This document shows, in pieces, positions 1 through 64,000 of a DNA stretch of 64,000 nt. The notes beneath the pieces were generated by a model. That model was given only the letters and a program-made list of their open reading frames with translations, was not told the DNA's origin and did not search any database. This stretch comes from Pseudomonadota bacterium (GTDB lineage: Bacteria; Myxococcota; JACRCW01; JAFGSX01), in contig JBDRCO010000072.1 of NCBI GenBank assembly GCA_043821645.1, positions 64,001 to 128,000 on the forward strand, in the 5' to 3' direction. The position numbers were made by a program, and so were the translations under genes. Numbering within the stretch: position 1 is the stretch's first letter; every line of letters begins with the position of its first letter.

Positions 1-2
1 TG

Positions 3-1733
3 AGCAGCCTCAGCGTCAGCCGAGATGGCACCCACCTGGCGTACAGCACCTCGAGCGCCGGCTCGGACTGGCAGGAGTGGCGGGTGCGCGACGTGGCGAC
101 GGGGACCGACAGCGACGACCACCTGCGCTGGAGCAAGTTCTCGGGCGCGGCGTGGACCCCCGACGGCAAGGGCTTCTACTACAGCGCCTACGACCCGCCC
201 TCCGACGAGAAGAAGGCACTCACCGAGTCCAACTTCTTTCAGAAGCTTTACTACCACCGTCTGGGCCAGGCCCAGGCCAGCGATACCCTGGTGTACCAGC
301 GCACCGACCACAAGGATTGGGGTTTCGAGGGCCAGGTGACCGAGGACGGGCGCTACCTCATCATCCACGTGTGGCAGGGCACCGACCCCAAGAACGGCCT
401 GTTCTTTCAGGACCTGAAGCGGAACAAGGTCGCGACCACCGAGCTGCTCAAGGACTTCGACGCGCTGTACCACTTCGTGGGCAATGACGGGCCGGTGTTC
501 TACGTCAAGACGGACCGCGATGCGCCACGAGGCCGTCTGGTGGCCATCGACACGCGCACGCCAGATCCGAAGAACTGGAAAGAACTGATCGCGCAGGGCG
601 ACGACACCGTTGAAAAGGTGAGCCACATCGGCGGTCAGTTCGTGCTGCAGGTGCTCAAGGACGCGCGCAACGTGGTGCGGGTGCACGACCGCAAGGGCGC
701 CCTGGTGCGCGAGGTCGAGCTGCCCGGCATTGGCTCCACCGGCGGCTTTGACGGCAAGGCCTCGGACAGCGAGACCTTCTTCGCCTTCACCGGCTTCACC
801 ACGCCATCCACCGTGTTCCGCTACGACCTGCGCACGGGCACGCGCGAGCTGTTCAAGGCACCCACCGTCGACTTCGATCCCGCGGCCTACACCACCCAGC
901 AGGTCTTCTACACGAGCAAGGACGGCACCCGTGTGCCCATGTTCATCACCCACAAGAAGGGTCTGGTCCTCGACGGCAAGCGGCCCACCTTCCTGTACGG
1001 CTACGGCGGCTTCAACATCTCGCTGTCGCCCTGGTTCTCGGTGAGCAACCTGGTGTGGATGGAGCTGGGTGGCGTGTACGCGGTCGCCAACCTCCGTGGC
1101 GGCAACGAGTACGGCGAAGCCTGGCACCAGGGTGGCATCCTGCACAACAAGCAGAATGTGTTCGACGACTTCATCGGCGCAGCCGAGTGGCTTCATGCCA
1201 ACGCGTACAGCTCGCCGGCAACCCTGGCCATCGGCGGGGGTTCCAACGGCGGCTTGCTGGTCGGCGCCTGCATGACCCAGCGACCTGACCTGTACGCCGC
1301 GACCCTGCCCCAGGTCGGCGTGCTCGACATGCTGCGCTACCACACCTGGACCATAGGCTGGGCCTGGGCCAGCGACTACGGCACCAGCGACGATCCTGCG
1401 CTGTTCAAGGTACTGCGCGCCTACTCGCCCTACCACAACGTGAAGGCCGGAACGCGCTACCCCGCAACGCTCATCACCACCGCGGATCACGACGACAGGG
1501 TGGTGCCCGCCCACTCCTTCAAGTTCGCCGCGGCCCTGCAGCAGGCACAGGCTGGCGACGCGCCGGTGCTCATTCGCATCGAGACCAAGGCCGGCCATGG
1601 TGCGGGCAAGCCCACCGACAAGATCATCGAAGAGACGGCGGATCGCTGGGCCTTCGTGACGCGGGTACTGGACATGCAGGTGGCACTGCCCTCCTGGGCG
1701 AAGGAGACGGCCACCACAGGAGCCACACCGTGA
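3..1733 (+). CDS. Prolyl oligopeptidase (S9A), 5' end truncated by the window edge
   Basis: The frame is open from position 3 (SSLSVSRDGTHLAYS...). Catalytic motifs GGSNGG (Ser), DHDDRV (Asp) and AGHGAG (His) follow a beta-propeller region. Confidence 0.95.
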   Translation, partial: SSLSVSRDGTHLAYSTSSAGSDWQEWRVRDVATGTDSDDHLRWSKFSGAAWTPDGKGFYYSAYDPPSDEKKALTESNFFQKLYYHRLGQAQASDTLVYQRTDHKDWGFEGQVTEDGRYLIIHVWQGTDPKNGLFFQDLKRNKVATTELLKDFDALYHFVGNDGPVFYVKTDRDAPRGRLVAIDTRTPDPKNWKELIAQGDDTVEKVSHIGGQFVLQVLKDARNVVRVHDRKGALVREVELPGIGSTGGFDGKASDSETFFAFTGFTTPSTVFRYDLRTGTRELFKAPTVDFDPAAYTTQQVFYTSKDGTRVPMFITHKKGLVLDGKRPTFLYGYGGFNISLSPWFSVSNLVWMELGGVYAVANLRGGNEYGEAWHQGGILHNKQNVFDDFIGAAEWLHANAYSSPATLAIGGGSNGGLLVGACMTQRPDLYAATLPQVGVLDMLRYHTWTIGWAWASDYGTSDDPALFKVLRAYSPYHNVKAGTRYPATLITTADHDDRVVPAHSFKFAAALQQAQAGDAPVLIRIETKAGHGAGKPTDKIIEETADRWAFVTRVLDMQVALPSWAKETATTGATP

Positions 1734-3403
1734 CCTACAGCCGAGCCGAGCTCAAGGCACCGCGTCTCACCGGCATGGCCTTGCGCGCCGTGGTGAGCCT
1801 GGCCGAGATGCCAGGAACGTCGACCTTGCTGCGCGCGCAGATGCTGGCCCAGATCGGCATCCCGGCCTGGCGTCGGCGTGTCATCGACGATCCGTCAGAG
1901 CCACGACCTCGCTTCGCAGGCACGGACCTCGTCGACGGACCCCAGCCCGATCTGGCCGCTCTGGTCGAGGCTGCGCCGGCCTGTCCACCCTTCGAGAGCG
2001 TCGCCGACTTTGCCCGGGCCTACCGCGACGGACGCACCACACCCGAGCAGGTGGCCGATCGGCTGGTGCAGGCCATCGACGCCAGCGAGCATCTGGACAC
2101 GCCTCTGCGCGTGTTCGTGCGCGTGCAGGCCGACGACATCCGGCGGCAGGCCAGCGCCTCGGCACGACGCCTGCGAGAGGGCCAGGCCCTGGGCCCCCTC
2201 GACGGTGTGCCGGTGGCCGTCAAGGACGAGCTCGACGTGGCGGGCTACCCCACCACCGTGGGAACGGGCTTCCTGGGCCAGTCCGACGCCACCGTGGACG
2301 CCACCGTCGTGGCGCGATGGCGTGCGGCCGGCGCCCTGATCATCGGCAAGGCCAACATGCACGAGATAGGCATCGGCGTGACCGGGCTCAACCCGCACCA
2401 CGGCGCCTGCCGCAATCCCTATGATCCCTCGCGCAAGACCGGCGGCTCGTCGAGCGGACCGGCGGCAGCCGTGGCTGCAGGCCTGTGTCCCCTGGCCATC
2501 GGGGCCGACGGCGGCGGATCGATCCGGCTTCCCTCGGCTCTGTGTGGGGTCTTCGGGCTCAAGCCCAGCTACGGTCGTGTGAGCGAACATGGCGCCGCCC
2601 AGCTGTGCTGGAGCGTGGCGCACGTCGGTCCCATCGCCGCCACCGCGAGCGACCTGGCCCTGGGCTACGCGCTCATGGCCGGCCCTGACCCCAAAGATCC
2701 GTCGTCACTCGGCCAACCCAGCGTCCACCTCGAGGGCTTCAACAGCGTGGATCTGAAGGGCCTCCGGGTCGGCGTGTACCGGGCCTGGTTCGAGGATGCG
2801 GAGCCCGAGGTGGTGCGCGTGTGCCAGGGCGCCCTCGACAGCCTGGCTGCGCTTGGCGCCCAAGTGGTCGAGGTGGAGATCCCGGACCTGGGTGACTTTC
2901 ACCTGGCGCACCTGGTCACCATCGTGTCCGAGATGCTGGCGGCCATGCGGCCTCACCTCGATGAACCCGCTCGCTTCGGTGCCGATGTGCGCTTGAACCT
3001 GGCCCTGGCGCAGGGCCTGTCGAGCGAGGACTACGTGCGCGCCCAGCGCTGGCGTGCGCGCGCCATGCGGACCCTTGACGGGGTGCTGAGCACGGTCGAT
3101 GTCGTTGCCACTCCGACCAGCGCGCTCACCGCGCCGCCCATCGCCGCCGACGCCCTCGACGGCGAGTCGGACCTGGTCCAGCTCAACGCCATCATGAGGT
3201 ACGCCACCCTGGGCAACCTGACGGGGTTGCCTGTTATCAGCATTCCCGTGGGCCAAAGTCACGCCGGATTGCCGGTGGGCTTGCAGCTTCTCGCTCGAGG
3301 CTGGCACGAGCACCTGCTGCTGCGTGCAGCCCGCGCCCTCGAGACCACCCTGACCCGGGGCACGCCGCGCTGGCAGGCGCGCTTGCTGCCCCCCACCCCC
3401 TGA
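1730..3403 (+). CDS. Amidase signature enzyme (fatty acid amide hydrolase-like)
   Basis: Motifs VAVKD, GGSSSG and [13 protein letters not shown] overlap with the upstream stop. Confidence 0.9.
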
Positions 3404-3416
3404 CCGAGAGGTAACC

Positions 3417-4046
3417 ATGTCCAGCACACCAGAACCGGCCCTGCTCTCCCCCATCACCATGTTGCAGCATCAGTGGGGACCCATCATCGACAACCTGGCC
3501 CGGGCCTGTCAGGGAGACAGCGCAGCTCGGGAGCAGACCGAGCCCTTCCTGGAGCGCCTGGCGGCCAAGGAGGAGTGGGAGAACCTGCACCGTGCGGTGC
3601 TGCGCCTGCTCGACGGAGAGCGAGACGTCACGACCTTGATCCATGGCCTCGATGCCACCGACACGCTGATCGTGGGCAACGCCCTGATGCGCCTTGGCGT
3701 CGACGTGATGGGGCAGGTGCCTGGCCTGGTGGACCTGGCCGCTCCACCCCCTGCCGCCGAGAGCCGCCAGGACCTGGACCTCGGAGAGTTCGTCGGGATG
3801 GTCGCCTACGCCTGCCGCCCGAACACTCCCGACGAGGTGCGGGCACAGCTCGACCGCGCCTGTCAGGCCATGGCCAGCGACCCCGACGCGGAGCCCGCGC
3901 TGCGCGCCCTGGGTCGAGCCCTGGGCGAGCTCCTGGCGGGCCGCCACGACCCCGACATGAGCGAGCTGCCCGAGGAACTCAGCGATCTCGTGAAGAAGCT
4001 GTTCAAGACTGTTCTCGAGGGCGAACTGGACGCGCCGCGCGCCTGA
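3417..4046 (+). CDS. Hypothetical all-helical protein with two internal repeats
   Basis: GAGG RBS. The two halves end in RLLDGERD and ELLAGRHD. Confidence 0.75.
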   Translation: MSSTPEPALLSPITMLQHQWGPIIDNLARACQGDSAAREQTEPFLERLAAKEEWENLHRAVLRLLDGERDVTTLIHGLDATDTLIVGNALMRLGVDVMGQVPGLVDLAAPPPAAESRQDLDLGEFVGMVAYACRPNTPDEVRAQLDRACQAMASDPDAEPALRALGRALGELLAGRHDPDMSELPEELSDLVKKLFKTVLEGELDAPRA

Positions 4047-5636
4047 TCAGCCCTGGTCGCTGCGCGCGTCTCCGGGCGGCGCCGGTGCCGGGGATTGTCC
4101 CTGGCCCAGCACGACACCGCGACGCGGGAAGAGCAGCGCACTGATCAGCACCAGCACCGAGATTCCCAGCACCACCCAGTAGACGGACTGCAGACCGCTG
4201 GACACACCCTCGCGCAGCAGGCGCACGGTGGCGTCGGGCAAGCGGTCGCGAACAACGGGATCGATGAGCTGGCTCACCGCCTCCAGACCGGCGGCCGGTG
4301 CGTGCCAGTCCGGCTGCGCAGCCAGGTAGCTCGCCAGCCTGTTGTTGAGCACACCGCCAAGCGCCGCGGCACCCAGGGCGCCTCCGAGGATGCGCATCAA
4401 CATGTTGAAGCCGGTGGCCACACCTCGCTGCTGCCAGGGCACGCTGCTCTGCACCGCGACCAGGTACACCGTCGTCGTGAAGCCCATACCCAGGCCGACC
4501 AGAAAGGCCCCCGCGGCAGCCCAGAGGGGACCGTGGCCACCACCAGGAAGCTCGACCAGGGTAGCGCTGCCGGCAATGAGAAACGCTGCCCCGATCAGGG
4601 CCGCGCGGTGCAAACCGATGCGCACCATGAGTCGCCCGGCGAGGGTCGACGCCAGGGGCCAGCCCAGGGACATGCCGCTGAGGCAAAAGCCCGCCACCGT
4701 GGCCGTGGCGCCGTGCACGCCCTGGATGTAAGTGGGGATGAAGGTGGTGACGCCCATCATCAGCGCCATGGCCAGCAGGGAACCCACGTTGGAGGTGCGC
4801 TGCACGCCCCGCGACCACACCAGGGCCGGCACCATGGGCTCGGCCGCGCTGCGCTCGCGCCACACGAAGGCAGCCAGCCCGATGGGCGCCAGCGCCAGCA
4901 GCGCCAGCGACGGCCAGGACAGCCAGGGCCAGCCCACACCACCCTGCACCAGCGCCACGACCAGGCTGCTCAGGGCAAGCAGCAGCAGCACGGCCCCCGC
5001 AATATCCAGGCGATGCGGCCGGCGCTCGACTTGCTCGTGCAAGAAGCGACGGATACCGAGCACGGCGAGCACACCAATGGGCAGGTTGATCCAGAACACC
5101 AGGGACCAGTGCAGGTAGGTGACGAAGATGCCGCCGAGCAAGGGCCCCACGATGGATGAGATACCCCACACGCTGGACAGGTAGCCCTGCACCCTGGCGC
5201 GCTCCTCGAAGCTATAGATGTCGCCGACGATGGTCGAGGCGATGGGCAGCACCGCACCGGCGCCGGCGCCTTGCAGCGCGCGGCTGGCGATGAGCCAGTG
5301 CATGCTCGGCGCCAGACCGCACAGCAGCGAGCCGAGCAAGAACACCGACACGCCGAAGGTGAACACGGGCGTACGCCCGTACAGGTCCGCGAGCTTGCCA
5401 TACAGAGGTACCGTCACCGCCTGGGTGAGCAGGAAGATCGAGAACACCCAGCTGAACAGTGAGAAGCCACCCAGGTCGGCGACGATGCTCGGCATGGCCG
5501 TGGCCACGATGGTGGCCTCGATGGCGGCCATGAACATGGCGATCATCACCGAGGCCAGCACCAGCCTGCGGCGGGTTCGGTTGACGGCGATCGGTTCCCC
5601 GGATGCCGCGTCAGCGCTCCCGGTCGATGCGGTCAT
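4047..5636 (-). CDS. MFS drug:H+ antiporter (DHA2, 14-TMS type)
   Basis: Motif A GKLADLYGR, plus RALQGAGAG, GPLLGG and WVFWINLPIG-like motifs. Many TM segments. Confidence 0.92.
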   Translation of the reverse strand: MTASTGSADAASGEPIAVNRTRRRLVLASVMIAMFMAAIEATIVATAMPSIVADLGGFSLFSWVFSIFLLTQAVTVPLYGKLADLYGRTPVFTFGVSVFLLGSLLCGLAPSMHWLIASRALQGAGAGAVLPIASTIVGDIYSFEERARVQGYLSSVWGISSIVGPLLGGIFVTYLHWSLVFWINLPIGVLAVLGIRRFLHEQVERRPHRLDIAGAVLLLLALSSLVVALVQGGVGWPWLSWPSLALLALAPIGLAAFVWRERSAAEPMVPALVWSRGVQRTSNVGSLLAMALMMGVTTFIPTYIQGVHGATATVAGFCLSGMSLGWPLASTLAGRLMVRIGLHRAALIGAAFLIAGSATLVELPGGGHGPLWAAAGAFLVGLGMGFTTTVYLVAVQSSVPWQQRGVATGFNMLMRILGGALGAAALGGVLNNRLASYLAAQPDWHAPAAGLEAVSQLIDPVVRDRLPDATVRLLREGVSSGLQSVYWVVLGISVLVLISALLFPRRGVVLGQGQSPAPAPPGDARSDQG

Positions 5637-5714
5637 GAGTCGTCCTGCCGCCCCGCAGGGGAAGGTCTCACACAGGTGCGCGCGTCGTGGCGATGGTGTC
5701 TCGTCTCCGGAGTT

Positions 5715-6920
5715 TCAGTTGAGCCACAGCACGTAGCGGAGCTTTCGCTCGATGCTTTCATCGCCGCGATCAACCTCGCTCTTCATGCGCCGCAGCTGCA
5801 TGGTGAGAGTGCTGGGCGGGCGTCCGGTGACGTACCAGTCGCCAAGCACAAGCCGCAGTGCACCTTCGATGTCGTCATTGTCCTCGGCACGATCGAGAGC
5901 CTGGATGTCCAGCACGATATCGCGCGGTTTCGAAAGAAAGCCTCCGAGGTCGATGCTGCCCGCGGGCATGGGCTCGGCGCGTTCGTCGGCGAGCTCGATC
6001 AGGTCGGCCACTCTGAGCACGGTCTCGCCCTTCACCAGGGCCGTGGTGTCGACGAGGATCGCACCCCAGGTCTGGTACAGCACCTCGTCCACGGGCATGG
6101 GCAGCGGGTGGTCCTTCTGACGCGGGTTGGGTAACCACTCGCGCTCGTCATCGCTCTCGGCGAGGTAGGCCTGGCGCGCCTTCTCCGTCAGGTCCAGCCC
6201 GTCGAGGATGAGCTGCCTGGCGCGCGTGATGCGCGTGGCATCGGTGAGCCGGAAGACAATGCGGGATGGCTCGTTCTCGGACTGCAGGGTCTGCAGGGCG
6301 CCGCTCGCATCGTAGGCCTGGGCCAGGTGCAGGGCGGCGCGCTGAAACGACAGGAACGCGCGCGCCCACAGCAGGTCGCCGCGATCGAAACGAAAGGTCG
6401 GTCGACGCCTCGGGTCGCCCTCGGGATAGGGCTGGCCGTCGTGGTCCAGCTCGACCTCGAACAGCCGGCGGTCAAAGTCGTCCACCTCACCGCTGTGGTT
6501 CCAGTCGTACTCCCAGCACGCCAGGCACAGGTCCATGTTGAAGTCGGCACAGCGCGAGGCCCGCGCCAGGTCGTCGTCGATCCGCGCCAGCTCGGCCTCG
6601 GCCGTGTCGAGGGTGAAGCTCAGGTACTTCTGGTTGAGAGTACCTGCCACCTCCACCGTCGCCGCCACACCGATGAGGTCCGCCACCAGCTGGTGCATGG
6701 TGCGCTTGTAACGGGTGATGGCATCGACCACGAGGGCAAAGGGATTGTCCGTGTCCTCCTGCAGCACGCGCGCGCTCTCCTGCTCGGCCTCGACCCACTC
6801 GCCCGTCTGCAGCGTCTGGATCGCAGGCAGCGCGCTCTGCCTCCGCTGTTCGAGGCTGGGGCCTGCGCAACCCAGGCTACCCAACAACACCCAGGCCACC
6901 ACCAGAGATCGCGTACGCAT
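5715..6920 (-). CDS. Hypothetical lipoprotein
   Basis: Start re-called at ATG 6920 (MRTRSLVVAWVLLGSLGC, a lipobox). Contains an EF-hand-like DWNHSGEVDDFD and a WLPNPRQ motif. Confidence 0.7.
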   Translation of the reverse strand: MRTRSLVVAWVLLGSLGCAGPSLEQRRQSALPAIQTLQTGEWVEAEQESARVLQEDTDNPFALVVDAITRYKRTMHQLVADLIGVAATVEVAGTLNQKYLSFTLDTAEAELARIDDDLARASRCADFNMDLCLACWEYDWNHSGEVDDFDRRLFEVELDHDGQPYPEGDPRRRPTFRFDRGDLLWARAFLSFQRAALHLAQAYDASGALQTLQSENEPSRIVFRLTDATRITRARQLILDGLDLTEKARQAYLAESDDEREWLPNPRQKDHPLPMPVDEVLYQTWGAILVDTTALVKGETVLRVADLIELADERAEPMPAGSIDLGGFLSKPRDIVLDIQALDRAEDNDDIEGALRLVLGDWYVTGRPPSTLTMQLRRMKSEVDRGDESIERKLRYVLWLN

Positions 6921-6972
6921 GGAGCGCTCCGTGTTTCGCATGTGACGAGGGGAAACGAGTGCGACCCGAGCT

Positions 6973-7155
6973 TCAGCCAGAGCCCTTGGCTCCGGTCTTG
7001 CGCGCGGGTCCAAACAACACGTAGAGCACCACGGCGATACCCACGACCACGGCCAGCCCCAGGAACAGCTTGGCGACCCGCAGGCCTAGCCCGATGAAAA
7101 AGAGGATCAGCAGCACCGTGCCAATCCAGGTGAGGATCTTGAAGAGCTTGTTCAT
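6973..7155 (-). CDS. Small two-TM membrane protein
   Basis: 60 aa with two hydrophobic helices and Lys-rich ends. GAGGTG RBS. Confidence 0.7.
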   Translation of the reverse strand: MNKLFKILTWIGTVLLILFFIGLGLRVAKLFLGLAVVVGIAVVLYVLFGPARKTGAKGSG

Positions 7156-7335
7156 GACCCACCTCGCTCGGATGATGTGGACAGTCTAGCGATCCCGGGG
7201 CCATGACACCAACCTCGAGCGGCGCACCGGGCGCCCGCCGCGTTGCGGTCCGCTTGCACCGTGCGGCCCGCAGCTCCTCGCGATATGTAGGGGATCGCGC
7301 GTCGCACCCGTTCCTGCGCGCCCAGGGAGACCCGC

Positions 7336-9987
7336 ATGACCGACAGCCCTTCACGTGCCGTGCAGCGTCTGGACTACACGCCGCCGAGTTTTCTCATCGA
7401 CACCGTGCAGCTCGGCTTCGAGCTCGACGAGCCCGTGACCACGGTGCACGCCACCCTGGCCCTGCGCCGCAATCCCCAGGCCTCGCGCGCCGAGGATCTG
7501 GTGTTGCACGGCCACAAGCTGGTGCTCGTGCGCCTGCTCCTCGACGGTGTCGAGCTGCCGGCGGAGCGCGTCACGATCGACGAGGAGTCCCTGTGCGTGC
7601 AGGGGGTGCCCGATAGCTTCGCACTCGAGATCACCACGCACATCCGCCCCGGCGAGAACAAGTCCCTCGAGGGGCTGTACACCTCGAGCGGCAACTTCTG
7701 CACCCAGTGCGAGCCCGAGGGCTTTCGCTCCATCACCTACTTCCTGGACCGGCCCGACGTCATGGCGCGCTACACCACCACCGTGGTGGCGGACCGCGAG
7801 CGCTACCCCGTGCTGCTGTCCAACGGCAACCCCACCGAGCGCGGCGAACTCGCCGATGGCCGGCACTGGAGGACCTGGCAGGATCCCTACCCCAAGCCGA
7901 GCTACCTGTTCGCCCTGGTGGCAGGAAAGCTCGAGCGCCGCGAGTCCGGCTTCACCACCCGCTCGGGCAAGGTCGTGCCCATCCACATCTACGTGCAACC
8001 TCAGAATGCCGACCAGTGCGACCACGCCCTCGAGGCCGTGCGCAAGTCCATGGCCTGGGACGAGCACGCCTTCGGCCGCGAATACGACCTCGACCTGTTC
8101 ATGATCGTGGCGGTCGACGACTTCAATATGGGCGCGATGGAGAACAAGGGGCTCAACATCTTCAACTCGAAGTACGTGCTCGCGCGCACCGACACCGCGA
8201 CCGACGACGACTTCGAGGGCGTGGTCGGCGTCATCGGCCACGAGTACTTTCACAACTGGTCCGGTGACCGCGTGACCTGCCGCGACTGGTTCCAGCTCAG
8301 CCTGAAAGAGGGTTTCACGGTCTTCCGCGACCAGCAGTTCACCCGCGCCATGACCTCACCCGTGGTCAAGCGCATCAAGGACGTCAACATCCTGCGCACG
8401 GTGCAGTTTCGTGAGGATCAGGGTCCCCTGGCTCACCCGGTGCGCCCCGACAGCTACGTCGAGATCAACAACTTCTACACGGTGACCATCTACAACAAGG
8501 GTGCCGAGGTGGTGCGCATGCTGCACTGTCTCCTTGGCGAGAAGGATTTCAGAAGAGCCACCGACCTGTACTTCGAGCGTCACGACGGGCAAGCGGCCAC
8601 GGTCGACGACCTTTTGCGCTGCATGGCCGAGATCAGCGGGCGCGACCTGTCGCAGTTCGAGCACTGGTACAGCCAGGCCGGCACGCCGACGATCGATGCC
8701 CGGGGTTCCTACGATGCGGGCCGCCAGGTTTACACCTTGACCCTGCAACAGAGCTGCACGCCCACCCCCGGCCAGCCGGACAAGCGACCTTTTCACATTC
8801 CCGTCGCGGTGGGCCTGCTGGACCCCGAGGGCCGCGAGCTGCCGCTGCGCCTGGCCGGAGAGGCAGCCAGCGCCGCCGCCACCACCCGGGTCCTCGAGCT
8901 GACCCAGGCCAGCCAGAGTTTCGAGTTCGTCGACCTTGCTGCGACCCCACTGCCCTCGCTGCTCAGAGACTTCAGCGCGCCGGTAAGGCTGCGCTTCGAG
9001 TACACCGATGCCCAGCTCGCCTTCCTGATGGCCCACGACAGCGACGACTTCAATCGCTGGGACGCGGGCCAGCTGCTGGCCGAGCGCGTGCTCACCCGCC
9101 TGGTCAGCGACGCCAAGCACGGGCGAGAACTGGTGCTGGACCCGGATTTCGCTCGCGCCTTTGCTGCAGTGCTCGAGAACACCAACCTGGATCGACGGCT
9201 GGTGGCCCAGGCCCTGGTGCTGCCCGGCGAGGGCTACCTGGCGGAACGCCTGGACGACGCGGATCCCGAAGCCATACACCTGGCCCGCGAGTTCGTGCGC
9301 GGCGAGCTGGCGCGCAGCTTGCGACCGACCTTCGAGGCCTGTCTGGCGCGCAACACCACACCTGGTCCTTATGCGGCCGACGGCGAGAGCATTGGCAAGC
9401 GCCGCCTGCGAAACCTCTGCCTGAGCTACCTGATGGTGCTCGACGACTCGGAGCTGAGACAGCGCTGCGTCACGCAGTTCGAGACCGCGGACAACATGAC
9501 CGATGTGCTCTCTGCCCTGGCCTGCCTGGCGGACGTGTCCTGTCCCGAGCGCACGCGCGCCCTGCACGCCTTCTACACGAAGTGGCAGCACGAACCCCTG
9601 GTCGTGGACAAGTGGCTGAGCATCCAGGCAACCTCGCACCTGCCTGGCACCCTCGACGCGGTGCAGGCTCTGATGCACCACAAGGCGTTCTCGCTGCAAA
9701 ACCCCAACAAGGTGCGCGCGCTCATTGGCGCTTTCACCCAGGCCAACCCGGCGCGCTTTCACGAGGTCACGGGGCGCGGCTACACCCTGCTCGGCGACCT
9801 GGTGCTGGAGCTGGACCGCTTCAATCCCCTGGTGGCGGCGCGCATGCTCGTCCCGCTCACCTCGTGGCGGCGCTACGAGCCCGGTCGCCGCACCCTGATG
9901 CGGGCCCAGCTCGAACGCGTGCTGGCCACCGAGGGCCTGTCCAAGCACAGCTACGAGATCGCAAGCAAGAGCCTGGCCGACGCCTGA
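7336..9987 (+). CDS. pepN: Aminopeptidase N (M1 family)
   Basis: GAMENKG, HEYFH...E zinc motif, NFYTVTIY, C-terminal NPNKVRAL. Confidence 0.97.
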   Translation: MTDSPSRAVQRLDYTPPSFLIDTVQLGFELDEPVTTVHATLALRRNPQASRAEDLVLHGHKLVLVRLLLDGVELPAERVTIDEESLCVQGVPDSFALEITTHIRPGENKSLEGLYTSSGNFCTQCEPEGFRSITYFLDRPDVMARYTTTVVADRERYPVLLSNGNPTERGELADGRHWRTWQDPYPKPSYLFALVAGKLERRESGFTTRSGKVVPIHIYVQPQNADQCDHALEAVRKSMAWDEHAFGREYDLDLFMIVAVDDFNMGAMENKGLNIFNSKYVLARTDTATDDDFEGVVGVIGHEYFHNWSGDRVTCRDWFQLSLKEGFTVFRDQQFTRAMTSPVVKRIKDVNILRTVQFREDQGPLAHPVRPDSYVEINNFYTVTIYNKGAEVVRMLHCLLGEKDFRRATDLYFERHDGQAATVDDLLRCMAEISGRDLSQFEHWYSQAGTPTIDARGSYDAGRQVYTLTLQQSCTPTPGQPDKRPFHIPVAVGLLDPEGRELPLRLAGEAASAAATTRVLELTQASQSFEFVDLAATPLPSLLRDFSAPVRLRFEYTDAQLAFLMAHDSDDFNRWDAGQLLAERVLTRLVSDAKHGRELVLDPDFARAFAAVLENTNLDRRLVAQALVLPGEGYLAERLDDADPEAIHLAREFVRGELARSLRPTFEACLARNTTPGPYAADGESIGKRRLRNLCLSYLMVLDDSELRQRCVTQFETADNMTDVLSALACLADVSCPERTRALHAFYTKWQHEPLVVDKWLSIQATSHLPGTLDAVQALMHHKAFSLQNPNKVRALIGAFTQANPARFHEVTGRGYTLLGDLVLELDRFNPLVAARMLVPLTSWRRYEPGRRTLMRAQLERVLATEGLSKHSYEIASKSLADA

Positions 9988-10071
9988 TCCCGACGCTGCG
10001 CCAGGCATCGGTCAAATGACCTAGGACGACCAGCCGAAGACGGTTCTCGCCAAAATCCCTACCTTGTAAGC

Positions 10072-11649
10072 ATGGGTGCGACTGCACACTCGGCGGTTCT
10101 GGTCCTGGGGGCTGGATTGTGGCTTCTGAGCCTGGCCTGCGAGCGCACTGCCATCGAATGCGAGCTTGGCTGTGGCCCTGTGCGCGGCCCGCTGGGTCAG
10201 GGTGGCGAGCCTGCGGATGCCGGAGGAGCCGATCGCGAGGATCTGCAGGTCCATTCCGACGACGCGGGAGCACCCATTCTCACCAGCGATGCAGCCTCAG
10301 CCTCGGACAGCGCGCTGGGCGTGGACAGCAGCCTGTGCGGCAATGGCCAGCGCGATCCCGGTGAGACCTGCGATCCTCAAGGCACGTGCCCCGTGCTGTG
10401 CGACGACCAGAACGCCTGCACCGTCGACACCCTGAGCGGTCGTGCGGACAGCTGCACGTCGCTGTGCACCCATGTGGCCACCACCCAGTGCACGGGAGGC
10501 GACGGCTGCTGTCCCCCGGGCTGCGATCAGAGCACGGACAGCGACTGCCCCGCCTGCGGCGCCCTGGACCTGCGCCTTGGCCACAGCGACGTAGCTGTGA
10601 ACTCGAGCGTGGTGCTGCACGGCGGAGGATACTGGTCCGGCAACAGACCTTTGATCTTGGCACCCCGCAGTGACGGCAGCGCCCTGGTGGGCTGGTATGG
10701 CGGCGATGGCCAGGTGCACGTGACACCCTTGACCACCCTGGATACCCGCGCCGGACCGGACCAGCTCCTGGCCGGTGACTCGCTGCGAGGCCTGGTGGCC
10801 CACGATGACGGCTTCGCCGCCCTGGTGGTGCGCGGTCAGGTCATGTGGCTGGTGCGACATGGGCTCGACGGTCAGCTTCGCTGGGAGCTGGCGTTGACCT
10901 CGAGCGTGGATCAGCTCACCGAGGGCGACACCTGGGTCGACGACTGGGGCCACGAAGGGCGCCTGCTGTGGGACGGCGCGCAGTACGTGGCCTATCACGG
11001 CGAGACCCGCTTCTGGGGTGCCCAGGGCAAGCACCAGGGGGATCAGCTGGTGATGGTCGACGCCGCGGGGCAGCGCGCCGGGGGTGGCTGGTGGTGGGGT
11101 TGCAGCCACAGCCTCGACGTGCGCCTGGCGCACAACGGCACGCGTCTGGGACCACTGTGCCTGTCGGACTGCTATCCCGGCCAGGGGGTGTACTTCGACC
11201 ACCAGACCCTGGTGTCGACGGAAAACGGCAATTGCTCGGGAAGTTCGGACGCAGCCCTGGGCGGCCTGGTCGGGGTCGCCGACGGCTTCTTCGTCAGCTA
11301 TGCCGGCCGCGAGGGACGCGACAGCCTCGACGTGGCCCTGCGCTTCGTGCCCAACGGCGGCGCGCCGGGCGAGGAGCTGTGGCTCACCGAGACGCCCGGC
11401 ATCGACGAGGGAAACATCCACCTCGGCCGCTACGGCGAGCACCTGCTGCTGCTTTTCGAGGCCCAGGCCGGACTGCAGGCCCGGGTGCTCCGGCACGACG
11501 GCAGCACCGTCGAGGGCGACGTCAGCCTGGATACCGGCATCGCGGCCTTCAACGATCTGGTGAGCCTGTCTGACGGCGACCTGGGCTGGGTGCACCCGGG
11601 CCCGGATGGTCATAGCCTGCGCGTGAATCGCCTGGCCTACTGCCCCTGA
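10072..11649 (+). CDS. Secreted/lipoprotein with Cys-rich repeats and a beta-rich C-terminal domain
   Basis: Lipobox LSLAC. CGNGQRDPGETCD is a myxobacterial Cys-repeat type; CDDQNACTVD and GDGCCPPGC follow. Confidence 0.75.
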   Translation: MGATAHSAVLVLGAGLWLLSLACERTAIECELGCGPVRGPLGQGGEPADAGGADREDLQVHSDDAGAPILTSDAASASDSALGVDSSLCGNGQRDPGETCDPQGTCPVLCDDQNACTVDTLSGRADSCTSLCTHVATTQCTGGDGCCPPGCDQSTDSDCPACGALDLRLGHSDVAVNSSVVLHGGGYWSGNRPLILAPRSDGSALVGWYGGDGQVHVTPLTTLDTRAGPDQLLAGDSLRGLVAHDDGFAALVVRGQVMWLVRHGLDGQLRWELALTSSVDQLTEGDTWVDDWGHEGRLLWDGAQYVAYHGETRFWGAQGKHQGDQLVMVDAAGQRAGGGWWWGCSHSLDVRLAHNGTRLGPLCLSDCYPGQGVYFDHQTLVSTENGNCSGSSDAALGGLVGVADGFFVSYAGREGRDSLDVALRFVPNGGAPGEELWLTETPGIDEGNIHLGRYGEHLLLLFEAQAGLQARVLRHDGSTVEGDVSLDTGIAAFNDLVSLSDGDLGWVHPGPDGHSLRVNRLAYCP

Positions 11650-11734
11650 CCGCACGCAGCACATCGAGTGGATTCAAACCATTCGAGGGGCACCGTTTTC
11701 ACCGGAGACGAGAGGCCGGCGGGTCCGCTGGAGG

Positions 11735-12304
11735 TCAGCCCTTGGCCCGTCCTAGGCAGCGCCCGTCGCGGGTATCCACGCGCACCTTCTCGCCGCTGGT
11801 CATGTACTCGGGCACCTGGATCACGATCCCGGTCTCGAGAGTGGCGGGCTTGCTCTGGGAGGTGGCGGTGGCGTTCTTGATCACAGGACCGGTGTCCGCG
11901 ATCGTGAGCTCGACCACCTGGGGCAGCTCGATGGTGAGCACCTGCTCGTTGTAGGTCAGGGCGCGCAGCTGCATGCCGTCGAGCAAATAGCCCACGACGT
12001 CTCCCAGGGTCTCGGCGTCGAGGCTGTACTGATCAAAGGTCTCGCTATCCATGAAGGCGTAGCCATCGCCATCCCGGTACAGGTACTGCACCTCGCGCCT
12101 GTCCACGTCGGCCAGTGCCAGCATGTCCGCGCCACGAAAGCTCTTGGTCAGCACCTGGCTGGTCTTGAGATTGCGCAGCTTGGCCTTGATCAGGGTACTG
12201 GCTCCTCGGGCCGACGGCGTCTGGGTCGTGACTTCGAGCACCAGCCAGGGGGCCTCGTCGAGCTCGAGCACAGCGCTCCGCTTGAGTTCAGTGGCCTGGA
12301 TCAC
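11735..12304 (-). CDS. yeiP: Elongation factor P-like protein (EfpL/YeiP type)
   Basis: EF-P fold motifs (KPATLETG, VPEY, VDTR). Loop TPSARGAST has Arg at the tip, as in EfpL/YeiP. GGAGGTG RBS. Confidence 0.85.
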   Translation of the reverse strand: MIQATELKRSAVLELDEAPWLVLEVTTQTPSARGASTLIKAKLRNLKTSQVLTKSFRGADMLALADVDRREVQYLYRDGDGYAFMDSETFDQYSLDAETLGDVVGYLLDGMQLRALTYNEQVLTIELPQVVELTIADTGPVIKNATATSQSKPATLETGIVIQVPEYMTSGEKVRVDTRDGRCLGRAKG

Positions 12305-12323
12305 GGATTCACCTCCCGCGCGC

Positions 12324-12881
12324 TCAGGCTCCGGCCCAGGGCCGGGTCAGGTCGTTCTTGACGCCGAGCAGGTCCAGCACGCGCCCGATGGTGTTGTCGA
12401 CGAGGTCGTCGATGCTTTTGGGCCGGCTGTAGAAGGCAGGCACCGGCGGCATGACGATGCCGCCCATCTCGGTGAGCGAGGTCATCAGGCGCAGGTGCCC
12501 GAGGTGCAGCGGCGTCTCGCGCACCAGGGCGATCAGGTGCCGGCGCTCCTTGAGCGTGATGTCCGCGGCGCGCACGACCAGGTCCTCGGCGTTGCTCGTC
12601 GTCACCGCGGACAGGGTCCGGATCGAGCACGGGGCGATGACCATGGCATCCCAGGCCGTCTGGCCGCTGGCGATGGCCGCACCCACATCCTCGACGTCAT
12701 GCCAGCGGGTGGCTAGCTCGCGCACCCCGTCCAGGCTGTAGTCCGTCTCGATGTGCATCACCCGCGTGGCCGCCTCGGTGACGATGAGATCGGTCTCGAC
12801 ATGGGCCGCCTTGAGCGCGGAGAGTAAACGCACACCGTAGATGGTGCCGGTGGCACCGGTGATGGCAACAACGATCCTCAT
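12324..12881 (-). CDS. ubiX: Flavin prenyltransferase UbiX
   Basis: Start re-called at ATG 12881. Motifs VAITGATG, IASG, APCS, RAAD..LKERR, RETP, PAFY. Confidence 0.95.
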   Translation of the reverse strand: MRIVVAITGATGTIYGVRLLSALKAAHVETDLIVTEAATRVMHIETDYSLDGVRELATRWHDVEDVGAAIASGQTAWDAMVIAPCSIRTLSAVTTSNAEDLVVRAADITLKERRHLIALVRETPLHLGHLRLMTSLTEMGGIVMPPVPAFYSRPKSIDDLVDNTIGRVLDLLGVKNDLTRPWAGA

Positions 12882-13687
12882 GCTCTCTTCTCCCAGCTGA
12901 CCAAGGTTCCGACGTCTCCACCGGCCAGCGCTTCGGCCACACGACCATCCACGTTGGCGTCGACGATGCGCGCACGCACACCCTTTCGCGTGGCCTGCAG
13001 CAACGCTGCAATCTTGCCCGCCATGCCGCCGGTGACGTCGACGTGGGTGGATCCGCCCAGGCGTGCGGCGACATGCTCCCAGTTGCCACGGTGAATGTGC
13101 GGAATGGGCCGGGTCGAACCATTCTTGGGTACACCCTCGTACACGCCGTCGACGTCGGTGGCATAGACCAGGGTGTCGATCCCCAGACCGGTGGCGGCAT
13201 AGGGTGCGATCTGGTCGCCGGACAGGATGGCGCACCCCTGCTCGGTGTCGATGGCGGGCACGCCGTAGAACATCGGCACACCACCCTGCTCGAGGATGTG
13301 CCGCGCCACCTCCAGGTCCATTTTCTCGAGCACACCGGCGCGCAGCCTTGCTGACGCCGAGGCCTGCAGTGGGATCGCGGGCACGCCCACGCCGATGAAG
13401 ATCGCGGCGACCTCAGCCGCCAGCAGGTACTGCAGGCGCTGGGTCTCGGCCCATGCCACCAGGGCTGAAGGCACCTGGGTACCGCGGTCTATGCCGGTGC
13501 GCTGCACGATGCGGTGCCCGTAGGATCCGGCGCCGTGCACCAGCACCAGCCTGTCCAGGCTCGCGCCCGCGATCTCCTCGGCCAGTCGCCGGACCACCTC
13601 GGTGCGCACACGCAGCTCGTCGCTGCCCTTGTCCGTGACCACCGAACCGCCGAGCTTGACCACTGCGTCGATGACTGTCCGTGCCAT
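12878..13687 (-). CDS. ipk: Isopentenyl phosphate kinase (amino-acid kinase family)
   Basis: KLGGSVVTDK, the IPK-type LVHGAGSYGH with conserved His, ILSGD, TDVDGVY and DVTGGMAGKI. ATGA overlap with ubiX. Confidence 0.85.
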   Translation of the reverse strand: MARTVIDAVVKLGGSVVTDKGSDELRVRTEVVRRLAEEIAGASLDRLVLVHGAGSYGHRIVQRTGIDRGTQVPSALVAWAETQRLQYLLAAEVAAIFIGVGVPAIPLQASASARLRAGVLEKMDLEVARHILEQGGVPMFYGVPAIDTEQGCAILSGDQIAPYAATGLGIDTLVYATDVDGVYEGVPKNGSTRPIPHIHRGNWEHVAARLGGSTHVDVTGGMAGKIAALLQATRKGVRARIVDANVDGRVAEALAGGDVGTLVSWEKRA

Positions 13688-13693
13688 GGCTGC

Positions 13694-13723
13694 ACCTTGC
13701 CGCCCGTCGCGGGTGGGCGTCAA
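13694..13723 (-). promoter_or_regulatory. Possible sigma70 promoter giving a leaderless ipk transcript
   Basis: TTGACG-N18-CAAGGT, ending 6 nt before the ipk ATG. The -10 is weak. Confidence 0.3.
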
Positions 13724-13769
13724 GCGTGGGCGACGAGGACCATCCGCACTGGCGTCCACGCGATGCGGC

Positions 13770-14798
13770 TCACCAGTCGCCATCGCGCACACGCAGGATC
13801 TTGATCATCTGCACGTACAGCTTCCGCACCGCCGGCACCACCACCGGGTCGTCGTCCTGCAGAGCCTGGCCGAACTTCTGATGATCCAGACACTTGATCG
13901 AATGAACCGTGGCCAGGGTGGGACTCGCCTTCAGGGTGGGCGCACCCTCATCGTACAGATCGAACCACGGCAGCCCGTAGGTGCTGTAGCTGCGCGCGGT
14001 CACCGGCGTCGCGGGCGGCTCCTCGCCGGTGATCTCGCGCCAGCGCTCACTGTTGACGATGTGCACGAAGATACGCGCGCTGTTGTGGGGATCCCAGGTC
14101 TCCACGCCGTGGGGGTCGGGGTAGATCTTCTGGGTCATGCGGCCGCCGGCGGCCAGGCCCATGCCGGCCCCGGCGCTGCGGGCCCGACTGGGAGCCGGGG
14201 CACCACAGGGGGTGGCCTCCTCGCAGTCGCAGGCCATGTCCACCATACCCTCGTAGGGCGCGTGGTCCGGGAAACGACCGGGCCGCGGCTCGTAGACCTG
14301 CAGCTGCATGCCCCCAAAAAGCTCCTGGCCGGTGACCTGACCCTCGACGCTGTAGCCCATGCCCAGGGGCATGGCCACGAACTGCCGGATCACGCCGGGC
14401 GCCACGCAGATGCCGTCGAGCCAGGGCTGCGGCGGCGTCACCAGGTAGTCCTGTGGCGATGTGTGCAGGCTGTCGGACCAGGGCTGACCGGTCAGCGCGC
14501 AGACCTTGCCGATGCCAACCTTCACTGCCCGCGGCTTCCAGTGCGGCGTGCTCAGGCAGATCCACAGGGCCTCGCGCTGGAACATGGGCAAGAACACGCC
14601 GCCGCGGTCGCGCCATTCGGCCGGGACCCTGTCGGCATAGTCCTGCACCCGGCGCAGCGGAAAGGCACCCAGCCCCGGGGGCAGCGGGTAGCGCTTGTCG
14701 TCGTCGGGGATGCGCAGGGTGCGCTGAAAGGTGACGCGGGTGCCGTCGTTGAAGACCAGGCTGTCGTTGTCGATGCGGACCTTGTCGTGGGTGCTCAT
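13770..14798 (-). CDS. Conserved protein of unknown function (FQRTLRIPDD / FVAMPLG / MGLAAGG family)
   Basis: Strong AAGGAGG RBS and globular composition. The motifs recall a bacterial/fungal uncharacterised family (from memory). Confidence 0.8.
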   Translation of the reverse strand: MSTHDKVRIDNDSLVFNDGTRVTFQRTLRIPDDDKRYPLPPGLGAFPLRRVQDYADRVPAEWRDRGGVFLPMFQREALWICLSTPHWKPRAVKVGIGKVCALTGQPWSDSLHTSPQDYLVTPPQPWLDGICVAPGVIRQFVAMPLGMGYSVEGQVTGQELFGGMQLQVYEPRPGRFPDHAPYEGMVDMACDCEEATPCGAPAPSRARSAGAGMGLAAGGRMTQKIYPDPHGVETWDPHNSARIFVHIVNSERWREITGEEPPATPVTARSYSTYGLPWFDLYDEGAPTLKASPTLATVHSIKCLDHQKFGQALQDDDPVVVPAVRKLYVQMIKILRVRDGDW

Positions 14799-14817
14799 CT
14801 CGTCCTCCTTGTCGGGG

Positions 14818-14844
14818 TAGACGGGAGCGACCCCCAGGCGTCAC
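14818..14844 (-). promoter_or_regulatory. ECF sigma promoter (GTGAC-N16-CGTCTA) for the 13770..14798 gene
   Basis: Minus strand reads GTGAC gcctgggggtcgctcc CGTCTA. Boxes and spacing are identical to the divergent copy. Confidence 0.75.
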
Positions 14845-14911
14845 GGGCAGCGCGTGAGGTCGATGCAACGGCGCGCAAGATCAGGACTATTCGAAAATCG
14901 TCGGCAGCCCG

Positions 14912-14938
14912 GTGACAGATCCCCGGAGGCGACGTCTA
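14912..14938 (+). promoter_or_regulatory. ECF sigma autoregulatory promoter (GTGAC-N16-CGTCTA)
   Basis: GTGAC agatccccggaggcga CGTCTA, 8 nt before GTG 14947. Confidence 0.75.
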
Positions 14939-14946
14939 ATACCCGG

Positions 14947-16014
14947 GTGGATTCCAGGTCCGCCACCGAACAGGAGTTCAGGGACTGCCTGGCGCGAGGT
15001 CAGCGCCGGCAAGCCGCCGAGTGGCTGGTGCGCCAGCACGCGGACACCGTGCTCGGGCTGTGCGTGGCCATGGTGCGCGATCGCACCCTGGCCGAGGACC
15101 TGGCACAGGATGCCTACGGCAAGGCATTCAAGAGCCTGGCCGGCTTTCGCGGCGAGGCCTCGGCGCGCACCTGGCTGCTGACCATCGCCCGCAATCGTTG
15201 CCTCGACCACCTGCGCCAGCGCGCACGCGATCCCTGGGGAGGCGTGGCGCCCGAGGTGGACGGCGACCCGGACCAGCACCCGGATCAAGCACCTTTGCCC
15301 TCGGACCTCTTGATGCGACGCGACGACGTGGAGGATGCACTGGCCGAGCTGTGCGAGGGCGATCGCGCCCTGGTGGTGCTGCGCTTTCGCAATGGCCTCG
15401 ACTACGACGAGCTGGCCATGGCCTTCGGACTGCGCGAGGGCACGGTGCGCATGCGGGTGAGCCGGGCCCTGGCGCGCATGCGGCTGGCCCTCGAGCGCAA
15501 GCATGCGGAGCCCGTGGCGGAGCGCGCGGTGCAGGCCGCGCCGAGCCGTGCCCGCATGGCCGCGGTGCCTGCACCACACCAGATGCCCGATGCCCCGCCA
15601 GCCCCCGTGCCCGAGGACAGGCCCCAGGATGGTGTGTCACCCGCGCGCGCCGGGGAGCTGGACTTCTCCGATGAGGACCTGGGTGCACCGGAGGCACAGG
15701 CTGAGGCGGCGTTCGACGACCGTGACGCCGACGGCGCGGCGGCCGACGAGGCGGCGGGGCTGCCTGCGGAGCTCGAGGAACTCGAGGCCTACGACGACGA
15801 GGTCAAGACCGATCGCGAGCTGGCTGTGCCTGCCCCCGCGGCCGCGCCCGCACCGGCGCGTCGGGGCCCCGCCGAGACCCTGGGCGGCACCGCGCTGCCG
15901 CGGCCGTCCTTCCCGGTCGAGCACCCGCTCACCGCCTACTTCGCAGCCACTCGGGGCGCGCCCAGCCAGGGACTGGTGATGCGGCTGCTGGGGGGAGCGC
16001 GCTCGCTGCTGTAG
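14947..16014 (+). CDS. ECF sigma-70 factor with a long C-terminal extension
   Basis: Region 2 AEDLAQD...FRGEASARTWLLTIARNRCLDHLR and region 4 GLDYDELA...GTVRMRVSRA, then an acidic/Pro-Ala tail. Start placed at GTG 14947, just downstream of the promoter. Confidence 0.88.
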   Translation: MDSRSATEQEFRDCLARGQRRQAAEWLVRQHADTVLGLCVAMVRDRTLAEDLAQDAYGKAFKSLAGFRGEASARTWLLTIARNRCLDHLRQRARDPWGGVAPEVDGDPDQHPDQAPLPSDLLMRRDDVEDALAELCEGDRALVVLRFRNGLDYDELAMAFGLREGTVRMRVSRALARMRLALERKHAEPVAERAVQAAPSRARMAAVPAPHQMPDAPPAPVPEDRPQDGVSPARAGELDFSDEDLGAPEAQAEAAFDDRDADGAAADEAAGLPAELEELEAYDDEVKTDRELAVPAPAAAPAPARRGPAETLGGTALPRPSFPVEHPLTAYFAATRGAPSQGLVMRLLGGARSLL

Positions 16015-16366
16015 GCAGCGCCCCGGGGCACCCTCGTTCGCGCTCGCCCGCAGAACACCACGCGGCCCCGAGGTGCACGCGCACGTCGCGGGCGTTCTCA
16101 CACGGACCCGTCAGGTGGTGAGGTCTCACCCATGGTGCTGGCGCCGGGGCGTTCAGGTGCTACCTAGTTCCCACGCGCTTGCTCGGAGCAACCGGCCGTG
16201 ACCCTGCTGCCCCGCTGGTCGCCTCTACCGCTCGAATCATGTAGAGAGCGGAGTGGCGAGGGGGGTACCGTCCGCCAGGGGCGTGCCACTCGCTGTGCTT
16301 CGACAACTCCGGCGCCGCTGGAACTTCGGTGACGGCGACCGCGGCAGCTGCGGATGGAGGACTCCC

Positions 16367-17686
16367 GTGCGCAAGGTGGTGCTTTACAGCGTCCTGCTGT
16401 TCGTCGGACTGGCGCTGTCCCAGGTCCTGCCGGCGTTGCTGGGCACAGCCCAGGACAGCGTCGCCACGGCGATCCGCGTGCTGACCATGACGGGCCTGGC
16501 CTTCATCATGATCCACGTCGGCTTCGAGTTTCACCTCGACAAGTCGCGGCTCGGCTCCTACGGCTGGGACTACCTGGTGGCCTTCACCGCGGCCTCCTTT
16601 CCCTGGGTGCTGGTGACCGGCTACTTCGTGTTCGTGATGCTGCCGCCCGAGCTGTGGAGCAACTTCGACGCCTGGAAGGAGACCCTCCTGGCCGGCCGCT
16701 TCGCCTCGCCCACCTCGGCGGGGGTGCTGTTCAGCATGCTCGCCGCTGCGGGGCTGGGCGCCACCTGGGTGTTCCGCAAGGCGCGGGTGCTGGCGATCTT
16801 CGACGACCTGGACACCGTGCTGCTGATGATCCCGCTGAAGATGCTCATGGTGGGTCTGGCCTGGCAGCTGGGCCTGATCGTCGTGGTCATGGCTGCCCTG
16901 CTGGCTGTGGCCTACGTCTGGATGCACCGGGTGCGCCTGCCCCTGAGCTGGGGCTGGGTGCTGGGCTATGCCGCGGCGATCGTCGGCATCAGCGAAGTCC
17001 TGTACGCCAGCAGCAAGCTGGTGGACCCGTCGGTGCCCATCCACATCGAGGTGCTGCTGCCCGCCTTCGTGCTCGGCGTCATCGCACGGCCGCGGGAGAC
17101 CGCCCCCGGCGCCGACGCCGCCGGGGTCGAGCACGCGCTGCACGCGCTGCTCGAGCGTCCTGGCGAGCAGCGCGCCACCTCCGTCATCTCGGCCGCCTTC
17201 ATGGTGCTGGTGGGGCTGAGCATGCCTGCCATCCTCGGCGGGCTGGATGGGCAACATCCGCAGCCGGACCCGGCGGTGCTGCACGCCGCGGCCCCCGGCG
17301 CGGTGGTCGACGATCCTGTCCAGCACGGCGGCCCGGCGCCGGGGCAGGCGACCGTGACGGCCAGCCAGCCGAGCCTGGGATGGGGCCTGATCGCCCTGCA
17401 CGTGCTGCTGATCACCCTGCTGAGCAATCTGGGCAAGATGTTCCCCGCCCTGGTCTACCGGCGTGAGGCACACTGGCGCCACCGCCTGGCCGTGGCCGTC
17501 GGCATGTGGCCCCGCGGCGAGGTCGGCGCCGGGGTACTGGTGCTCAGCCTCAGCTACGGCATCGGCGGCCCCGTGGTCACCGTGGCCATGCTCTCGCTGG
17601 CGCTCAACCTGGCGCTCACCGGGGTGTTCATCCTTCTGGTCCGCAAGCTGATCCACGGCGTGCCAGAGGGGCCAGCTGCCGCCTGA
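16367..17686 (+). CDS. Cation:proton (Na+/H+) antiporter family protein
   Basis: GGAGG RBS and GTG start. PTSAG, AIFDDLD and GMWPRGEVG are CPA-type motifs. Multi-TM. Confidence 0.85.
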   Translation: MRKVVLYSVLLFVGLALSQVLPALLGTAQDSVATAIRVLTMTGLAFIMIHVGFEFHLDKSRLGSYGWDYLVAFTAASFPWVLVTGYFVFVMLPPELWSNFDAWKETLLAGRFASPTSAGVLFSMLAAAGLGATWVFRKARVLAIFDDLDTVLLMIPLKMLMVGLAWQLGLIVVVMAALLAVAYVWMHRVRLPLSWGWVLGYAAAIVGISEVLYASSKLVDPSVPIHIEVLLPAFVLGVIARPRETAPGADAAGVEHALHALLERPGEQRATSVISAAFMVLVGLSMPAILGGLDGQHPQPDPAVLHAAAPGAVVDDPVQHGGPAPGQATVTASQPSLGWGLIALHVLLITLLSNLGKMFPALVYRREAHWRHRLAVAVGMWPRGEVGAGVLVLSLSYGIGGPVVTVAMLSLALNLALTGVFILLVRKLIHGVPEGPAAA

Positions 17687-17787
17687 GGCCCGGCTCGGTG
17701 CCGTCCCCTGCGGCGACCTCGACCGGAGACGGTGCCGCCAACCGGACGCAGGTGGCTCGCAGGCCGCCCATTGCATACCCTGAAGGG

Positions 17788-19035
17788 GTGATCGTTCTGT
17801 CTCCAGCCGCCGCCCGGCGCGGCAGGTGCTTCGTCGCCATCCCGCTGTGGCTTGTCGTGGCCTGCCCGGCCGTCCTACCTGGCGCGGATGCGGGCTCACC
17901 GCACCGCGACACGGGCCATGCAGACAGCGGCACGGTGGAGCTTGGATGGGTGGATGTGGCCTCGGGCGTCGACGCCACGACGGAGGAGGATGCGGGACGA
18001 CGCCACGACGCTGCTGTCGGACTCGACAGCGGCACGCCGCCAGACGGCCCTGCGGACGCGGGCCACGGCGACAGCAGCGATGGCGCGACCGCCGGGGATA
18101 TGGAGACGCTCCAGGACGCGTACATCGTCGAGGATGCCGGCCTGGACACTGACGCAGACCCGGGGCCCGATGCCGCAGAGCCGCCCGACGCCGGCTCTAC
18201 CGACGCCCTGATCCTGACCGCGGTCACCCTCAACACCCACAGCTTTCAGGAAGGTCCGGACTCCCTGGCCAAGCTGCAGCAGATCGGCCAGGGCCTGGCG
18301 GCCCTGCAGGCAGACGTGGTGGGCCTCAACGAGGTGATGAGCGGCGAGTTCTGGTCCTACGACTACGGCGGTGCCAGCTACGACGGCACCGCGCTGATCC
18401 AGCAGGAGCTCGAGGACGCCAGCGGCGTGACCTGGTACCACGCTGCGGTCGGCTTCGCTCACTGGAGTAGCGGCGAGCTGATGTCCAACGTGGTGCTGTC
18501 GCGCTATCCCCTTGTCGAGGTCGACAGCCGCGCGTTGACCACCACGGATTTCTGGCCGGCACCCGACGAGCAGCGCAACGCGGTTTACGTGCGCATCGAG
18601 CTGCCCGCGCGCGGTCCGCTCAATCTTTTCGTGACGCACGCCTGGGGCTGGGACTCGGTGGATACCCTGACCCAGATCGCCGAGGTCAAGACCTTCATGG
18701 CCAGCAAGGCCAGGGGCGATGAGGTCCTCGAGCTGCTGCTGGGGGATCTCAACATGCCCTCGACTTATGCAGGCTACGACGCATGGCTCGACGCGCCCCC
18801 CTTTGTGCTCGTCGACACCTCTGCCGTGGCCAACCCGTCCGGTATGGCCGACGCCACGACCGCGGATGAGATGTACCGCATCGACTACGTCCTGGCCCGC
18901 GAGGGTGCTGTGACGAACCAGCAACCGATGCGCCTGCAGTCGTTTCGGTCCTTTGATGGCCTCGAACACCTGGGTCTCACCCTGCCGCAGGTGTCGGACC
19001 ACTACGGCGTGGTCACGGTGTTCGCGCTGGAGTGA
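17788..19035 (+). CDS. Exported endonuclease/exonuclease/phosphatase (EEP) family protein
   Basis: TLNTH, GLNEV, GDLN, RIDYV and SDHYGV motifs. N-terminal lipobox-like LVVAC and a DAG-rich linker. Start approximate. Confidence 0.82.
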   Translation: MIVLSPAAARRGRCFVAIPLWLVVACPAVLPGADAGSPHRDTGHADSGTVELGWVDVASGVDATTEEDAGRRHDAAVGLDSGTPPDGPADAGHGDSSDGATAGDMETLQDAYIVEDAGLDTDADPGPDAAEPPDAGSTDALILTAVTLNTHSFQEGPDSLAKLQQIGQGLAALQADVVGLNEVMSGEFWSYDYGGASYDGTALIQQELEDASGVTWYHAAVGFAHWSSGELMSNVVLSRYPLVEVDSRALTTTDFWPAPDEQRNAVYVRIELPARGPLNLFVTHAWGWDSVDTLTQIAEVKTFMASKARGDEVLELLLGDLNMPSTYAGYDAWLDAPPFVLVDTSAVANPSGMADATTADEMYRIDYVLAREGAVTNQQPMRLQSFRSFDGLEHLGLTLPQVSDHYGVVTVFALE

Positions 19036-19101
19036 ATCGCCGCGGGGCCCGGTGGCGCACTGGCCGAGGTGAACACGGCAGTCCTGGCTGGACCGCGTCG
19101 T

Positions 19102-20391
19102 TCAACGCGGGGGTTCCACCACCGAGAAGTCCTGCGGATCGAAGCCTGCGGGCCGTGTGGCGTCGATGACCCACTTGCTGGTGGTCTCGGTGCGCGGGTC
19201 GCGCGAGGGATCCAGCGACGAGCCGTGGGCGCCGCCGACGATGACCAGGTCGCGGTCGGGTTGCACCCGCGTGGCGATGGCCCACTCCACGGCCACGGGG
19301 TCGTGAATGTCGACATCGCCGTCGACGACGACCACGCGCTTGAGCGACGGATGTGCGGCGAGGGCGGCCAGGCCGGCGTTCTTGCCCTGACCCGCGGCGC
19401 GCTGGTCGATGGACACCACGGCGTGCAGCCAGCCGCACCCGCCCTCGCTGAGCACCACGTCGCGCAGGCCGGCGACGGTGTTCTGCACGATGCGGAAGAT
19501 GCGCGGCTCCTGGGGCACACCCATCAGGATGCGATGCTCGGAGCCTCCGGGCAGGATCACCTGGTAGATGTAATCATCGCGGTGATACAGCCGTTGCACC
19601 TCGAGCACGGGCTGCTGGCGGATGCCGTCGTAGGTGCCGGTGAGGTCGACAAAGGGTCCCTCGTCGGCGAGCTCGCCCGTGAAGCGCGCCTTCCACACCA
19701 TCTCGGCGCCCGCGGGCACCTGCAGTCCGTCGAGGTCGAAGACGTCCAGGGGCTGGCCGAGCAGCGAGGCGGCACAGGCCATCTCGTCGAAGTCGGGGCC
19801 AAAGCTGATGGCCGCAGCGAGCCCGACCGCCGGGTGCAGGCCCACCACCACCGCGACCTCGGCCTGGCCACCTCCCAGCTCCAGGATCTGGTGCAGGTGG
19901 CGGGGCACGATGCGCACGGCAAAGCGGTTTCCGCCCAGGTACATCATGCGGTGATACGACAGGTTCATGCCGAAGGCCGGGTGGCGGGCGCAGATCACGC
20001 AGGCCGAGGCGTACACCCGCTCGCTGCGCGGGTAGAAGCGCATCAAGGGAACCAGGCTGTCGAGCTGCGGCGTGGCATGCTGGTTGGCGAGAAAGGGGGC
20101 GTCGGTGACGACGCGTAGCTCGCCGGGCGTCGAGATCGCGTCGGCCACATGGCGTACCAGCCCTTCGACGCTGCAGTCCAGGGCCCTGGCCAGCAAGGGA
20201 CGGGTGGCTGCGATGTTGGCGAGCACAGGGGTACGATGGCCCTCGAGGTTCTCGAGCAGCACCGCGCGCGATCCGGCGTCGAAGATGCGGCGCGCGGCCT
20301 GGTAGTTCGTGCTCAGGGGCTCCCGCACGCGATCGAGCCAGCCCAGGCTGTCGGCCTGCTGCACGAAGAAGCGAAGATCTGGACTGCTCAT
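19102..20391 (-). CDS. UbiD-family prFMN decarboxylase, probable anhydromevalonate-phosphate decarboxylase
   Basis: 429 aa from ATG 20391. Motifs YHRM, EGPFVDLTGTYD, LPGGSEH..LMG.P.EP, GGCGWLHAVVSI, AHPSLK.VVVVD, VEWAIATR and GSSLDPS. Confidence 0.85.
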   Translation of the reverse strand: MSSPDLRFFVQQADSLGWLDRVREPLSTNYQAARRIFDAGSRAVLLENLEGHRTPVLANIAATRPLLARALDCSVEGLVRHVADAISTPGELRVVTDAPFLANQHATPQLDSLVPLMRFYPRSERVYASACVICARHPAFGMNLSYHRMMYLGGNRFAVRIVPRHLHQILELGGGQAEVAVVVGLHPAVGLAAAISFGPDFDEMACAASLLGQPLDVFDLDGLQVPAGAEMVWKARFTGELADEGPFVDLTGTYDGIRQQPVLEVQRLYHRDDYIYQVILPGGSEHRILMGVPQEPRIFRIVQNTVAGLRDVVLSEGGCGWLHAVVSIDQRAAGQGKNAGLAALAAHPSLKRVVVVDGDVDIHDPVAVEWAIATRVQPDRDLVIVGGAHGSSLDPSRDPRTETTSKWVIDATRPAGFDPQDFSVVEPPR

Positions 20392-20443
20392 CGCCACATC
20401 CTCATGGTCGGGAACAGGGACGTGCGAGCTCGTGGCCTGGCCC

Positions 20444-21979
20444 TCAGAACTCGACGCGCCGCACCTCCCAGCTGCCTGCAGTGACACGCATGGGCGAGAC
20501 CCAGCGCGACTTGTTGCCGTGCGCGATCTCGATCTCGTACACCTCCGGAGCCAGCTCCGCAGCCTCCCCTCCTCGCACGGTGACCGAAGGCGCCTTCGAA
20601 CTCTTCTTGTAAAACCGAACCTCCGCGTCGACGCGGCTGCCGCGGTCGAAGGTGTCCAGGGTCAGGGTCCCGCGCTCGATGTTGACCAGGCGACGGGTCT
20701 CGCTCCCGCTCTCGATGACGACGTCCTTCAGTTGCTCGAGGTCGCCGCCGCGACCATTTGGATAGAGCACATCGATATCGTAGCGCCCCGCCGCGATGGT
20801 CATGGGCTCGCCCGCCGCCCCTCCCGTGAGCTTCTGTCGCGGCGAGCTGGTCCACACGGTCAACGCCGCCACCTCGGGTTTGCCGTTCTTGGTGGCGTCG
20901 ACGCGCAGCACGCCCGGCGTGAAGTTCAGGTGCAGCCGCTCGTTGCGGCCGACGCGGATCGTGACGGTGCGCTCCATGCCCAGCTCGCGGGGTCGTGCCG
21001 CGTCGTAGGACACGCTGTCGTCGAGGACCGCGCGCAATCGGTAGCGACCGGGCGAAAGATCCACATCCTGGTTCGCAGCGGTGAAGTTGAAATAATCAGT
21101 CGCCGCCGGCAGGTAGAGGTAGACGCGGCTGGGCACGGTCTCGCCGTAGAGCCGGGTGTCGACGTGCAGGGTGCCCATGGTGAAGGCCACGCGCTCGCGC
21201 CGGGCCTTGCCAGGAAGCACCTCGACCTTGCGCAGGCGCTTGCCCTCGAAGTCGTACGAGCTCTCCAGCGACACCACCAGGTCGTAGGCGCCCGGCGGCA
21301 CCAGTGCCTCGTGCCCGGTGGCAAACTCCGTCAGTCGCTCGGTGCTCCCCGGAGGGAACAGGGTCACCAGCCCCGCCGCGGCCTTGCCATTGCGCAGGGC
21401 ATTGACGACCAGCGTGCCGTCGGAGAGATCCAGCGTGAGCCGGGCCGTGCGCCCCGCGGCCACCTGCACCGCGCGGGTCACCTGGCACGGCAAGGCCCCC
21501 TCCTGCTCGAAGCGCACCCGTACCTGGTAGCGTCCTGCCGGAACGCGCAGTTCATTGCCACTGCGGCCCTGGGCCACCACGATCTCGAGGCGCGGCTCCA
21601 GCACCTCCACCTCGGCGGTAACACGGCCGCCATCGCGCAGGGTCTGCACCACCACGTTGCCCCGGCGCAAGGACAGACGCTGGTGAGTGGTCGCCCCGGA
21701 ACGCACCACCACATTGTCGACGACGCTGACCACGCCACCCTCGGCGTCACGGCACTCCACCCGCACCTGGTAACGACCCGCGGCGAGACGCAGGGGCTCC
21801 CCCAGCGAGCCGTCGAGGGCGAGCTCCCGGGGCCTCTCCTTGGCGTAGGCAAAACCCCGGCAGCGCTCGGTGTGCTCCTGGCCATCGACCAGGACCTGGA
21901 ACTGGATCAGTCCTGGCACCTCGTACTGCGCCGGGGCGACGACGAGCAGAGCACCCCACAGCGTCGCCACCACCGCCAT
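20444..21979 (-). CDS. Secreted protein with about six PEGA-like beta-sandwich repeats
   Basis: Signal peptide. Recurring LAAGRYQVRV, VPAGRYQVRV, VPPGAYDLVV, LSPGRYRLRA, IAAGRYDIDV and LAPEVYEIEI. Confidence 0.8.
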   Translation of the reverse strand: MAVVATLWGALLVVAPAQYEVPGLIQFQVLVDGQEHTERCRGFAYAKERPRELALDGSLGEPLRLAAGRYQVRVECRDAEGGVVSVVDNVVVRSGATTHQRLSLRRGNVVVQTLRDGGRVTAEVEVLEPRLEIVVAQGRSGNELRVPAGRYQVRVRFEQEGALPCQVTRAVQVAAGRTARLTLDLSDGTLVVNALRNGKAAAGLVTLFPPGSTERLTEFATGHEALVPPGAYDLVVSLESSYDFEGKRLRKVEVLPGKARRERVAFTMGTLHVDTRLYGETVPSRVYLYLPAATDYFNFTAANQDVDLSPGRYRLRAVLDDSVSYDAARPRELGMERTVTIRVGRNERLHLNFTPGVLRVDATKNGKPEVAALTVWTSSPRQKLTGGAAGEPMTIAAGRYDIDVLYPNGRGGDLEQLKDVVIESGSETRRLVNIERGTLTLDTFDRGSRVDAEVRFYKKSSKAPSVTVRGGEAAELAPEVYEIEIAHGNKSRWVSPMRVTAGSWEVRRVEF

Positions 21980-23109
21980 CAGCGCCCCCGGGACCGCGGA
22001 CCCTTGCGCGGGGCGGGTGCCGGCGTGGCCGGTGCGTCGAGCTGTTGCAGGGCGGCCTGATCGCCCTGGGCCGTGAGCACCTCGCGCAACAGACTCCGGG
22101 CCCCGGCGTGATCCGCACGCCGCTCCAGGGCCTGTTCGAGCAGGCTCCGCGCCTGACCCAGATCCTTCTTGCCGACGGCGATGCGCGCCAGCTCGACGTA
22201 GCCATCGGCGAAGCTCGGGTCCTCGGTCACGCTTGCGCGCAGGATTCGCTCGCTCTCCTCGACGGAGCGGCCACCCACGCGGCGCAGCGACGCCGCCAGG
22301 GCCAGACGTGCCCGCTGATGGTCTGGTGCGCGCCGCAGCACGTCCCGGTAGCAGGCAATGGCGCCGGTCAGATCGTCCTTCTTCGCCAGCAACAGTCCCT
22401 TGTGAAAACGTGCACGCACCTTGGCGGGATCGAGATCCAGAGCGCGATCGTAACTATCCAGCGCCTTCTTGGGCAGCCCGTTGCCCGCGTAGGCATCCCC
22501 CAGGTGCGTGAACAGATCGGGGTTACCGCTACCATACGCCAGGGCGTCGGTGAGGGAGGTGACCGCGTCGTTGTACAGACCGGCGCGGAGCTGCGCATAG
22601 CCCAGGTCACCCATGAGGTCCGCGTCTTCGGGACGCGTGCGCCGGGCAGCCTTCAGGTGCGTGACGGCGGACTCCACCTCGCCCACCATCAGCTCGGTGA
22701 GGCCCAGCTCGTGGAGCAAGGGCCCGTCGCCGGGAACCGCGGCGATGCCCCGCCGGTAGACCTCGAGAGCCTTGGCTGGCTGCTCTGCCAGATCGTAGGA
22801 CATGCCGAGCACCAGGTAGGCTTTGGCCAGCTTCGGATCCAGGGCCAGAGCCTGGTCCAGGTGCTGGATGGTGAGGTCGGACTTGTCGAGCTGGGCGTAG
22901 GAGATGCCGAGGCCAAGATGCGCTCGCGCTTGCTGCTCGGGGGGCACACCCTTGAGCTTGAGGACGCGCTGCAGCACAGGGATGGCCTTGCTGGCCGCGC
23001 CGCTCTCGGCGTAGGTTGTGCCTGCGCGCAGCAGCTCCTCGGCAGTGAGCGCCCGGACCGTGTTCGGCAACAAGCACAGGACAGCCGCGATCAGGAGGAC
23101 AGGTCGCAT
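21979..23109 (-). CDS. Exported tetratricopeptide repeat protein
   Basis: Start re-called at ATG 23109 (MRPVLLIAAVLC signal). Repeated TPR patterns such as ALALDP..A.AY..LG. Confidence 0.88.
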   Translation of the reverse strand: MRPVLLIAAVLCLLPNTVRALTAEELLRAGTTYAESGAASKAIPVLQRVLKLKGVPPEQQARAHLGLGISYAQLDKSDLTIQHLDQALALDPKLAKAYLVLGMSYDLAEQPAKALEVYRRGIAAVPGDGPLLHELGLTELMVGEVESAVTHLKAARRTRPEDADLMGDLGYAQLRAGLYNDAVTSLTDALAYGSGNPDLFTHLGDAYAGNGLPKKALDSYDRALDLDPAKVRARFHKGLLLAKKDDLTGAIACYRDVLRRAPDHQRARLALAASLRRVGGRSVEESERILRASVTEDPSFADGYVELARIAVGKKDLGQARSLLEQALERRADHAGARSLLREVLTAQGDQAALQQLDAPATPAPAPRKGPRSRGR

Positions 23110-23143
23110 GCGCCCTCTATACCGCACTTGGGCACGGTGGGCG

Positions 23144-23764
23144 ATGCACGGTGTGTGGGCCTTGCTGCTGATGTCACTGCCGACCCGGAGCGCCGCCCAT
23201 AACCTGGCCAGCATCGACGCGCGGCTGGAGCTGCGAGGGGCTCGTGCCGACCTCCTGATGCGCCTGGACCTGCGCGATCTGCGACATCTGGTCGAGGTGG
23301 ATGCGGACGCCGATGGTCGTCTGACCCCTGCCGAGGTACTGGCCACCCGCGACGCCGTCGCCGAGCTCCTGGCCCAGTCCCTGCGCCTGGTGGCCGAGCC
23401 AGACACCACGTCCTGTCCGGTGCACCTGGCCGGCTTCAAGCTCGCCGATTTCTCCACCGTCGACGTGCACCTGCGCTTCTCGTGCAGCCATGCGATCGGC
23501 GGCGCGACCCTGCACAGTGGCCTGTTCGGGGGCACCGGCCATCGCTACCAGCTGCACCTCGTGGTGACGCGCGGCGACTGGTCCGAGACGCTGCAACTGG
23601 ATGACGCCCACAACCGCGCCGTGCTGTCGGCGCCGCCTGCTGCGCACGCAGTGGCGTGGTGGCTTGGGCTCTGCTCCCTGGCCGTGGCGGTGGCGGCTGG
23701 ACTGTTGCTGTGGGTACGCAGGGATCGCAAGGCAAACGGCCCGCCTGCCTCCCCGCGGGGCTGA
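23144..23764 (+). CDS. Exported protein with an EF-hand-like loop and a C-terminal TM anchor
   Basis: Signal peptide ending SAAH, DADADGRLTPAE loop, C-terminal TM followed by basic residues. Confidence 0.65.
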   Translation: MHGVWALLLMSLPTRSAAHNLASIDARLELRGARADLLMRLDLRDLRHLVEVDADADGRLTPAEVLATRDAVAELLAQSLRLVAEPDTTSCPVHLAGFKLADFSTVDVHLRFSCSHAIGGATLHSGLFGGTGHRYQLHLVVTRGDWSETLQLDDAHNRAVLSAPPAAHAVAWWLGLCSLAVAVAAGLLLWVRRDRKANGPPASPRG

Positions 23765-23774
23765 CCTTCAGGGA

Positions 23775-24422
23775 TCAGGGGGCCGCGACCGGGCTCTCCG
23801 TCGACGGGCCTGGGGCTGCGACCGGCATCTCGAGCATCTCGACCATTTCCAGGGCGTCCTCTTCCATCTCGAGGACCAAGCCATCGACGCGACTCAACAC
23901 GTAGCGATAGGCCACCAGCGCCGGGATCGCCACGATGAGGCCGTAGGCCGTGGTGAGCAGAGCCTCCCAGATGCCGGAGGCGAGATCGGCGGGGTTGCCG
24001 ACGCCTTGCTTGGTGACGTCCTGGAACACGCGGATCATGCCGGTGACCGTTCCCAGCAGGCCCAGCAGTGGCGCGATCGCGGCGACGATGCCGATGACGC
24101 CGACGAAGCGCTCCAGGTTCGCCGCCTCGTGGCGTCCAACCTCCTGCACCGCCTCCTTGATCTCGGCGCGCACGCGACCCCGGCGCTTGAGACCCGCCGC
24201 CAGCACCGCCGCCACCGAGGAGCTGTGATTCTGGCACAGGACGAGGGCATCACCGGTCTTGCCGCTGCCCACCAGGTCGTGGATCTTGCGCACGAAGCTC
24301 GCAGGCACCACGCGCCCGCGCTGCAGGCTCCACAGCCGCTCGAGGAGGACCGCCAGGGCGATCACCGAGCAGGCCGCGATGATGTACATGAGCACGCCAC
24401 CGCGCTGGAAGAGGTCGAGCAT
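23775..24422 (-). CDS. MotA/TolQ/ExbB proton channel family protein
   Basis: MLDLFQRGG start with AAGGAG RBS. APLLGLLGTVTGMI, GIWEALLTTAYGLIVAIP. Confidence 0.93.
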   Translation of the reverse strand: MLDLFQRGGVLMYIIAACSVIALAVLLERLWSLQRGRVVPASFVRKIHDLVGSGKTGDALVLCQNHSSSVAAVLAAGLKRRGRVRAEIKEAVQEVGRHEAANLERFVGVIGIVAAIAPLLGLLGTVTGMIRVFQDVTKQGVGNPADLASGIWEALLTTAYGLIVAIPALVAYRYVLSRVDGLVLEMEEDALEMVEMLEMPVAAPGPSTESPVAAP

Positions 24423-24587
24423 GTTGCGCTCCTTGATCCCCGCACAGGTCTGGCCGCGGCTCCACGCCGCGCTGCGGGGCGAATGTACCCGGTCCACCTG
24501 CCCTGTGCCAGCGGGCTCTGATTTTCCCGCCGGAGTCCGCCGTGGCTGGCGGCCCTGAGAACAGCGCAGCAATGGCCTGACACCGAT

Positions 24588-25115
24588 CTACCTGTCGGGC
24601 GTTGTATCCAGGGCTCCGCCGATGGCCCGGGCAAGGTCCTCGTAGGCCTGCACGCCCTCGCGATCCCACACCACCCTCCGCGCAGCGTCGACAACGATCA
24701 CGCGCGGGACACGCACGACCGGCCCCAGAGGGGAGCTGCCGGCGGCAAGACCGGGGCCGGCGCGCAGTACCGGAAAGGGGGATCCGAGCGCGTCGGCAAA
24801 GATGCGCACCACGCGCCCGTTGTCCGGGTCCATGGCCACCAGCACGATCTGCAGTCCTCGGCCTGCGAATTGCTCGTCGAGTGCCCGCAACTTGTTCTGG
24901 TCGGCCAGGCAGGCATCACAGCCCGTGGTGAGGAGGTACAGCACCAGCACACGCCCTGGCAGCTGCGCCGCGCTCGTCTCCCTGCCCTCCAGGGTCCACA
25001 GGCTCAGCTCCGCCACACGCGGCCCGCGGCTCGTGGTGGCGCACGCACTTGCCAGGAGGAACAGCACGACCAGCGCCTGCGCCATGCAGGACATGAGGCG
25101 AGGCCACGCCTGCAT
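24588..25115 (-). CDS. TlpA/ResA-like thioredoxin-fold lipoprotein
   Basis: Lipobox LASAC, CDAC active site, cis-Pro region RVPRVIVVD. Start uncertain (25115 or 25085). Confidence 0.75.
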   Translation of the reverse strand: MQAWPRLMSCMAQALVVLFLLASACATTSRGPRVAELSLWTLEGRETSAAQLPGRVLVLYLLTTGCDACLADQNKLRALDEQFAGRGLQIVLVAMDPDNGRVVRIFADALGSPFPVLRAGPGLAAGSSPLGPVVRVPRVIVVDAARRVVWDREGVQAYEDLARAIGGALDTTPDR

Positions 25116-25144
25116 CCTGCCTGGCCGCACGACCACCCCCGTCG

Positions 25145-25729
25145 TCAGTAGTAGACCGTGTAGCCCGCCAGCACCGAGACCGCCGGGAAGTAAATGGAGC
25201 CAATGGTAAAGAAGAACTCACCGGCCAGCTCCACGCTCAGGGACATCTCCTCGTGGAAGTACCACTCGAGACCTCCAGCTCCCCGCGCCGCCAGGAACAT
25301 GGCCTGCCCCCCGAGGGCCGGGTTGCCCTGCAATCCCGTCACCGTGTACAGGAACCACAGATAGTGCAGATCGGCTTCGACGTAGGGGCGAATGTCCTCG
25401 TCGAGGAAGTTGTAGCGAATGCCGGAGATGGCGCTGAGGCTGGTCAGCATCTGCGGCTCGTCCGGGGTCGTATCGTGGATGGGCAGCGAGAAGCCGAGCA
25501 TCAGGCGATAGGTCACCCAGAAATTGTATCCGATGGAGTTGGAGCCGCCCACGCCGAGCAGCACCGCGTCACTGGATCCGATGTCGTTGACCCCGAACAG
25601 CTCCAGGGTCAGGTAGCCCACCTGGGGCAGGAAGATCCCATTGTTGCGGAACTGTGCCCGCGCGGCGGTGGGCGCCAGCAGCGCCACCACCAGGACCAGC
25701 GCACCCCATCCTGCTCGACTCCCACTCAT
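25145..25729 (-). CDS. Small outer-membrane beta-barrel protein
   Basis: Signal peptide (ARA|Q), amphipathic strands (GIRYNF, RPYV, GLEWYF), terminal aromatic YTVYY. Confidence 0.75.
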   Translation of the reverse strand: MSGSRAGWGALVLVVALLAPTAARAQFRNNGIFLPQVGYLTLELFGVNDIGSSDAVLLGVGGSNSIGYNFWVTYRLMLGFSLPIHDTTPDEPQMLTSLSAISGIRYNFLDEDIRPYVEADLHYLWFLYTVTGLQGNPALGGQAMFLAARGAGGLEWYFHEEMSLSVELAGEFFFTIGSIYFPAVSVLAGYTVYY

Positions 25730-25876
25730 GGACCCACCTCGTCGCCTGCTGGAGCCTCAGGCTGCACCCGTTTGGGTATCTCTTTTTGCCAGCGCTGTCG
25801 ACCCGCTTGCCCAGGGCACCTGCACCCCGTATTCTCGGTCCGGTGGCGTGCTGGGTTGCGCCCTTGATCGGGGAGT

Positions 25877-27256
25877 ATGACGACGAGAAAAACGCAACAC
25901 CCGGCCGTCTCCCGTAGCTTACCTCGACGTCGATCGCGGTTGCGGGGCACTGCCGTCCTCGCCCTGGTCGCGCTGACCGCATGCCCCGAACTTCCGGACG
26001 TGTTGCCGCTCCTCGATGGTGGCGCGGTAGAGGCTGGCGCCGGTGATGGGCGCATCGCCGACCGGACGGGGGCAGATTTCGGCCACTTTGACGCAGCCGG
26101 CAACGACGCCTCCTGCGGCCCGAACACGCCGCTGTACGGAGATCCCTGCGGCGACTGTGGGATGTACCTGTGCGATCTGACCGGCGCCCTGGTGTGCATC
26201 GATCCCGGGCGCAATGCCTGCAACGTCTGCGGCGAGCTCGACGAGAGTGCCGGCCGCCTCGGTCATCCCTGTGGCAGCTGTGGCCAGGTGCAATGCACCG
26301 CGGATGGCCTGGCGACCCACTGCGTGGGCGAACACACCCCCAACGCCTGTGGCGGCTGTGAGCCCATCAACCCCGTCGACGCCGGCTCCCCTGACGCGCA
26401 CCTCAAAGGACCGCCGGGCGCGAGCTGCTCGTCGTGTGGCAGCGGGACCTGGCGCTGCACGGCGGACCTCAACGACCTGGCCTGCCACCGTGGTCGGGGT
26501 CTCACGGCCTGCGGCAGCTGTGAACGCTGCGTGCTCTACCACGCCACCATGGACCAGCGCTTCGGCGGCGCCTACCTCAAGGCGGGAACGCTGGCCCTGG
26601 TCGAGGACACCGGCACCGATGTCGACGTCGGCAGCAGCGAGGTGGCGGGTACCAGCCGCTCCCTGGTCTTCGATCCCCTCATCGCAGGACCGGGCGCCAG
26701 CGGACTGGCCCTGGCGTACGTTATGCTGTCCCCGACGGCCGATCCTGACGACTTCAACGCCATGCTGATGTTCCCCGAATTCTCGGCTAGCGGCGACGGG
26801 ATCCAGTCCGACGACCTGCGGCGCTACATCGTGTACAGCTGGATGTCCCTCGACGAGTACCGCTACGTGCTCATCTACGACTACTTTTTAGAGACCCTGA
26901 TCTCGGTGGGAGAGCTGGTGCCCGGGCCACCCCTCGCTGCCGGTGTCGACGGAGGCCTGGAAGACGCGACCCTGACCGATGGCGCGAGGCAGGACGGCCC
27001 CATCGCGGAGGGCGGTGCTGGTACCGACGCCGGCGCGGGAGACGCGGCCCATTCCGACGGCACTCTCGTCGACACCCGCGTCCCCGACGGCGCAATCTCC
27101 GACGGCGGACACGACACGTCACCCGACAGCAGCGCGGCTCTTGACGGCGGGCTTCCCGATCAGAACGCCGTCGACACGACGGTCGAGGATGTGAACACGA
27201 CGGACGCCCGGACCGAAGACCTGGTGCTCGAGGACGTCCCCACCGACGCCAACTGA
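25877..27256 (+). CDS. Cys-rich lipoprotein with an acidic DAG-rich tail
   Basis: Lipobox LTAC. Repeated C-G-x-C-G...C and NACxxC modules. Asp/Thr-rich C-terminus. Confidence 0.75.
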   Translation: MTTRKTQHPAVSRSLPRRRSRLRGTAVLALVALTACPELPDVLPLLDGGAVEAGAGDGRIADRTGADFGHFDAAGNDASCGPNTPLYGDPCGDCGMYLCDLTGALVCIDPGRNACNVCGELDESAGRLGHPCGSCGQVQCTADGLATHCVGEHTPNACGGCEPINPVDAGSPDAHLKGPPGASCSSCGSGTWRCTADLNDLACHRGRGLTACGSCERCVLYHATMDQRFGGAYLKAGTLALVEDTGTDVDVGSSEVAGTSRSLVFDPLIAGPGASGLALAYVMLSPTADPDDFNAMLMFPEFSASGDGIQSDDLRRYIVYSWMSLDEYRYVLIYDYFLETLISVGELVPGPPLAAGVDGGLEDATLTDGARQDGPIAEGGAGTDAGAGDAAHSDGTLVDTRVPDGAISDGGHDTSPDSSAALDGGLPDQNAVDTTVEDVNTTDARTEDLVLEDVPTDAN

Positions 27257-27306
27257 CCGCCTCCCGACCTCAGCGGAAGCGTCACGGGACGCCACCGGTC
27301 GTGGGG

Positions 27307-27326
27307 ACGTCGAGCCTCGACGTTTT
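27307..27326 (+). terminator. Possible intrinsic terminator between convergent genes
   Basis: ACGTCGA-GCC-TCGACGT stem followed by a short T run. Confidence 0.35.
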
Positions 27327-27333
27327 GCGAACC

Positions 27334-27906
27334 TTAGCGGGAACAACGCGGATACAGCGAACTCTCCTGCAGCGCCTGGGTACAGACCTCCAGAGTGTGA
27401 GGCGCAAGTGCATCCAGCTGCAAACGCAGCGCCTGCTCGCACGAGGACTGGCCCAGGCAGAGCCGACCACCGTCAGCCACGGGCCCGCAGGTCCTGTCAA
27501 CCAGGATGTCGCAGGTGTTGACGGCGTGGCAGTCGGGGTAACGCGCCGTGTCCTGCAGCGCGTTCCCGCAGCGCTCCAGGCCGTCCTCGAATTCCGTCAT
27601 CAGCGTCACCGCGGCGCAGGCCGGAGAATCCTGGCAGGCGTGATCCGCGCCGCAGACCCGGCTCATGAGGTCCGCGCAGGCTCCGCTGGTCAACCGGCCC
27701 AGGTAGTCCGTGCAGCGTGCTGGCCAGTCCAGGGTGTCGACCACACCAGCGTCGAGGGCGGCACCAAGGTACTGATCCCAGCACTCCTGGGCCGACAGAT
27801 TGTCAGCACTCAGATCGGTGGGCGCCCTGTCCTCTGCAGAACACTGCATGGCCGTCGAGCTGACCACGGCAAAACAGACAAGGAACACCGGCTTCAAGGT
27901 CGACAT
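27334..27906 (-). CDS. Cys-rich exported protein (two 6-Cys repeats)
   Basis: Start re-called at ATG 27906 with a signal-like N-terminus. Repeats end in ALQDTARYPDC and ALQESSLYPRC. Confidence 0.7.
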   Translation of the reverse strand: MSTLKPVFLVCFAVVSSTAMQCSAEDRAPTDLSADNLSAQECWDQYLGAALDAGVVDTLDWPARCTDYLGRLTSGACADLMSRVCGADHACQDSPACAAVTLMTEFEDGLERCGNALQDTARYPDCHAVNTCDILVDRTCGPVADGGRLCLGQSSCEQALRLQLDALAPHTLEVCTQALQESSLYPRCSR

Positions 27907-28421
27907 GGGGGATACAGCGCCTTCTCGTTGAGGGCCGACACACACCGCTCCTGGCGCTCGAACTCCTGCGCGCCAGTCTGCACATCGGACATGCCAGCGT
28001 CGGCCAGTGTGACGAGGGCGCCGACCAGGAGGTTGGCGTTGATGCAGGCGGGCGTCGCGTGGCAGGTGCGCGTACCCGTGGCAGGGTCCGGGCTCCCGCA
28101 CACCACCTGCACGAGCTCCGCGCAGGAGTCCCCATCGAGCACCACACCCCCCAGGTCGCGGCACACGGGATAGCGCGAGACATCCTGCAAAGCCTGCTGA
28201 CAGCGCTCGCCGCTGCGGTCTTGCTGCACCAGATAGCGCGCAGCCTCGCACGACAGCTCGTGTTCGCATTGCATGGCCGGACCACAGGTCGTGCTCAGGA
28301 GCACGGCACAGGCTTCCTCGGCCGGCACCAGACCCGCATCATCACCCAGGTTCTCCGGCAGCACGCAGGCCCCGAAGATGAGGCCGCCATAGACACCGAG
28401 CAGCAGGACCACGGTCTTCAT
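27894..28421 (-). CDS. Cys-rich lipoprotein (two 6-Cys repeats), paralog of the downstream gene
   Basis: MKTVVLLLG...FGAC lipobox. Repeats end in ALQDVSRYPVC and ALNEKALYPPC. Confidence 0.72.
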   Translation of the reverse strand: MKTVVLLLGVYGGLIFGACVLPENLGDDAGLVPAEEACAVLLSTTCGPAMQCEHELSCEAARYLVQQDRSGERCQQALQDVSRYPVCRDLGGVVLDGDSCAELVQVVCGSPDPATGTRTCHATPACINANLLVGALVTLADAGMSDVQTGAQEFERQERCVSALNEKALYPPCRP

Positions 28422-28487
28422 GAGTGTGTAGTATACTCCATATCGGTCGCCACACACCGTGCGACCCCTGATTGCTGGTGCTGTCTG

Positions 28488-29357
28488 ATGAGATCATCCC
28501 TGGCCCTGCTCGCGCTCTATCTCCTGATCTCGCCGCACCCGGTGCGCGCGCAGGCCGAGTCCCGACCCCGCCAGAAGGTCGCGGTGTTCGATCTGCGCAC
28601 CACCGGTCTCGACGACGGAGCCCGCGGATCCCTGATGGCCGTGTTGACCAAGGCCGTGGCGGCGGCCCCCTGGCTCGATGTGGTGAGCCGCGACGAGATC
28701 GCCACCATGCTCGACGCCGAGGCCCAGAAGCAACTGGTGGGCTGTGACGATACCGGCTGCCTGGCTGAGATCGCGGGAGCCCTCGACGTGGACATGCTGG
28801 TGGCAGGGAGCGTGACCCGGCTCGGCGAGTCGCTGGTGGTGACCCTGCAGCTCATCAACCAGCGCTTTGCCAATGTCATGAACCGGGTGGCTGTGACCTG
28901 GAATGGCCCGCACGATCGTCTGCCCGAGGTCCTGGAAGCCGCTGTGCAGTTGCTGATCCTGGAACCCGCAGACCGGGTGCCGGTGCGGGTTCAGGTGATC
29001 GAGGCGCCGGCGGAGACCGAGGTGTTCGTCGACGAGCACGAGAAGGGCCTGGTGGATGCCCAGGGTCAGCTCGAGGTGGTGGACGTGGCCGTGGGTCTGC
29101 ACACGCTGCGCCTGACCGCGCCTGGTCACCAGATGCGCGAGATCCCCTTCGTCGCGCGCGTCGGCAAGAACATCCGCGTCAACGGAGCCCTGGAGCCGCT
29201 GCCCTTCTACGCCACCTGGTGGTTCTGGACCGGCGCGGCGGTGCTCGGTGGTGGCGCCATTCTGGCAGGTGCGGTGGCGACGGTGCTGGTGCTGTCGGAT
29301 AACACCGGATCGGTGCGCATCGAAGCCAACCCCAACACGGCACAGGAGGTCCCATGA
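28488..29357 (+). CDS. Exported CsgG/TolB-N-like plus PEGA domain protein with C-terminal TM
   Basis: Signal peptide, KVAVFDL, GCDDTGCLAEIAGAL, AEVFVD...GLHTLRL-type PEGA, PFYATWWFW. Confidence 0.8.
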   Translation: MRSSLALLALYLLISPHPVRAQAESRPRQKVAVFDLRTTGLDDGARGSLMAVLTKAVAAAPWLDVVSRDEIATMLDAEAQKQLVGCDDTGCLAEIAGALDVDMLVAGSVTRLGESLVVTLQLINQRFANVMNRVAVTWNGPHDRLPEVLEAAVQLLILEPADRVPVRVQVIEAPAETEVFVDEHEKGLVDAQGQLEVVDVAVGLHTLRLTAPGHQMREIPFVARVGKNIRVNGALEPLPFYATWWFWTGAAVLGGGAILAGAVATVLVLSDNTGSVRIEANPNTAQEVP

Positions 29358-30580
29358 TGCGGGGCGCGACCTGGCTGTTCGCACTCCTCGTGGTCGCCGC
29401 CACCAGCTGCGCCGGGGGAGGCCACGAGATCGCCCTGGGGCGACCGCAAACCCTGCGCGGCCTCGAGGGCGTCCCCCTGAGCGCGACCGCCGAGGTGTAC
29501 CGCGAGGCCCAGGGATGCACGGGCAAGACCGTCACCACCGAGACCCTGGACGCGCAAGGTGATCGCTTCGTGGGGACCCTGCACCTGCGCCCCGGCGCAT
29601 ATTTTTTCTGTGTGCGTTTTCGCTCCGGGGACACCGAGCTGGGTCTGTACCAGGACCTGGCTCTCGAGGTGACGCTGGGGGCCGACGACACCCTCAAGCT
29701 CCTCGATACCCATTTCCATTATCGCGACCTGGACGACGATCAGGATGGCATCGCCAACCTGGATGAGGTGCGCTTCAATTTCGATCTCAACACTCCGGAC
29801 ACGGACAGCAGCACCCGGGTCGACCTGCCGGCGCAGCCAAGCTTCGAGCTCGGTGCCTCGGACAGTGCCGCAACCGTCGTCGAGATCCCGGCTCACAACA
29901 TCGCGATACCCGCCTTCGCCATCGACAGGCTCGAGGTGAGCGTCGAGCGCTACCGCCTGTGTGTGGTGCGCAACCAGGATCCGTGCGCGCCGCCGCGCGG
30001 CATGGATCTGTTCGAGTTCATGAACCTCAACGCGACCGCCCGCCAGCTCCCGGCCACCGGCGTCGCGCTGGAGGATGCCAGACGTTTCTGCCAGGACGTG
30101 GCAGGGGGCGACCTGCCCCTGGAGCAGCAGTGGGAATATGCGGCACGGCCCGATGGCACGGTCTACCCGTGGGGCGACCAGCCCCCCGACGCTGGGCAGG
30201 CGCGCTGCGACTGGATCAACGCCCGCTGGCCGGCGGGTCCGTCCTCGTACCCGTGCTTCGGGGACAGTACGCCGGAACTGGTACCGGTCGCCCACTTTGA
30301 CCTGACCGGAGATCTTCGCGGCTGCAGCCGACGCCCGGGCTCTTCGGCGCCGGACGGCCCCTGCCAGATGGCCGGCAACGCCTGGGAGTGGACGCGCAGT
30401 GACTTCGTGCCCTACGATGGTCCGGCCTGGCCTTCGCCGGGTGCGCTGACCGTCGTCCGCGGTGGCAGTGCGGACTCCCTCGACCACTCTCTCCGCTCGA
30501 CCTTCCGCGTGGGGGTGGCCCCGGACCTGAGTGGCAGCGAGGCCTTGGCACCCCTGATCGGGTTCCGCTGCGTGTACTGA
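29354..30580 (+). CDS. FGE-sulfatase (SUMF1-like) domain lipoprotein
   Basis: Lipobox ATSC. FAIDRLEV, LPLEQQWEYAAR, YPWG, MAGNAWEW, RGGS and GFRCV motifs. DLDDDQDG is a Ca-binding-like motif. Confidence 0.85.
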   Translation: MMRGATWLFALLVVAATSCAGGGHEIALGRPQTLRGLEGVPLSATAEVYREAQGCTGKTVTTETLDAQGDRFVGTLHLRPGAYFFCVRFRSGDTELGLYQDLALEVTLGADDTLKLLDTHFHYRDLDDDQDGIANLDEVRFNFDLNTPDTDSSTRVDLPAQPSFELGASDSAATVVEIPAHNIAIPAFAIDRLEVSVERYRLCVVRNQDPCAPPRGMDLFEFMNLNATARQLPATGVALEDARRFCQDVAGGDLPLEQQWEYAARPDGTVYPWGDQPPDAGQARCDWINARWPAGPSSYPCFGDSTPELVPVAHFDLTGDLRGCSRRPGSSAPDGPCQMAGNAWEWTRSDFVPYDGPAWPSPGALTVVRGGSADSLDHSLRSTFRVGVAPDLSGSEALAPLIGFRCVY

Positions 30581-30592
30581 CGACACAACACG

Positions 30593-32473
30593 ATGCGCAT
30601 CCAGACACGCCTGCTCCTGATCCTGCTCGTCGTGGCGCTCGTGCCCGTGACCGTGAGCGGTGTGACGGCCGTGATGCTGAGCCGGCGCGTGCTCACGCGG
30701 CAGATCCAGCAGGTGCAGGTCACCGAGGCGAGGACCCTGGCCGAGAACGTCGACAGCTACATCGGAGAGGCACTGCGCGAGTTGCGCCTGGTCGCCGACA
30801 TCACACCCTTCGCCACCCTGTCCGGCGAAGAACAGCGAGGTGCCCTGGGCCTGGTCTACCGCCTGCACGATGGATTCAACGTGGCCGGGCTGGTGGACAG
30901 TGCCGGCGAGGGCGTGGGACCCCCCGTCTTCACCACGGACAAGGCCAGCGACCCCAGCACCGCGCGCCACCACCCGGTCAACGAGGCCGAGCTGGTCCGT
31001 TTTGCCTCCAACATTCCGCTGCAAGCGGCGCTCACCGCCGGCGCCGCGGTGGGCCCGGTCTACGTGTCGACCGAGAAGGGCTTGCCCCTGCTGGTGCTTG
31101 CCGTGCTGGTTCCGGGGCGGGTTCAGGATCGCGAGATCGTTCTCGCGGTGGAGCTGGCCCTGGATCCCGTGCTCAAGCGCGTGCAGGAGACGGCGTCGCA
31201 GGTCGGTGCCACGGCCTACATCGTGGACAGCCGCGGCCGCGTGGTGGCTCACAGCCTGCCCGAGGTTGCCCTCGCGCGCAGCGACTTCAGCGAGCGAAAG
31301 CCGGTCCAGGCCATCACGGGCAGCGCGCTCGATAGCCACGGCATGGTCCGCTACCGGGCCGGCGACACCCGGCTCGCCTCGGCCTTTGCCAGGCTCGGAC
31401 GCTTGCCCTGGGGTGCCGTGGTCGAGCGGCCCGAACAGGAGGCCTTCGCCCCTGCCAACCAGATCGCCAAGCAAACCATCTTCTGGATCGCCGTCGCCCT
31501 CATCTGCGCCATCGCCGCAGGCCTGGTACTGTCGCGGAGCATTGGCGACCCCCTGCATGCACTGACGCGGGTCGCCGAGTCCCTGGGGCAAGGCGACCTC
31601 GACGTGAGGGCCCGCGTCTCCGGCCGCGACGAGCTGTCGCAGTTGGCCTCCTCCTTCAACCAGATGGCCGACGCCATTGCCCGGCGTGACGAGGAGCTGC
31701 ACGCCTTTGCCGACGACCTGCAAAAGCGTGTGGAGGAGCGAACCCGCGAACTCAAGCTGGCTCAGGACCAGCTGCTGCAATCCGAGAAGCTGGCTGCGGT
31801 GGGCGAGCTGGGCGCGGGCGTGGCACACGAGATCAACAACCCGCTGGCCGGTGTCCTGGGCTCTGCCCAGCTGTTGCTGCTGCGCACGGAGCCCGACCAT
31901 CCGTCCCGCGAGCACCTGGGCAACATCGAATCCGAAGCTTTGCGGATCCGCGAGATCGTGCAGAACTTGCTACAACTGGCCCAGAGCAAGGAGAAGGCGG
32001 CGGGGACCTTGATCGACGTCAACCGGGTGGTCGAGGCCGCCCTGAGCCTAGTGGCCAGACCCATCATCGCCCAGCGCATCCGCGTGCACAAAGACCTGAC
32101 CTCGGGATTGCCCAAGATCCGGGCCTCGGCCTCGGATCTGCAGCAGCTCTTCATGCACCTGCTGTCCAATGCCAAGAACGCCATGCCCGACGGCGGCGAG
32201 CTGCGTATCGCCTCGAGTGCCATCGAGAACAGGCTGGTCAAGGTCACCATCGCAGACACCGGCATCGGCATTCGCCAGGAGGACCTGGACAAGATCTTCG
32301 AGCCCTTCTTCACACGCAAGGAGGACTGGGACGGCAAGGGTCTTGGCCTGTCCGTCGTCCACCGCACCGTCGAGCAGACAGGTGGCCGCGTGACCGTCGA
32401 GAGCGAGCGCGGTCATGGAGCCTGCTTCACGCTGGTCTTCCCCATGGCCCGCGACGGCCTGCACCTGGCCTGA
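30593..32473 (+). CDS. Membrane sensor histidine kinase (Cache-HAMP-HisKA-HATPase)
   Basis: Two TMs, HAMP (DELSQLASSFNQM), H-box AHEINNPL, DTGIG and GKGLGL. Confidence 0.93.
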   Translation: MRIQTRLLLILLVVALVPVTVSGVTAVMLSRRVLTRQIQQVQVTEARTLAENVDSYIGEALRELRLVADITPFATLSGEEQRGALGLVYRLHDGFNVAGLVDSAGEGVGPPVFTTDKASDPSTARHHPVNEAELVRFASNIPLQAALTAGAAVGPVYVSTEKGLPLLVLAVLVPGRVQDREIVLAVELALDPVLKRVQETASQVGATAYIVDSRGRVVAHSLPEVALARSDFSERKPVQAITGSALDSHGMVRYRAGDTRLASAFARLGRLPWGAVVERPEQEAFAPANQIAKQTIFWIAVALICAIAAGLVLSRSIGDPLHALTRVAESLGQGDLDVRARVSGRDELSQLASSFNQMADAIARRDEELHAFADDLQKRVEERTRELKLAQDQLLQSEKLAAVGELGAGVAHEINNPLAGVLGSAQLLLLRTEPDHPSREHLGNIESEALRIREIVQNLLQLAQSKEKAAGTLIDVNRVVEAALSLVARPIIAQRIRVHKDLTSGLPKIRASASDLQQLFMHLLSNAKNAMPDGGELRIASSAIENRLVKVTIADTGIGIRQEDLDKIFEPFFTRKEDWDGKGLGLSVVHRTVEQTGGRVTVESERGHGACFTLVFPMARDGLHLA

Positions 32474-32518
32474 GGGGCCGCGGGCTGGTAGTCTCTGGGT
32501 GAGGGAGAGAATGCATCC

Positions 32519-33265
32519 GTGAACCGGCCGACCATGCTCATCGTCGACGACGAGGCCACCCTGCGGACCGTGCTGGGTGCCATGTACACCGACGCTGGCT
32601 TCGAGGTCCGCACCTGCGGCAGCGCGGAAGAAGCCCTGGTGGACCTGGCCGCGAAGCCCTGCGACGTGCTGGTGGTGGACAAGAACCTTCCCGCGATGAA
32701 CGGCATTGATCTGGCGCGCCAGGTGCTCGGCCTGGGCGCGGCCCAGCATGCGGTGATGATCACAGGCTACCCCTCGACGACCTCGCTCATCGAGGCCATC
32801 AATGTTGGCATCCGCGGCTACCTCATGAAGCCCTTTCGAACCCTCGACGACGCGATCAAAGAAGCGCACTTCGTGGTGGACAATCCGCCCCGGCGAACGC
32901 GCCTGGGGCCGGTGGCCCTGCGCGCACACCTCGATGCAAGCAGCCCTCTGGATCCAGCGCCGAGCGCGGTGGTGGTGGTCAGCGACGTCAAAGTGCGCGA
33001 CCAGTTCACGCGGCACCTGGGTGGGCCCATCCGCACCTTCGGGTCGGTGGAGTTCGGGTTGGCCGCACTCTACGATCGACCGCCCGACGTCGTCGCGGCG
33101 GACAGCGTCGTCGATCTGCTGCGAATGATCGAACGTGCTCCCGCGGCCTGTGGGTGTTACGTGGGCGCGTCGCCTGGCTTCGAGGACGCCCTGCGCTTGA
33201 TGCGTGCTGGTCCCATGCTCGTGGCCGAGCCCGAGCAGCTCCGCGAGGGGAAACGGGGCACATGA
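32519..33265 (+). CDS. Response regulator (receiver plus degenerate second receiver)
   Basis: LIVDDE, VVDKNLP, MITG and KPF. The C-terminal half PDVVAAD is receiver-like. Confidence 0.85.
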   Translation: MNRPTMLIVDDEATLRTVLGAMYTDAGFEVRTCGSAEEALVDLAAKPCDVLVVDKNLPAMNGIDLARQVLGLGAAQHAVMITGYPSTTSLIEAINVGIRGYLMKPFRTLDDAIKEAHFVVDNPPRRTRLGPVALRAHLDASSPLDPAPSAVVVVSDVKVRDQFTRHLGGPIRTFGSVEFGLAALYDRPPDVVAADSVVDLLRMIERAPAACGCYVGASPGFEDALRLMRAGPMLVAEPEQLREGKRGT

Positions 33266-34248
33266 AGCGAAGCGTGCAGCTGGTGATCGTGCTGGTGCTC
33301 ATCCTGGGCGGTGCGGCACTGCTGTACAGGCAGCTCTTTCCAGATGGCGGGGGCTCCCAGGTCTCGGCCACAGACGCGGCAACCCGGGTCCTTCCGAAGC
33401 TGGATGCAGCACAGGGCCCCGACGAGGACGCGGGTCGCGAGGATGGAGCCACGGCCACCGCGACGCGTGCCGAGATCATGGACCTCCGGGGGGTCGCGCA
33501 GCGCCGTCTGCCCGGGGGGCGCTGGGCAGACATCACCCAGGGCGACGCCCTCTCGCTCGATGACACCATTCGAACCCTCGGCGGTGGCAGCGCCCTGGTG
33601 CAACTGGGCAACGCGGTCCAGGTTCGGCTGACGCCACACACCGAGGTCACCATCCGCGAGCTGACAGAGCGCACCTCGCGCGTCCGCATCGAAGAAGGCC
33701 GCATCGTGGCAGAGGTCAACCCGCAGGGGCGCACCGTGCTGCGTGTCGAGGCCAAGGGTTCCCGGGCCGTGGCTGAGGCCTCCGCGGGCAGCTTCTCGAT
33801 GATCAGCGACGGCCGTGGCCAGGTGGCGGTCGCCACCAGTGCCGGATCGGTCAAGCTGGTTGCGGCCGGCGAGAGCGTGGACATCAGCGCCGGACAGGTG
33901 GCCCGGGTCAGTGGCGATGCAGCCCCCACGGCTCCGGCGGCCATTCCGACCTCGCTGTACCTCAAGGTCGCGGCCCCCTTGCGTGCGATCCAGCGCGAGA
34001 AAGAGACCGTGGTCCAGGGCACCGCAACACCCGGGGCACTGGTGCGCGCGGGCGAGCAGGTGGCCATGGCCGACGAGCGGGGGGCCTTCCGACTGCGCGT
34101 ACCCCTGCGCGAGGGCAAGAACGACGTGCAGATCCGCGTCACCGATGTCGAGGGCCGGGAGCGCACTCAAAAGATGCCGGCGATCACCGTCGATACCCGC
34201 GAGCCCACGATCCAGAACCCCCAGGTGCAGTGGGGCGAGGACCCCTGA
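33262..34248 (+). CDS. Membrane-anchored FecR-like domain protein with C-terminal Ig-like domain
   Basis: N-terminal TM, GDALSLDDTIRT, RIEEG, AGSVKL, C-terminal LREGKNDVQIRVTD. Confidence 0.78.
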   Translation: MKRSVQLVIVLVLILGGAALLYRQLFPDGGGSQVSATDAATRVLPKLDAAQGPDEDAGREDGATATATRAEIMDLRGVAQRRLPGGRWADITQGDALSLDDTIRTLGGGSALVQLGNAVQVRLTPHTEVTIRELTERTSRVRIEEGRIVAEVNPQGRTVLRVEAKGSRAVAEASAGSFSMISDGRGQVAVATSAGSVKLVAAGESVDISAGQVARVSGDAAPTAPAAIPTSLYLKVAAPLRAIQREKETVVQGTATPGALVRAGEQVAMADERGAFRLRVPLREGKNDVQIRVTDVEGRERTQKMPAITVDTREPTIQNPQVQWGEDP

Positions 34249-34368
34249 GCTCGGCCTCGCCCCGCCACCCAAACCCATGGTCCTTGCACGGCCACAAAGT
34301 GGCATGGTGGTGCCATCGCCGCTATGCTGAAACGCGATGCGTCCGGAGTTCGCAGCGAGGAGAGTCCT

Positions 34369-36321
34369 GTGATCGGCAGCGTGTGCGCGCTGACCTGGAT
34401 GGTGCTGTCCCAGCCCATGGCTGTGGATGGCATCCTGCCAGCCGGGGATATCCAGATCTCAGTCTCGCCGGACCATCTGGACCTCGGCGCCGAGCAGCCC
34501 GCCACGCTGACCCTGCATGTGTTCAACGCCGACGGCACACCCCAGGATCAGACGCCACCTGTCCTGCTCGCGTCGATGGGAACTGTTGACGGGCTCCGAC
34601 GCGTGGCTCCCGGTGTGTTCGTGGCGTCCTACCTTCCTCCTCGATCTGGCTCCCCGCGGGTCGCGATCATCCTGGCTCGGACCCGGACGCGCAGCGGCCT
34701 CATTGCCGGTTGGGCCCGAATTCCGTTGTGGGGCAAGGGCAAGGTCAGCCTCGTCACCAAGCCGCAGTCCCAGGTCTGGCTCCGTATCGGCGAGACGGCG
34801 TTCGGACCGTCCGAGTCCGATCAGAAGGGCCGCGCCAACATCGCCATCCGGGTGCCGCCTGGGCCCCGCCAGGGCATTGCCGAGACCCTGGATCTCGCGG
34901 GCAACACGAGCAAGAAGACCATCGATCTGGGGGTCCGGTCCTTCAACCGGATGGCTGCCTTCGTCCTCGACGAGAGCATGGTGGCCGATGGCAGCGAGCA
35001 GTCCGGCCTGATCGCCTTCGTCGTCGACGACAGGGGAGATCCTCTCATCGAGGCGGACATCCAGGTCCAGGTCCGGCGCGGCCAGGTGGGTACCGTGCTG
35101 CCCCTGGCGCCAGGCGTTTATCGCATCGCCTACAGCTCCCCGAGGGAGATCGGCGATGGCAAGGACAGCGTCGAGCTGAGCCTCGCCCTGGACCAGACCT
35201 CGCGCCGGAACCTGCAGATCGCGCTGACCCCGGGCCTTCCCCAGCGCATTGAGCTGTCAGTGTATCCCCTGGAGTACCGGGCGGGGTCCGCGGTGCGCCC
35301 GGTCATCACCCTGCGGGCTTTCGACGCGTCGGGAAACGTGGCGCCCGCGTCCCTGGTGGACCTCACCACCCAGGGTGGCGTGCTGGGCAATGCGCAGCCG
35401 GCGGCCCAGGGCGCCGTGCGCATCCCGATCGAACTCAGCGACCGATTCGGCGGGCGCGAGGTTCTGGTGGTGCGCGCCGAGGCCGTGCGCGGCCAGGCCC
35501 AGGCGGAGCTTCGTGTGCCCTTGCTGCCCGACCGCTGCGCCAGGATCACCCTCCGCGGTCCCGAGCAACTCATCGGCGACGAGCGGCGCGCGCAGTTCAC
35601 CCTGCGCTGCACGGACCGCTTTGATAATCCCGCGCCCGCGGACGGCATCCAGGTCACGAGTGCTCTGCTCCTCGTCGAGAACGTGCAGCGGGCTGACGAC
35701 GAGGTTCGCGTGACCGTGCGCACCCCCTTTCTGACCGCGCCCGACGACGCCACGCTGCTGGCCCAGGACGGCGAGGCAAGGACCAGCTCCCGCGTCCACC
35801 TGCTCCCGGGGATTGGTGTGCAGGCCGTGCTGGGGCCTCGCCTGGTGCTCGGCTGGGCCTACGGCGAGCGCTGGCTCACCGGCGCGGCCCTGGACTGGTC
35901 GCTGGGGCTCCCGATTGGCCGCGACATGCTGCTTGTGGGCATGAGCCTGGGCGCGCTGCAGTCCCCCTCCGAGCGGCCACAACCAGGCCTCACGACGGGC
36001 GTACGCCGGCTGCTCACGTCCCCCCTGGTGTTCGCCGCGCAGTACGAAAAGCAGGTCCATCCGCGCATCGCGCTCCATGGTGGGTTGAGCGCAGGCCCGC
36101 TGTTCGTGGCACCGACGCTCGAACGCAACGGCGCACGCGTCGATGCTGCACTGCGAACCGCACTCCTCGCGGAGGCCATCCTGGGCGCGGGACTGCGCCT
36201 CGGTGATGGCATGTTCACCCTGGACCTGCGGGGAGGCTATGCCCTACCCCTTGGCGACGAGTCCGGGCTCGGCATGCTGTCAGGGCTCTCCATGTCGATG
36301 GGCTACCGCTACTACTTCTGA
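34369..36321 (+). CDS. Exported multi-Ig-like (invasin-like) protein with C-terminal beta-barrel
   Basis: AGGAG RBS. Repeated G.Y.A.Y..P and D..GN Ig-like motifs. Amphipathic C-terminus ending GYRYYF. Confidence 0.7.
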   Translation: MIGSVCALTWMVLSQPMAVDGILPAGDIQISVSPDHLDLGAEQPATLTLHVFNADGTPQDQTPPVLLASMGTVDGLRRVAPGVFVASYLPPRSGSPRVAIILARTRTRSGLIAGWARIPLWGKGKVSLVTKPQSQVWLRIGETAFGPSESDQKGRANIAIRVPPGPRQGIAETLDLAGNTSKKTIDLGVRSFNRMAAFVLDESMVADGSEQSGLIAFVVDDRGDPLIEADIQVQVRRGQVGTVLPLAPGVYRIAYSSPREIGDGKDSVELSLALDQTSRRNLQIALTPGLPQRIELSVYPLEYRAGSAVRPVITLRAFDASGNVAPASLVDLTTQGGVLGNAQPAAQGAVRIPIELSDRFGGREVLVVRAEAVRGQAQAELRVPLLPDRCARITLRGPEQLIGDERRAQFTLRCTDRFDNPAPADGIQVTSALLLVENVQRADDEVRVTVRTPFLTAPDDATLLAQDGEARTSSRVHLLPGIGVQAVLGPRLVLGWAYGERWLTGAALDWSLGLPIGRDMLLVGMSLGALQSPSERPQPGLTTGVRRLLTSPLVFAAQYEKQVHPRIALHGGLSAGPLFVAPTLERNGARVDAALRTALLAEAILGAGLRLGDGMFTLDLRGGYALPLGDESGLGMLSGLSMSMGYRYYF

Positions 36322-36343
36322 GCGATGCAGCATCGCTGCGGGC

Positions 36344-37867
36344 TCAGCGTGCTGTGAGATCGACGCTGCGCTGGACGCGTTCTCCAGCCCGGACCTCGAC
36401 CTGGATCGTGCGCGTCAGGTCGAAGACCGGGTTGTGCAGGGTGATGCGGTGGGTTCCGACCGGCAACGAGAGGTCGCGCAGCGGTGTATGGCGCTTGATG
36501 GACACCCCGTCGATGGCCACCTGCGCCCAGGGCTCGGCGTGGAGATCCAGCCAGCCGTAGCCGGATGCCGCGTCCGCCGCCATCGAGGGCTGCGCCACCC
36601 GGATCGGTCTGCGGTGCGTGGGGCGGACAACGCCCGCATCCCGCCGCGACATCTCGTGCCCATCCTGTGCCGTCCGCTGCACTGCCGCATCCTCCGTCGT
36701 GGGCGCGAGAATTCCGGCCTCGCGGCCAACGACCTGCATCACCAGGGCTGGCGCAGCATCCCGGGGCGTCTGCAGCACTGCAGCGTCGAGCACCTGCCCC
36801 TCCCCGGGTCGCTGCCAGTCCCGTAGGGCGATCCCTGTGGCCAGCACGACCAGCCCCACCACCAGCGCTGGCACCCACCAGCGCCTGGAGTTGCCCGTGT
36901 CGGGCCTCCCCACGACCAGGGTCCGGCGTCGCGGTGCCGGACGCACCCTGTCCTCGAGCGGCTGGCGCTGACCCAGCACCTCGCTCATCAGCTCCTGCAC
37001 CGGCACCGGCCCCAGCGACAGGCCCTCCTCGCGGGCGAGACGGCGCACCTGAGCGGCCACCTGCTCCGCGCCAGAAGGCCTCTCGCCGGCATCTCGCTGC
37101 AACAGCTGCAGGACCAGGGCATCGAGACCCGGCATCACCCCGTCGCGCAGCGACCCGGGCGCTGGAATCTCGGCATCGCGAACAGCCTGGACCGTGTCCA
37201 GGTCGGTGTCGCGGTCAAACAGGGGCCGACCGGCCAGCATCTCCCACAGCACGATGCCAGCGGAGAACAGGTCACTCGCAGGAGTCAGGGCCTCGCCGCG
37301 GGTCTGCTCGGGCGACATGTACGCGAACTTGCCCTTGAGGTCGCCGACCCGCGTCTTGTGCGTCTTGACCACCACCTGCACCACGCCGAAGTCCGTGAGC
37401 TTGACCGCACCATCGGTCCCGCACAGCAGGTTGCCCGGGCTCACGTCGCGATGGATCAAGCACAACGTGCAGCCCTCCTCGTCCTCCATGGCATGCAGGT
37501 AGGCCATGGCGTCGAACAGGGCACAGGCCACGGTCAGGGCGAAGGCGAGCGGCAGGGGCTGACTGCGGCGGTCCTGAAGCAGGGTGGCGAGGTCCGTGCC
37601 ATCCACCAGCTCCATGGCCAGGAAGGGTCCCTCCTCGTCGCTGCCGTGTTCGAGCAAGCGCACGACATTGGGATGGCGCAACCGCGCCCACACCCGGCAC
37701 TCGTCCTGGAACATCTCGACGTAGTCCGGGTCCGCGTCGAAGGGCCGCTTGATGCGCTTGAGCGCAACCAGGGTGTCCCGGTCCAGGTCCCGGGCCAGGC
37801 AGATCTCTGCCATGCCGCCGTCGGCGAGCAGACCCAGGGATTGGTATCGAGACGTGCGTGGTTCCAT
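36344..37867 (-). CDS. Hanks-type Ser/Thr kinase with TM and C-terminal PEGA domain
   Basis: Start re-called at ATG 37867. GGMAE, VALKRI, HRDVSPGN, DFG and YMSPEQ motifs, then a TM and PWAQVAIDG...TPL. Confidence 0.93.
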   Translation of the reverse strand: MEPRTSRYQSLGLLADGGMAEICLARDLDRDTLVALKRIKRPFDADPDYVEMFQDECRVWARLRHPNVVRLLEHGSDEEGPFLAMELVDGTDLATLLQDRRSQPLPLAFALTVACALFDAMAYLHAMEDEEGCTLCLIHRDVSPGNLLCGTDGAVKLTDFGVVQVVVKTHKTRVGDLKGKFAYMSPEQTRGEALTPASDLFSAGIVLWEMLAGRPLFDRDTDLDTVQAVRDAEIPAPGSLRDGVMPGLDALVLQLLQRDAGERPSGAEQVAAQVRRLAREEGLSLGPVPVQELMSEVLGQRQPLEDRVRPAPRRRTLVVGRPDTGNSRRWWVPALVVGLVVLATGIALRDWQRPGEGQVLDAAVLQTPRDAAPALVMQVVGREAGILAPTTEDAAVQRTAQDGHEMSRRDAGVVRPTHRRPIRVAQPSMAADAASGYGWLDLHAEPWAQVAIDGVSIKRHTPLRDLSLPVGTHRITLHNPVFDLTRTIQVEVRAGERVQRSVDLTAR

Positions 37868-37963
37868 TGCGACCCGGTCCAGGTTGCCTGTATCGTAGCC
37901 TGCCTGTTCAGGTGCGCAAAACTGCAGGTGGCGTGTCGTCCACGGAACCGGGAAGCATCGCTC

Positions 37964-39169
37964 GTGCTCGCTTGCTCCAGCATCCTGCTTGCTGCTCATC
38001 TGGCCCTGGCCAGCGCTCCCCGCGCGGCCATCCTGTCCCTCGACGACGGGGAGCAGGTCCCGGCGCAGCAGGCAGCCATCGAGGCGAGCCTGGCGGTCCG
38101 CGGCTACAGCAGCATCGACAGTGTGGATGCCCGCAGGTTGCTCGGCGACGAGCCTCCCGAGCAGGATGCCCAGGCGCTGGCCATCGAGGCCAAGAAAGCC
38201 TTTGGCGACTTCGATAGCACCACCGCACGCGAACGTCTGCGACAGGCCCAGGACATTCTGTTTGAATCGCCACGCATCCTTTCCGAGCGCACGCTGCTGG
38301 CGGACCTGCACCTGCTCGAGGGCCAGATCGCGCTCAGCGCGGGGCAGCACGACGAGGCCCTGCAGGCCCTGGCCCGCGCGGCACTGCTCGAGCCGGACAG
38401 GACCCTGCACCCCGGGCTGTATCCGCCGGACCTCATCGAGTCCTACACCGAGGCCCAGGATTGGCTGAAGACCCAGGCCCAGGGCGCACTGGTGGTGACG
38501 ACCTGGCCGGAGCATGCGCATGTCTACGTCGACGGCGTGTTCCGCGGCGAGGCGCCGGCGGTGATCGAAGGTCTGCCCGCAGGCTGGCACTACGCCACAG
38601 CCGCCGTGGATGGTCGGGGCGCGCGCACGCGGCCTTTCCTCGTCGAGGGAGGGCGCTCCACACAGACCACGCTGTTCGTGCCGGATGAAGCGGTCCGGGA
38701 GCAGCTCCCTTCGCTGCTGCGACGCTACCGGGCCCAGCCGGACGATGCCGATGTCGCCGCCAGGTTGCTCACCGCGGTGGGTGCACAGCTCCTCGTCGCC
38801 ACGGGCACGAGCCACGACGCGGCGGCCCAGATTCTCGACGACGATCAGGCCGCGGTGGTCGTGGAGCCCGTCCTGGCGTCCACGATCGCCATCGAGGCGC
38901 GGGTCGACAAGCTCCTCGAAGCCCTCAGGAAAAAGCGCCCGGCCTCGCTGCCCGGCGTGGGCACCACAGCCACCTCGGACAGTCCACCGGCCTCGCTCGA
39001 CCCGTCCGGCGATGGGGCTCCCTCACCCTGGCCCTGGATTGCCGCCGGGGCCGCAGGCCTGGTACTCGCAGGTGGAGTCACCGCCGCCATCGCCATCGCC
39101 ATCGCCCTGGGGCAGCCCGAGGAGCCGGAGGATCGCGTCGATATCTACCTCGGGGGGCCCAGCCTGTGA
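37964..39169 (+). CDS. Exported PEGA domain protein with C-terminal TM
   Basis: Signal peptide, TWPEHAHVYVDG...GLPAGWH, PWPWIAAG TM. Start approximate. Confidence 0.78.
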   Translation: MLACSSILLAAHLALASAPRAAILSLDDGEQVPAQQAAIEASLAVRGYSSIDSVDARRLLGDEPPEQDAQALAIEAKKAFGDFDSTTARERLRQAQDILFESPRILSERTLLADLHLLEGQIALSAGQHDEALQALARAALLEPDRTLHPGLYPPDLIESYTEAQDWLKTQAQGALVVTTWPEHAHVYVDGVFRGEAPAVIEGLPAGWHYATAAVDGRGARTRPFLVEGGRSTQTTLFVPDEAVREQLPSLLRRYRAQPDDADVAARLLTAVGAQLLVATGTSHDAAAQILDDDQAAVVVEPVLASTIAIEARVDKLLEALRKKRPASLPGVGTTATSDSPPASLDPSGDGAPSPWPWIAAGAAGLVLAGGVTAAIAIAIALGQPEEPEDRVDIYLGGPSL

Positions 39170-40059
39170 TGCGGCTGCGCTCAGTTGCGCCGTGCGCGAG
39201 CGTCCTGGCCCTGGCCTGGATCCTCGGTGCATGCCCCAAGCCAGTGCCACCGCCAGTGCGCACCGTGTCCATCAAGCCGTACTTCAAACCGTCGTGCGAC
39301 TCGATCTGTGTCAGCACCTGTCTGGCCTGCGTCGACACCCTGCAGGTGTTCGCCATCGATGCCACGGGCCAGCGCCTGGTCGAGCGCTGTCTGGACGTCA
39401 CCGGACGCTGGGAAACCCTGTGCGACCTGGCCACCGGCAGTGCCCAGCGATTGCTCGAAGAAGTCCCGACGAAAGAACCGGTGGTGCTCGAACTGCGGGC
39501 CTACCGTCGCCGCGACGCCTGGCGCCCGGATGCCGGTGTCGACGGAGGCAGCCTGTGCCAGGTGCTGCCGCGCAGCCGTGCGTGGAGCTGCGATGTCCAC
39601 CAGAGCGACCTGATGCTGTGGGGCCGCGCGCGGCCCACGGATCTGAGCGCGGATGGGGGTCAGAGCAGCATCCTGGTCGAGTTCGAATGTCGCGCGGGCT
39701 GTGACTGCGTGGACATCGCAGCCCGCAAGCCGAGCTGCCCCGACGATCTGCCCGAGAGTGCGTGCGTCCCCGGCGATAGTTGCAGGCTGGGCTGCATCGA
39801 TCAGACGGGCTGTTTCGAGGGTGCCCTGCGCTGCGACGTCGACGCCGGGCACTGTGACCCCGAATCTGCCGTCGGCTCGGCCACCCTCCCTTTCTGTGCG
39901 TCCTGCCAGCGTGCCAGCGACTGCCAGGACAGGTTGTGCATTGGCCGCCCGGGCCAGGATGGGGGCTTCTGCGCGCGCTCCTGCCCAGACCTGTCCTGTC
40001 CGCGCGGGGCGAAGTGCACAGCCATCGGCAATGACGGCGGATACAGCACCCTGCCCTGA
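39166..40059 (+). CDS. Cys-rich lipoprotein
   Basis: Lipobox LGAC, many Cys, overlap with the upstream stop. Confidence 0.72.
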   Translation: MMRLRSVAPCASVLALAWILGACPKPVPPPVRTVSIKPYFKPSCDSICVSTCLACVDTLQVFAIDATGQRLVERCLDVTGRWETLCDLATGSAQRLLEEVPTKEPVVLELRAYRRRDAWRPDAGVDGGSLCQVLPRSRAWSCDVHQSDLMLWGRARPTDLSADGGQSSILVEFECRAGCDCVDIAARKPSCPDDLPESACVPGDSCRLGCIDQTGCFEGALRCDVDAGHCDPESAVGSATLPFCASCQRASDCQDRLCIGRPGQDGGFCARSCPDLSCPRGAKCTAIGNDGGYSTLP

Positions 40060-40090
40060 ACCTGCGGCGGCCCCACGACGACGGGTGCGC

Positions 40091-40942
40091 TCAGGCCAGA
40101 GCCACGGCCTCGGCCACCACCACCTGCCCGCGGTCCTCCCGCACCCTGCAGGCCGCCACCACCGGGTCGTGCTCGAAGACCAGGATCCAGTTGTCCTCGA
40201 CCGCCTGGGCCAGGATGGCTTTCTTCTCCTCGATGGTGGTCAGGGGATACAGGTCATAGCCCATGACCCACGGGATGCGCAGATGGGCTGTGGTCGGGAT
40301 CACGTCGCCACAATACAGCAGGGTCTCGCCGCCACCCCGAACCCGTACCAGCTGCTGACCCACGCTGTGTCCCTCGCTGACCAGCACCTCGACACCGTCG
40401 AAGATCTCGGTATCTCCGTCGAGCAGGTGCAGCCGGCCGCTGCGCGCGAGCAGGGTCACCTCGTCGAGCTTGAACGAACCGCGATCCTTCTCACTGGCGT
40501 GCTCTGCCCACTTGAAGTGCCGGCGCTGCAGGTGGTGGGTCGCCTCGGAAAATGTCGGCACGAGGGTGCCCGCGCCATCCCGGCGCACGATGCCTCCGGC
40601 ATGATCGAAATGCAGGTGGGTCAAGATCACATCCGTGACCTCGTCCGGCGCGACGCCGATGCGCTGCAGGGCGCCCAGGACACCTCCAGCCACGGGAGCC
40701 AGGTCGTAGATATCCTGCTCGCGCTCGCTCCAGTTCTCGCCGGCGCCGGTGTCGACCAGGACCAGCCGACCGGCCACCCGCAGCAACAGGCAGCGCAGTG
40801 CCAGCGGGATGCGATTGCGCACATCCGCAGCGATCTGCTTCTCCCACAGCGGCTTGGGAACGACGCCAAACATGGCGCCACCGTCGAGCGCGAAGCGTCC
40901 CATCTCGATCGTTCGAACCTCGATCTCGCCCAGCTGTCGCAT
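40091..40942 (-). CDS. Metallo-beta-lactamase-fold hydrolase (YtnP-like)
   Basis: LDGGAMFGVVPKPLW, THLHFDHAGG, GHS, WVMGYDLYP, FEHDP. Confidence 0.92.
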   Translation of the reverse strand: MRQLGEIEVRTIEMGRFALDGGAMFGVVPKPLWEKQIAADVRNRIPLALRCLLLRVAGRLVLVDTGAGENWSEREQDIYDLAPVAGGVLGALQRIGVAPDEVTDVILTHLHFDHAGGIVRRDGAGTLVPTFSEATHHLQRRHFKWAEHASEKDRGSFKLDEVTLLARSGRLHLLDGDTEIFDGVEVLVSEGHSVGQQLVRVRGGGETLLYCGDVIPTTAHLRIPWVMGYDLYPLTTIEEKKAILAQAVEDNWILVFEHDPVVAACRVREDRGQVVVAEAVALA

Positions 40943-41099
40943 CCTCGAACCTCGCACCTCAGACGTCCTGGTCGACCCCCTGGCACCTCGTCAATTCTGG
41001 GCCGTTCTCGCTCGAGCTGCAACGCTGGCGCTCGCGGGCACCGACGCCAGCGGCTTTCCTTGCACGCGGCCGCCGGAACGCGATACCACAGGAAAGGTG

Positions 41100-42980
41100 A
41101 TGCCACGCCAGCGCCACAGATGCGTGTTTTCGCGATACCGGACCAGGGCCGGTGCACTGTTCCTGTGCCTGACCCTGGCGTGTGAGCACACACCAATCAA
41201 ACCGGACGAGACCAGCACCTTGACCCGGAGGTCGGCAAAGGACACGTCCCTGGCGACGCTGCCTGCCGACGAGGTTCGATTCATCTCCTCCGAGGCTTAC
41301 TACCACTTCTTGCAGGGACAGCTTGCGGCCGATGCTGGGCAGTGTGAGCGCGCGATCGAGCATTATCGAGAGGCCCTGTCCTTCGATCCGGACTCGGCAC
41401 ACCTGCACGTGCTCTGTGGCCGCTGCCTGCTTCGACTCGGACGCCTGGACGACAGCCTGCGCGAGGCCAGACGCGCCGTGGCACTCGATCCGTCGGGTGC
41501 CGATGCCTCCCTGCTGCTGGCCCGCGGCCTGATGCTCGCGCGGGATCTGCCGCAGGCCGCGCAGGTGCTCAAACGCGCCGCCGAGGCACACCCGGAGACC
41601 ACGAGTCTCGTCGAACTGCAGGCGGAGATTGCCCTGGACCGGGGTCAGGACGAGTACGCGCTGCAGCTGATGCAGCGGCTCGCGACCCACGACCCCTCGG
41701 ATCCGCGCCCAACCCTTGCTCTCGGCTTGTTGTTGCTGCGCCAGACCCGCTGGGAACTCGCGGCCCAGGCCCTGGAGCAGACACTGCAACGCGACCCCGA
41801 TTCCCTCGACGCCATGGACGCCCTGACCCGAGCCTACGAGCACCTGGACCGCCGCGAAGACGCCGCACGGGTGGCTGCACGCCGTCTCGATCTGACCCCG
41901 GACGACCGGGATGCCATCTATTCCTTCATGCGCCTGCAGGCGCGGACAGGTCAGCTGGGTCCCGCACAGGTGCTGATGCAGCGCTGGCACGACGAGGAAG
42001 GGAGCGCGGAGCTTTGGGTGGCGGCGGCCCAGGGACTGGCGGACGGAGGCGCCGACGCCAGCGCGGTCACGGTTCTCGACGAGATCCTGGCACGCGAACC
42101 GGATCTGGACCTGGCCCTGTTTACCGCAGGAAGCCTGCATGCGCGACACGGCCGCCTGAAACGCGCCGATACCCTCCTGCGCCGCCTCGAGCCCGGTTCT
42201 CCACTCTTCTCCGAAGCGCAGGTCGAGCGCAGTCGCGTGCTGTGGCGCATGGGACGCCTCCGGGAATCGCGGGAGGTCCTGGAGCAAGCCCGCACCAGCG
42301 TCCCCGACAGCCTCGAGATAAGCCTGGCTCTCGCCGATGTCCTCGCCCGCCAGCAACAGTACGAGAGGGCCTTCGCCATTCTCGAAGAGCTCCCCGTGCC
42401 CGCCCTGGGCCGCGAACTGGTCGTGGCGGCGCGCTCGCAGCTGCTGGCCGAGATGGGTCGTGCCGACGAGAGCGTGCAGGTTGTGTCTGACCTGGTGGCC
42501 CTGCGCCCCGACGATGCCGACCTGCTGGTGCTGCTGGCCATCGCCTACGAGCGCGCCGGACGAAAAGCCGAGAGCGAGGGTGCGGCGCGCCAGGCCCTCA
42601 CTGCCATGCCGGACCATGTGGCCGCCCAGAACTTCCTGGCCTACACCCTGGCTCAGCACGGGGACAGGCTGGACGAGGCCGTAGAACTCGCCCGGAGGGC
42701 GGTGTCGACCAGTCCAGACGACGGCTACATCGTCGACACTCTGGGTTTCGTGCTGCTGCAGCAGGGAAGCGTGGCTGAGGCCAGACAGGTCTTGCTCAGG
42801 GCAAATGAACTCAGCCCCGACGAGCCAGAGATCCTCCTGCACCTGGGAGATACGGAGCGCGCTCTGGGTCAACACCACAGCGCCCTGAAACGCTACCGCC
42901 GCGCACTCCAGCTGAGCCCGCGCGAGCGAAGCGTCCGCGAGGCGGTGCAGGAGCGCTTGACCCGAGGAGGCTCGAGGTGA
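41100..42980 (+). CDS. Tetratricopeptide repeat lipoprotein
   Basis: Lipobox TLAC, multiple TPRs, C-terminal NFLAYTLA...YIVDTLGFV...EILLHLGD. Confidence 0.88.
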   Translation: MPRQRHRCVFSRYRTRAGALFLCLTLACEHTPIKPDETSTLTRRSAKDTSLATLPADEVRFISSEAYYHFLQGQLAADAGQCERAIEHYREALSFDPDSAHLHVLCGRCLLRLGRLDDSLREARRAVALDPSGADASLLLARGLMLARDLPQAAQVLKRAAEAHPETTSLVELQAEIALDRGQDEYALQLMQRLATHDPSDPRPTLALGLLLLRQTRWELAAQALEQTLQRDPDSLDAMDALTRAYEHLDRREDAARVAARRLDLTPDDRDAIYSFMRLQARTGQLGPAQVLMQRWHDEEGSAELWVAAAQGLADGGADASAVTVLDEILAREPDLDLALFTAGSLHARHGRLKRADTLLRRLEPGSPLFSEAQVERSRVLWRMGRLRESREVLEQARTSVPDSLEISLALADVLARQQQYERAFAILEELPVPALGRELVVAARSQLLAEMGRADESVQVVSDLVALRPDDADLLVLLAIAYERAGRKAESEGAARQALTAMPDHVAAQNFLAYTLAQHGDRLDEAVELARRAVSTSPDDGYIVDTLGFVLLQQGSVAEARQVLLRANELSPDEPEILLHLGDTERALGQHHSALKRYRRALQLSPRERSVREAVQERLTRGGSR

Positions 42981-43795
42981 CCCGGCACACTGTGCGTCGT
43001 CGGTTTCCAGCACCGCTGACCTTTGCTGTCGCGCTTGGTGTGCTCACCACGTCGGGGTGTCCGCACCCTGCCTCTCCCATCCCGCGCCTGGCCGGCGTCG
43101 AGCCGGCGGATCTGCTCGCGCGTCTGCAGGTCGCGTGGGATAAACCTCGCCAGGCGGTGGGCCTGGTCCTGCTGGAGTATCTGGCGAGCGACGGCTTTTT
43201 TCGCGGCGAGGCTGACGTGGCTGTGCAACGGCCGCGGAACCTGCGCATCGAGCTGCGGTCCTTCTTCGGGCAGCCGGCCGGGGCGCTGGTTTGTGATGGG
43301 CGACGTTACACCTTCGTGGACAACACCAGGGCGATCAGCCAGTCCGGCCCGCTGGACGACCCGGCCCTGCGTGCCCTGCTCCCCCTAGGGCTCGACGCCA
43401 CGACGACGGTCTCGCTGCTCCTCGGAGGGCTCCCCGCCCTCGGACCCGGCTCCACCTCCTACATCAAACCGCAACGACCTCCACACCTGGCGCTGCGGCA
43501 CGACGACGAGGCAGGGCGCTGGCTGCTCGAGCTCGACGACAGGGCCGAGCGTCTGCTCCAGGTCGAGCACCAGGACAGCCGGGGCGATCTGCGCTTCCGG
43601 GCGCGCTTTGACGGCGCCGACTCCAGAGGCACCGTACGCTTCTCGCGCAAGGGTGAGGTCGAGGTGCGCGGGCGTGCAGGTGCCGTGAGCTGGGCTTGGA
43701 AGGACGTCGAGCTGGACGGTGAGGCCTTGCCGGCCGAGGCCTGGCAACTCAATCTACCAGGCAGCAGTTCCGACGACGACCAGAGCGAGGATTGA
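42977..43795 (+). CDS. Lipoprotein, LolA/LolB-like fold (DUF4292-like)
   Basis: Lipobox TSGC, RPRNLRIELRSFFGQP, GTGA coupling to the TPR gene. Confidence 0.65.
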   Translation: MTRHTVRRRFPAPLTFAVALGVLTTSGCPHPASPIPRLAGVEPADLLARLQVAWDKPRQAVGLVLLEYLASDGFFRGEADVAVQRPRNLRIELRSFFGQPAGALVCDGRRYTFVDNTRAISQSGPLDDPALRALLPLGLDATTTVSLLLGGLPALGPGSTSYIKPQRPPHLALRHDDEAGRWLLELDDRAERLLQVEHQDSRGDLRFRARFDGADSRGTVRFSRKGEVEVRGRAGAVSWAWKDVELDGEALPAEAWQLNLPGSSSDDDQSED

Positions 43796-43805
43796 AGCCG
43801 TCGTC

Positions 43806-43835
43806 TTGCGACGAATTTTGCCCAGGTGCTAGCAT
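43806..43835 (+). promoter_or_regulatory. Putative sigma70 promoter of the MshEN genes
   Basis: TTGCGA-N18-TAGCAT with an extended TG. Confidence 0.45.
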
Positions 43836-43899
43836 GCGGTAGTCTGGTGTTCACACCTCGAGGTGCCGTGCGGGGACGGCACCAGGTATAGGTTTGTCG

Positions 43900-44673
43900 A
43901 TGGATCGACGCATCCGGTTGGGCGAATTACTGCTGCGTGCGGGGCTGATCACCGAGATGCAGCTCAAGGCCGCCCTCGCGGAGCAGAAGAAGTGGGGAGG
44001 ACGGCTGGGCACTATCCTCGTCAACATGAATTTCATCTCAGAGGATATCCTGGTCAAGGGCCTGGCACGCTTGCTCGAAGTGCCCCGGGCGGACTTCGAG
44101 AACATGAACGTGCCCGACGTGGTCCTGCAGCGCTTCGACCCCACCGACTGCCAGACCCGTGGCTACCTCCCGGTGCAGTACAGCCACGCAGAGAAGAAGC
44201 TCACCGTGGCATTCGTCGACGTCAACGATCTCGCCCTCGTCGACGAGCTGCGGTTCAAGCACGGCCTCAACATTCAGCCCGCCATCACCGGCGAGCACGC
44301 CCTGCAGGCCTCGTTGCGCAGTCTTTTTTACAGCGAGGCGCTGGACGCGAGTGTCACCGGCCAGGAGCCTGGGCTCAAGCTCATCGACAGTCGCGGCGGG
44401 ACCCTGGTCAAGAACCGCGCGGAGATCTTTGGCAACGAGCCTCCGCCGGCGCCGGTGGCCACCACGGGGGTTGAGCGTGCACCCGCCGGTGTGGCCGCGG
44501 CCCTGCCGCCCCCCCCGGTGGGCGGGATCCCCGCAGGACTGCTCAACGAGCTCGAGATCGCGCAGCGGCGCCAGTCCAGAGCCATCAAGACCGTCCTGGA
44601 GCTCCTGATCGAGAAGGGAGTGATCTCTCGCGAGGAGTTCGTCGCCAGCGTCAACAAGCGCAGCGACAGTTAG
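43900..44673 (+). CDS. MshEN/T2SSE_N domain protein without ATPase domain
   Basis: RLGELLLRAGLITEMQLKAALAEQ-KKWGG-RLGTILV. No Walker motifs. Confidence 0.88.
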   Translation: MDRRIRLGELLLRAGLITEMQLKAALAEQKKWGGRLGTILVNMNFISEDILVKGLARLLEVPRADFENMNVPDVVLQRFDPTDCQTRGYLPVQYSHAEKKLTVAFVDVNDLALVDELRFKHGLNIQPAITGEHALQASLRSLFYSEALDASVTGQEPGLKLIDSRGGTLVKNRAEIFGNEPPPAPVATTGVERAPAGVAAALPPPPVGGIPAGLLNELEIAQRRQSRAIKTVLELLIEKGVISREEFVASVNKRSDS

Positions 44674-44728
44674 GAGACTCAAACGGGCCGCTCGTCGATG
44701 ACACGGCGGTGCGCACCCGGAGCGACTC

Positions 44729-47700
44729 ATGGCGCAGCGGAAACGTCTCGGCGACTACCTCATCGAGGCTGGCATCATCGACCAGTTCCAGCTGCAGTCT
44801 GCGCTGGGGCATCAGAGGCAGTGGGGTGGCAAGCTCGGCCGGATCCTGGTCGAGAATCGCTTCGTCAAGGAAGACGTGATGGTGCGCGCGCTGTCCGAGC
44901 TGCTCCGCATCGATGCCGTCGAACTCTCCTTGATGACCATCCACGCCCGGGTCATCGAGCTGGTGCCCGTGGACATGGCCGAGCGCTTCGGGCTGATCCC
45001 GGTGGCACTCAAGCGCGAGAAAGCAGGCGAGTTCGTCTACATCGCCATGAGCGATCCCACCAATCTCGAGGCCGTCGACGCCATCCAGTTCAAGACCGGC
45101 AAGAAGGTCAGGTCGATGATCGCGGGGGACAGCGCGATCGATCGCGCCATCCGCCACTACTATTACGGAGAGACCCCCCGCGAGACAGCCAGCACACCGG
45201 CCGGACAGGTCCAGTTCTCGGGCCGCGAGATCGCGCTGTCGCCTACCCATACGCCGCCTACCCAGGCAGCGGTGCAGGCCCCTGCGGCGGCGGGCCACCC
45301 GGCGCTCGTGGTCCCTCCTCCGGCGACCTCGCAAGGTGCCATGCCGACGCCCCCTGTTCATCCTTTCGCGGGGCAGCCCCAGCCAGCGCTCGCTCTCCCG
45401 GACGACGACGACGACATTCCTCTGATCACGGGCACTCCGGCGGGACCAGCGACGGCAGATGACTGGTTCTTGCCTGGTGCACCCGCTCCGGCACAGGCAC
45501 TCGCAACGGCTGTTTCAGCCCCACCTGTACCTGCGACGCCCGCAGTTCCCCCAGCGCTTCCCGTCGGGCCGGCCCCGCAGCAGCAGGCACCGGTGATCCT
45601 GGATGCGCGAGAATTGACGGCCGTGAATCCGCCCGAGGCGCCATTGCCGAACGCAGCGAGCGTGCTCTCTCCTTCTCAGGTGCCTCCCCCGACGCCAGTG
45701 TCGGCCTCCTCGAGTCTTTTTGGCCCGGCCGGGGGCCTCCTGGGGGGTGAGGATGCTGGACCGGGTTTGTCGGCGCCGCGGCAGGATGTGGCATTCGGAA
45801 CGCTGGAACTCCCGACACCGGGTGCTGGGACGGCTGCGACGAGACCGCCGGCGGCGAGGACTCCGCCTGTGCAACCCGCAACCGCAGGTCCGGCCCCTGC
45901 AGGTCTGGGGCACGTCGAACCGCCGGACGCTGCCGGCACTCCAGCGGTCCTGGACAGCAATCTTCTGCAACCCATCAAGGAACCTGCAGTCGCCAACGCT
46001 GTGCTGGGTGAGATGGAGTTTGCTGCCCCTGAAAGCCCGCCGAGCGCATCCACCGCACCGGGGCTGGAGCCTGGTGTGATCCCGGATCGATTCCCGGCGT
46101 CAGCGCCACTTCCGGAGCATCTTCTCGCCGCCTCGGGAATGGCATCCTTCGATCTGGGGCCCGGTGACGACGATCCGCTCGAATTGGACCTCCCGGGCAC
46201 ACCTGTCGCCACGCCGGGGCCTGCCACCTCCACCTTGACGGTGGCTCCGAACTATGAGGTTGACCTCGGACCCGAGTCCGCTGCGATTCCCCTCGACGAG
46301 GCGACATCTCCGGCCCCGCACTCCAGATCCCCTGTGTCCGACGACGGCAGTGCTGCGGCCATGCCCGGGGCGGTCCTCGCCGCGTCGGGACTGGCAGACT
46401 TCGAACTCGACGAGGATGGCAGCAGCATCGAGCTCGACTTCGACACCCCGACCCCAGACGACGCGCAGTCCGCGACCCCCGCGGATCCTCTGGCGAGCAT
46501 GCTTCCTGTACAGCACGCGAGCGATGAGCCCCTCGAGAGCCGCACCGAGCCCGAGAGCCCTGGGGTTGACGACAGCCTGAGTTTCGTCCCCCTCGCTCCT
46601 CCCCAGCGTGTCTCCGCCGCGGCCGCCCAAGCTGCGACCATCACCCCGAGTATACCGGTGCAGGAGAACTCCTCGGCCGCCGAGACAGAGGCAGCGGTCA
46701 CGGCGGACCCTGTCGACGTGCCGCCCCCGAGCGGCAGGGACCCGTCCGGGTTGGAGCTGGTCCCTCCGGTGTCCACGGCCTTCTCCTTCGAAGACCTGGA
46801 TCGGCCCCCCGCCGACGCGGTTCCCCTCGGCACCGGCCCCGACCTCGAGGTGGTTCAAGCCGAGGAGATTAAGCGGCTGGACGCTCCGAGCCACAGTCCT
46901 CAGCTGGAGACGATCCCAGCCCAGGCTGACGATTCACCGGACGCCTCTCTGCGGGAGAAGACAGAGACCCCAGCGGCGGTCGAAGATCCGCCCCTGCCAG
47001 ACCTCCCGATGGAGGTCTTCAGCGATGTCGTCGACGTGGACGCACCGCCAGTGCTGGTCACCCCTGCACGTCTGGCGGATCCCGCGGTCGAGACCCCAGC
47101 CCCGCCGCTGCCAGAGCGCACAACCGCTCCGGAGGTGGAAGGAGCACAGGCACCTCGACGCCCGCTGCCGCCAGACCCTGTGGCGGAGGCCTCGCTGGTC
47201 GCACTCGAGGACGGAGCCAGCGACGATCTCAGCGACCTCGACTTCTCGCTCGACATCGAGGACCCACCTCCACCCCTGGCTGCGCGTGTGCCGAAAGAGC
47301 TGCAGGCCACCGAGGAACCCGCGGTACACGAAGGGGCCGCGTCCTCCGAGCAAGCACCTCCACTCGAACTCAGCCCCACCACCCCGGCACTCATGACCGG
47401 GGGCAGCCCGGATATCGAACCGGGACAGGGCGTGAGCGACGATCTTTTGATCCCCGAAGTGCCTGCGCAGGACCTGGCCGAGGACACCGAGGACAGCACC
47501 GTCACCGATGGTGACGAACACGCGACGATGCACGATCCCGCGTCTGATACCCAGGCACCCCAGGAGCAAAGCCCGATGTCCGGCCTGGAGCGCACGATCG
47601 AAGACGCAGCGCCACAGGACACGGAACCAGCCAGCCCAGGCGTCTCCGCTCCACCCAGCGCACTCACTCCCGTCGACACCCAGACCATGGATCTGGCCCA

Positions 47701-48967
47701 GGGGGCCTTTGACCCGTCGAACTGGAGTCTGGATGCCTTCCCCGAATCGCTCCCAGCAGCATCGGTGGCAGCCCCTGCACCGATCGAGGACAAATTCGCC
47801 GAGCCTGCCGGCGCGATGCCGGGCCCGGAGGATCAGGACTTCGAATCCATCGTCGACTTCTCGGAGTCAGACTTTCCGAGCGAGGCCCAGAGTCAGGACG
47901 CCGTGCTGGGAGAGGAGGATGAGGACGTCGATTCCATCATCGATTTCAAGGAATCGGACTCCCCGCGCGAGGTCCAGGGTCCGGAGACCGCGCCGGGACC
48001 GGAAGCGGACGAGTTCGTGTCCATCCTTGACTTCTCGGAGTCGGACTCCCCGCGCGAGGCCCAGAGTCCGGAGCCCAGTGCTCCCGTCGCTGACGCTCCA
48101 GCCTCCGATGGTCCGATGCCGGCGACGATCGGCCGCGTGGAAGGTGAACCGAACGCGGCTTCCGTCTCCGATGATGAAGAAGCCTCGGACCTGGACCTGG
48201 GCGAGGATCTGCCAAACTCCGAGCCCATCTCGCTGCTACCTCCACCACCCAACTTCTCCTCGGCCTCCGCCCTGCTCTCCGCACTGGACCAGGGAGAGGA
48301 TCTCCCCGACCTCGAGCAGCCAGACGCCTGGATAGATGCACCGGCGGCACCGATCGCGCGGGACCCGTCCGAGGCCTCCCTGGCCCGGTTCCACGACGAC
48401 GCCGACCCGAGCGATGCGCTCGACCTCCCATTTGACGCGGAGCAGGCACCCTCGCCCGCTCCCAGTGCCACGACAGTCCTGGATGAGCCGCCATCCTCCA
48501 GCCACCCGATCGAGGATCTGAGCTCGGCCCTCGACGTGGCTTTCCCGGACCTCACCCTCGATCCCCCGACGGAAGACAGCGTGCCACCGTCTCTCCCGGC
48601 AGCTGGGAGTCGGCTGCCAGAGGTCGCCCTGGACGCGCTCGGGGATGACATCGACGCGGTCGCGACGGAATTTCAGCTCGACCCACCGGCGAGCGAGCCC
48701 GCGATGACCCTGTCTGGATCTGACGTCGCGGTGCTACCCGAACTCCAGCTCGAGGGCCCGGAGCTGGCAGACGAATCCTTGACGGCCTCAGCGTCAGGGC
48801 CAGCCACCGAGAAGACGACGACACATCCGGTCCTGGCACCCGATGTGGAGGCTCTGCTCGACAATATCGATGCCGCCAAGATGCCCGCGGTCCTCAAGCT
48901 GCTGCTGGAAAAGGGTCTGCTCTCCCTCGAGGACATCGAGGCGACCCTGGGCAAGAAGAAGGACTGA
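44729..48967 (+). CDS. Large MshEN/T2SSE_N protein with a roughly 1200-aa acidic Pro-rich disordered region
   Basis: RLGDYLIEAGIIDQFQLQSALGHQ-RQWGG-KLGRIL and IAMSDPTN. C-terminal LLLEKGLLSLEDI. Confidence 0.85.
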   Translation: MAQRKRLGDYLIEAGIIDQFQLQSALGHQRQWGGKLGRILVENRFVKEDVMVRALSELLRIDAVELSLMTIHARVIELVPVDMAERFGLIPVALKREKAGEFVYIAMSDPTNLEAVDAIQFKTGKKVRSMIAGDSAIDRAIRHYYYGETPRETASTPAGQVQFSGREIALSPTHTPPTQAAVQAPAAAGHPALVVPPPATSQGAMPTPPVHPFAGQPQPALALPDDDDDIPLITGTPAGPATADDWFLPGAPAPAQALATAVSAPPVPATPAVPPALPVGPAPQQQAPVILDARELTAVNPPEAPLPNAASVLSPSQVPPPTPVSASSSLFGPAGGLLGGEDAGPGLSAPRQDVAFGTLELPTPGAGTAATRPPAARTPPVQPATAGPAPAGLGHVEPPDAAGTPAVLDSNLLQPIKEPAVANAVLGEMEFAAPESPPSASTAPGLEPGVIPDRFPASAPLPEHLLAASGMASFDLGPGDDDPLELDLPGTPVATPGPATSTLTVAPNYEVDLGPESAAIPLDEATSPAPHSRSPVSDDGSAAAMPGAVLAASGLADFELDEDGSSIELDFDTPTPDDAQSATPADPLASMLPVQHASDEPLESRTEPESPGVDDSLSFVPLAPPQRVSAAAAQAATITPSIPVQENSSAAETEAAVTADPVDVPPPSGRDPSGLELVPPVSTAFSFEDLDRPPADAVPLGTGPDLEVVQAEEIKRLDAPSHSPQLETIPAQADDSPDASLREKTETPAAVEDPPLPDLPMEVFSDVVDVDAPPVLVTPARLADPAVETPAPPLPERTTAPEVEGAQAPRRPLPPDPVAEASLVALEDGASDDLSDLDFSLDIEDPPPPLAARVPKELQATEEPAVHEGAASSEQAPPLELSPTTPALMTGGSPDIEPGQGVSDDLLIPEVPAQDLAEDTEDSTVTDGDEHATMHDPASDTQAPQEQSPMSGLERTIEDAAPQDTEPASPGVSAPPSALTPVDTQTMDLAQGAFDPSNWSLDAFPESLPAASVAAPAPIEDKFAEPAGAMPGPEDQDFESIVDFSESDFPSEAQSQDAVLGEEDEDVDSIIDFKESDSPREVQGPETAPGPEADEFVSILDFSESDSPREAQSPEPSAPVADAPASDGPMPATIGRVEGEPNAASVSDDEEASDLDLGEDLPNSEPISLLPPPPNFSSASALLSALDQGEDLPDLEQPDAWIDAPAAPIARDPSEASLARFHDDADPSDALDLPFDAEQAPSPAPSATTVLDEPPSSSHPIEDLSSALDVAFPDLTLDPPTEDSVPPSLPAAGSRLPEVALDALGDDIDAVATEFQLDPPASEPAMTLSGSDVAVLPELQLEGPELADESLTASASGPATEKTTTHPVLAPDVEALLDNIDAAKMPAVLKLLLEKGLLSLEDIEATLGKKKD
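47821..48072 (+). repeat. Three imperfect 87-bp (29-aa) tandem repeats inside the large MshEN gene
   Basis: Units start at 47821, 47908 and 47995. Peptide cores SIVDFSESD, SIIDFKESD and SILDFSESD. Confidence 0.85.
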
Positions 48968-49001
48968 TCCCCCACGCGGCACCATCGTCGGGACGCTCGG
49001 C

Positions 49002-49370
49002 TCAGTCTTCTCCGCGCGCTGCCACGATGGTGTCAATGAGCTGTCGGCTCTCGTCGTCGAGGCTGAGGAACTCGATACCCATGCCTGGCACCTGATCGGC
49101 ACTCGCCTGGGCGCTGGCCCACACGACGCGACCGATGCCCTCGATGAGAGGCATCCCATCTGCCAGGGCAAAGCGCAGGTAGATGGTCGAGCCGATCGCA
49201 TGCGGCGAATCGGTGCGCAGGAACAGTCCCCCGGCCGACAGGTCGGTCGCGATCTCTTCCATGAAGGCTTCGAGGGTCTCGAAGCGGTGCTGAACCAGGA
49301 GGTTGAGCGGGACGCGACGGTGGCGACGCCGGTCCTTCGGATCAGACGATGCCCCATGCGGCTTTGCCAT
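49002..49370 (-). CDS. Single-domain PilZ protein (TIGR02266-like)
   Basis: ATG 49370 with GGGAGG RBS. RRRHRR (RxxxR), DLSAGGLF (DxSxxG), GRVVW and PGMGIEF. Confidence 0.9.
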   Translation of the reverse strand: MAKPHGASSDPKDRRRHRRVPLNLLVQHRFETLEAFMEEIATDLSAGGLFLRTDSPHAIGSTIYLRFALADGMPLIEGIGRVVWASAQASADQVPGMGIEFLSLDDESRQLIDTIVAARGED

Positions 49371-49402
49371 CCCTGACCTCCCTGTGCCTGGCGTGCTGCA
49401 TG

Positions 49403-49431
49403 AGTCTAGCGCGAATTCAGTTCGGGTAAAA
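49403..49431 (-). promoter_or_regulatory. Putative sigma70 promoter of the PilZ gene
   Basis: TTTTAC/TTTACC, 16-17 nt spacer, TAGACT, with a T-rich tract upstream. Confidence 0.4.
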
Positions 49432-49461
49432 AAGAAGACGCTCGCGCGCCAGGTGCCGGGC

Positions 49462-50526
49462 TCAGGGCTGCAGGGCCGCACGCTGGGCTGCCACCTCCGG
49501 GTCATCGGGAAGCCGGGCATCGAGCTCAAGCAGCCGGTAGCGGTAGCGGGTCTTGCCACGCTGTCTCTCGAGCCAGGCGGCAGTCTCCGCCTGCTCTGCG
49601 CGCGCCTGTGCATCCTCGGGCCTGCGCACGAGTCTCTGCACCGCCAGCTCCCGGCGCTCCCGCGCGTCCTCGGTGACGGCCCCGCCACGCCAGGTGGCGT
49701 CACCCCGAACAGCCCACACCTCGAACTGGACGAGGTAGTGACCTTGCTGGCCGGCGGCCACCACGGGCACGCTGCTGCCGTCCCTCTCCGGGTGCTGGCC
49801 AGGCCGGGCCTCCTCGCGAGGCAGAAAAGAAACCAGCCCACGCTGGGCGACCAGCACCACCGACACCTGTGGCAACCCCTGCGCCAGCCTGGCCGCGGCG
49901 TCGGAGGACATGCGTGCCACCAGCACCACATGATCACCGGGCCGGGCCACCTTCGCCAGCACCCCGCGCAGCGCAGGCAGGGCGGGTGTCGGGTCCAGGC
50001 CCGTCGCGGGTGGCCAGTTGGCCGGATCCAGCGCACTGACGACGACGATACGCTGCCCACCGAGCTGCCGCACCACGTGGCTCTGGTAGGCCGGTCGGCG
50101 ATCCGCGACCCGCACCAGGTTGCTGGCCACCACGGGGAGCTTGTACGCGCGCACCAGCTCGTCGAAGCGCGCAAGCCCCAGGCCGAGGTCACCCGGCCCG
50201 GGTACCAGCGCATCCAGCTCAGCCCTGTGGAGAGCACTTGCGATCACACGTGCCCGCGCCAGCGCAAGGACGCCATTGTCCCCTGGCGACGCCGCCTCGT
50301 CGAAGAAGCTGTTACCACCCTCGATGTGGAGCACGGGTCCGCGCTCCCGCAGTGCCCGGATCGTTCCCACCTGCCTGGCCAGACCGCCAAGCGGACCACT
50401 GGGTCAGCCACAGGGGTCGAGGGCCCCCTCCCGGTCGTGGGCATAAAGCACCGTGAAGCTCACGGGCTCGTCGTCGAGGTTGGCGGCGCAGAGCAGGACA
50501 GACGCCACCACGGCCAGGGCGTGCAT
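49462..50526 (-). CDS. UshA/5'-nucleotidase-like selenoprotein (CGU motif; in-frame TGA read as Sec41)
   Basis: ORFs 50404..50667 and 49462..50370 share one frame and join as ...GALDPCG-TGA-PSGPLGGLARQ. Signal peptide. SECIS follows the TGA. Confidence 0.85.
50373..50392 (-). promoter_or_regulatory. Bacterial SECIS element
   Basis: 11 nt after the UGA comes a GCUUGGC/GCCAGGC stem with a GGUCUG loop. G23-U24 sit in the same register as in the E. coli fdhF SECIS. Confidence 0.8.
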
Positions 50527-50533
50527 GCTTCGC

Positions 50534-51835
50534 TCAGCCCGTGATCTCGGCGTTGCCTGGGCGGATGGCCTGCGGCCCGAAGGGGCAGCGTTGGAGCCGG
50601 ATGTGCTCCTCGAACTCGTGCCGGAACTTCTTGACGAAGGCTCGGGCCGGGATCGCGGCCGCGTCACCCAGCGGGCAGATGGTGTTGCCGAGGATGTTGG
50701 CGGCGACCTCGTCGAACAGCGTGATGTCCTCGCTGCTTCCGTGGCCCTGCTCGACCCGGGTCGCCATCTTGGCGATCCAGTGCGTGCCCTCGCGGCAGGG
50801 CGTGCACTGCCCGCAGGACTCGTGGGCGTAGAAGCGCATCAGCCGGGCGGTCAGGCGCACCGTGCAGGTACTCTCGTCGAGGACCGCGGCACAGCCTGTG
50901 CCCAGCATGGTGCCCGCCTTCGACATGGCATCAAAAGTGAGAGGCACATCGATCTCGTCTGGAAGCAGCACCGGTGTCGACGAACCGCCGGGGATCACAC
51001 CCTTGAGCGCCTTGCCATCGCGCAGACCCCCGCCATGCTCGAAGATCAGTTCCTTGAGCGAGATGCCCTGGGGGAGTTCCCACAGACCGGGCCTCGCCAC
51101 GTGGCCAGAGGCGCCGTACAGCTTGGTGCCCACACCGCCGTTGACGCCCAGGCTCTTCCAGGCGTCGGCACCACGCTCGAGGATGTGCGGCACCTGGGCC
51201 AGGGTCTCGACGTTATTGACGATGGTGGGCTGGCCAAACACGCCGACCACTGCGGGAAACGGAGGCTTGAGACGCGGCTTGCCCGGTTTCCCTTCGATGG
51301 ACTCGATGAGCGCGGTCTCCTCGCCACAGACGTAAGCGCCTGCACCACGATGCACGAAGACGTCGAGGTCGAAACCTTTACCCAGGATGTTCTTGCCCAG
51401 ATAGTGCGCGTCCACGGCCTCGGCGATGGCCTGCTCCAGGCGTCGGGCGATGGCGTGAAACTCGCCGCGAATATAGATGTAGGCCGTATGGGCGCCGATG
51501 GCATGGCAGGCGATCGCGATGCCCTCGAGCATCATGTGGGGATCGCGGTCCATGATGTAACGATCTTTGTATGTGCCCGGCTCACCCTCGTCAGCGTTGA
51601 TGCACAGGTAGCGGGGACCGGGCTTGTCCTTGGGCACGAAGCTCCACTTCATGCCCGTCGAGAAGCCGGCGCCGCCCATGCCGCGCAGTCCTGACTTCTT
51701 GACCTCCTCGATGAGGTCGCCCGGAGCCATGGCCAGGGCCTTTGCCAGCGACGTGTAGCCGCCACCCTGCAGGTAGGTCTTGAGCGTGTGGCTCTCGGGC
51801 TTGCCCCAGTTGCGCGACAGCAGTCGCTCGCCCAT
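50534..51835 (-). CDS. nuoF: NADH-quinone oxidoreductase subunit F
   Basis: SGLRGMGGAGF, NADEGEPGTYKD, GAYVCGEETAL and CGQCTPCREG...TIC. GAGGT RBS before ATG 51835. Confidence 0.96.
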   Translation of the reverse strand: MGERLLSRNWGKPESHTLKTYLQGGGYTSLAKALAMAPGDLIEEVKKSGLRGMGGAGFSTGMKWSFVPKDKPGPRYLCINADEGEPGTYKDRYIMDRDPHMMLEGIAIACHAIGAHTAYIYIRGEFHAIARRLEQAIAEAVDAHYLGKNILGKGFDLDVFVHRGAGAYVCGEETALIESIEGKPGKPRLKPPFPAVVGVFGQPTIVNNVETLAQVPHILERGADAWKSLGVNGGVGTKLYGASGHVARPGLWELPQGISLKELIFEHGGGLRDGKALKGVIPGGSSTPVLLPDEIDVPLTFDAMSKAGTMLGTGCAAVLDESTCTVRLTARLMRFYAHESCGQCTPCREGTHWIAKMATRVEQGHGSSEDITLFDEVAANILGNTICPLGDAAAIPARAFVKKFRHEFEEHIRLQRCPFGPQAIRPGNAEITG

Positions 51836-51877
51836 TGCGTACCTCGTCATCGCGGCTGTCGGTTCGCCCGGTCCGCG

Positions 51878-52345
51878 TCAGTCGGCGGCCCGCAGCACCG
51901 CCGCCACCTTCTCAGGGGTCATGTTCTCGTGAAAATCGCCGTCCACCTGCAGGGCAGGCGCCGTGCCACAGGAGCCCAGGCACTCGACCTCGTGAACGGT
52001 GAAACGGCCGTCGGCGGTGGTCTCTCCCGGCTTGACGCCGAGTTCGTGGCACACGCTGTCGAGCAGTTCCTGACCGCCGGTGAGGTGGCAGGACAGGTTG
52101 GTGCAGATCTCGACCAGGTGCTTTCCGACGGGGTGCTTGTGGTACATGGTGTACCAGGTCGCCACCTCGCGCACCCGGATCTCGTCGAGCTCGAGCAGCG
52201 CCGCCACCTCGCGCACGCCCTCGTCGTCGACCAGCTCGCGCTCACGCTGCACCACGTAAAGCGCGGGCAGGGTGGCTGCCGCCCGATCCGGGTAGCGTGT
52301 CTTGAGGGATGCGATCTCCTTCTTGGATGCCTCGCTCAGAGCCAT
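51878..52345 (-). CDS. nuoE: NADH-quinone oxidoreductase subunit E
   Basis: 2Fe-2S ligands CTNLSC and ECLGSC, plus VATWYTMY. Confidence 0.95.
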   Translation of the reverse strand: MALSEASKKEIASLKTRYPDRAAATLPALYVVQRERELVDDEGVREVAALLELDEIRVREVATWYTMYHKHPVGKHLVEICTNLSCHLTGGQELLDSVCHELGVKPGETTADGRFTVHEVECLGSCGTAPALQVDGDFHENMTPEKVAAVLRAAD

Positions 52346-52483
52346 GCCGCGTACCTCGTTGGTTCATCGCTGGGGACGTCCTGCGTCCCCGCTGGCGCCC
52401 GACCCACAGCCGCCGACGCCTTCACCCTGGTCGCACGTTCCCGCGATGGGATCTGCGTGCCGCAGTGCACCATGGGCGAAGCG

Positions 52484-52512
52484 ACCGTAGGAGAGGGCAG
52501 GTCACAAGTCAA
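52484..52512 (-). promoter_or_regulatory. Putative sigma70 promoter of the nuoE-nuoF-selenoprotein unit
   Basis: TTGACT-N17-TACGGT. The roughly 130-nt leader contains a 7-bp hairpin at 52372..52390. Confidence 0.55.
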
Positions 52513-52601
52513 GGTGAGCCTGCGTCGTCACTGCCTTTCCTGGGCAGCCCAACGAAGCTCGCGCTCGGACCTGGAACGGAGGGCAGGAAAGGGGACGCGC
52601 C

Positions 52602-53684
52602 TCAGCCGCGACAGTTGTCGATGATAGTGCTGCCATCGGTGAAGACCTCGAGATCGCAGGTCTCGGCACTGCCCCCGACGACGTAGGTGGTGATGGTGCC
52701 CGTGGCATGGCCGCCGAGGTCGTAGTGCAGCTCGCCCTCTTGCTCCTTGGGCTGGGCCGTGAGCTCGTCGTCGAACACCCAGGTCTCGCGGTAGGCTCCA
52801 CTGTATTCGATATCCTGATGCACGGTCAGGGTCGAGCCATCGGCGTAGTTCTGCGTGTAGTCGCCCTGCCCCGTGCCCGCAGGCGAGAAATCGTACTGGC
52901 CCTGGTAGTCCGGAAAGACCTCGGTGCCCAGGTCATCGTACCGGAACTCGTACCTCAAGCTGCCGTCGGGAAGCGCTGTCAGCTTCTCGCGCACACCCCA
53001 GCCGTCGGTGGTGCTGTCTATGGTCTGCTGGATGGTGCCATCGTGCTGCTCGACCTGGACCAGGGTCCAGTCCGGACTGATCTCGGTGCCCAGGTCATCG
53101 TAGCTCACGCTGCCATTGAAGCGCCCCTCGTCGTCGCTCAGGCCCTCGACCACGAACACGTGGTCCGGGTAGGCGTACACTTCGCGCAGTTCGGTCAGAC
53201 CGTTGGCCAGCTCTCGGTACTCGCCCTCGAAGCCGCCGCCCTGGCTCGAGCTGCCGGTGTAGACGGTGGCGCCGGGCTCCACGGGATCTGGTCGGAAGTT
53301 GAACTCCCAGGTGACCTCACTACCGTTGCGAAGCTGGTACACGGTGCTGTAGTGACCGCTGCCGTCGCCGTTATCCACGCCCTGGGTCAGGACCCTGGCC
53401 ACCTCGCCGCCCTCGGCGCAGGAATACGCCACCTCGAAGGCTCCCGTGGCATCGGTGTAGTGCTCGTAATCGGTGCTCCACTCCTGGCAGCTATCGGACT
53501 GGGCCTCACCCTCGGCGAGAGCCTTGGCCTCGATGGACGGGATGCCCCGGGCTCCGGTTTCATTCGGGGGGGTCAGGTGTGGCACCACGGTGCCAAAGGC
53601 GTGAACCGCAGGCACACCCACGTCACAGCCGCCTGCGGCGACCGCCACCCATGCCAGCACAACCGTCACAGACGCAATGCGCAT
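52602..53684 (-). CDS. Acidic beta-rich lipoprotein of unknown function
   Basis: Lipobox AGGC. Internal repeats YDDLGTEISPDW and YDDLGTEVFPDY. Confidence 0.75.
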   Translation of the reverse strand: MRIASVTVVLAWVAVAAGGCDVGVPAVHAFGTVVPHLTPPNETGARGIPSIEAKALAEGEAQSDSCQEWSTDYEHYTDATGAFEVAYSCAEGGEVARVLTQGVDNGDGSGHYSTVYQLRNGSEVTWEFNFRPDPVEPGATVYTGSSSQGGGFEGEYRELANGLTELREVYAYPDHVFVVEGLSDDEGRFNGSVSYDDLGTEISPDWTLVQVEQHDGTIQQTIDSTTDGWGVREKLTALPDGSLRYEFRYDDLGTEVFPDYQGQYDFSPAGTGQGDYTQNYADGSTLTVHQDIEYSGAYRETWVFDDELTAQPKEQEGELHYDLGGHATGTITTYVVGGSAETCDLEVFTDGSTIIDNCRG

Positions 53685-53722
53685 GTCCCGTCCGTCGCGA
53701 ACACCTCGACGCGGTACATGGA

Positions 53723-53738
53723 TGCGAAACCCGGGCCA
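53723..53738 (-). promoter_or_regulatory. Sigma54 (-24/-12) promoter of the lipoprotein gene
   Basis: TGGCCCG-GGTT-TCGCA against consensus TGGCACG-N4-TTGCW, with exact GG-N10-GC spacing. Confidence 0.65.
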
Positions 53739-53919
53739 TCGGGATCAGGTCCGAAGGCGCAGAAGATCCGGGCAGATCGAGAGGTGATCCGGATTTCGCC
53801 CATGATAAATGCGGCCGATTTCATCCAGAGTGGCTGATATGCTCCAGCAGCCTGGTGGATCCGAACCTCCCGCTCCTGCCCCGACAAGCGCGGATCAGGT
53901 GCGGCGCGGCTCTGCCGGG

Positions 53920-53935
53920 CGGAACATGGCTTGCT
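53920..53935 (+). promoter_or_regulatory. Possible sigma54 promoter of the TonB receptor operon
   Basis: CGGAACA-TGGC-TTGCT, GG-N10-GC spacing. Confidence 0.45.
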
Positions 53936-53960
53936 TCGCACGGAGGCGATGACGGATCGC

Positions 53961-56000
53961 ATGCCAACCCTGTCCTGCATCCCACGCAGCCGCGGCCTCG
54001 CCCGCGCCGCAACCCGTGTCGGGCTGGTGCTGGCCTGCGCGGTGTTCGGGGCGCCCGCCGTGGCGCAGGAGGCCGATCTGTTCGGGCTCGGCGAGGACGA
54101 GGGCGACGACGTGGCCAGTGTCCCCATGGTCATCGGTTTGCGCCCCGCCAGCGCCACCGTGCTCACCGGCGAGGATCTGCTGCGCCAGGGCTACCGCACC
54201 CTGGGCGATGCCCTGGCCGATGTGGTGGGCATCGACCTGCAGCGCACCACCCAGGAAAGGCGCTACGGCCTGCGCGGTATCCCCGACGGCATCCTGCTGG
54301 TCATCGACGGAGTGCCGACCCTGGTCGATGGCGAGCGCGACGTGCTCGACGTGGACGAGGGCCTGGATCTCAACGATGTGGAGCGGGTCGAGGTGATCCG
54401 CGGCCCGTCCTCGGCGGTCCACGGCGTGGCCTCGCTCTCCGGTGTGGTGCAGGTGACCACGCGTCGCCCCGGGCTGACCAGTGCACGGCTCCGCCTGGGC
54501 ACCACCCACCTGGGCGAGCGCGAGGTCAGCGCCGACGGCACGGTGCGCTATGACGTGGCCGCCCTGCGCGCGTCGGTGCTCCACCGCGAAGGGCCCAATG
54601 GTGTGTGGCGCCTGGAGAACGTCCCCACACGCTTCATCCGGGTGGGGCGCGCGGTGGTTCCCTCGACCAAGGAGAACACCGAGATCATTCCCCAGGACGA
54701 CAGCACCACCCACCTCCGGCTGACCGGCAGCATTGGAGCACTGCAGCTCGACGGGCGTTTCAGCCGCAGCGACGTGCACACTCCCATCTCCAGCTTCAGC
54801 CATGGCCTGCTGTCGACGGGCCCCCAGCAGCGGCAGCTGCGCGAACGCCAGCGCATGCAGCTGAGCTGGAACCGCCACCTGGGCCCACTGTTCGTCGAGA
54901 CCTCCGCCTACGGCGCGCGCAACCTGCGCACGGACCTGATCGTGCTGTACCCGTCCCGCGGGCTGTTTCCGACGGGGGGCAGTGTCACCGTCGACAGTGA
55001 GGCCGACACTGCGGGCCTGTTGCTCACCGCGGGCGTGCCTGTGCTGCGCGACCACCGGCTGCTGCTGACCTGCTTCGGCGACCTGACCCGACAGTGGGCC
55101 GTGACCCGCGCGGTGGACCCCGAAGAGGAACGCGTGTACCCGCGACTGGTCGAGTTCGACGAGCTCACCGGCACGGCCACCGCAGCCTTCGAGTACCAGG
55201 GTGACTTCGGAGCGGGCTGGCATCTGACGGCGGGCGCCGCGGTGGAGTGGCGCACCGGCTATGGCGCAGCCCTGGTGCCCCGGGCTTCCCTGAGCTACCT
55301 GCCGCTGTCCTGGCTCGCCCTGCGCGCATCGTACGCCGAGGGCTCGCGCACCCCGGACCGCTACGACCTGGCCTTGCTCACCCAGGCCGTGATCGCTGGC
55401 CGCGCCATCGGCGCCGGTGTCAATCCCGACCTGCAGCCCGAGCACGCGCGCAGCCTCGAGCTGGCGTTGCGTCTGGAGCCGTCGGCTCAGCTTCACGCCG
55501 AGCTTGACCTGTTTGCCTCACGCCACGAGAACGCCATCGAGCCAGAGATCGTGGGTGCGCGCATGGTGCCGCAGAACCTGCCTCCCCGGCTGGTCCTCGG
55601 CGGCGAGCTGTCGACGGAGATCGAGGCCATCCCGACCCTGCTGCACCTGGGTGCGGGTGTGGCTCTGGCACGGACCGTCGATGGACCCGCGCTGGAAAAC
55701 CGCTTGCTGCTGGTGACCGCCACGGCCGAGGTGACACCCCTGACCGGTATCGCGCTGGGTGCGCGCGGCCGCGCCGGCTGGCGAGAGCAGAGCGATGCCG
55801 CATCGGGAACCTCGGGGAACGCCGAGATCTTTGGCTCGTACCGCGCCCTCGACGAGCGGCTGAGCTTCTCGCTGGTGCTGCGCAACGCCATCGATGGGCA
55901 GGACGATTCCCCGGACGTCGCCGTGCTCACCGGGACCTCTGACGTGGCCATCCCCAGCCGCGGCCGCGTGCTGTTCGTCGCCATCGAGGGCCGCCTGTGA
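53961..56000 (+). CDS. TonB-dependent outer-membrane receptor
   Basis: Plug motifs (LRG, LVIDGVP, VERVEVIRGPSSAVHG), NPDLQPE, RNAID and C-terminal GRVLFVAIEGRL. Start 53949 or 53961. Confidence 0.9.
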   Translation: MPTLSCIPRSRGLARAATRVGLVLACAVFGAPAVAQEADLFGLGEDEGDDVASVPMVIGLRPASATVLTGEDLLRQGYRTLGDALADVVGIDLQRTTQERRYGLRGIPDGILLVIDGVPTLVDGERDVLDVDEGLDLNDVERVEVIRGPSSAVHGVASLSGVVQVTTRRPGLTSARLRLGTTHLGEREVSADGTVRYDVAALRASVLHREGPNGVWRLENVPTRFIRVGRAVVPSTKENTEIIPQDDSTTHLRLTGSIGALQLDGRFSRSDVHTPISSFSHGLLSTGPQQRQLRERQRMQLSWNRHLGPLFVETSAYGARNLRTDLIVLYPSRGLFPTGGSVTVDSEADTAGLLLTAGVPVLRDHRLLLTCFGDLTRQWAVTRAVDPEEERVYPRLVEFDELTGTATAAFEYQGDFGAGWHLTAGAAVEWRTGYGAALVPRASLSYLPLSWLALRASYAEGSRTPDRYDLALLTQAVIAGRAIGAGVNPDLQPEHARSLELALRLEPSAQLHAELDLFASRHENAIEPEIVGARMVPQNLPPRLVLGGELSTEIEAIPTLLHLGAGVALARTVDGPALENRLLLVTATAEVTPLTGIALGARGRAGWREQSDAASGTSGNAEIFGSYRALDERLSFSLVLRNAIDGQDDSPDVAVLTGTSDVAIPSRGRVLFVAIEGRL

Positions 56001-56872
56001 TGCTGCCCGCCCTGGCCACCGCGCTGTGCCTGGTCTTCGCTGCCGACGTCACCCCGGCCTCGCAGCCAGCCCCTGCCAGGGGCCCCGTGGTGGTGCTCGC
56101 GGATCGCGACACCCGCGCCTACAAGGAGGCGCGCGCAGGCATCGAGGCCGCCGCCGGGCGCCCGGTGCTGCTGGTGAACAGCAGCGAGACGGAGCGCTGG
56201 CATCAGCTCCAGCGCAGCCACGGCGATGCGACCTGGCTCGCCCTGGGACCCCGCGCCACCGCCCTGCTGAAGAGTTCACCCCACCCGCGCCGGGCCGCGC
56301 TGCTGGTGCAGCAGCAGGAGATACCGCCTGGTCTTGCCGCGGTCCCCCTCGAGCTGCCCTACGCGCAGCAGGTCGCCTGGCTCAAGACCGGATTTCCGGG
56401 AAGGTTGCGCCTGGTGGTGCTGCGCCAGCCCGGTGGTCCGGTCGACGACGAGGCGCTGCGCCAGGCCGCCCAGGCGGCGGAACTGGATCTGGTCCTGGTC
56501 GACGTGCGCCGCAGCGGAGATGCGGTCCCAGCCCTGGAGGGTGCGCTGCGCGATCGTCGCCACAGCTCGCTGCTGTGGGTCCTGCCGGATCCCGTTGCGG
56601 TGAGCACGGACACAGTGGCGCCGCTGGTGCAGGCCGCGCTCGCAGCGCGCGTACCCGTGGTCGGTTTCAGCGACTACTTCCTCCGCGTGGGCGCGCTGGG
56701 CGCGGTGGTGGTCGACTACCGTGCCGTGGGCTCCCAGGCGTACGGGATGGCGCGGGATCTGGCGACGAGCACGCAGGCTGCCGCGTCGGCGCACCTGGAG
56801 GTGGATGGCCGGCTCGCCGAGCGCCTTGGCATCGCCGTGGACAGTGGTCCCGGTGTCCAGGTGCGGAGATGA
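55997..56872 (+). CDS. Periplasmic binding-fold protein (ABC substrate-binding/YfiR-like)
   Basis: Signal peptide, LWVLPDP, VPVVGFS...GAL..V.VDYRAVGSQA. Overlaps both neighbours. Confidence 0.7.
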   Translation: MMLPALATALCLVFAADVTPASQPAPARGPVVVLADRDTRAYKEARAGIEAAAGRPVLLVNSSETERWHQLQRSHGDATWLALGPRATALLKSSPHPRRAALLVQQQEIPPGLAAVPLELPYAQQVAWLKTGFPGRLRLVVLRQPGGPVDDEALRQAAQAAELDLVLVDVRRSGDAVPALEGALRDRRHSSLLWVLPDPVAVSTDTVAPLVQAALAARVPVVGFSDYFLRVGALGAVVVDYRAVGSQAYGMARDLATSTQAAASAHLEVDGRLAERLGIAVDSGPGVQVRR

Positions 56873-58401
56873 ACACACCTCGTCGCTGGCGTCTGGGCCT
56901 GCGCGAACGGCTGGTGGCCGCGGTGCTGGGCGTGCTCACGGCACTGCTCGCCATCACCGCCGCGCTCGTCGTCATGCGCTCCGAGCTGGCCCTGGTCGAG
57001 GCCCAGCAGACGCGCTTCGCCGCACTCACGCGTCAGCTCGCGGACTCGCTGCGCTACGCCGTGCTGGCGCAGAGTCCCGCGCTCATGGAGCCCTCCCTCG
57101 ACGTGTTCGCGCGCAGCCCCGACCTGGTGCAGGTGGAGGTGCGCGACGAGCGGCGTGCCTTGCTGGCGGTGAAGAGTGGCCCCCAGGGCCCCGTGGGTGA
57201 TGGCGTCGAGCGCAGTGACGTGGTGACCGTGGAAGTTCCCGTCAACACCCGCGAGCAGGCGCCCGGCGATGAAGACGATGAGCTCGCGATCTTTGGTCTG
57301 GGCAGCGAGGGCACGCGCCTGGTGGGCTACGTGCAGGCGGTGTTCTCCACCGAGGCCACGGCACGCATCCAGGACAGGCTGCGGCGCGAGATCCTGGCGG
57401 CCTTCACGATCCTGGGCGGGCTGGGATTGCTCGCCGTGTTTGGGCTGGCGTCGTCCGTGGTGCGACGCACGCGCTTCCTGGCGCAGGCGGCGGCTCGGGT
57501 GGCTGAGGGCGACCTCGGGGTGCGCGTCGAGGACCCGGCAAGCGACGAGCTGGCAGCTCTGGCGCAGGACTTCAACGCCATGACCACCGCCCTGGCCGAG
57601 CAGCACGTCGCCCTCGACCAGGCCGCCTCGCAGCTCGCCGAACAGGAAGCGCTGAGTGCCATTGGACGTGCCACCGCAGTCATCGCCCACGAGCTCAAGA
57701 ACCCCCTGGGCATCCTGCTCGGAGCTGCCCAGATCGCGGCCAATGACGAGCGTCCCGAGACCGCGCGGCGCAAGGCTGCGGGCATCATCGTCGAGGAGGT
57801 GCAGCGGCTCGAGCGAACCCTCAACGAGCTGCTTCACTACGCCCGTCCGCGTCCGGCCAGCCGCATGCCGGTCGACGTCCTGGAGCTGTGCCGGCGCAGC
57901 GTGCAGCGCGTGCGTTCGCCGGGCGGCCCCGCCGAGGGCGCGTCCATCGACGTGAGCGGCGAGAGCTGCACGGTGCTCGCCGACGAGCAGCAGCTGGCGC
58001 AGATCCTGCTCAACTTGCTGACCAACGCCGCCCAGGCCGGTGCCAAGCACATCGCGATCGCCGTGCAGCGCGCGGCAAGCCGCGTGCGTGTCGAGGTGCA
58101 GGACGACGGACCCGGGATCGCCCCGAGTGTGCAGGATCAGCTGTTCCGACCCTTCGTCACCACCAAGCAGCGGGGAGCGGGCCTGGGCCTGGCTGGCTCG
58201 CGGCGCATGGCACGGGAGAACGCAGGGGACCTGCGACACGAGCCGGGCGAACAGGGCGCGCGCTTCGTGCTGGAACTCGAGATGGCCGCTCCAGGGAGCC
58301 CGCCACGACCGTCGGAACCACACACAGAGGCGTCAGAGCCAGGGCTCGACACCGCGGGGGCGGCGCACGAACGCCCTGACAAGAAAGAGGTCCAGGGATG
58401 A
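56869..58401 (+). CDS. HAMP sensor histidine kinase
   Basis: Start re-called at ATG 56869. Two TMs, DELAALAQDFNAM, AHELKNPL, DDGPG and GAGLGL. Confidence 0.93.
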   Translation: MNTPRRWRLGLRERLVAAVLGVLTALLAITAALVVMRSELALVEAQQTRFAALTRQLADSLRYAVLAQSPALMEPSLDVFARSPDLVQVEVRDERRALLAVKSGPQGPVGDGVERSDVVTVEVPVNTREQAPGDEDDELAIFGLGSEGTRLVGYVQAVFSTEATARIQDRLRREILAAFTILGGLGLLAVFGLASSVVRRTRFLAQAAARVAEGDLGVRVEDPASDELAALAQDFNAMTTALAEQHVALDQAASQLAEQEALSAIGRATAVIAHELKNPLGILLGAAQIAANDERPETARRKAAGIIVEEVQRLERTLNELLHYARPRPASRMPVDVLELCRRSVQRVRSPGGPAEGASIDVSGESCTVLADEQQLAQILLNLLTNAAQAGAKHIAIAVQRAASRVRVEVQDDGPGIAPSVQDQLFRPFVTTKQRGAGLGLAGSRRMARENAGDLRHEPGEQGARFVLELEMAAPGSPPRPSEPHTEASEPGLDTAGAAHERPDKKEVQG

Positions 58402-59789
58402 CACACCGCGTGCTGCTGGTCGAGGACGAGCAGAACTACCGGCAGGTGATCGCCATGATGATCGCCGATCTCGATGTGACGCTCATCGAGGCGGGCGATG
58501 GCCGCGAGGCTCTGGAGAAGCTGGACAGTCACGAGGTCGACCTCATCATCACCGACCTCAACATGCCGCGCATGGACGGCATGGCCTTGCTGGCAGAGCT
58601 CAAGACCCGCCAGCTCAACCTGCCTGTCGTCGTCATCACGGCCTACGGCACGGTGGACTCGGCGGTGGAGGCCATGCGTCTGGGAGCCATCGACTACCTG
58701 CAAAAACCCTTCGAAGAAGCGCGCCTGCGCCTGACCTTGCAACGTGTGCTGCAGGTCAGTGACCTGATGGCCGAGAACAGGCGGCTGCGCGACGCCGTGG
58801 AAAAGAAGTTCGACTTCTCACAGATCATCGGTGAGTCGGCGGCCATGGTCGCGGCGCTGAGGGTGGCCGGCCAGGTTGCGGGCACCGACGCCACGGTGCT
58901 GGTCGAAGGCGAGAGCGGCACTGGCAAGGAACTGGTGGCCCGGGCCATTCATTTCAACAGCCGGCGGGCCCGCAAACCCTTCGTGGCCGTGAACTGCGCG
59001 GCCCTGCCCGATACCTTGCTCGAGGCGGAACTCTTCGGCAGCGAGGTTGGCGCCTACACCGGAGCCACGCGCCGCCGCCGCGGCCGGGTCGAGCTGGCCC
59101 AGGGGGGAACCCTGTTCCTCGACGAGATAGGCGATATGCCGGCCATGCTGCAGGCCAAGATCCTGCGCCTGATCCAGGAGAAGACCTACACACCGCTGGG
59201 CGGCGAGCAGGAAGCCCGCGCCGACGTGCGCTTCGTGCTGGCGACCCACCGCGACCTCAAATCCCTGGTGGCCGAGGGCCGCTTTCGCGAGGACCTGTAC
59301 TACCGGGTGAGCGGACTGCCCGTGCGTCTACCGCCCTTGAGGCAACGCGGTGACGACGTGGTGTTGCTCGCCGAGGCCCTGATCAAGCAAGCCTGCCAGA
59401 ACCTGGACCGCCCTCCCCTGGAGCTGACCCCGGCCGCGCGCGATGCCCTGCGAGGCTACGGTTTCCCGGGCAACGTGCGCGAGCTGGCCAATCTGGTGGA
59501 GCGCGCCACCTTGCTGAGCGAAGGCACCACCATCGACGCGACGGACCTGGAACTCGACGACAACCCCGCCTCGGCACCGGCAGCGGGATCGGTCCCCGGA
59601 GCCTCGACCACGGCGGTCAGCGGTGTGTTCACCCTGCCCGAGCAGGGCGTGTCTCTCGAGGAACTCGAGCGCAGCATGGTCAAGCAAGCCCTCGATCGCG
59701 CTGCGGGCAACAAGAGCCGCGCGGCCAAGTTGCTGGGCCTGTCCCGCGCCACCCTGCGCTACCGCATCGAGAAGTTCGGGCTCGAGTGA
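58398..59789 (+). CDS. Sigma54-dependent response regulator (NtrC family)
   Basis: Receiver domain, [14 protein letters not shown] (GAFTGA variant), LFLDEIG, GNVREL and a Fis-type HTH. Confidence 0.95.
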
Positions 59790-59857
59790 CACAGCCGGGC
59801 GCCCTGAGCCGCCGGCCGCATCCATGCTAAGCTGCACACTCCGCCCCGGAGTGCCAC

Positions 59858-61987
59858 ATGCAGGGAGTCCCTTCGAGACGATCCGCCATCGCCTGCTCGC
59901 TGGTCCTCGTGCTGGGAGCTGCGCTCCTGGCGTGCCCGCAACCCGCAGGGACCTGCAGCACCCAGGCGCACTGTGCCACCGGCGAGCTCTGCATCGAGGG
60001 CCGGTGCCGGCAGGCCTGTGCCTCCAGTGCCGTGGATTGCCCATCTGACCAACAGTGCCACGACGGTGTGTGCCTCCCCCTCGGCAACGCCTGTTCCAGC
60101 CCCGCCGACTGCCTAGGTATCGAGGCCTGTGTCCAGGGACTCTGCCATCTGCTGTGCAGCACCAGCGTGCCCTGCCCGGGATCACAGCAGTGCATGCAAG
60201 GGTCCTGCATCGCGGCCACCGATGCCGCGACCCTGGACGGCTCTGGCAGCGACCAGCGCGCCCGGGACAGCGTGCAGCAAGATTCGGCTGCGGCGTCGGA
60301 CCTTGGCATGTCCCCGGATGGACCGGTGTCCCGGGATGCCATGAGCGGCCAGGACAGGGCCGATGCGTCGGCCGTTGACATCGTTCGCAACGCTGACGCG
60401 ACAGTCTTGTCCGATCACCCGACGGCAAGCGATGTTCCTGCCATCGTCGATGGTTCGACTGTCATCTCCGATGGCATGACTGTCCTGTCCGATGCCGGAA
60501 CCGCCGACCTGGACCTGTGCAGCGATTCGGTATGTCCGGCGCCTGGTCAGTGTCACAACGTCGACGGAGGTGGGCACCAGTGTGCCTGCGGCGACGAGGT
60601 GTGTGCCAGCGGTCTGCTGTGCGTGGCCGACCGGGGCGACGCCGGCGTCGGGGACGCAGCACCGGTGTGTTGCGCGGACGGCCTGACCAACTGCAGCAGC
60701 ACCTGCGTCGACACCGCGCAGGACACGCGCCACTGCGGCGCGTGCGGCCACAGCTGTGCCTTCGGCGAGAGCTGCAGCAACGGATCGTGTGTGTGCGGTG
60801 CCACCCCCGGCTGCAACGCTGGCAGCCAGGATTGCTGTGGTGGCGTCTGCCGCGATGTGCTGACGGATCCCCTGCACTGCGGGCCCGTGGGCACAGGAAT
60901 AGGCTGCTCGGCAAACTGTGTCTCGATGTCCGGGGTGGACTGCAGCCGCGCCTGCAGTCAGGCCCTGGTGACGCTGTCGGGCACCGTGTCCGGCCCCTTT
61001 GCCTTTCCGCAATATGACGTGGTGATCACCGACCTCGCCGTGACGCCCTTCGACGGGATCAACGCGGGTGTCCTGCTGGTGACCGGCGCCAACATTCAGG
61101 TCACGGGGACCCTCGACGCCACGGGGGCCGGCTACGGCGGTGGCGGCGGTGGCGGGGGTGGCGCCGGCGGGGCGGGAGGCTACGATCAGGACCAGCTGGG
61201 TGGCGAGGGAGGCAACGCCGTCGCCGGAAGCATCGCGGGCATGGCGGGAACGGGGTGCGTGAGCGACCCGGGAAGCAGTCCTGACTGGACCTGCGAGATC
61301 CTGGGGAGTCGCCCCGGCGGCAATGGCGGCAAGGGTGGAGGCAGCTTCGGTGGGTCGGGGGGTACAGGCACCACGGCGGCCGGCGCCGGCGGCTATCTGG
61401 CCACCGGGGTCAATGGCGACAGCACGACCGACAGCCAGGTGTGGATGGGGGGTGGCGGTGGCGGCGGACGCGGCGGACGCGGCGCCGACGGCTGGAACGA
61501 CTCCGGCACCTACTGCGGCGGTGGCGGTGGGGGCGGCGCCGGCGCCGGCTACCGAGGTGGCGGGGCCATCCTCCTGGTGAGTTCGGGCGAACTGGTGGTG
61601 ACAGGCAGCATCCTCACCCGTGCGCAGGTGAGCTCCGTCGGCGCCAGCGGCGGCAACGGGCACGCCTCGATGGGCTGGGAGGGTGGGGACGGTGGCCGTG
61701 GCGGCCACGCGCCCCAGGGTGGTGGCGAGGGCGGGACCGGTGGCATGGGTTGGTCGGCCTGTAGCGGTGCGGCGGCACATAGCGGCACGACCGGTGCCGC
61801 GGGCGGCGGCGGTGCCGGTGGCGGCATCCTGCTGCAAGCTGACGTCGTGAACATCGACGGGGTCCTCGACGCCCGGGGAACGGGGGACCAGCTCGCCAAC
61901 AGCGGAACCATCAAGATCTTCTGGCACAACAGCTATCTGAACAACGGGGACCCGGCCACCATTCGGGCCTTGATCGAGCAGCGGTAG
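59858..61987 (+). CDS. Cys-rich lipoprotein with C-terminal glycine-rich domain
   Basis: Lipobox LLAC, C..DC...C modules, D..HCGACG..C repeats, poly-Gly blocks alternating with beta strands. Confidence 0.8.
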   Translation: MQGVPSRRSAIACSLVLVLGAALLACPQPAGTCSTQAHCATGELCIEGRCRQACASSAVDCPSDQQCHDGVCLPLGNACSSPADCLGIEACVQGLCHLLCSTSVPCPGSQQCMQGSCIAATDAATLDGSGSDQRARDSVQQDSAAASDLGMSPDGPVSRDAMSGQDRADASAVDIVRNADATVLSDHPTASDVPAIVDGSTVISDGMTVLSDAGTADLDLCSDSVCPAPGQCHNVDGGGHQCACGDEVCASGLLCVADRGDAGVGDAAPVCCADGLTNCSSTCVDTAQDTRHCGACGHSCAFGESCSNGSCVCGATPGCNAGSQDCCGGVCRDVLTDPLHCGPVGTGIGCSANCVSMSGVDCSRACSQALVTLSGTVSGPFAFPQYDVVITDLAVTPFDGINAGVLLVTGANIQVTGTLDATGAGYGGGGGGGGGAGGAGGYDQDQLGGEGGNAVAGSIAGMAGTGCVSDPGSSPDWTCEILGSRPGGNGGKGGGSFGGSGGTGTTAAGAGGYLATGVNGDSTTDSQVWMGGGGGGGRGGRGADGWNDSGTYCGGGGGGGAGAGYRGGGAILLVSSGELVVTGSILTRAQVSSVGASGGNGHASMGWEGGDGGRGGHAPQGGGEGGTGGMGWSACSGAAAHSGTTGAAGGGGAGGGILLQADVVNIDGVLDARGTGDQLANSGTIKIFWHNSYLNNGDPATIRALIEQR

Positions 61988-62016
61988 CCCCTCGCTGTGA
62001 CCCGCGAGAAATCCGT

Positions 62017-63927
62017 TCAGGCTCCTGCCTCCGGACGCTCGCTGCGCGGTCGACGACGCAGGCCTGCCAGCGCCAGCGCCAGCAGTCCCGATGGCGCCGA
62101 GGGAAAGCCCTCGCGGCAGCTACAGCCGCGGGCGACCACCGTCGAGAGTTTCTGACTGTCCGTCGTGACAGGGGCGTCCGCGATCGCACCTCCCTCGACG
62201 ACGCTGGCCGCGTCCTCGCGGCTTCCATCAACCGCGGCAACATCCGCCCCCATGGCCTGATCCGCGGCGAGCAGATCGGCCCGGGCAGTGTCGAGAGGGG
62301 AGGCGTCGCCGACGACCTGTGCATCACCGGCCATGGCTGCATCACCTGCGGGCGAAGCATCGGCAAGCGGTGCACTGTCCACCCTGGCGACGTCGGCCGC
62401 GGTCGCAGCATCGGACAGGGCTCCCGAGTCCGCCACCGTTCCTGCATCCGTTCCTGCGTCCCCGGACAGACCGGCATCCTCGACCGCCTGTGCATCGAGG
62501 TTAGAAGTCGCGTCTCGCAGCGGCCCCGCGTCTGTCCCGGGTGGCAGGTACTCGTAGGCGCCCAGGTCCTCGACGCCCTCCTGCGGCCGCGGCACGCGGT
62601 CCCTGTCGTCGACGGGGGCCAGGACGGACGAGCCTACATTGCGCGCCGGGCTGCTGGGGATCAGGTGCAGGTCCCCGCCCAGGTAGTTGACGAAGTACGC
62701 GTCGACGTCGCTGATCAGAGCGTTGTGGTCCTCGGTCACATCCTGGCCGGCGGCGATGCTGAGCGCGGTGGTCAGGTTGTTCCGCACCACGCAGCCCGTG
62801 CTCGCCGTGCCGTCCTTGTGCAGGCCGATGCTGATCCAGGGCGGGCCTGGGGTCGTGTCGTTGAGGTCGAGCACGGTGTTGTTGACGATGCGGCTGTTGC
62901 GGGCACCGAGCAGGGTGATGCCATGCCAGTGATCGGTGAGGATGACATTGTTCTCGATCACCCAGTCGACGAAGAAGCCGTCGAAGCAGCCTATGCCCTG
63001 CAGGGTGCCGCGAAAGGGCTGGTTGGGGTCCGTGTAGTTGATGATGGTATTTCCGCGCAGGGTGATGCCGACGACCTCGCCAGTGCCGACGCCACCAGGG
63101 CCCACGGACCAGGACTGAAAGCCGTCGTCGTGGTTGGCATTGACGTCGTAGCAGTTCTTGACCGTGTTGTACTGAAAGGTGTCGTGGTCGCCCAGGCCGC
63201 GCAGGCCGTCACCGGCGAAGTTCTCGATCACGTTACCCTCGACCAGGCCTCGCGCGCCGCTCACGGTGATGCCGAAATTGACGTTGAGCAGGTGATTGTC
63301 CCGCGCCACGCAGTCGTCGCCGGACACGCTGATGCCATTGCAGGCCAGGTTGTTCCAGTCGTCTAGGGTCCAGGCCGAGGTGTCGCGCACGCTGAACAGC
63401 TCGCAGCCTTCGATGACGACATCGTGGGCGGGCCCGCTGTAGTTGTGCGAGGTCACTTCGACCAGGTGCACGGTGGTGTAGCTGGCGTCGTGACTGGGGC
63501 TGATGGAGACGCCGCGCAGGAGCCAGTTGGCCGAGGCCACGATGCGGGCGCGCCTGAGCTGCGGGCTATGCCCGGGTTCGGCAGCGATGGTGACCAGGGC
63601 GCTGTTGTACATGCGAAGCAGGTCGAGCTCGCCGTGGTAGCCCGAGCGCAGCCAGATCGTGTCGCCGGCCTTCACCGGTGCGCCGACGTTGCGCGGCACC
63701 AGGGTCGAGCTCGCCGTGTAGGGCAAGGCATCCCAGGTCCGTGTCTCGACAAGGTCGTCGGCGATCACCTCCTGCAGGGTGCGCCAGGGGTGCGCCGCGC
63801 TGCCATCGTTGCCAGGATCGCCAGTGGCAGGGTCGACGTAGAACTCCTCGGCGCGTGCGGCTGGAACCAGGAGCAGGACCACACCGAGCAGAACGATCGC
63901 GGATGGCCGGGTTCCGGAGCAGCGCAT
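62017..63927 (-). CDS. Right-handed parallel beta-helix (pectate-lyase-like) surface protein with MYXO-CTERM
   Basis: FYVDP..G..GNDGS..PW.TL, Asn-ladder repeats, HDDGFQ and D.GAYEY. C-terminal RGCSC...LLALALAGLRRR. Start re-called at ATG 63927. Confidence 0.85.
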   Translation of the reverse strand: MRCSGTRPSAIVLLGVVLLLVPAARAEEFYVDPATGDPGNDGSAAHPWRTLQEVIADDLVETRTWDALPYTASSTLVPRNVGAPVKAGDTIWLRSGYHGELDLLRMYNSALVTIAAEPGHSPQLRRARIVASANWLLRGVSISPSHDASYTTVHLVEVTSHNYSGPAHDVVIEGCELFSVRDTSAWTLDDWNNLACNGISVSGDDCVARDNHLLNVNFGITVSGARGLVEGNVIENFAGDGLRGLGDHDTFQYNTVKNCYDVNANHDDGFQSWSVGPGGVGTGEVVGITLRGNTIINYTDPNQPFRGTLQGIGCFDGFFVDWVIENNVILTDHWHGITLLGARNSRIVNNTVLDLNDTTPGPPWISIGLHKDGTASTGCVVRNNLTTALSIAAGQDVTEDHNALISDVDAYFVNYLGGDLHLIPSSPARNVGSSVLAPVDDRDRVPRPQEGVEDLGAYEYLPPGTDAGPLRDATSNLDAQAVEDAGLSGDAGTDAGTVADSGALSDAATAADVARVDSAPLADASPAGDAAMAGDAQVVGDASPLDTARADLLAADQAMGADVAAVDGSREDAASVVEGGAIADAPVTTDSQKLSTVVARGCSCREGFPSAPSGLLALALAGLRRRPRSERPEAGA

Positions 63928-64000
63928 GGGGCCTCCGTGGCACACAAGGCCCGAGTATAACGTTCTGTCGACGGTTGGGCGACGCGGCAAGGCCCGTGCT

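What the first reader, a model, noticed from the sequence alone, without database searches (positions are those of the whole stretch)
12324..20391. Archaeal-type mevalonate pathway module (AMPD-like UbiD + UbiX + IPK) in a Myxococcota-like bacterium
Seen: an IPK with the HGAGSYGH motif, a canonical UbiX, and 5.4 kb away a short (429 aa) UbiD carrying EGPFVDLTGTYD, GGCGWLHAVVSI, AHPSLK and GSSLDPS. Known: in the archaeal (Aeropyrum-type) route, AcnX-type phosphomevalonate dehydratase makes anhydromevalonate-5-P. A prFMN-dependent UbiD homolog (AMPD, cofactor supplied by UbiX) converts this to IP, and IPK makes IPP. These UbiD motifs match my recollection of archaeal AMPDs rather than E. coli UbiD. 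Inference: this organism makes IPP by the archaeal route, which is rarely reported in bacteria, whereas model myxobacteria use the classical route. The dehydratase is not in this window.
Basis: partly seen in the sequence, partly recalled or inferred. Interest (0 to 1): 0.82.

Follow-up and report, generated by a model that had tools for sequence, protein, structure and literature searches.

The report
Archaeal isoprenoid route in sulfate-reducing myxobacterium
An uncultured, sulfate-reducing relative of the myxobacteria appears to make its isoprenoid building blocks with the energy-saving route typical of archaea, a known pathway that has rarely been seen in bacteria.

Summary
The three genes are real: IPK and UbiX are coupled, and the 429-aa UbiD lies 5.4 kb away. 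The core inference holds. Elsewhere the genome carries both subunits of an archaeal-type phosphomevalonate dehydratase with the substrate and Fe-S residues kept, HMGR-MVK and IDI-2. DXR, IspG and PMK were not found. The UbiD is the genome's only one, falls among archaeal UbiDs that sit beside AcnX, and a 56% identical relative lies in an IDI2-HMGR-MVK-UbiD-AcnX-IPK operon. No characterised AMPD was in my tree and nothing was assayed. Two complications: an Anaerolineae-like MVD/PMD gene may give a second route to isopentenyl phosphate, and no HMG-CoA synthase was found (95% complete MAG). The host encodes dsr/apr/qmo, which fits an oxygen-labile dehydratase. AcnX-IIb plus IPK occur in 3 of 301 sampled genomes of the phylum (read as Myxococcota), with two separate UbiD lineages. 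The pathway is already known in a Chloroflexota bacterium (Kanno 2024), and this scan noted it before in a Gemmatimonadota genome. Verdict: new member of a known kind, in a further phylum.

The parts
19102..20391 (-). [quoted passage not shown]
   Evidence: TIGR00148 only; nearest solved structure HmfF 6h6v, 33% identity, TM 0.95; relatives beside AcnX and in a full MVA operon; tree
12878..13687 (-). Isopentenyl phosphate kinase (IPK), HGAGSYGH motif from residue 51
   Evidence: NF040647 175.4/120; best PDB matches are IPKs, 3ll9 E 5e-39, against FomA E 5e-16; single copy
12324..12881 (-). UbiX flavin prenyltransferase (prFMN synthase), translationally coupled to IPK; the pair is kept in the same-family genome G001
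   Evidence: single copy; best PDB match 6m8t 179 bits
20444..21979 (-). Unrelated-looking 511-aa protein directly upstream of UbiD; a similar gene precedes the UbiD of G001. Context only, no role in the pathway proposed
   Evidence: only sub-cut-off Pfam hits
11735..12304 (-). Elongation factor P, 19 bp downstream of UbiX. Context only; not seen next to UbiX in the G001 locus

Best explanation
The organism makes IPP by the archaeal (Aeropyrum-type) mevalonate pathway from genes scattered over four contigs. HMGR (C68) reduces HMG-CoA to mevalonate; MVK (C68) makes mevalonate 5-phosphate; the two-subunit [4Fe-4S] AcnX type IIb (C63) dehydrates it to trans-anhydromevalonate 5-phosphate; the window's UbiD, loaded with prFMN made by the window's UbiX, decarboxylates that to isopentenyl phosphate; the window's IPK makes IPP; IDI-2 (C108) makes DMAPP. 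Shown here: presence, family membership and conserved residues of each gene, and gene-order links in relatives. Inferred: every activity, above all the substrate of the UbiD, and flux in vivo. The lower pathway probably came from archaea as an operon, replaced the MVD+PMK route kept by the sister family, and was later scattered.
For: AcnX-L scores 310 bits to T. kodakarensis AcnX (7cnr) against 219 to type I, and keeps the MVA5P contacts named by Watanabe 2021 (G48-V49-S50, N53, N79, E129-S130-S131, K361, Y365; small-subunit T63) and the PMDh cysteine pattern (sites A, 1, B; no site C) of Komeyama 2023. The UbiD is the only one. AcnX lies in the same locus for 11 of 18 archaeal genome loci, 0 of 5 Pseudomonadota loci, 36 of 80 metagenome loci and 0 of 20 distant UbiD loci. 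The best metagenome relative (L074, 56%) is in IDI2-HMGR-MVK-UbiD-AcnXL-AcnXS-IPK and in the query's clade (SH-aLRT 100 for 11 rows). 13 of 120 UbiD homologs share a contig length with one of 120 AcnX-L homologs, against 0.68 expected (indirect). G001 (same family) has UbiD, AcnX L+S, IPK-UbiX and HMGR-MVK; G002 and G003 (sister family) lack IPK, AcnX and UbiD but have MVD+PMK. No DXR, IspG, MqnA/D or MqnC found. dsrAB, aprBA and qmo read from translations on C81.
Against: No characterised AMPD sequence was available to me, so the tree places the query by context labels and archaeal record titles only. The nearest solved structure is a furan-acid decarboxylase, HmfF. In this genome UbiD is on a different contig from AcnX and not coupled to IPK. 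An MVD/PMD-family gene on C95 could carry the flux instead. HMG-CoA synthase was not found in G000, G001 or G002, so the upper pathway is open. 44 of 80 metagenome loci and 7 of 18 archaeal loci had no AcnX in the stretch held (many are short). Absences rest on a 94.7% complete MAG.
Confidence: 0.85

Rival explanations
1. Two routes side by side (compatible with the best explanation): the C95 GHMP decarboxylase (C95:27781-28791) is a phosphomevalonate decarboxylase of the Anaerolineae kind and converts MVA5P to IP in one ATP-dependent step, as an oxygen-tolerant backup or as the main route; both routes end at the same IPK.
For: It passes TIGR01240 (242/171), its best PDB match is 6n0x (295 bits against 196 for the next family; 6n0x being the Anaerolinea enzyme is recalled, Aoki 2022 names an A. 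thermophila PMD structure), it shares the His of the SxxGH motif with 6n0x where the sister family's MVDs have Met (26, 49, 76), its named homologs are Anaerolineae/Chloroflexota, and no PMK was found to feed a true DMD. C95 has a typical tetranucleotide profile for its size and GC3 0.82 (70).
Against: By Table 4 of Dellas 2013 its residues are MDD-like (Tyr, Lys, Ser, Ser, Ser), not Roseiflexus MPD-like; it fails the haloarchaeal PMD model (208/475); G001 (82% complete) and G045 (98%) show no such gene (56, 99, 101), so it may be a recent, unused or mis-binned gain (MAG contamination 3.95%).
Confidence: 0.5
2. The organism uses PMD + IPK (haloarchaeal/Chloroflexi type) alone; the UbiD/UbiX pair is a catabolic aromatic or furan acid decarboxylase like HmfF/HmfG and the AcnX does something else.
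For: Best solved relative is HmfF; JGI labels 9 of the 120 homologs 2,5-furandicarboxylate decarboxylase against 1 labelled AMPD; the genes are not linked in this genome.
Against: Identity to HmfF is 33% against 52% to archaeal AcnX-adjacent UbiDs; Pseudomonadota rows fall outside the 44-row clade holding the query; the positions I recall as HmfF's carboxylate-binding arginines (R304, R331) align to Q294 and W321 (W321 invariant in 117 homologs); the AcnX has all PMDh residues; close relatives sit in MVA operons.
Confidence: 0.08
3. The UbiD serves quinone synthesis (MqnL of the futalosine route, or UbiD of a ubiquinone route).
For: It is the only UbiD; a UbiB-like kinase gene lies directly upstream of AcnX-L (368/488 bits, below cut-off); MenA-like and MenG-like genes exist while MenB is not found over its cut-off.
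Against: No MqnA/D or MqnC in 4 of 4 class genomes; the two UbiA-family matches in G000 are a MenA-like gene and a weak 57-bit hit; MqnL and UbiD models score far below cut-off.
Confidence: 0.03
4. The genes are archaeal contamination or mis-assembly in the MAG.
For: Nearest named relatives in genome contigs are archaeal; MAG contamination is 3.95%.
Against: The genes lie inside 95-356 kb contigs among bacterial genes with host GC3 and tetranucleotide usage; the same-family genome has orthologs at 55-69% identity with shared neighbours.
Confidence: 0.01

Closest known systems
Archaeal mevalonate pathway of Aeropyrum pernix / Methanosarcina mazei / Thermococcus kodakarensis (PMDh = AcnX type IIb, AMPD, prFMN synthase, IPK)
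   Same: Same gene set; PMDh residues and cysteine pattern match TkAcnX; split large and small subunits in tandem.
   Different: Bacterial host; class II HMGR (TIGR00532); no archaeal HMG-CoA synthase found; an extra MVD/PMD-family gene; genes on four contigs.
Archaeal mevalonate pathway in Candidatus Promineifilum breve (Chloroflexota; Kanno et al. 2024, PMC11337835)
   Same: A bacterium carrying PMDh + AMPD + IPK. I saw only the title in reference lists and a citing sentence; the paper is not held.
   Different: Different phylum; here sulfate reducer; relation of the two AMPDs not tested. The unseen full text or supplements may already list other bacterial MAGs.
Haloarchaeal/Chloroflexi alternative mevalonate pathway (PMD + IPK; Dellas 2013, PMC3857490)
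   Same: IPK present, PMK not found, and a GHMP decarboxylase with Anaerolineae affinity.
   Different: The decarboxylase has MDD-like residues at the Dellas positions, and PMDh + AMPD are present as well.
HmfF of Pelotomaculum thermopropionicum (PDB 6h6v)
   Same: Nearest solved structure; short UbiD, TM 0.95.
   Different: 33% identity; different clade context; recalled substrate arginines replaced.
Classical mevalonate pathway of myxobacteria (HMGS, HMGR, MVK, PMK, MVD)
   Same: HMGR-MVK gene pair; seen with MVD+PMK in G002, G003, G175, G289.
   Different: PMK and HMGS not found in G000/G001; IPK route instead.

Membership tests
Archaeal (anhydromevalonate) MVA pathway | Two-subunit AcnX type IIb (PMDh) with MVA5P-binding residues and Cys sites A, 1, B | tested here: met
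   against residues read in PMC8184944 and PMC10040528
Archaeal (anhydromevalonate) MVA pathway | UbiD homolog of the AMPD clade | tested here: met
   By gene context and tree with archaeal AcnX-adjacent UbiDs. No characterised AMPD was among the rows.
Archaeal (anhydromevalonate) MVA pathway | AMPD and PMDh activity on their substrates | not testable with these tools
   needs assay
Archaeal (anhydromevalonate) MVA pathway | prFMN synthase (UbiX) and IPK | tested here: met
   (both over curated cut-offs)
Archaeal (anhydromevalonate) MVA pathway | HMGR, MVK, IDI | tested here: met
   TIGR00532 363/260, TIGR00549 231/163, TIGR02151 346/281
Archaeal (anhydromevalonate) MVA pathway | HMG-CoA synthase | tested here: not met
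   not found with PF01154, PF08540, TIGR00748 or the G003 protein; MAG is 94.7% complete
Archaeal (anhydromevalonate) MVA pathway | No DMD/PMD homolog involved | tested here: inconclusive
   an MVD/PMD-family gene is present on C95; its use is unknown
Haloarchaeal/Chloroflexi MVA pathway | Decarboxylase specific for mevalonate 5-phosphate | tested here: inconclusive
   His motif and Anaerolineae affinity for; Dellas residues and NF040704 208/475 against
Classical MVA pathway | Phosphomevalonate kinase | tested here: not met
   TIGR01220 matches only the MVK weakly; the G003 PMK finds nothing; four GHMP matches are MVK, the decarboxylase and two read from sequence and neighbours as a heptose-phosphate kinase and a homoserine kinase
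MEP pathway | DXR and IspG | tested here: not met
   0 matches in G000; Dxs, IspD, IspF, IspH and DXR-II were not searched
MqnL / ubiquinone UbiD | Model score over cut-off and partner mqn/ubi genes | tested here: not met
Myxococcota (host) | Marker-gene placement | not tested
   Inferred: the phylum sample holds a family of 115 of 301 genomes, many of 9-13 Mb, 90 with HMGS; homolog labels are Deltaproteobacteria and Polyangiaceae

The most novel reading that the evidence does not exclude
A sulfate-reducing myxobacterial lineage runs a patchwork mevalonate pathway not described in any organism I could find: two parallel routes from mevalonate 5-phosphate to isopentenyl phosphate (oxygen-labile, ATP-saving PMDh/AMPD from archaea and an ATP-dependent PMD from Anaerolineae, switched by redox state), fed not by HMG-CoA synthase but by leucine breakdown that stops at HMG-CoA because HMG-CoA lyase is missing (no HMGL-like protein in G000; a LiuB-like carboxyltransferase lies two ORFs upstream of HMGR-MVK).
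Probability: 0.2. Interest if true: 0.72.

Novelty: new member of a known kind. Interest (0 to 1): 0.5.

Why it matters
It widens the bacterial range of a pathway called almost archaea-specific to a further phylum, with at least two separate UbiD lineages there, and ties it to an anaerobic, energy-poor way of life as the ATP-saving argument predicts. The class offers a natural before-and-after pair: one family with MVD+PMK, its sister with PMDh+AMPD+IPK. High-GC bacterial, probably mesophilic versions of PMDh, AMPD and prFMN synthase, and single-chain PMDh fusions among the relatives, are ready candidates for engineering the ATP-saving route in E. coli, where PMDh is the weak step (PMC12547664, passages seen).

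Tried and rejected
Contamination, MqnL/ubiquinone role and a classical or MEP route were tested and rejected as above. (MVD across the phylum) used too strict a threshold, rang nowhere, and is uninformative; the phylum-wide MVD count is therefore unknown. Promoter/terminator scan found nothing above shuffles. Sequencing runs: no RNA holder listed; the best DNA holder may be the source sample, so it is no independent support; its contigs cover the stretch in pieces at near identity. The AlphaFold model (pLDDT 96) and Foldseek gave only the UbiD fold, with no AMPD structure among the rows shown. ESM Atlas gave UbiD clusters, one mostly bacterial and two mostly archaeal. G289's AcnX lacks the PMDh motifs and G175's IPK-like gene lies in a prenyltransferase/MfnB cluster beside a classical MVA genome, so both were dropped from the 3 of 301 count. 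Motif scans by recalled regular expressions are leads only: no haem-copper oxidase motif was hit, but no profile search was run. Literature: searches found no paper placing this pathway in Myxococcota or Deltaproteobacteria; Kanno 2024, Thomas 2019, Hayakawa 2018, Payne 2019 and Hoshino & Villanueva 2023 are not held, so prior mention there is not excluded. Murphy 2021 (anaerobic Myxococcota) has 0 occurrences of mevalonate or isoprenoid in its main text; its supplements were not seen.
Full report
Observation. IPK passes the curated archaeal IPK model (175.4/120), UbiX passes its models, and UbiD passes only the broad family model while failing the E. coli UbiD, MqnL-type and VdcC models. Four unrelated ORFs separate UbiD from IPK-UbiX, so the window holds parts, not a module.

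Rest of the genome (7.07 Mb, 140 contigs, 94.7% complete, 3.95% contamination). AcnX large (397 aa) and small (129 aa) subunits are coupled on C63. Class II HMGR and MVK are adjacent on C68; IDI-2 is on C108 beside a thiolase-like gene. The window's UbiD, UbiX and IPK are single copy. DXR and IspG gave 0 matches while ringing in 10 and 9 of 14 control genomes. PMK was not found by TIGR01220 (best match is the MVK, 25.7 bits) or with the PMK of the sister family.

Is the AcnX a phosphomevalonate dehydratase? AcnX has bacterial hydroxyproline dehydratases and untested subfamilies too (passages of PMC10040528 and PMC8184944). The large subunit scores 310 bits to T. kodakarensis AcnX and 219 to type I; the small subunit 123 against 68. 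Every MVA5P contact listed in the passage seen for TkAcnX has its counterpart in those alignments, and the cysteines follow the PMDh pattern with site C absent. The paper notes that purified TkAcnX itself was inactive, so the residue match is to a substrate-bound structure, not an assayed enzyme.

Is the UbiD an AMPD? The nearest solved structure is HmfF at 33% identity; I had no characterised AMPD sequence. Context is the test. Among 40 genome loci the top hits are archaeal (up to 52%). AcnX lies in the locus for 11 of 18 archaeal loci and 0 of 5 Pseudomonadota loci among L015-L037, for 36 of the 80 metagenome loci kept (of 539 confirmed), and for 0 of 20 distant UbiD loci. L074, the best metagenome hit (56%, GC 0.69), reads IDI2-HMGR-MVK-UbiD-AcnXL-AcnXS-IPK. 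A FastTree of 127 rows (13 redundant Bacteroidota rows left out, 4 loci too short) and an IQ-TREE quick tree of 52 rows that I chose put the query with G001, L074, L080 and proteins labelled Deltaproteobacteria, Polyangiaceae and Pseudomonadota (support 100), inside a 19-row clade (100) with AcnX-adjacent Nitrososphaerota proteins, inside a 44-row clade (99) that excludes the Pseudomonadota and MqnL-like rows. 13 of 120 UbiD homologs share a contig length with one of 120 AcnX-L homologs (0.68 expected, maximum 3), an indirect sign of linkage. An archaeal donor is my inference; no donor test was run.

Distribution. The class has 4 genomes. G001 (same family, 82% complete) has UbiD (67%), AcnX L+S, IPK-UbiX and HMGR-MVK, and no MVD or PMK found. 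G002 and G003 have MVD+PMK and no IPK over cut-off, AcnX or UbiD. In 301 sampled phylum genomes AcnX matched 4 and IPK 4; three genomes have both (G000, G001, G045). G045 (98%) has a clean set: UbiD-AcnXL-AcnXS-UbiX-IPK, IDI2-MVK-HMGR and HMGS. Its UbiD does not group with the query's clade (AU p 6e-80; the group was named after I had seen the first tree), which points to a separate gain. The phylum reads as Myxococcota from the make-up of the sample and homolog labels; no marker tree was made.

Way of life. C81 carries ORFs that read as aprBA, qmo, dsrAB, dsrC and dsrMK (read from translations, not profile-tested). PMDh is oxygen-labile and the route spends one ATP fewer (PMC12547664, passages), which suits a sulfate reducer. 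Sulfate-reducing Myxococcota are known (bioRxiv 2021.07.06.451402, passages).

Against a simple reading. First, C95:27781-28791 encodes a GHMP decarboxylase over the DMD cut-off. Its best PDB match is 6n0x, its named homologs are Anaerolineae or Chloroflexota, and it has His where the sister family's MVDs have Met (105 of 120 homologs have His). Yet its other residues are MDD-like by Dellas 2013 (passages). With no PMK it is either a PMD giving a second route to IP or an orphan; G001 and G045 show none. Second, HMG-CoA synthase was not found in G000, G001 or G002, nor in the L074 operon, though 117 of 301 phylum genomes have it. G000 also has no HMGL-like protein, and has a carboxyltransferase two ORFs upstream of HMGR, a biotin carboxylase, acyl-CoA dehydrogenases and an enoyl-CoA hydratase, none passing a leucine-specific model. 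Leucine-fed HMG-CoA is a hypothesis; an assembly gap is the plain alternative.

Quinone rival. MqnA/D and MqnC gave 0 of 4 in the class; MenB passes only in G002 and G003; G000 has MenA-like and MenG-like genes. The UbiD has no quinone pathway to serve; how the organism gets its naphthoquinone ring is unexplained.

Prior knowledge. The pathway and its presence in one Chloroflexota bacterium are published (Kanno 2024, seen only as title and citing sentence). Hoshino & Gaucher 2018 (passages), Zhu 2024 (passages) and Aoki 2022 (passages, 42, 65) name no myxobacterial case in what I saw. Ten searches (listed under Tried and rejected) found none; key papers and all supplements were not seen. This scan noted an archaeal-type operon in a Gemmatimonadota genome before (e1-1161193; not checked by me).

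Verdict. It is a new member of a known kind, in a further phylum, with two open oddities. Interest 0.5.

Noticed in passing
proteins P0250, P0251, P0253, P0254, P0255, P0259, P0272, P0308: 8 of 120 AcnX-L homologs are single-chain fusions in the order large-small (547-587 aa), the reverse of type I AcnX, with PMDh cysteine and substrate motifs kept; P0308 is labelled Deltaproteobacteria. Possible one-gene phosphomevalonate dehydratase.
   Followed up: partly
G000 C81:4-23 kb: Dissimilatory sulfate reduction cluster (aprBA, qmo, dsrAB, dsrC, dsrMK) in a Myxococcota-like genome.
   Followed up: partly
G000 C95:27781-28791 (L008:922-1932, -): MVD/PMD-family decarboxylase with Anaerolineae affinity and no PMK partner, beside an acyl-CoA thioesterase gene.
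   Followed up: yes
G000 genome-wide; C68:56565-58283: No HMG-CoA synthase and no HMGL-like protein (so no HMG-CoA lyase or LeuA found); a carboxyltransferase lies two ORFs upstream of HMGR-MVK.
   Followed up: partly
G000 C136:17.2-19.3 kb and C89:88.2-88.9 kb: MenA-like gene with a polyprenyl synthase, and a MenG-like gene, without MenB or mqn genes: possible salvage of the naphthoquinone ring.
   Followed up: partly
L187 (G045:C27) 9710-13982: Complete UbiD-AcnXL-AcnXS-UbiX-IPK operon in another family of the phylum, from a different UbiD lineage.
   Followed up: yes
L189 (G175:C45): IPK-like gene in a cluster with an MfnB-like gene and two polyprenyl synthases in a genome with the classical MVA cluster; looks like a specialised-metabolite cluster.
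   Followed up: partly
window 13770-14798 (-): 342-aa protein upstream of IPK with no Pfam or NCBIfam match, next to an ECF-type sigma factor at 14854-16014 (+).
   Followed up: no
G000 C63:23206-24894: UbiB/ABC1-like kinase gene directly upstream of the AcnX pair on the same strand (below the UbiB cut-off).
   Followed up: partly
L196:7278-10084 (G000 C3:257-260 kb): Acyl-CoA carboxyltransferase close to a beta-keto acid cleavage enzyme (BKACE) gene; the sister family has the BKACE-like gene beside a crotonase.
   Followed up: no
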